Virus record (IMG/VR): IMGVR_UViG_3300029288_000146
Reading direction: 5' to 3' (one strand)
Length of the DNA: 20,000 bases
From: an uncultured virus (IMG/VR IMGVR_UViG_3300029288_000146)
Lineage: Duplodnaviria > Heunggongvirae > Uroviricota > Caudoviricetes
Program-made: the position numbers and the translations under genes
Notes under the pieces: model-generated
Databases searched by the model: none
Told to the model about the DNA's origin: nothing
The model's input: only the letters and a program-made list of their open reading frames with translations
Shown: positions 1 to 20,000 of the stretch, in pieces
How positions within the stretch are numbered: position 1 is the stretch's first letter
How the letters are laid out: each line of letters opens with the position of its first letter

Positions 1-566
1 GCGGGTGAGTACGTCTGCGGCTTGACCTCGCTCATCACCAGTCGCCCGCCGCGTACCACCATCAGCTCCGGTGGCACGATCCCCATGTACATCAGCAGGT
101 CGATCACGGCTTGCGAGCAGAACATGGCATGGCGGCTGCGGTATCCGCTGAATAGGCTGGTGACGGCGAAGGGTAGGCCAAGGTAGCTGTAACCCCACGT
201 TACGTGGTCATTCCACCAGTGCGCCCACTTCTTGTGGTTCCACTCGTACCGCTCACTCAACGGGTAACAATCGACCGCCCCAGGATATGCAGCAAGACGC
301 GTGGTTAGGGGAGCGGCATGGATACCCGGCCTGCCAGCATAAAACTCCACAACCGCAAGCCGGTCAAACATCTGGCACACCATCGCCGCATGGACGTACT
401 GCCAGTAGCCGTCTGGTTGCGGGCCGGATGACTTGATGAGCTGGCAGATGGCGATGCACCAGTGGGCGAGCCAGGTGGTTATGCCACGGATGCCGTAGCC
501 GTGGAGTGCTTGGCGTAGGGTCAGGCGGCGAAAGAGGAGCAGGGAGCCGGGGGTGGGGGTGGTCAT
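1..566 (-). CDS. Permuted papain-like (YiiX/YaeF, C92 / permuted NlpC/P60) amidase-type enzyme, 3' end outside the window
   Basis: Not in the ORF track because there is no stop in the window. My translation from ATG 566 (ATGA overlap with the 563-802 stop): MTTPTPGSLLLFRR...YWQYVHAAMV...VVEFY...WGYSYLGL...AMFCSQAVIDLL...TYSP. This gives the family order PG(D/S)LLLF, catalytic His (HAAM), Glu (VVE), Y(S/D)Y, FCS(E/Q) Cys and a terminal SP. Confidence 0.8.
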   Translation of the reverse strand, partial: MTTPTPGSLLLFRRLTLRQALHGYGIRGITTWLAHWCIAICQLIKSSGPQPDGYWQYVHAAMVCQMFDRLAVVEFYAGRPGIHAAPLTTRLAAYPGAVDCYPLSERYEWNHKKWAHWWNDHVTWGYSYLGLPFAVTSLFSGYRSRHAMFCSQAVIDLLMYMGIVPPELMVVRGGRLVMSEVKPQTYSP

Positions 567-802
567 GCTGGCAATCCCCTGAGTCTGCCGATTACCTCTA
601 GGGCGTCGGGGAGTCCGGGGAAGGGTAGCAGCACGGATTCATCAACGTGGCTCATGCCCTCATTCACAACCCAAATGTAGTGTCCAAAATCCGTCTCCGG
701 GCCTTGGCAGGTGTCGCTGGTGAGGATGCACACCTTGCCGTGCAGCCAACTACCAGGCAAATCGCAGATGTACAACTTGCCCACTTTGAGGTTTGCGTTC
801 AT
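563..802 (-). CDS. Hypothetical protein, 79 aa (possibly a small SH3/KOW-like barrel)
   Basis: ATGA overlaps on both sides and GGGGAG SD upstream. The fold guess from LKVGKLY...GKVC is weak. Confidence 0.65.
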   Translation of the reverse strand: MNANLKVGKLYICDLPGSWLHGKVCILTSDTCQGPETDFGHYIWVVNEGMSHVDESVLLPFPGLPDALEVIGRLRGLPA

Positions 803-1020
803 GGTTGCTCCCCGCCGCCGAGTTTCGCCAGCAGCTTATTGATCTTCTTTAGCAGCTTGAGGATTAACTGACGGTCTTCGGGTGCCAGTCGGTATTCGTA
901 GACTTCCAAGTCTTTGATGCCGATGGATGGTATGGTGTCGTAAGGAGCGGGTACTGGTGTGGTGTCAAAAGGTGGTCTGCTCGGGATACCCACTCCATAG
1001 GCAACGGTGAAATTACTCAT
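799..1020 (-). CDS. Hypothetical protein, 73 aa, basic amphipathic C-terminal helix
   Basis: ATGA overlaps on both sides; AAGGAG SD upstream. Confidence 0.65.
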   Translation of the reverse strand: MSNFTVAYGVGIPSRPPFDTTPVPAPYDTIPSIGIKDLEVYEYRLAPEDRQLILKLLKKINKLLAKLGGGEQP

Positions 1021-1232
1021 AGCCGCTCCTTCCGCGAGTCCATGCAGATTGTTGTGGCCTCAACCGTCAACGCCAAGGCGTCTCGTGGAGACCTATCCGC
1101 CCGCACGTAATGCCCATAGGCCGGGGCGTAAGCATCGCAGTACCAAATCTGCTCATCGAAGTCATAGTGCAAGTGGTACTGCCAGGAATGCGATCCTTCA
1201 CACTTGTTGGGTCTGCTGGTCTTTTTACTCAT
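1017..1232 (-). CDS. Small protein resembling the HicB N-terminal domain (71 aa)
   Basis: Preferred ATG 1232 (MSKKT) overlaps the upstream stop. YHLHYDFDEQIWYCDAY...DRSPRDALALTVEA resembles the HicB beta-beta-beta-helix pattern (w.a..p......g.t.eeAl....ea). Confidence 0.4.
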   Translation of the reverse strand: MSKKTSRPNKCEGSHSWQYHLHYDFDEQIWYCDAYAPAYGHYVRADRSPRDALALTVEATTICMDSRKERL

Positions 1233-1950
1233 ACATGAACTCCAGGTTCGCCCGTTCATACTGGTTCGGCCGGGGTTGCAGCGCCCTGTACACCATCATT
1301 CCGGGTGTGGTTCCCGTCCGGTCGTCATTCAGCCCGCCCCACCAATGCCCGCCCTCGTGCCAGTTGATGATGTCCCACACCTTGCGGGCGGCAATCGGCC
1401 AGTCAGTCCGGCCAGCAGCGGCGTAGTCAGCTCGTAACTGCTCGATGGTGTAGACGTTCAGGTGACACTCAGCGCCACGCATGACGCGGTTCTTCACGTT
1501 GGCATAGACGATGCCGTTGTAACTGGTTCCCGCTGCGGGTGCGGTGGAGCTGGTGATTTTCGCGCCGGTGCGGAAGTCGTCTGTGAACTGCCGACAAGCG
1601 GATGTGGATCGCGGCCACTTCTGGCAGTAGAAATGGATCGCTACGTCAGCGGTCTCGGGGTTGTCCACCTGGATGATGTCAAGGCCGATGTCGCGTGCGT
1701 AGACCTTGATATCCTCAAGGTGGCCCTGGGTCTCGCACATGGCGAACTGGAGCGATATGGGGTCGGGCGTGGTCTCGCCGTAGCACTTGGTTGTGTCAAG
1801 GTAGACCGAGATCGAGTCCGATGTCCAACAGCCAACAGGTTCAGGAACGCGGTCAGGGTATGGGCGGGAATCCCAATCGAGGCCGGTTCCGCCGGATGGA
1901 CAGCCGCGCAGTATCACCAGAAACGCGAATAAGGAAAGCGTTATTCGCAT
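1225..1950 (-). CDS. Putative lipoprotein zinc metalloprotease (zincin/metzincin-like), 241 aa
   Basis: Start reassigned to ATG 1950 (GGAGG at 1956-1960). N-terminus MRITLSLFAFLVILRGC is a signal peptide with a lipobox-like LRGC. C-terminal HEGGHWWGGLND is followed by a Met-turn-like GMM. Confidence 0.75.
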   Translation of the reverse strand: MRITLSLFAFLVILRGCPSGGTGLDWDSRPYPDRVPEPVGCWTSDSISVYLDTTKCYGETTPDPISLQFAMCETQGHLEDIKVYARDIGLDIIQVDNPETADVAIHFYCQKWPRSTSACRQFTDDFRTGAKITSSTAPAAGTSYNGIVYANVKNRVMRGAECHLNVYTIEQLRADYAAAGRTDWPIAARKVWDIINWHEGGHWWGGLNDDRTGTTPGMMVYRALQPRPNQYERANLEFMYE

Positions 1951-1975
1951 TTGGGCCTCCGGATGAGAATAAGAT

Positions 1976-2473
1976 TCATCGCTCCCCCCTGATCTCTTGG
2001 TACTCCCGCTTCGCCCGGCCACGTACCGACCACGGTTTCCAGCCTTGCGCGGCAAAGAGAATGCAGCCGAACAGCAGCCGGTCGGGCTCACTATCGAAGT
2101 CGAGCCCCATATCCCGCATGGCCTCTCGATGCAGCGGGTGTATTTGGATGAGTCCGGCGCAGTGAGTGGATGGATTGATGGACGCGGGATCGAGCGTGGA
2201 TTCGTACCGCGCAATGACCGCGAACATCAGGGGGTCAAGGTTCCCGCCATGGCGTTCGCAAGCTGTTGTGAGCATCCGGGCGATGGATTCGGCTTGTTCG
2301 GGATACCGGGCGTGGGCGGCGATGTAGTTGATGAGGGTGCGGTCGGGTGCGGGATCGGCAAGCCGCTCAGCTCGCGATGTGATTCCCCGCCATGCGTCAT
2401 GCGCGGCCTCTCTCACACGGAGTTCTCCGCTGGTCATCACCAGACACGCGCACAACGCCAGTCCTTTCCACAT
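1976..2473 (-). CDS. Lytic transglycosylase (SLT/lysozyme-like fold), probable endolysin
   Basis: Motifs AVIARYES (catalytic Glu), AGLIQI and GWKPW; hydrophobic N-terminus MWKGLALCACLVMTSG. Start uncertain (frame is open to 2584). Confidence 0.8.
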   Translation of the reverse strand: MWKGLALCACLVMTSGELRVREAAHDAWRGITSRAERLADPAPDRTLINYIAAHARYPEQAESIARMLTTACERHGGNLDPLMFAVIARYESTLDPASINPSTHCAGLIQIHPLHREAMRDMGLDFDSEPDRLLFGCILFAAQGWKPWSVRGRAKREYQEIRGER

Positions 2474-2508
2474 CACGGTCTGTAACTTACGGTGGCATCC
2501 CCCTTGTT

Positions 2509-2637
2509 TTAGGGGTGTCTGAGTCCGCTTATCTTCTGGTATAGCAGCACCACCAGGGCGAGCAACACAAGGACGGCGCACCACCAGGGAGCCAGTGGGT
2601 CATGGGACGCGCGGTCAACGACCAGTTGCGTCAGCAT
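2509..2637 (-). CDS. Small single-pass membrane protein, 42 aa
   Basis: Below the ORF-track cutoff. Translation MLTQLVVDRASHDPLAPWWCAVLVLLALVVLLYQKISGLRHP*; ATG overlaps the upstream stop (ATGCTGA); one clear hydrophobic segment. Confidence 0.6.
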   Translation of the reverse strand: MLTQLVVDRASHDPLAPWWCAVLVLLALVVLLYQKISGLRHP

Positions 2638-2855
2638 GGCTTGGGGAATCCCATGCGCGACGGGTGTTCGGTGTCGTCGTCATGGTAGACGCTTTCGGGG
2701 TCGCCGTCCGGGCCTAGATCGGCCATCCCCGCGCAACCCGGAGCTATGGCGTTGTCATCGTGTTGGGGAACGCCGCCGTCGTCAATCTGGATCATGCGCG
2801 CATCCGGGTCGATGGTGATTGCCACGTCGCCCACGTCAATCCTTACGACTGTCAT
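2631..2855 (-). CDS. Acidic hypothetical protein, 74 aa
   Basis: Start reassigned to ATG 2855 (MTVVRIDV): ATGA overlap with the holin-like stop and GGGGGGAG SD. Confidence 0.6.
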   Translation of the reverse strand: MTVVRIDVGDVAITIDPDARMIQIDDGGVPQHDDNAIAPGCAGMADLGPDGDPESVYHDDDTEHPSRMGFPKPC

Positions 2856-3112
2856 TGCTCCCCCCTCATGTCCGGCGGTTTCCACCGGATGCTGTACCGG
2901 CTGGCTGTGAGGCCGAGGATGCCCACGAGGTAAACCGTGGTCAGCTCCCAGCCCGGTGTCCATTCAGGGTTGCAGATTCGACAGGCCGTCCATGCCAGCG
3001 GACAGACCAGCGCCAGGAACACTAGCGCGAAATCCAGAGCTGCACCCGCAAGAGGACTAGGCCGAGTACCATTAGACCCGCCCCCCCGTATGCCAGACTT
3101 ATTTGTAACCAT
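2852..3112 (-). CDS. Two-TM membrane protein, holin-like
   Basis: Two hydrophobic segments (ALDFALVFLALVCPLAW; LTTVYLVGILGLTA), charged C-terminus, located between the tail genes and the transglycosylase. Confidence 0.5.
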   Translation of the reverse strand: MVTNKSGIRGGGSNGTRPSPLAGAALDFALVFLALVCPLAWTACRICNPEWTPGWELTTVYLVGILGLTASRYSIRWKPPDMRGEQ

Positions 3113-3136
3113 CCCTCCATCTCTCCCCCGCTTGTA

Positions 3137-4615
3137 TTAGTCAACCCAGATTTCGACTGCCATCCAGTCGATATCTACGAACGTGTCGAACCTGTCCATA
3201 TCGCTGGCAAGCGCCACGCCCTGCGCGTCCAAGAAGATGCGCAGGTTGTTGGTCCAGCCCCCCACGTCGGTTCCTGCTGCCGCTATCGTTACCTCCTGCC
3301 ATGTGTTGTCCGCCACGGCGGCTTTCACATCCGCACTAACGACCTTGCATGTGTTGTCGCCGCTGCCGTCACAGAGGCCCAGCTTGACGCTGGTGAAGTG
3401 CGCGTTGTCGCTGAGACGAATGCGCGCCTTGGCGATGATCCGGCAGTTACCCGCACGGTCGCTGCCGTCGCCGAACTTACGGAAACTCGCGCACACCAGC
3501 AGGTCGGATTGCACGCAGGTTTCCGCCCCGTCGTTTCGCATGGCTGTCCATGCCCAGTCGCCGTGGCAATCATCGACTTGGGTATTGGCGCGGTCGTAGG
3601 TAATCACCGGGGTTGCCATGATCGGCGCCACGCCGGTCACACGGGCGGTGCCGGACTGGTCTTCGCGCCAGGAGCAGGTGCTTCCGTTGCCGGGGTTGAC
3701 GACCGCTTGGGCTGCGAGCATCGGGCCAGTCCATGTCATTTTCGTCTGGCAAGTCAGGTCGTGAACATTGCCGCCCTCGTCGGTGAGGAATAGCTTGTGG
3801 TCTTCCCATGCGTTGGCGCTGGCGTCAGCAAGGAATACGCGGCCATCGGCTGACGCTGGGGATGCGGGGTGGGCGGATTGCTGAAAGAAGTCTCCCCAAG
3901 CACCAATTTTGGTACGGTCGAAGTATCCGCCATAGGCAACGTTGTGATTACTGCCCGTTGCTCCCCGGACTCCATATCCCTGGCCCGTGACGTGGTTATG
4001 TAACCCATACACGCCCATCCCGCCCGTTGCGTCAGTGACTCCGTATACCCCCCCACCATCAGAGGAATCGGGGTGATCCTGTTCTCCACGCACGCCATAA
4101 CTTACGTTCTGATCGGCGGTCGTGAGACCAAGGATGGCTGGCCCCGCCGCCGAACTGCTGGTAATGTTGACTACATCATTCGCCGTCGCCGGACTCAATG
4201 TGGTTCCGGTGCGCGACCAGGCCGTGTTGATCGTCACGGTGTCGGTAGCGGTGACTGGCGTGCTGAGAATACCAGTACCAGCGGCAATCGTGATTGTGTT
4301 GCCATCGTCTAGTTGCTCGGAACCCGATGAGCCCGCGAGATGCAGGTGGGTCAAGCCCCCAGCAGCGGCCCATGACGTATTCCCGCTGCCGTCGGTCTTC
4401 AGGAACTGGTTGGCGTCGCCGTCGTTCGCGGGTAACGTGAAAGACCAGGAGGCATCGAGCGCCGGGAGGTCGATGGTAACAGCATTTCCGGCGGCGTCGT
4501 AGATGGTAATGGTTCCGGCGGTCTTGGATATGTTTTCCGTGGTGTCATCGCCCACATGGAAATGGCCACTGGCGACAACCACCGGGGAACCTTCGATGTA
4601 ATTAGGATCAGGCAT
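3137..4615 (-). CDS. Tail fibre / receptor-binding protein, 492 aa
   Basis: FTLPANDGDANQFLKTDGSGNTSW is a typical fibre segment; GV(Y/R)G repeats; beta-rich C-terminal domain; last tail gene; TAATG overlap with the upstream gene. Confidence 0.7.
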   Translation of the reverse strand: MPDPNYIEGSPVVVASGHFHVGDDTTENISKTAGTITIYDAAGNAVTIDLPALDASWSFTLPANDGDANQFLKTDGSGNTSWAAAGGLTHLHLAGSSGSEQLDDGNTITIAAGTGILSTPVTATDTVTINTAWSRTGTTLSPATANDVVNITSSSAAGPAILGLTTADQNVSYGVRGEQDHPDSSDGGGVYGVTDATGGMGVYGLHNHVTGQGYGVRGATGSNHNVAYGGYFDRTKIGAWGDFFQQSAHPASPASADGRVFLADASANAWEDHKLFLTDEGGNVHDLTCQTKMTWTGPMLAAQAVVNPGNGSTCSWREDQSGTARVTGVAPIMATPVITYDRANTQVDDCHGDWAWTAMRNDGAETCVQSDLLVCASFRKFGDGSDRAGNCRIIAKARIRLSDNAHFTSVKLGLCDGSGDNTCKVVSADVKAAVADNTWQEVTIAAAGTDVGGWTNNLRIFLDAQGVALASDMDRFDTFVDIDWMAVEIWVD

Positions 4616-5268
4616 TAGCTCGCCACCTCAAAGTAAGTAACCCGGAAATCACACGCCGCGCCTCTATCGGCGGTTGTCACCTTCAAGCGCACATTGCCGC
4701 TATCGACATCCGCAGTCAAACCCGTACCATCTACTAGCGGCCTGCCATCCCCCATCATCTTCCGTTCCCAGCCAATCACATGCGCGGCCGTGGCATAAGC
4801 AACGACCGTGCAGCGCCCGCCCTCAACGTAGTTCATCCCCCCGGACGCCGTGGCGGCGCTGTAGGCTAGCTGGAAGGTCATTGATGTGTTGATATCTCCC
4901 AAGGTGATGTTTGTGGTGGTGTTGTTGGCGCAGGACTCATCAAGGCGCGCAAGGATGGGACCGCTGTAGCCGTACTCGAATCCCGCATCCCCCGAGACTT
5001 CCGATGTTTCGGTCAGGGTCAGCGGGCTCGCGGCGCGAAGCACGATATCCCCGGTGCGTTCGGTGCCGCCGTCGGTCTTCCGCAGGGATAACACTCCGCT
5101 GTTGGGAACCGCACTGACACCCCCACCGCCACCCGACGCTCTGCCACCGGCCGCTCCCCGAAGATCGGCGCTGATCTTCTTGCGTTTGAACAGCGCATTG
5201 AAGCGGTCGTCAATCATCCGCGCGATCCGCGCCGCGTCCCCCTCAAACACTCTCCCGCGCTCGCCCAC
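4615..5268 (-). CDS. Minor tail / fibre-associated protein, 217 aa
   Basis: GTG start with GGGGGAG SD; Gly linker followed by GVLSL...TGDIVL fibre-like motif; beta-rich C-terminus; gene order. Confidence 0.6.
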   Translation of the reverse strand: MGERGRVFEGDAARIARMIDDRFNALFKRKKISADLRGAAGGRASGGGGGVSAVPNSGVLSLRKTDGGTERTGDIVLRAASPLTLTETSEVSGDAGFEYGYSGPILARLDESCANNTTTNITLGDINTSMTFQLAYSAATASGGMNYVEGGRCTVVAYATAAHVIGWERKMMGDGRPLVDGTGLTADVDSGNVRLKVTTADRGAACDFRVTYFEVAS

Positions 5269-5277
5269 TCTCCCCCC

Positions 5278-8200
5278 TTACGTCGCGCTGGCTACTTCTT
5301 CAGCCGTGACGTTGTACTGTCTCGTTTGCAGTGTTTGGTCGAATCCGTTAAAGGTAATCCCCATGACTATCTCGGGTTCTCGTAAACTACTCGCCACTAC
5401 CTGCATGTGGAGCTTCACTCCGGGTTCCCACGGCGAACAAACCACCTCGCCGTCTTCAGCATTGAGCTGATGTTCATATAACCTACTCACGGCGATCTGT
5501 TGCGCATCCCAACCATCGAGCGCCATCTCTTCCTCGATGATGTCCTCTGGGCTCACGTACTCCATCATCCGCTCTAAGGCATTGATGGCGAAGAGGTCGC
5601 GCCAGACACCGTTGAGGTCGAGCATCCAGCGCCGCAGTCCCCCGAGTTCGTCACCATCCGCGAGTCCGGCGGGGAGCGCGGTGGTCATTACCACATCGGC
5701 ACCCGAGACGCTATCGACCGTACAGGTGGCAGTGAATGGCAGGCCGTCCGATGTATCCCAGAAGCTCACGGTATCCCCGGCCGTGTACTTAGCCGCTAGT
5801 TGGGCTCCGCTGTGGGTAGCCGATGCCGCGAGAGTCACAGTGTTGGCTCCCGCCGTGACGGTTCCGATGATGCCGCCCTGATCGGTCAGGGAAGCGAACG
5901 GCCGCTGGTCGATGTACGGCGTGATCTGCCCAGTGGGTGAACCGGCTGTGGCGGAACTGTTCTCGTCATTGGCGGTGTAGCGAATGTCGGGTTTCCGGTA
6001 AGCCTGGAAGTCAAGCACCGGTATATCCCGCCGGCGGGTTGGGGTGTTACCCGAGCCCTCGCCCTGCTTGTAAAAGAACGGGCGGTCGCACACGAGGCGG
6101 ATATACCTAAAGCGTTTAATGAGGTCGCAGTCGAATAGCGCCTCGCCGCTGTTGGGCTTCTGAGGGTCGAACTGCCGTCCGGCGAGCTGCTTGGAACACG
6201 GCGCATAGGAGTCGGCGGGAGCTGAGGCGCTACGCACAGTGGCGGTGAACATCGGAAGCTCGTGCTGGATATACGAGGAGAACAACTCGGCGTCGATGTA
6301 GTCTTCGCAGTAACCCACGCGCAGTAGGATTTGGTCAACGTCAGTGTCAGCTCCCAAGTCCCATTCGGCCACCGTCCAAGGAACCGTGAACCCCCAGTCT
6401 TCGGGGTCGGTATCCACCAGCCCAGCCCCCGTCCTTTCCCGGTAGATAACGTAGCCGGTGTCGGGAGTGTTGTCGCACATGCCGTACTCGGGGTGCGCAG
6501 CATCGCTGTGGTTTCCCCATTCGCTGGCGGATGTCGGCGGGTCGATGTCGAAGTTGTTGTACGAGAGGTTGGCGGAGGTTAGCAGCGGAAAGACCTGATC
6601 GGCCGTGGAAATCACTTCAACGCGGCGGTATTGGGTTTCCATGGTCGTCACATGGTCGATGGAGATTTTGCGGTTGGAGATATCGATGGCATAGGCGTAG
6701 ACATAATCATTCGCCACCATGGCTGTGGCGTCCCCCACCACGGTTATGCACTCGCTTGCATACGTGATCTCTTCGATGTCGAAAAACTCATAGGTTCCGG
6801 AGCTGTTCTTCCACGTGATGGTTTCACCCGGGTAGAAGCCATCCACATCATCCAGGCGGATATCCGTATACCCTGTGGCTCCAGCGGCAACAGACGAGAC
6901 GACTCCACGTGTCTGCCGGACTTGACGCCCGCGCACGACGTTGTTCTCCGCATCGAGCCAGACGTGGTAGTTACGGGGTAGGAGGTTGTTGTCGTACATC
7001 CACTGGAGCAGGCTGGCGATGGTTCCCTCTTCCTTGTCCCACGTCAGACGTTGAACCTGTAGGCCCGTGTACTCAAGCGTCGGGTACGTCAGACTGCCGG
7101 ATGCCGCGAGTCCGCTGAAGTCGTTGTCCTCGTCGTCGTTGACGATCATCAGGGTTGTGGTGTCGCGGATTTCGCGGATGAAGTAGGTGGCGCCGCCGAT
7201 AACAATGTCCGTGTAGTTGGCGAGCCCCGCAGTGGTATCCCCGCCAGTCAGGGTAATCGCGCAGGCGTTGTGCTTCCCCCCGAGGATTCGCATGTCCGCG
7301 ATGAGCCCCGTGGGAGCGCTGTGCAGAGTTAGCGTGTCCCCGGCGATGGAGTCTACGGTGTTTGTTTGTGCGGTTCCCCATAGGTCGGTATAGGTGATGG
7401 TGCCTGAGGGAGCGAAGCCCCCGCCGTCCGAAACCACAATGTCGGCGCCACTCACCGAGATAACCCGCATACCCTCGTCTATGCGGTCGGTGATGTATTC
7501 CTCGCTGCCTTTCGTATAGGAGAGGGTCAGGTTGAGCTGGGCGGTCGTGAACCCCCCTCCGCCAGCGGAGCTATCGGGATCGCCCGCGAAGATCGTCCGC
7601 AGGATGTTCTCGACGGTGTTTTCCGAAGTGTTCCGCGATGGATAGATGGGGTTCTGGAAGAAGATCGCGCGGGCGATGTATGTCCATTCTCCCGGTCCCG
7701 GTGTTGCGGGTCCTGCGTCAGCGAAGTATTTTGGCATGGCCTCGCCGTCGTCCACCTGGGCGGAACGGAACACCAGTTCCTTGCGCGCGTAGCCGACTTC
7801 GTACTCCGACATCGTGAACCAGTAGTCGGACTCCCCGGTTTTCCGCCGGCGGAGAAACACCAGCGGGGACTTGTCCATGTCCTCACGGGGAATGTAGTGG
7901 ACACCATCGGGATCGCCCTCATGGAGTTCCGCGCGCACGCAGTATTGCTCGGGGTCGCCGGAGCCGCTGCCGTCGTCCTTGAAGAACAGGTAAAGGGTTT
8001 TGGAGAGCGTCTGGGATGTGGCGTTCAGCAGGCAGCGCTGGCGGTCGAGACGGTAGAGGTGGTCGGCGCACGAGAGCTGGACGTACTTGCCGATGTTCTC
8101 TTCCGGGACGGGCTTGTCAACGATGATCCCCCTAAGCTGCTCATACGTGGTGCTGTCGTCTTCCCGGACGGCTGTGAGGATGATTTCCTCGCCCACATGA

Positions 8201-8349
8201 ATCTTCCCACTGCCCTCAAGATACTGATCGGTTTGAACGACCAGGGACGCGGTGCCACACAGGGAGTCCGGCGACACTTGGACGTTTTCCACCTCAGCGT
8301 CGGTGGAGTAATCCGTCCCCCCGATTGTAACTTTCCATTTGTCGCGCAT
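5278..8349 (-). CDS. Large tail-tip (baseplate hub / Tal-like) protein, 1023 aa, with inserted beta-domains
   Basis: Second gene after the TMP. N-terminus WKVTIGGTDY...GEEIIL...LRGII...VQLSCADHLYRL matches the hub-protein pattern; internal repeats and a discoidin-like region. Confidence 0.7.
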   Translation of the reverse strand: MRDKWKVTIGGTDYSTDAEVENVQVSPDSLCGTASLVVQTDQYLEGSGKIHVGEEIILTAVREDDSTTYEQLRGIIVDKPVPEENIGKYVQLSCADHLYRLDRQRCLLNATSQTLSKTLYLFFKDDGSGSGDPEQYCVRAELHEGDPDGVHYIPREDMDKSPLVFLRRRKTGESDYWFTMSEYEVGYARKELVFRSAQVDDGEAMPKYFADAGPATPGPGEWTYIARAIFFQNPIYPSRNTSENTVENILRTIFAGDPDSSAGGGGFTTAQLNLTLSYTKGSEEYITDRIDEGMRVISVSGADIVVSDGGGFAPSGTITYTDLWGTAQTNTVDSIAGDTLTLHSAPTGLIADMRILGGKHNACAITLTGGDTTAGLANYTDIVIGGATYFIREIRDTTTLMIVNDDEDNDFSGLAASGSLTYPTLEYTGLQVQRLTWDKEEGTIASLLQWMYDNNLLPRNYHVWLDAENNVVRGRQVRQTRGVVSSVAAGATGYTDIRLDDVDGFYPGETITWKNSSGTYEFFDIEEITYASECITVVGDATAMVANDYVYAYAIDISNRKISIDHVTTMETQYRRVEVISTADQVFPLLTSANLSYNNFDIDPPTSASEWGNHSDAAHPEYGMCDNTPDTGYVIYRERTGAGLVDTDPEDWGFTVPWTVAEWDLGADTDVDQILLRVGYCEDYIDAELFSSYIQHELPMFTATVRSASAPADSYAPCSKQLAGRQFDPQKPNSGEALFDCDLIKRFRYIRLVCDRPFFYKQGEGSGNTPTRRRDIPVLDFQAYRKPDIRYTANDENSSATAGSPTGQITPYIDQRPFASLTDQGGIIGTVTAGANTVTLAASATHSGAQLAAKYTAGDTVSFWDTSDGLPFTATCTVDSVSGADVVMTTALPAGLADGDELGGLRRWMLDLNGVWRDLFAINALERMMEYVSPEDIIEEEMALDGWDAQQIAVSRLYEHQLNAEDGEVVCSPWEPGVKLHMQVVASSLREPEIVMGITFNGFDQTLQTRQYNVTAEEVASAT

Positions 8350-8350
8350 G

Positions 8351-8923
8351 TTAGCTGAAGCTCAGGAGGTTGTACGTCTTGGTCGAACCCGATATCGTGG
8401 GTAGGTAGTAGTACATGACCGCGAAAGTGATGGGTTGGGAATACTTGGAGAGTTCCTGGGCGAACATATCGGGGGCCGAGAGGATGAACCCCGAGAACGC
8501 CCACTTCTGATGGAGCACCCAACAGCGGCTGCGGGTGAATGCCAACCTGCACAACTCTCCCCAGATTTCCCCGTGTCCGCCCTCATCAAGGTCGCGGTCG
8601 GGTAGTTGCGCAGTAACGGTAACGTGCCGGGGCATTTCGGGCGCCCGGAAGTAAAGCGGCTGGCCGGTCGTTGACGTGCGCTCATAGACGCTGGCCGTTG
8701 AGGTTTCAAACTGCGGGGGCTCGCTTAGTGGTAGCTGGGCGAACCAGTTCAGCGCCGTGGCTCCCCCGGAACCACCCACGTCAGTGTTGAGCAGCGCCGC
8801 AGGGTAAGTCGCGTTGAGACCGGTAGAAAAATTCGCGGGTCTGTATGGGGTACAATCCGCGAACGTCGCCGTGGCGGGCGATGCCCCCGTATGATAGGCT
8901 CCGACTTCGACTATCCCGCTCAT
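8351..8923 (-). CDS. Distal tail (Dit-like) protein, 190 aa
   Basis: Position directly after the TMP region, ATGA overlap, size. Function is inferred from gene order only. Confidence 0.5.
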   Translation of the reverse strand: MSGIVEVGAYHTGASPATATFADCTPYRPANFSTGLNATYPAALLNTDVGGSGGATALNWFAQLPLSEPPQFETSTASVYERTSTTGQPLYFRAPEMPRHVTVTAQLPDRDLDEGGHGEIWGELCRLAFTRSRCWVLHQKWAFSGFILSAPDMFAQELSKYSQPITFAVMYYYLPTISGSTKTYNLLSFS

Positions 8924-9468
8924 GCCCGTGCTCCTGATGGTTTGATCATTGGCCGCGCGGTCAACTGGCGGCGGCCGAAGGTGTCGCTGAACGACATCCG
9001 CGTGTTCGTCAGCGTGAAGACATCCTTGAAGGCGTCCTTGAAGTTGTCCACGATCACATGTCCAGGCTTTTCAATGGGCAGGCGCTGTTCGGGTTTGAAC
9101 AGGCTCTGGAGTATCTTGGCCCCGGCCATGACAAAGGGGTTGCCGCCGCTGATAGCCGAGAGGATCGGGGTGAAGCCACCGGCGGCTCCGAAGGTGTCGA
9201 GGCTGCGGTAACTGTCGAGCGGCATGTTGGCGTAACTCAGCAGCATCTGTTCGAGGATGTTTTCCTTGGGCGCGGCCTGCTTGCCCGGCGAGGGTTTCGA
9301 CACGTCGCCGGTATCTGAGGGTGCCGCGAATGTCGCACCAAAGCCCCCGAAGCCCGCCGATACATCAATCGGACGGGTCTTGCCCGTGGGGCTCGCCACC
9401 TTGCCCTTGTACTCGCTGAGCCCTGCCTGATCCAGCCACACCGTTCCCGACGGTTTCGGACCGTCCTT
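8920..9468 (-). CDS. In-frame continuation of the tape measure protein after the TGA at 9469-9471 (ORF track: separate 173 aa from GTG 9441)
   Basis: 9469-8920=549, so the frame is the same and there is no further stop: ...GGT GGT TGA AAG GAC GGT CCG AAA CCG TCG GGA ACG GTG TGG. No well-spaced SD precedes GTG 9441. The sequence (FGAAGGFTPILSAISGGNPFVMAGAKILQSLF) resembles a TMP C-terminus. Confidence 0.65.
   Translation of the reverse strand, partial: KDGPKPSGTVWLDQAGLSEYKGKVASPTGKTRPIDVSAGFGGFGATFAAPSDTGDVSKPSPGKQAAPKENILEQMLLSYANMPLDSYRSLDTFGAAGGFTPILSAISGGNPFVMAGAKILQSLFKPEQRLPIEKPGHVIVDNFKDAFKDVFTLTNTRMSFSDTFGRRQLTARPMIKPSGARA
9433..9465 (-). promoter_or_regulatory. Stem-loop directly 3' of the in-frame TGA; candidate bacterial SECIS / readthrough element
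   Basis: On the minus strand, ACCGU(9454-9450)-loop CGGGA-ACGGU(9444-9440), extendable by an imperfect lower stem. The apical loop begins 19 nt after the UGA and has G at loop position 2. Confidence 0.45.
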
Positions 9469-12400
9469 TCAACCACCGCTCCCGCAGTCGTCATAGAGCG
9501 TGTATTCGTACTGCGCTCCTTGTGCCATCGTTACGGGGGTCGTGGATGGATCGACGGGCAGGTAGTTGGTTCCCCCGCCGGTTGCCACTGCTCCCCCGGT
9601 GAGCGCCCAAGCTGGCAGTTGCCATCCGCCCTTACCGAGCGCGGGGAACATCGAGCGTGTCTGAGTGATTCCCGCCTTGCTGGCATTGCCGCCCACGAGG
9701 CTTGCGGCCTTGTTCTGGATACCGCCCGCAATGGCTCCCGCTACACCAGCCATGGCCGCAGCCGCAGCGGCGCCGATTTCCCCCGCATTGGTGACGTTCA
9801 CCGGTAAGGGTAGGGGAAGGCCACCCCCAGCAGATGCCGCCCAACCGCTGGGGATGGGGTTGTTCGGTGCCAGGGTGCCGCTAGAGGAATCGTAGGGGCC
9901 GAAGTAACCGGTCTTGAGCCAGTCGATGGTCTGGCCTTTGCGCCACGGGGGCAGGCCACCGGACGACCGCCAATCCTTGTAGACATCGCCGGACATTAAC
10001 TTGATATCCAGGTGGTCGCGGTAGACTTCCGCGAGTTGTTCACCCTGCTTGACGAGATCGCCCACCGCGACTTGGAGGTTCCGCAGGTGGTGCATGGCCG
10101 CTACGTTGCCCAGCGCATCGCGTGCCACCAGGGCGCGGCCGCCCCCTGCCGATGCTCCGGAGTCATACTCTTGGAGGATTTCGAGATCGGAGTACGCCAT
10201 TACCGGGGTTCCGGCCGCTGCGGCAATGTCTCCGCCGCCATGGAGTCCCGATGAACGCTTGGCGTAGTATGTCGATGTTACGCGGTTGTTGCCCACGGGC
10301 AGCGGATACCCGATACCAGAAACCGTGTAGCCGCCCTTGGGTGCGGGTCCCCAACCAGCTCCACCCCCAACACCGCCGACATCCGGTATACCACCAGCGC
10401 CAGGTGGTTGAGGCGGCAATCCTAGCCCCGCAATAAAACCGCCGCCAGCCAGTGCCGATGTGAGCCCGGAGATCGCTGATGTGTTGGCTTCCAGCGCCGA
10501 GGTGTTAGCCGAGATGGGATCGTAGGCATCCGGGAGTTTTCCGCGATACTCCGCACCAAAAGCCGTAGCATCGCCGATTCCGAATCCCGTGGCCGCTAGC
10601 CGCTGTGCCGCTGCCAGCATCTCCGGGGTTGCGGTGCCTGATGTAATGGCAGCTCCGAGCAGCGAAGGAATGCCCGCATTGAGTTGCTGCATGGTAGACA
10701 TGAACAGGGGATCGCGCAGGTACTTGCGGTCTTCATAGGGGATGTCCTGCATGAGCCACTGGAGATCGAAGACGCCGCCGATGGTGCGGCCGAATCCGCT
10801 GGTTAGCCCCTGGCGAGCGCTAAACTCCTCAGACTGGAGCTGGCGGAGTTCGTCTGGTTTGAGTCCGCCCTTGCCCATCTGATCCTTGATCTTCTGCCAG
10901 CGCGCGTAGTCAACCTCAAGCCCCTCGATCTGGCCGATGAGGTCATAGGCGCCGCCCAGCCATTTGTTGGGTCCCGCAGCCGCGCCCATGATTGTGGATT
11001 GCGCGCCGATGGTTGATGTAATGGCTCCGGCCGCGCGGTCTAGGGAGGTCATGTAGTCACTCAGCGCACGGGCTGCGGCCTGCTCCTCGGCAGCCATCTT
11101 CGCCAAGCCCTCAGAGGCCAGAATGGCATTCTCTTTGAGTTCGGGCAGGTATGCGGCGTATGCGGTTTGTTCCTCAGCGGAGAGCGACATCACCTCGCGG
11201 GCCTTCTCGATGGCTGCGCGGTATTCGTCCTCCAGGGCCGCGCGCTCTGCGGTTTTATCTGTTTCGACACCGTACCGCTGGTTCATGATGTCCATCCACC
11301 GCGCGGTTTCCTTGCGGGCTTCCGTTGAGCGGGTGATGGAATCCAACTCATCAACCACGGCACGTTGCTGCTTCTCGCGCTCAAACTCCATCGCTCGCTG
11401 CGCGTGCTCTTCCCATAGGGGGCGCTGCTGGGGTGTGAGTTCGGCGACGTTCATGCCCAGTACGGTGCTGATGTATTGATCGATCCACTTTTCGTTGAAC
11501 GACTGCTTGGGGTTGTATCCGGTTTGCGCGGCGAAGGTGTCAAGCAGGCGCGCAGTGTCACCCGATGGCAGAAACTCTCCCTGGAATTTCTCCCATGCGG
11601 TTTTCTGTCCCCCAGGCCCAGCCCCACCACCAGCGGCCTTAGCCATGAGTTCGGCCGCTGCGTTTTCATCCATGATCCCCATCGAGACCAAAGTACCCAG
11701 AGCATCTACGGCAATCCCTGACATCTTGGATACTTCGGTGTTGCCCCGGAGTAACGCACCGGACAACCCGCCGCGATTGAGGTCGAACGGAGTCAGGGAA
11801 CGCATCACATCTACAGCGCCCGGGCCGAGCCAATACGCCCACGCCGTCCGCCGTCCCACACCGGCCTTCGTCTCTTCTGTCTGTTGCCCCAGCCGCTCCT
11901 TGGAGAACTCGACGCGCAAGTCGCGCAGGGCGCCAGCGAGTTCGTCTGCGGCTGTGGATGCGGACAGCAGGGAGTCGGCGTGGGCGGCGACGTAATCAGA
12001 GAACCGCGTGAGGTTGTCCCCGCTGAGTCCGAGGTCGCGCGCCCGCGTTCTCATCACGGTTACGAGGTCTTCCTTCTTGCTGACCTGCCCGCCACCAGCC
12101 AGCGCCGCGAGATCGAGCCCGGCCTTGGCGGAATCCGGGACTACGTGGGCTAGTTGCTTGAGGGCTTCGTTGGAATCCCGCACGGCGTTCGAGTATGCCT
12201 GCCACGCGGTGGTTGCCGCGATGATGACACCCGTAGCGATCATGCTCCCCATGAGGAAGGTCTGGGATTGAGCAGCCGCGCGGGTTGCCGCAGCATGGGC
12301 CTTCTGTGTTTCAGCGAGTGCGCGGGTGGTGCTATCGAGCGTCCGGTTGGCAGTAACTACGGCGTTGATGCGCGCGAGATCGCTCGCCCCCATCCCCCCT

Positions 12401-13464
12401 GCCGCAGCAGAAGCATAAATCGCCTGAGCGCCCGCCACGCCGCCGCCCTCGAAGGCCATGGCTGATTGCATAGCCGGGGTCAGACGTCCCATGGCAATGG
12501 GTACGCGGTTCTGAGCGGCGAACATCCGCTGGGTCAGAGATGCTTCCTGCTCGCCTAGTTGAGCTGCGAGTCCCCAACGCCCTGCTACTTGCGGAGCCAT
12601 GTAGCCGTATCCCGCCCACATACCCATCCCGCCGATGGCCGATGGAGTCAGGACGCTCGCCAGGTCGCCAGCCATGTTCCCGAACTTCTGCGGGCTCACG
12701 ACGCCCAGCGCCTGTCCGGCTTTGAGGATGCTGGTGGTCAGGAGGTCGAAAGCGTGGCCGACATCGCGGACGTACTCATCCACGGCCTCTTGCTTGAACA
12801 CGCGGAACTGCTGGAGTCCAGTGGCTTCGGTTCCGGTGCCGAACCCTTGCATGCGGGTGAAGGACGGGTGCGAGAAGAGCCCCCACACACGGGCTTGCAT
12901 TTCCTGTGTGGATGTCATACCGAAGCGTGAAGTCCCCAATACCTGCCGCGCGTAGGCTTCGTACATGGGGTTCATCTTGATGCTAACGCCGGTCTTTTCG
13001 AGCCCTTCGGTTTCACCTCGCACCAGGAAAGCAGAGAACCGCAACATCGCGTCTTGGATGTTGTCCACAACCCCGGCAATCGCCAGACCGCGCCCGGCTT
13101 CACCCAGCGCGCGGAACTGCTTGAGGTTCATGTCCACGCCCGCAGCGGTTAGGCGCATGGCCTCATAGGCGGCTTCTGCTTGGGTTGCGATGTTCCCCAA
13201 GCCCTCAGCCATCGCCCGGAAGTTGGCGGCGCTCTCGAAGAACGCCTGGCCTTTGACGATACCGATGAGCTGGTTGTAGCGGCTGGTGAGTTCGCCCAGG
13301 CGGTTGACCGCCAGGTCGATCCCCGCGATCATCCCCGCGAACTTGGCGACGTTGTTGAAGCCCTCGACCTTTCCTTGCAGGGCTCCCACGGATGCGTTCG
13401 CGCGCGACATCACCGACTCGAACTGAGTCCCGTCCGCGCGAAGTCTAATCCCTATATCAGCCAT
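9469..13464 (-). CDS. Tape measure protein with C-terminal M23 peptidase-like domain, 1331 aa (1514 aa if the TGA is read through)
   Basis: N-terminus MADIGIRLRADGTQFES; Ala/Gly-rich helical composition; follows the chaperone pair. M23 motifs HGGGDIAAAAGTPV, HL..LQVAVGDLVKQGEQLA and HLD at about 10000-10310. Confidence 0.9.
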   Translation of the reverse strand: MADIGIRLRADGTQFESVMSRANASVGALQGKVEGFNNVAKFAGMIAGIDLAVNRLGELTSRYNQLIGIVKGQAFFESAANFRAMAEGLGNIATQAEAAYEAMRLTAAGVDMNLKQFRALGEAGRGLAIAGVVDNIQDAMLRFSAFLVRGETEGLEKTGVSIKMNPMYEAYARQVLGTSRFGMTSTQEMQARVWGLFSHPSFTRMQGFGTGTEATGLQQFRVFKQEAVDEYVRDVGHAFDLLTTSILKAGQALGVVSPQKFGNMAGDLASVLTPSAIGGMGMWAGYGYMAPQVAGRWGLAAQLGEQEASLTQRMFAAQNRVPIAMGRLTPAMQSAMAFEGGGVAGAQAIYASAAAGGMGASDLARINAVVTANRTLDSTTRALAETQKAHAAATRAAAQSQTFLMGSMIATGVIIAATTAWQAYSNAVRDSNEALKQLAHVVPDSAKAGLDLAALAGGGQVSKKEDLVTVMRTRARDLGLSGDNLTRFSDYVAAHADSLLSASTAADELAGALRDLRVEFSKERLGQQTEETKAGVGRRTAWAYWLGPGAVDVMRSLTPFDLNRGGLSGALLRGNTEVSKMSGIAVDALGTLVSMGIMDENAAAELMAKAAGGGAGPGGQKTAWEKFQGEFLPSGDTARLLDTFAAQTGYNPKQSFNEKWIDQYISTVLGMNVAELTPQQRPLWEEHAQRAMEFEREKQQRAVVDELDSITRSTEARKETARWMDIMNQRYGVETDKTAERAALEDEYRAAIEKAREVMSLSAEEQTAYAAYLPELKENAILASEGLAKMAAEEQAAARALSDYMTSLDRAAGAITSTIGAQSTIMGAAAGPNKWLGGAYDLIGQIEGLEVDYARWQKIKDQMGKGGLKPDELRQLQSEEFSARQGLTSGFGRTIGGVFDLQWLMQDIPYEDRKYLRDPLFMSTMQQLNAGIPSLLGAAITSGTATPEMLAAAQRLAATGFGIGDATAFGAEYRGKLPDAYDPISANTSALEANTSAISGLTSALAGGGFIAGLGLPPQPPGAGGIPDVGGVGGGAGWGPAPKGGYTVSGIGYPLPVGNNRVTSTYYAKRSSGLHGGGDIAAAAGTPVMAYSDLEILQEYDSGASAGGGRALVARDALGNVAAMHHLRNLQVAVGDLVKQGEQLAEVYRDHLDIKLMSGDVYKDWRSSGGLPPWRKGQTIDWLKTGYFGPYDSSSGTLAPNNPIPSGWAASAGGGLPLPLPVNVTNAGEIGAAAAAAMAGVAGAIAGGIQNKAASLVGGNASKAGITQTRSMFPALGKGGWQLPAWALTGGAVATGGGTNYLPVDPSTTPVTMAQGAQYEYTLYDDCGSGG

Positions 13465-13801
13465 GCCGGATGCTCGCCTGCCAACTCATCGCGTACCGCA
13501 CTAGTTCGTCTGTCTCTTCCTGCTTGGCGCGCTCGTAGGCTTCCTCGTCCACGCCTTCAGTGATGGAGTCGATGGCTTCGGAGAGCGACTTGTTGAGGTC
13601 TTTAACCTGCTTCTCGCCAGCAAAGATTCCCTTCTGGTGGAGCTGCATTACCCGGTCTTCAGCAATCGCGTAGCCGAACAACTCCAGCACCAGGGGCCAC
13701 GGAACCTGCCGGTAGACGTAATCGAACCCGACTCCCTGCCACGCCGCAACCTTGGCTATGATGTAGTGGAGCTGGTAGGCGCGGCGTCCACGGCCGGGGG
13801 G
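13457..13801 (-). CDS. Tail assembly chaperone extension (gpT-like part of a gpGT fusion), -1 frame
   Basis: The -1 frame is open from 13840 to the stop at 13457: PGRGRRAYQLHYIIAKVAAWQGVGFDYVYRQVPWPLVLELFGYAIAEDR...; its stop overlaps the TMP start. Confidence 0.75.
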   Translation of the reverse strand, partial: PPGRGRRAYQLHYIIAKVAAWQGVGFDYVYRQVPWPLVLELFGYAIAEDRVMQLHQKGIFAGEKQVKDLNKSLSEAIDSITEGVDEEAYERAKQEETDELVRYAMSWQASIRHG

Positions 13802-14151
13802 CTCTCGCTGCCCTCCTGTTCGCGGATCGCTTTGTAGTGGTCAAGCATGGGCTTGATCTCGTGCTCGAAGATGGCATCCCGCAGGGTCCGGTAGTTGTCG
13901 ATGTCGTCAAACTCATCCGGCCCCTTGCAGATACCCTCAAGTTCGGATTCCGGCATCCTCAGCGTATCCAGAACAAGCTGGCGCATCAGGACGGCCGCAC
14001 CCGCCCGGTTCCCCTGGGTCTCGAAGGCCATGGCCGTCGCCCAGGTCTCGTAACCGAGGTCTCGCATCTGGAATGACCAACGCGAGATCGTGCAGGTGTG
14101 ACCGCCCTTCAGCTTTACGACATACTCAATCTCAGCAGGCTTGTCGCCCAT
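13756..14151 (-). CDS. Tail assembly chaperone (gpG-like), 131 aa
   Basis: Lies between the tail tube and TMP; GAGGT SD; overlapping -1 frame downstream. Confidence 0.75.
   Translation of the reverse strand: MGDKPAEIEYVVKLKGGHTCTISRWSFQMRDLGYETWATAMAFETQGNRAGAAVLMRQLVLDTLRMPESELEGICKGPDEFDDIDNYRTLRDAIFEHEIKPMLDHYKAIREQEGSESPPAVDAAPTSSTTS
13795..13817 (-). promoter_or_regulatory. Candidate -1 frameshift signal: internal SD AGGAGG, 10 nt spacer, heptamer C CCC CCG
   Basis: Minus strand reads CAG GAG GGC AGC GAG AGC CCC CCG. The heptamer at 13801-13795 is in X XXY YYZ phase; AGGAGG is at 13817-13812. Confidence 0.65.
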
Positions 14152-14162
14152 CTAGTACCTCA

Positions 14163-15182
14163 CTAGACCAACACTTCAAAGTCAATATCGCTCGTGGTAG
14201 CCATGTACTCGACAGCGAAGAACGGCGAATCGGGATGGTTCTCCTTGTCATTGAGCACACGGAAACTCACCGGTAGCGTGAAGTCGGCCAGAGCCGTGGG
14301 ATTCACGGCGAAGTCCACGGAGCCCTCGGGAATGCACTTCCAGAAGTACATCACCAGAGCCTTGCGGTCGCGGTTGTCTTCCATCGCGTGAACCAGCTTG
14401 ATGCTCACGGGCTCCACTTGATTGGTGGACGTGTAGATCAACTGGCGCTCGCCCGCAGCCACATCGGTCCCGCCGGTGTAGGACGCCTTGCCCCACGAAT
14501 ACGTGAGCCCGATCAGGGCCACGGTATCCCCGGTCTTGACATCCTTCTCGATGAACGGGTACTTGCCGTTGACCGTGAACTTGGCGTCGGCGTCGTCGTA
14601 GACCCACTGCGAGAGGTCGCTGTCGGGGATCGTGGTGAACGTGAACTTGCCCAGGCGGTTGTCGGACAGCGCAATGCTTCCGCCAGAACCCGGAGTAAAT
14701 GCCGCCACGGACGTATCGCCGTTGGTGTACGCGCAGGTGTAGACATCCCAATCGGCTGTACCCTCTTCGAGATCGCGGTTCTCAGCAAACAGCGAGAACG
14801 TGAAGGGTCCCGAAGCTCCGCCGATGTTGACGATGTGCCACTCAGCGGGCGCCGTGGTTGTGCTCGCTACGCCGTTACCCGGTCCCACGAGCCGCTGTGC
14901 CGTCAGAGCCGCGCCGGTGTAGGAAGCATCGCAGAGCGAAGTCAGGAAGTTGTCTACCGCCAGTTCCTTCTGGTCCATGAAGACGTTGCACTGCGGGTTG
15001 ATGCTGGAGATGGAGATCGGGCCGTCGCGGACATCGCAGACTCGCGTGAAGATGTCCTTACCGAACCGGAACCCCACGCGCTCAAGACACCCAAGGTTCC
15101 AACTCTTAGCCTGGTCCTCACTGTAAATCCTCGCCCAGAATTGCCCCTTGGACATTACCCGGGTGTTTTCAAACTGAGGCAT
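14163..15182 (-). CDS. Major tail (tube) protein, 339 aa
   Basis: Gene order; GGGGGGA SD; beta-rich; C-terminus MYFWKC..EGSVDF......FTLPVSFRVL is typical of tail tube proteins. No sheath gene is present. Confidence 0.75.
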   Translation of the reverse strand: MPQFENTRVMSKGQFWARIYSEDQAKSWNLGCLERVGFRFGKDIFTRVCDVRDGPISISSINPQCNVFMDQKELAVDNFLTSLCDASYTGAALTAQRLVGPGNGVASTTTAPAEWHIVNIGGASGPFTFSLFAENRDLEEGTADWDVYTCAYTNGDTSVAAFTPGSGGSIALSDNRLGKFTFTTIPDSDLSQWVYDDADAKFTVNGKYPFIEKDVKTGDTVALIGLTYSWGKASYTGGTDVAAGERQLIYTSTNQVEPVSIKLVHAMEDNRDRKALVMYFWKCIPEGSVDFAVNPTALADFTLPVSFRVLNDKENHPDSPFFAVEYMATTSDIDFEVLV

Positions 15183-15196
15183 ATTTTCCCCCCGTC

Positions 15197-15580
15197 TCAG
15201 TTCGTATAGGTGATCGTGATTGCTATGCGAACGATGTACGTGCGTGTAGCTTCGTCAAAGTACGTAGACACCACCGGCATGCAGTAGAGGTACTTCGCCG
15301 GCCACGCATCTTTCAGTGTGTCCAGCAACTCCTCAGCCAGCAGGTCAGCGGCCTCTTCATCCTTGCCGTAACAGGAAATAACGAAATCCTGGCTTTTTGA
15401 GCCGCCTCTGAGAACGCCCCCTTCTTCCGGGGACTCCTCGAAACTCTGTACTCCATAAGCTCCGCGCTTGTTCGCGGGTATCACGATCTCCGTCAGGTTG
15501 CCGAAGTACACGGGTTCCTTCAGTTGCTCTTTAAGAAACTTGCGGAACTCGTACTTCGCCTCTGAGCGGGTAATGGTCAT
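15197..15580 (-). CDS. Tail terminator / completion protein, 127 aa
   Basis: Directly before the tail tube; FVISCYGKDEEAADLLAEELLDTL strand-helix pattern of gpU/gp17-like proteins. Confidence 0.7.
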   Translation of the reverse strand: MTITRSEAKYEFRKFLKEQLKEPVYFGNLTEIVIPANKRGAYGVQSFEESPEEGGVLRGGSKSQDFVISCYGKDEEAADLLAEELLDTLKDAWPAKYLYCMPVVSTYFDEATRTYIVRIAITITYTN

Positions 15581-15609
15581 GTTGCCGTAACACTGTTAAA
15601 CATACGTGG

Positions 15610-16017
15610 TCAGCGCGCGCGCCGCGCAATGAGTTGCTTTATCCGCGCGGCCAGTTCCCGCAGCGCCGGTTTGCGGTTGCGCTCGAACATGTGGGCTCCG
15701 GGGTAGTAACCGACCTCGTGGCCGAAGTAGACGATCCGGTGTCCGAACTCCACAGCGGGGCCGTAGTCGTAGTCCCGGCCGTGGTTGGCCCGCACGGGGG
15801 CTTCGTCATAGTTCACGTAGTAATCCGCGTTTCCCATCTTCGTGTGGTTGATCGCCGTCTGGAGAGTGGCGGTGTCCACGGGGGTAACGTCTTTGACCTT
15901 CTTCTCGGTTTCCACAGCCACTTGCTTGACCGTCGCATCCAGGGCCGCATGCAACTCAGCGCCGGTCAGGTGCCGAAGCATGGCATCCCATTCCCGGCGG
16001 TCGAAATCCGCGCTCAC
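15610..16017 (-). CDS. HK97 gp10-family neck/tail component, 135 aa
   Basis: Motifs TPVDTATLQTAI, YGPAVEFGH and PGAHMF; GTGA overlap with the upstream stop. Confidence 0.85.
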   Translation of the reverse strand: MSADFDRREWDAMLRHLTGAELHAALDATVKQVAVETEKKVKDVTPVDTATLQTAINHTKMGNADYYVNYDEAPVRANHGRDYDYGPAVEFGHRIVYFGHEVGYYPGAHMFERNRKPALRELAARIKQLIARRAR

Positions 16018-16355
16018 GGCTTCACCGTCGCGGCGCTGTCATAGCGCCAGCAGTCGTCCCCATACTGCGGGCAGTACCACGACAGGGAGATGCTGTAATC
16101 CCGGCCGTTGTAGCGCAGTACCGTGCCGGGTTTCATCTCGATACCCGCATAGAACACCAGTTGCTCCACTTCTTCACGCACGCTGCCGGATAGCCTCTCA
16201 GTGGGACCGTGGGTATCGATGAGAATGCTCACGTCTTCCCACTGGGTTTCGCAAACCGCAGCGCGGCCTCTCAGCTCATCGGCAGGGGTAATGGTGATCC
16301 GTGTTGCCGAATACTTTGCCGGGGCTCCCAGAGCAGCGAATCTCGCCTTGAGCAT
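16014..16355 (-). CDS. Head-closure (stopper)-like protein, 113 aa
   Basis: Start reassigned to ATG 16355 (TGATG overlap). MKPGTVLRYNGRDYSI matches the (k.gd.i.y.g..y.i) stopper pattern; gene order. Confidence 0.65.
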   Translation of the reverse strand: MLKARFAALGAPAKYSATRITITPADELRGRAAVCETQWEDVSILIDTHGPTERLSGSVREEVEQLVFYAGIEMKPGTVLRYNGRDYSISLSWYCPQYGDDCWRYDSAATVKP

Positions 16356-16828
16356 CAACGCACCCCCAGCAGGTGTAGGGCTGAAGCGCGGCACTCGTCG
16401 GCGAAACGTGTGGCGTCAATCCGCAAGTTGTTGGTGGAGATGTACACGCCGATCTTCGCGGGGTCGGCCGACAGCGAGAAGAGCATTTCCGCGCGCAATC
16501 TCGGGATGTGGATGGGGACGCCGTAGACCTCGAACTCTGTGCGGGTCTCCGTTCCCGATGCCACAAAGACCGTCCTGGCTCCCTCGTCGTAGACATACTC
16601 CACACCCGCCGTGGGGCTCACGACTTCCACCTGCCACAGATGGTCGTCACCCGTGGCATACCTGTAGCGGTTGGTGGAGCCGAACTGCTGGGCCGTAAAG
16701 GTGCTGGGATCGTTGACGCCCTCGACTTGCAGCCACATCGCCGTGTCGATCTCGTGGTCGCTCCAGACTTCGCCCTTGGGGTCGCGGATAACCTCGCGGA
16801 TATACTCAATGAGCCGGATGGTTTGCAA
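16355..16828 (-). CDS. Head-tail adaptor-like protein, 157 aa
   Basis: First gene after the capsid; IREVIRDPKGEVWSDHEIDTAM resembles adaptor N-termini; TTG start with GGGGA SD. Confidence 0.6.
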   Translation of the reverse strand: MQTIRLIEYIREVIRDPKGEVWSDHEIDTAMWLQVEGVNDPSTFTAQQFGSTNRYRYATGDDHLWQVEVVSPTAGVEYVYDEGARTVFVASGTETRTEFEVYGVPIHIPRLRAEMLFSLSADPAKIGVYISTNNLRIDATRFADECRASALHLLGVR

Positions 16829-16840
16829 GGTGTCCCCCGA

Positions 16841-16878
16841 TAGTAAAGTGGGGGCAGCGGCTTACCACCGCCACCCCC
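16841..16878 (-). terminator. Probable intrinsic terminator after the capsid gene
   Basis: GGGGGUGGCGGU-GGUAA-GCCGCUGCCCCC (12 bp including 3 G-U) followed by ACUUUACU. The short U-tract suggests it is leaky. Confidence 0.65.
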
Positions 16879-16900
16879 TAAGACCGTCATGGAATGCCCA

Positions 16901-17707
16901 TTACGGGTTCGTGAACTTCACTACGAGATCGCTGCCGGTTCCGCCAACGATGTCATAGGCGTAGTACATCATGCTCACGATGTCGTAGGATGTGGTACCG
17001 GAGTTGAACACCGGCCCTACGGTTTCGACATCGGCAACGGCTCCCACGATCCCCTTGCGGGCGAACAGGTAGCCAGCCGCTCCACCGGTCGTGGTAGCCA
17101 CGGTACACTGCGCGCTAACCACTACAGGGATGGTGCCGAACAGCAACCCGGCCGCACCGGGGATAGACCCCACGCTCCCACCGGCGTTAGCGAAGCCTGC
17201 CGCCATCAGCGAGGCCCAGCCTGCCGCACCGGTGATCATCGTGCATTCCTCCATCGTGGCTCCCGCCCCGAGGATGTCAGCGAGTCCGGCCATGAACAGC
17301 GCCATCGTGTAGGTGTTGTCCGTGGTCAGCGCCTGGGTGTTGGTGGATGTCGCCAGTGTGGTATCGAGCCCGGATTCCATCTGAATCCGCAGGCCGTTTG
17401 CGTGCTGCTCGAACAAGCCCAGTTGCATGGAGCGGTCGTTCTCGTAGGTCTGCAACTCGCTCCCCTTGAGAGCGGTACGGGTCGCGTAGTCAGCCGCAGT
17501 GAGCGTGATGATGGTGTTGTCACGGTCGGAAGCCAGGACGCTATCGACGTTCACCGCCGTTACCGTCGAGGTTCCGAAGTAGGGAATGTATATCTTGTTA
17601 CCGGCGCGCTTGCCCTCGTACAGCGAAATGCGCCGCAGCAAGCCCGCGTGGCTGAAGATTTCCCCCGTGATGTAATCTCGCGCGTAAGTAAGTTCCGTCC
17701 AAGACAT
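16901..17707 (-). CDS. Major capsid protein (HK97 fold), 268 aa
   Basis: ATG 17707 with GGGGGGAG SD. GKRAGNKIYIP, GLLFGTIPVVVS and DIVSMMYYAYDIV...VVKFT are HK97-fold MCP-type patterns; it follows the scaffold and precedes a terminator. Confidence 0.8.
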   Translation of the reverse strand: MSWTELTYARDYITGEIFSHAGLLRRISLYEGKRAGNKIYIPYFGTSTVTAVNVDSVLASDRDNTIITLTAADYATRTALKGSELQTYENDRSMQLGLFEQHANGLRIQMESGLDTTLATSTNTQALTTDNTYTMALFMAGLADILGAGATMEECTMITGAAGWASLMAAGFANAGGSVGSIPGAAGLLFGTIPVVVSAQCTVATTTGGAAGYLFARKGIVGAVADVETVGPVFNSGTTSYDIVSMMYYAYDIVGGTGSDLVVKFTNP

Positions 17708-17742
17708 AGCTCCCCCCAATCAGGAACTTGCTATGCCGTGGA
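17698..17742 (-). promoter_or_regulatory. Hairpin sequestering the SD and start codon of the capsid gene
   Basis: UCCACGGCAUAGC pairs with GCUAUGUCUUGGA (12 of 13 positions, one G-U); the inner UUCCU can pair with the G-run SD. Confidence 0.55.
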
Positions 17743-17752
17743 TATGAAACCC

Positions 17753-18382
17753 TTAGCCCTGCAAAATCTTCTTCTTGGCCGCTTCCATCCGCGCCTTGGG
17801 ATCGAGCTTGCTGTAGTCTTCGGCGGGTCCGGCGGGTGCCGGTGCCGGCCGGTTCTCGCCCGGTGTTGGCGCCGGTGGAGTCTCTACGGCTTTCTCCGCT
17901 TCCTTCGGCGGCTCGCTTGGGGCGGGTGCCGGGGGCGCGGGTGCCGGTGGAGCATCCTTCGGCCGCAGGGAGAGCAGACGGTTGATTTGACTCGTCATGC
18001 CCTCTGCGTCCGGGGCCGTGATCATGTCCCCGAACTGGTCGGGGTCTAGGTCAGCCTTAGCCAACAGCCGGTCGCGCAGCGCTTCACGCTTGATCTCGGC
18101 GATCTGTGTTTGGGTCGCAGCAAGTGTCTTCTCGGCATCCATCTTCGCCCTCTCCTTATCCTGCTTCTCGCGTTCGAGTGCCGCAGCCAGTTCGGCCTTG
18201 GCCTGCTCGGTCTTCTCGTGTTGCCTGTACCAGTACCAGTCCTCTTTCGAGACCGGCCGGGGCTTCGGCTCATCCGCAGGCTTGGAGGGCGCGGACGGTT
18301 CCGGTATTTGCTGGGGTTCCGGGTTTTCAATGTCCACGGTATGTCCGGCTTCGTTTGCCGGATTCACAATGTCGTCGTCCAT
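17753..18382 (-). CDS. Capsid scaffolding protein, 209 aa
   Basis: Acidic/Pro-rich N-terminus, central coiled coil, Pro/Ala linker, short basic C-terminal helix (ARMEAAKKKILQG); directly upstream of the MCP; GGAGG SD. Confidence 0.8.
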   Translation of the reverse strand: MDDDIVNPANEAGHTVDIENPEPQQIPEPSAPSKPADEPKPRPVSKEDWYWYRQHEKTEQAKAELAAALEREKQDKERAKMDAEKTLAATQTQIAEIKREALRDRLLAKADLDPDQFGDMITAPDAEGMTSQINRLLSLRPKDAPPAPAPPAPAPSEPPKEAEKAVETPPAPTPGENRPAPAPAGPAEDYSKLDPKARMEAAKKKILQG

Positions 18383-18451
18383 TCAATCCTCCGCTTTTGC
18401 GGGAACTTGCTCGGCTTGCGCCGGTCTGTTACGGCTTATCAACTACATAAC

Positions 18452-19135
18452 CTACGGACACTCGGTTACGGCGGGCGGCAGGATGTCCCGCAGGACGCCG
18501 TGATCGTCTTTGTGCAGGTACACAGGCTTGCGCCGCAAGGTTAGCTTCACGGCCGTGGCGCTGCGCTTAGCTATCTCTTTCCACTTGCGCCGGTGGCTCA
18601 CCCTCTCTCCCGCATTTAGCGGCGGTGTGTCGTAAAAGTGCAGATGCCCACCGTTGGAGATCAGGTGGTCGAAGCCCAGCAGCGTGATGCTCTCTACGTC
18701 GTCCCGCCATGTGAAGTAATGGAGCATCGCGTGAAGGCCGGTTCCGTGACACGCCAGCACGGGTCCATTCCCGTAGTCCCGGTAGTCCATCGTCTCTTCG
18801 CCCGGGGGTTTTAGGATCGCGGTCTCGGTGCCGAACATGTAGAAATACTCGACGGGTACGGCTTCGCGCCTCGCTCCCAGGATGCGCTCGACGGTTTCCC
18901 GCAGGGGGATGTGCATAATCAGGTGGCCGCTATTCAGCACGCCGGTCGAGAACCAGTCGTACACGCGGCAACCCCAATCGGTGCCGAAGTAGAAATCCAC
19001 GCTGGGCCATTTGCGATACGCCGGACACGCGGCGAGCACCGAACCATTGATGCACGCCAGGGCGTCGTAACCCTTGAAGGTCGTGGGGCTGTAATACTTC
19101 GTTGACGGGCCGCTGCCCAGACAAAGCACTTTCAC
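18452..19135 (-). CDS. Sialyltransferase/Maf-like glycosyltransferase (GT29/GT42/DUF115-type), paralog 2, 227 aa
   Basis: Start reassigned to GTG 19135 (GTGA overlap). Motifs VLCLGSGPS, ACIN, YFGTD, HGTGLHAM, ITLLGFD and HFYD. Confidence 0.7.
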   Translation of the reverse strand: MKVLCLGSGPSTKYYSPTTFKGYDALACINGSVLAACPAYRKWPSVDFYFGTDWGCRVYDWFSTGVLNSGHLIMHIPLRETVERILGARREAVPVEYFYMFGTETAILKPPGEETMDYRDYGNGPVLACHGTGLHAMLHYFTWRDDVESITLLGFDHLISNGGHLHFYDTPPLNAGERVSHRRKWKEIAKRSATAVKLTLRRKPVYLHKDDHGVLRDILPPAVTECP

Positions 19136-19788
19136 GTCAGTATCCTCCGCAGGGCTCCCCCACATTCGGGGTGGATGTCGATAACCACACGCTCGCTCGC
19201 CAGTTCGACGGCGTACTTGACGTGTACGCGCAGCTTCTCCAGCCGCTGTTCCCACATCTTGCGGGCATCGGCTTCAAGCGGTTGCTCATCGTAGAAGTGC
19301 AGGCGTCCATCGGCCAGCAACTCTAGCTCGAACCCCAGCAGCGTGATCTTCGTGACTTCGTTCTGCCACGAGTAGAAATGCAGCAGCGAGATGAGCCCGG
19401 TGCCATGACACGCGAGTTTCGGGACGCTGGCGCCGTTGATGTTCTGGTAGAGGGTGCCGGGTGGCTTGGAGATCGTGTGTTCGTGATCCACGCAGTAGAA
19501 GGGCAACATCCTCGGGCGCGGTTCCCCGGCGGCTTCCCGCTGGTCGGCAATCTCCTCGGCCATCTCCAACATCCCCGGATGGATGACGTTGACGGCCGCG
19601 CGGGAGAAGCCCGTCCGGAGATCGTCCGGACATACCCAGAGGCTGTGCCGGTCGATGGCGAGGTAGTGGTTGAAGTATCCGCCGTTACGCACAGCGGAGT
19701 TCATCATCACCACGATGTCGTATGGTTCGGGTGTCTGTTGTGTCCAGGCTGCGCCGCTTTCACCGCAGCCGATGGCTAGGATGTGCAT
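19132..19788 (-). CDS. Sialyltransferase/Maf-like glycosyltransferase, paralog 1, 218 aa
   Basis: Motifs ILAIGCGES, VMMN, YLAID, HGTGLISL, ITLLGFE and HFYD, collinear with paralog 2. Confidence 0.7.
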   Translation of the reverse strand: MHILAIGCGESGAAWTQQTPEPYDIVVMMNSAVRNGGYFNHYLAIDRHSLWVCPDDLRTGFSRAAVNVIHPGMLEMAEEIADQREAAGEPRPRMLPFYCVDHEHTISKPPGTLYQNINGASVPKLACHGTGLISLLHFYSWQNEVTKITLLGFELELLADGRLHFYDEQPLEADARKMWEQRLEKLRVHVKYAVELASERVVIDIHPECGGALRRILT

Positions 19789-19798
19789 GGGGTAGTAG

Positions 19799-20000
19799 TT
19801 AACACTCCTGTTCGATCAGCTCAATGCACGCGATGTTTTCCACGGGAATAAGTACCAGATGCGTCTTGCCCTCTGTGTGGGGTGCAATGTAACCACCCGT
19901 TCGGAGAATATCCATGGCCCGCATCACGCCATCGGGTACGACATCCTCAAGGATGGTTCCCTCGGGTATCTCGGCGTAACTCTTGAGGCAGACTTTTAGT
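19799..20000 (-). CDS. Hypothetical protein, 5' end outside the window
   Basis: Open frame ...LKVCLKSYAEIPEGTILEDVVPDGVMRAMDILRTGGYIAPHTEGKTHLVLIPVENIACIELIEQEC*, TAA at 19799-19801. Confidence 0.6.
   Translation of the reverse strand, partial: LKVCLKSYAEIPEGTILEDVVPDGVMRAMDILRTGGYIAPHTEGKTHLVLIPVENIACIELIEQEC

Follow-up and report, generated by a model that had tools for sequence, protein, structure and literature searches.

All genes considered here lie on the minus strand of the window, the 20,000-nt stretch of uncultured-virus DNA that we analysed. The longest tail gene is an ORF at 9469..13464, which encodes a probable tape-measure protein (TMP) of 1331 aa (codons at 9472..13464) with the C-terminal end ...YTLYDDCGSGG, followed by a TGA at 9471..9469. 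Past this TGA the same frame reads KDGPKPSGTVWLDQ... and stays open for 182 sense codons (8923..9468), until it is closed by a second TGA at 8922..8920 that forms an ATGA overlap with the ATG (8923) of the next gene. In the 1514 residues of the read-through frame the only cysteine is Cys1327 (TGC codon at 9484..9486), which is located five codons before the in-frame UGA and occupies an invariant column of the TMP alignment A4. The earlier note on this DNA had described the frame, the UGA, the 182 further codons and the overlap correctly, and its statement that this Cys is the only one in the 1331-aa protein could be extended to the entire read-through frame. The next tail gene (8351..8923, 190 aa) is 36% identical to its equivalent in the related locus L001. 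The same note had called it Dit-like, a designation for which we found no support: the gene had no match in Pfam or PHROGs, and its AF2 model was unusable.

The TMP assignment is based on synteny, size and relatives. A search of Pfam and PHROGs gave no match to a curated tape-measure family, and the only hits were Peptidase_M23 and peptidase PHROGs. The M23 domain covers residues 1075-1148 (10021..10242), with PHROG metallo-endopeptidase matches and a match to PF01551 with an E-value of 1.3e-08 and 35.4 bits against the Pfam cut-off of 28.7. Directly before the gene lies a tail-assembly-chaperone-like pair (13457..14151 as stop-to-stop frames), assigned by synteny and having no family match, which consists of a 131-aa ORF (14151..13756) and an overlapping ORF in the -1 frame (13840..13457) that ends at the TMP start. 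Farther upstream, PHROGs for neck and tail-terminator proteins were matched, and the genes that follow the TMP are taken as tail-tip genes. Moreover, the pre-UGA part is homologous over its full length to the long M23-bearing proteins P0004, P0007, P0008, P0009, P0010 and P0012. The tape-measure protein Pb2 of the siphophage T5 has a C-terminal muralytic domain. The protein studied here resembles such muralytic TMPs in its great length, its position after a -1-overlap chaperone pair, the M23-type motif towards the C-terminus and a hydrophobic Gly-rich stretch near the end. However, it differs from known TMPs by the proposed recoding of a stop, as no TMP with a recoded stop was found in the literature searched.

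The in-frame TGA appears to be genuine. The Logan re-assembly of run X1, which is probably the source sample (depth 14.3), was identical over 8900..10100, the TGA included, and therefore a sequencing error is unlikely. Outside this position TGA is an ordinary stop, as the earlier note had also observed: 16 further complete ORFs were listed in the window, and 7 of them end in TGA. A whole-genome or late-gene reassignment of TGA (of the code 4/25 type, or as in recoded phages) has nothing in its favour beyond this single in-frame TGA, and it is refuted by these seven ORFs; the occurrence of one in-frame TGA in 1514 codons and the lack of a tRNA gene in the window also speak against it.

We compared four DNA loci with this gene arrangement, the window and the loci L001, L002 and L006, which represent three lineages; the L006 record is classed as a provirus. 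All four carry an in-frame TGA with an open continuation of 180-238 further codons at the junction, and in all four a Cys is located exactly five codons from the TGA. It precedes the TGA in the window (CGSGG[TGA]), in L002 (CEGPS[TGA]) and in L006 (CEGPT[TGA]), and follows it in L001 ([TGA]EGGSC). The motif Cys is the sole Cys of the L001 frame (one in 365 residues) and one of two in P0008, the TMP of L002. In all three relatives that have sense codons at this place, the same aromatic-rich stretch is followed by CxxxxC (P0007, CETGVC; P0012, CETGSC; P0010, CSSGTC), and these two residues are the only Cys of P0007 and P0012 and two of the three Cys of P0010. In addition, the window and P0007 share Y-K-G at +20..+22 from the second motif position when compared without gaps by eye. 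Judged by motif, [C/U]x4[C/U] occurs in 7 of 9 family members (the four TGA loci and the three CxxxxC proteins), although MAFFT with X at the TGA did not place it reproducibly in the Cys column. The other two, P0004 and P0009, known from protein records only, end 7 rather than 4 residues after the Cys. In the case of L002, MAFFT and BLAST paired the CxxxxC of P0007 with a Cys-free module after the UGA instead. As the automatic alignments are unstable, the equivalence of Cys and UGA rests on the shared spacing and motif and not on a robust alignment. Among the relatives compared we saw no TGG or other non-Cys sense codon, no TAA or TAG and no change of frame at the junction. L002 and L006, which are 94% identical at the amino acid level, have kept the TGA while both flanking codons have changed, and pN/pS between them is about 0.2 on either side of the UGA.

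The post-UGA part consists of a variable linker and a conserved C-terminal domain, and matches six short proteins, all six (self-matches excluded) recorded as separate proteins of 99-156 aa. Its conserved core, residues 83-177 of 182 (8938..9222), contains a Gly-rich hydrophobic stretch and the invariant columns P83...R167 of alignment A1; the AF2 model of the domain had low confidence (pLDDT 53.5). When compared with the C-terminal ends of uninterrupted TMPs, the domain of the window gave a weak collinear match (E 0.0013-0.03). The post-UGA part of L002 (238 aa) is homologous to the C-termini of the uninterrupted P0010 (E 9e-14) and P0007 (E 3e-11), and the similarity to uninterrupted TMPs begins 7 residues after the UGA, whereas the first in-frame start codon lies at +35. 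In the window, the gene caller starts a separate 173-aa protein at a GTG at codon +10 (9439..9441), inside the 3' arm of the hairpin described below. Another plausible internal start is the GTG at +24 (9397..9399), which has AAGGG 4 nt upstream. The claim that the downstream part has no good SD therefore holds only in part. L001 has a comparable ATG at +22 with AAGG. At the same time, L001 has no start codon between the UGA and its Cys codon at +5, which implies that translation can reach this Cys only by passing through the UGA.

Immediately downstream of the UGA the window contains the upper stem-loop ACCGU-CGGGA-ACGGU (9440..9454), as the earlier note had reported, with the loop beginning 19 nt after the UGA and a G at loop position 2. 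In the minimum free energy fold of nt +1..+45 after the UGA it forms part of an extended SECIS-like element (9429..9462, predicted -11.8 kcal/mol) together with the lower stem GGUCCG/UGGAUC, which is a prediction only, the covariation analysis having covered the upper stem. Taken alone, the upper hairpin is weak (-4.1 kcal/mol). By a loose SECIS rule an equal or better hairpin was found at 1035 of 3753 in-frame positions in the long ORFs of the window, a simple version of the bSECIS rule was passed by 8.2% of in-frame positions, and the 81-nt local fold at the UGA had a z-score of +1.0. Since same-frame neighbours separated by a TGA are also common in this GC-rich DNA, the features of the window alone do not exceed chance, and the significance of the signal comes only through the comparison of related loci.

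Each of the four loci has a hairpin at a matching register behind the UGA, its loop beginning 19-20 nt downstream of that codon. We aligned the loci without gaps, anchored on the UGA, so that columns 17-22 pair with columns 28-33. Of the 24 cells 23 were paired, and changes on both sides had occurred in 5 of the 6 pairs (four sequences, three lineages). This level of pairing was reached by none of 500 shuffles, and slid controls paired at 29-50%. A hairpin that covaries in homologues, which had been proposed as a mark of selenocysteine (Sec) insertion, was thus found, in register with the UGA and with compensatory changes in L001, L002 and L006. When the loop was required to lie 18-21 nt downstream, a register chosen after the window had been seen, hairpins at least as good followed 4.6%, 1.5% and 2.2% of in-frame positions in the same loci, and none of 8 regular TGA stops of the window. 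Moreover, the UGA takes a different motif position in L001 than in the window while its distance to the hairpin is unchanged, which indicates that the hairpin tracks the codon and not the protein.

According to the legend of Fig. 2 in PMC13188914, the bacterial SECIS consensus comprises a loop of 3-9 nt, an upper stem of 4-16 bp, a spacing of 16-37 nt, an MFE of at most -7.5 kcal/mol and a loop in which a G, placed first or second, precedes a G or U. All four hairpins agree with the consensus as given there, which is a loose rule. In the window a stem of 5 bp carries the CGGGA loop at 19 nt; the energy of this hairpin by itself is -4.1 kcal/mol, and that of the element including the lower stem is -11.8 kcal/mol. 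The corresponding values for L001, which has a 6-bp stem with a CGGGC loop at 19 nt, are -7.5 and -14.6 kcal/mol. In L002 the stem has 7 bp and closes a GUC loop at 20 nt or, in an alternative pairing, has 6 bp and closes a GGUCC loop at 19 nt; the corresponding energies are -7.6 and -19.3 kcal/mol. The top of the hairpin differs between L002 and L006 by a single change of C to U that keeps a G:U pair, and the loops of both (GGUCC and GGUCU) fit the preferred form N1-G-[G|U]-N-N2 with N1:N2 pairing. A search of Rfam gave no SECIS match.

Three lineages have conserved the UGA together with a Cys at constant spacing and a hairpin in constant register. Judged from sequence, the most likely reading, in which we have reasonable though far from full confidence, is that the UGA at 9471..9469 is a Sec codon that provides the second position of a [C/U]x4[C/U] motif in a virion protein. 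The proposal of the earlier note, a Sec codon with a nearby Cys and a SECIS-like hairpin, is supported by the TGA in all four loci and by Cys-x4-Cys in the three sense-codon relatives. In bacterial selenoprotein genes, of which fdhF of E. coli is the type example, SelB binds a bSECIS stem-loop that lies immediately behind the Sec UGA. The locus resembles them in the in-frame UGA, the stem-loop within the coding sequence directly downstream, the nearby partner Cys and, judged by motif, homologues with Cys, and, like bacterial SECIS elements, it has a small apical loop that opens with G[G|U] at 19-20 nt from the UGA. The proposed motif is C-x4-U or U-x4-C instead of the CxxU/UxxC that is common in selenoproteins. 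Unlike bacterial selenoprotein genes, the gene is phage-borne and encodes a virion structural protein rather than a cellular oxidoreductase, and its Sec is a prediction from sequence.

The strongest competitor, which we nevertheless consider unlikely, is a true two-gene split, where the 1331-aa TMP ends at the UGA and a protein of 150-173 aa is made from its own start (the GTG at 9441 or at 9399), in the manner of a small tail protein whose gene follows that of the TMP, the two being fused in other phages. The six free-standing downstream relatives and the 173-aa protein called here would fit this arrangement, but gene callers break at any TGA and such records agree equally with Sec insertion. 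The SD-like words before the in-frame starts of the window (+24) and L001 (+22) and the frequency of TGA-separated neighbours also speak for two genes. Furthermore, in four TMPs a Cys lies 4-7 residues from the end, which could itself be a C-terminal Cys motif, and a one-step nonsense mutation from TGY to TGA would account for both frame and codon. However, a split leaves unexplained why the stop lies exactly on one of two Cys positions in three lineages, why L001 keeps a Cys codon at +5 that could not be translated, and why the distance between UGA and hairpin is fixed and maintained by compensatory changes while the candidate starts are scattered over codons +10/+24, +22 and +35.

Programmed read-through of the UGA without selenium, by a near-cognate tRNA (e.g., that for Trp) at low frequency and with the hairpin as a stimulator, would fix the ratio between the short and the long TMP. 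Read-through of a UGA sets such a ratio for the A1 protein of phage Qbeta. This explanation shares the conserved TGA, the in-frame continuation and the hairpin with the Sec reading and dispenses with the Sec machinery of the host, but it gives no reason for a UGA at a Cys position with a partner at spacing 4, nor for Cys in the sense-codon relatives. The loops also follow the SelB-type G[G|U] rule, and the UGA is followed by A or G, which is not known as the leakiest context; we hold this explanation to be improbable, more so than the split. That the TGA arose by nonsense mutation as a prophage decayed, or reflects a mistake in sequencing or assembly, is very improbable: the provirus classification of L006 and the use of contigs rather than raw reads for the sequence check leave some room for it, but the TGA recurs in four of four loci from three lineages, the long frames have no further in-frame stops, pN/pS between L002 and L006 has the stated value of about 0.2 on both sides of the UGA, and the re-assembly was identical.

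If the UGA is indeed read as Sec, the gene product would be a TMP of about 1514 residues composed of the M23-bearing body, the Cys-x4-Sec motif, the linker and the C-terminal domain. As the ribosome nears the UGA, host SelB.GTP.Sec-tRNA(Sec) would bind the stem-loop, which starts about 14 nt downstream and includes the apical loop CGGGA with its first nucleotide 19 nt after the UGA. SelB would then deliver Sec in competition with RF2, so that termination would give the 1331-aa short form and Sec insertion the long form. The first of these steps are those of established bacterial Sec insertion. The inserted residue is presumably Sec rather than another amino acid, and the host would be expected to carry selABCD; searches of two phage records, G001 and G002, yielded no tRNA-Sec, selB or selD. 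Within the tail tip, the C/U pair may be redox-active or bind a metal, and might act as a selenylsulfide latch or as a site shared between TMP chains, which we presume to form a trimer. Roles as a redox switch and in setting the isoform ratio are likewise suggested.

A broader picture is possible, although we put it forward tentatively and think it somewhat less likely to hold than to fail. In it, this phage family builds Sec into the tip end of its TMP and the complete tail, containing the long form, arises only in a Sec-competent host supplied with selenium. The Cys-x4-Sec pair would be a selenylsulfide or metal latch opened on infection, and one or the other Cys would have been exchanged for Sec in independent events in separate lineages. 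If so, it would be the first known case of a bacterial virus with a selenoprotein, and Sec would for the first time have a structural rather than an enzymatic use in a virion.

Recoding in phage tails is known from the -1 frameshift of the gpG/gpGT chaperone, and in many recoding cases an RNA structure lies downstream. Like gpG/gpGT and Qbeta A1, the TMP gene is proposed to yield two products at a defined ratio, one short and one with a C-terminal extension; unlike in those cases, the signal is a stop that coincides with a Cys position and is followed by a SelB-type hairpin, and it lies in the tape measure itself. Apart from cellular genes, Sec insertion has been described for a small number of eukaryotic viruses, among them molluscum contagiosum and fowlpox viruses, in whose GPx homologues UGA is read as Sec by the host machinery. 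The proposed use of host machinery for a virus-encoded UGA is alike, whereas those genes are captured cellular enzymes with a eukaryotic SECIS in the 3'-UTR or ORF, and the element here is of bacterial type in a structural gene with no cellular counterpart. In the literature searched, exact phrases for a phage selenoprotein were absent, Sec was not linked to a tape measure, and 'viral selenoprotein' occurred only, judging by titles, in work on viruses of eukaryotes; the words 'phage' and 'virus' are both missing from the main texts of the BSepDB paper and of a review from 2026 that covers the prokaryotic selenoproteome. If the Sec reading is true, a virion protein would depend on a host trait found in a minority of bacteria, adding a new dependence on selenium and a new determinant of host range, and a selenoprotein family without an assigned enzymatic role would be added. 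It would also mean that gene callers systematically cut such genes into a 'TMP' and a 'hypothetical small protein'.

A second, unrelated small phage protein, encoded in L025, has a TGA at a Cys of YGCETGCCGH; if the broader picture is true, this case hints that phage selenoproteins could be more widespread.

The window covers a phage tail module, in which the genes of the tape-measure protein (TMP) region all lie on the minus strand, and matches to PHROGs of tail-completion/Neck1, tail-terminator and scaffold proteins were found upstream of the TMP gene. The TMP ORF comprises 1331 codons (13464..9472, minus strand), its translation ends in ...QYEYTLYDDCGSGG, and residues 1075-1148 form a Peptidase_M23 domain. 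No curated tape-measure family matched the long protein, so the TMP label depends on synteny, size and relatives. The in-frame TGA closing this ORF (9471..9469, minus strand) is followed in the same frame by 182 sense codons (9468..8923, minus strand), up to a TGA (8922..8920, minus strand) that forms an ATGA overlap with the ATG of the next gene. Cys1327 is the sole cysteine among the 1514 residues of the read-through frame. The split frame, the lone Cys, the hairpin and the ATGA overlap had been described accurately in the earlier note, as rechecking of the window sequence showed. An ORF with an overlapping -1 frame ahead of the tape measure gene is the arrangement of tail-assembly chaperones. 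Here the 3' end of a 131-aa stop-to-stop ORF (14151..13756, minus strand) runs into a -1-frame ORF of 127 codons (13840..13457, minus strand), which stops where the TMP gene begins; this layout (13457..14151, minus strand), seen as open frames only, resembles a chaperone frameshift of the gpG/gpGT type.

Relatives of the locus were scarce. Used as queries in word-index protein searches, the small protein, the region of the junction and the C-terminus of P0007, an uninterrupted TMP, each found themselves alone, and blastn against phage GenBank gave no match for the window. Locus scans of IMG/VR with the small protein of the window and with the alignments A2, A3 and A6 yielded no relative, while the TMP alignment A4 recovered L002, a contig encoding the TMP P0008, along with L003 and L004, two M23 loci that were unrelated on inspection and were dropped. 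A further locus scan added L006, which shares 94% amino acid identity with L002, and L007, likewise dropped as unrelated on inspection. No relative was detected in scans of genome_contigs, and the only match in metagenome_contigs was L001, a 2.4-kb contig whose small protein and next gene are 38% and 36% identical to those of the window. The comparative set consisted of these four loci (the window, L001, L002 and L006), representing three lineages. The TMP fragment of L001 (2-553, plus strand) opens with GLGLPPQP, a word found before the M23 domain in the window TMP, and by eye no HGG.D.AA metallopeptidase motif stands between this word and PW...D.W; judging from this, the M23 domain seems to have been lost or replaced in this relative. 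P0071 and P0072, NCBI members of the TMP cluster of the long M23-bearing relative P0004, come from a Kiritimatiellia MAG, which is the sole hint as to which clade this phage group infects.

The post-UGA 238 residues of L002 matched the C-terminal ends of two uninterrupted TMPs, namely residues 944-1075 of the 1083 in P0010 (E 9e-14) and residues 1234-1414 of the 1420 in P0007 (E 3e-11). The similarity to uninterrupted TMPs starts 7 residues past the UGA, and the first in-frame start codon occurs at +35. Judged by its sequence, the downstream part of L002 is a piece of the TMP. The small-protein family of the window showed a weak, collinear similarity to the fused TMP C-termini (E 0.02-0.03 by hmmsearch, 0.008 and 0.0013 by hhalign). 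L002 and L006 share the TGA but differ in both codons that flank it, and pN/pS between them is about 0.2 on either side. Over the stretch of 33 codons without a start that follows the UGA, pN/pS was 0.21 and 4 of the 6 changes fell in third positions, which are too few to count; the ratio points in the coding direction on these few changes. The C-terminal domain after the UGA contains a Gly-rich hydrophobic stretch. The AlphaFold models of this domain (pLDDT 53.5) and of the next gene (pLDDT 38.2) were of low confidence and too poor for fold searches.

In all four loci the junction TGA stands in frame, and the frame then stays open for 180-238 codons. The junctions read ...YDD-CGSGG-[TGA]-KDG... 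in the window, ...TKP-CEGPS-[TGA]-GAP... in L002, ...MKP-CEGPT-[TGA]-GEP... in L006 and ...GGGGG-[TGA]-EGGSC-LPG... in L001. The distance from TGA to Cys is exactly five codons in each of them, the TGA occupying the first motif position in L001 and the second in the other three loci. The window and L001 have no Cys in the frame besides this partner, and P0008 of L002 has one more. Three relatives reading through with sense codons carry CxxxxC after the same aromatic-rich stretch: P0007 (...YKTYG-CETGVC) and P0012 (...FQTYG-CETGSC), in which it includes both of the 2 Cys in the protein, and P0010 (...YEDSN-CSSGTC), with 2 of 3. The family motif would accordingly be written [C/U]-x4-[C/U]. When counted without gaps from the second motif position, Y-K-G is located by eye at +20..+22 in both the window and P0007. 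The long TMPs P0004 and P0009 stop 7 residues beyond their single Cys. P0009 and the short relative P0016 are each encoded on a contig of 21,104 bp, probably one and the same. Placement of the TGA, coded as X, in the Cys column was not reproducible with MAFFT, and in L002 both MAFFT and BLAST preferred to set the P0007 motif against a module downstream of the UGA that contains no Cys; the equivalence of Cys and UGA therefore rests on the shared spacing and the flanking pattern. This instability is explained by that module: at 10564..10680 (plus strand), past its UGA, L002 repeats the aromatic module in a form lacking Cys (WSTESPGAGWEKGYGTKT), which aligns with WDSDPTGSDYYKTYGCET of P0007 and suggests that the module is duplicated there.

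The hairpin ACCGU-CGGGA-ACGGU of the window (9454..9440, minus strand), with its loop from 19 nt after the UGA, is weak (-4.1 kcal/mol). As many as 1035 of the 3753 in-frame positions were equally good by a loose SECIS rule, the 81-nt local fold around the UGA was not better than shuffles (z = +1.0), and nothing relevant was matched in Rfam. The four loci were aligned with MAFFT over 48 nt from the UGA onward, without gaps. Columns 17-22 and 28-33 were paired in 23 of 24 cells, five of the six pairs had changes on both sides, and none of 500 shuffles matched this pairing score; sliding the partner columns by 1-3 lowered the pairing to 29-50%. Besides the window, the stems and loops are GCCUUC/GAAGGC with CGGGC in L001 and CUCAGU(G)/(C)ACUGAG with G-GUC-C in L002, L006 having the stem of L002 and the loop G-GUC-U. 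The loop starts 19-20 nt after the UGA in all four loci, and the predicted energies including lower stems were -11.8, -14.6 and -19.3 kcal/mol for the window, L001 and L002. In the window, L001 and L002, a hairpin at least as good and with a loop 18-21 nt further on follows 4.6%, 1.5% and 2.2% of in-frame positions, respectively; only the latter two loci count as tests (product of their rates about 3e-4), because this register was picked after the window had been seen. A comparable hairpin followed none of the 8 ordinary TGA stops in the window. The peptides encoded over the hairpin are unlike (KPSGTV, CLPGEG and TQWSTE), and thus the pairing is not explained by protein conservation. Moreover, the position of the UGA in the motif differs by five codons between L001 and the window at an unchanged hairpin-UGA distance, which implies that the structure follows the codon. 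A competing hairpin, GACGG-UCCGAAA-CCGUC, within 9429..9468 (minus strand) starts 5 nt past the UGA, uses the ACCGU arm of the conserved hairpin and represents the local fold as its centroid; in these predictions it may belong to a lower stem or be another conformer. All four hairpins agree with the bacterial SECIS consensus given in the legend of Fig. 2 of PMC13188914, and the preferred loop N1-G-[G|U]-N-N2 of that legend fits L002 and L006.

The earlier proposal of a Sec codon paired with a nearby Cys and followed by a SECIS-like hairpin was supported by the comparison, in which TGA, Cys spacing and hairpin recur in all four loci. By motif, the UGA column holds TGA in these loci and belongs to Cys-x4-Cys in the three sense-codon relatives, and the compensatory changes in the stem are those of a covarying hairpin, as the earlier note had expected of Sec. 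We consider it rather probable that the UGA is recoded as Sec in the TMP, albeit on an evidence base of four loci in three lineages and with no tRNA-Sec, selB or selD in the two phage records searched. That the UGA is a plain stop between separate genes appears unlikely. An exhaustive HMMER search with a query spanning the junction gave 69 matches at E <= 0.001, among which the post-UGA part matched, besides the 173-aa call of the window itself, only P0005, P0006, P0011, P0013, P0016 and P0068, all six of them short (99-156 aa), and the long relatives matched the M23 region alone. This pattern favours two genes, as do SD-like words ahead of possible internal starts (GTG +24 in the window, ATG +22 in L001) and the frequency of TGA-separated same-frame neighbours in this GC-rich DNA. 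However, gene callers cut at any TGA, so free-standing records are equally expected from read-through and cannot decide the matter. The small protein may also be made separately, perhaps alongside read-through.

Read-through of the UGA independent of selenium is a still less likely explanation. A mutation or error at the UGA is very improbable: run X1 probably comes from the source sample of the window, and its Logan re-assembly, with a depth of 14.3, was identical to the window over 8900..10100, TGA included. Reassignment of TGA in the code can hardly be credited. The 17 complete ORFs listed in the window end in TGA (8), TAA (6) or TAG (3), and the 7 TGA stops besides that of the TMP bear out the earlier statement that TGA is an ordinary stop elsewhere; no tRNA genes were found in the window. 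Run X2, from another study whose label is groundwater metagenome, contains a 151-nt contig with the exact sequence of 8977..9127; it matches the post-UGA domain part only, the UGA lying outside this span.

In bacteria, Sec insertion depends on SelB and Sec-tRNA(Sec) at the hairpin and competes with RF2. If the UGA encodes Sec, the hairpin would recruit SelB and Sec-tRNA(Sec) of the host when the ribosome arrives at the UGA, and Sec would be inserted there in competition with RF2, giving a long TMP of about 1514 aa and a short one of 1331 aa. The C-x4-U pair is placed between the muralytic body and the C-terminal domain, and in a tail the C-terminal end of the TMP belongs to the tip complex. 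We infer that the pair could serve as a selenylsulfide latch or as a metal site common to TMP chains. The TMP locus would work like a bacterial selenoprotein gene, with which it shares a conserved in-frame UGA, the open continuation and a SECIS-like hairpin that covaries in register with the UGA. In the literature searched, no phage selenoprotein was found and, by titles, viral selenoproteins were named only for viruses of eukaryotes; no paper linked selenocysteine, phage and tape measure by title and abstract. The words 'phage' and 'virus' are absent from the main texts of PMC13188914, PMC9312934 and PMC13326102.

A search of IMG/VR with a DNA pattern for YGCETGxC returned 20 loci, none of them a TMP. 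Eleven of the 20 encode a small phage protein family of about 67-90 aa ('...V.H..YGCETGCCGH.VE...F.F.HP...'), and the 4 members scanned had no Pfam family. In L025 (2803-3051, minus strand) the first Cys of 'CC' is TGA, the other 10 members having TGC or TGT, and a hairpin CGUCG-AGGUCAA-CGACG has its loop from 16 nt after the UGA. Being a single sequence, L025 possibly represents a second, unrelated phage Sec candidate, or else a nonsense mutation.
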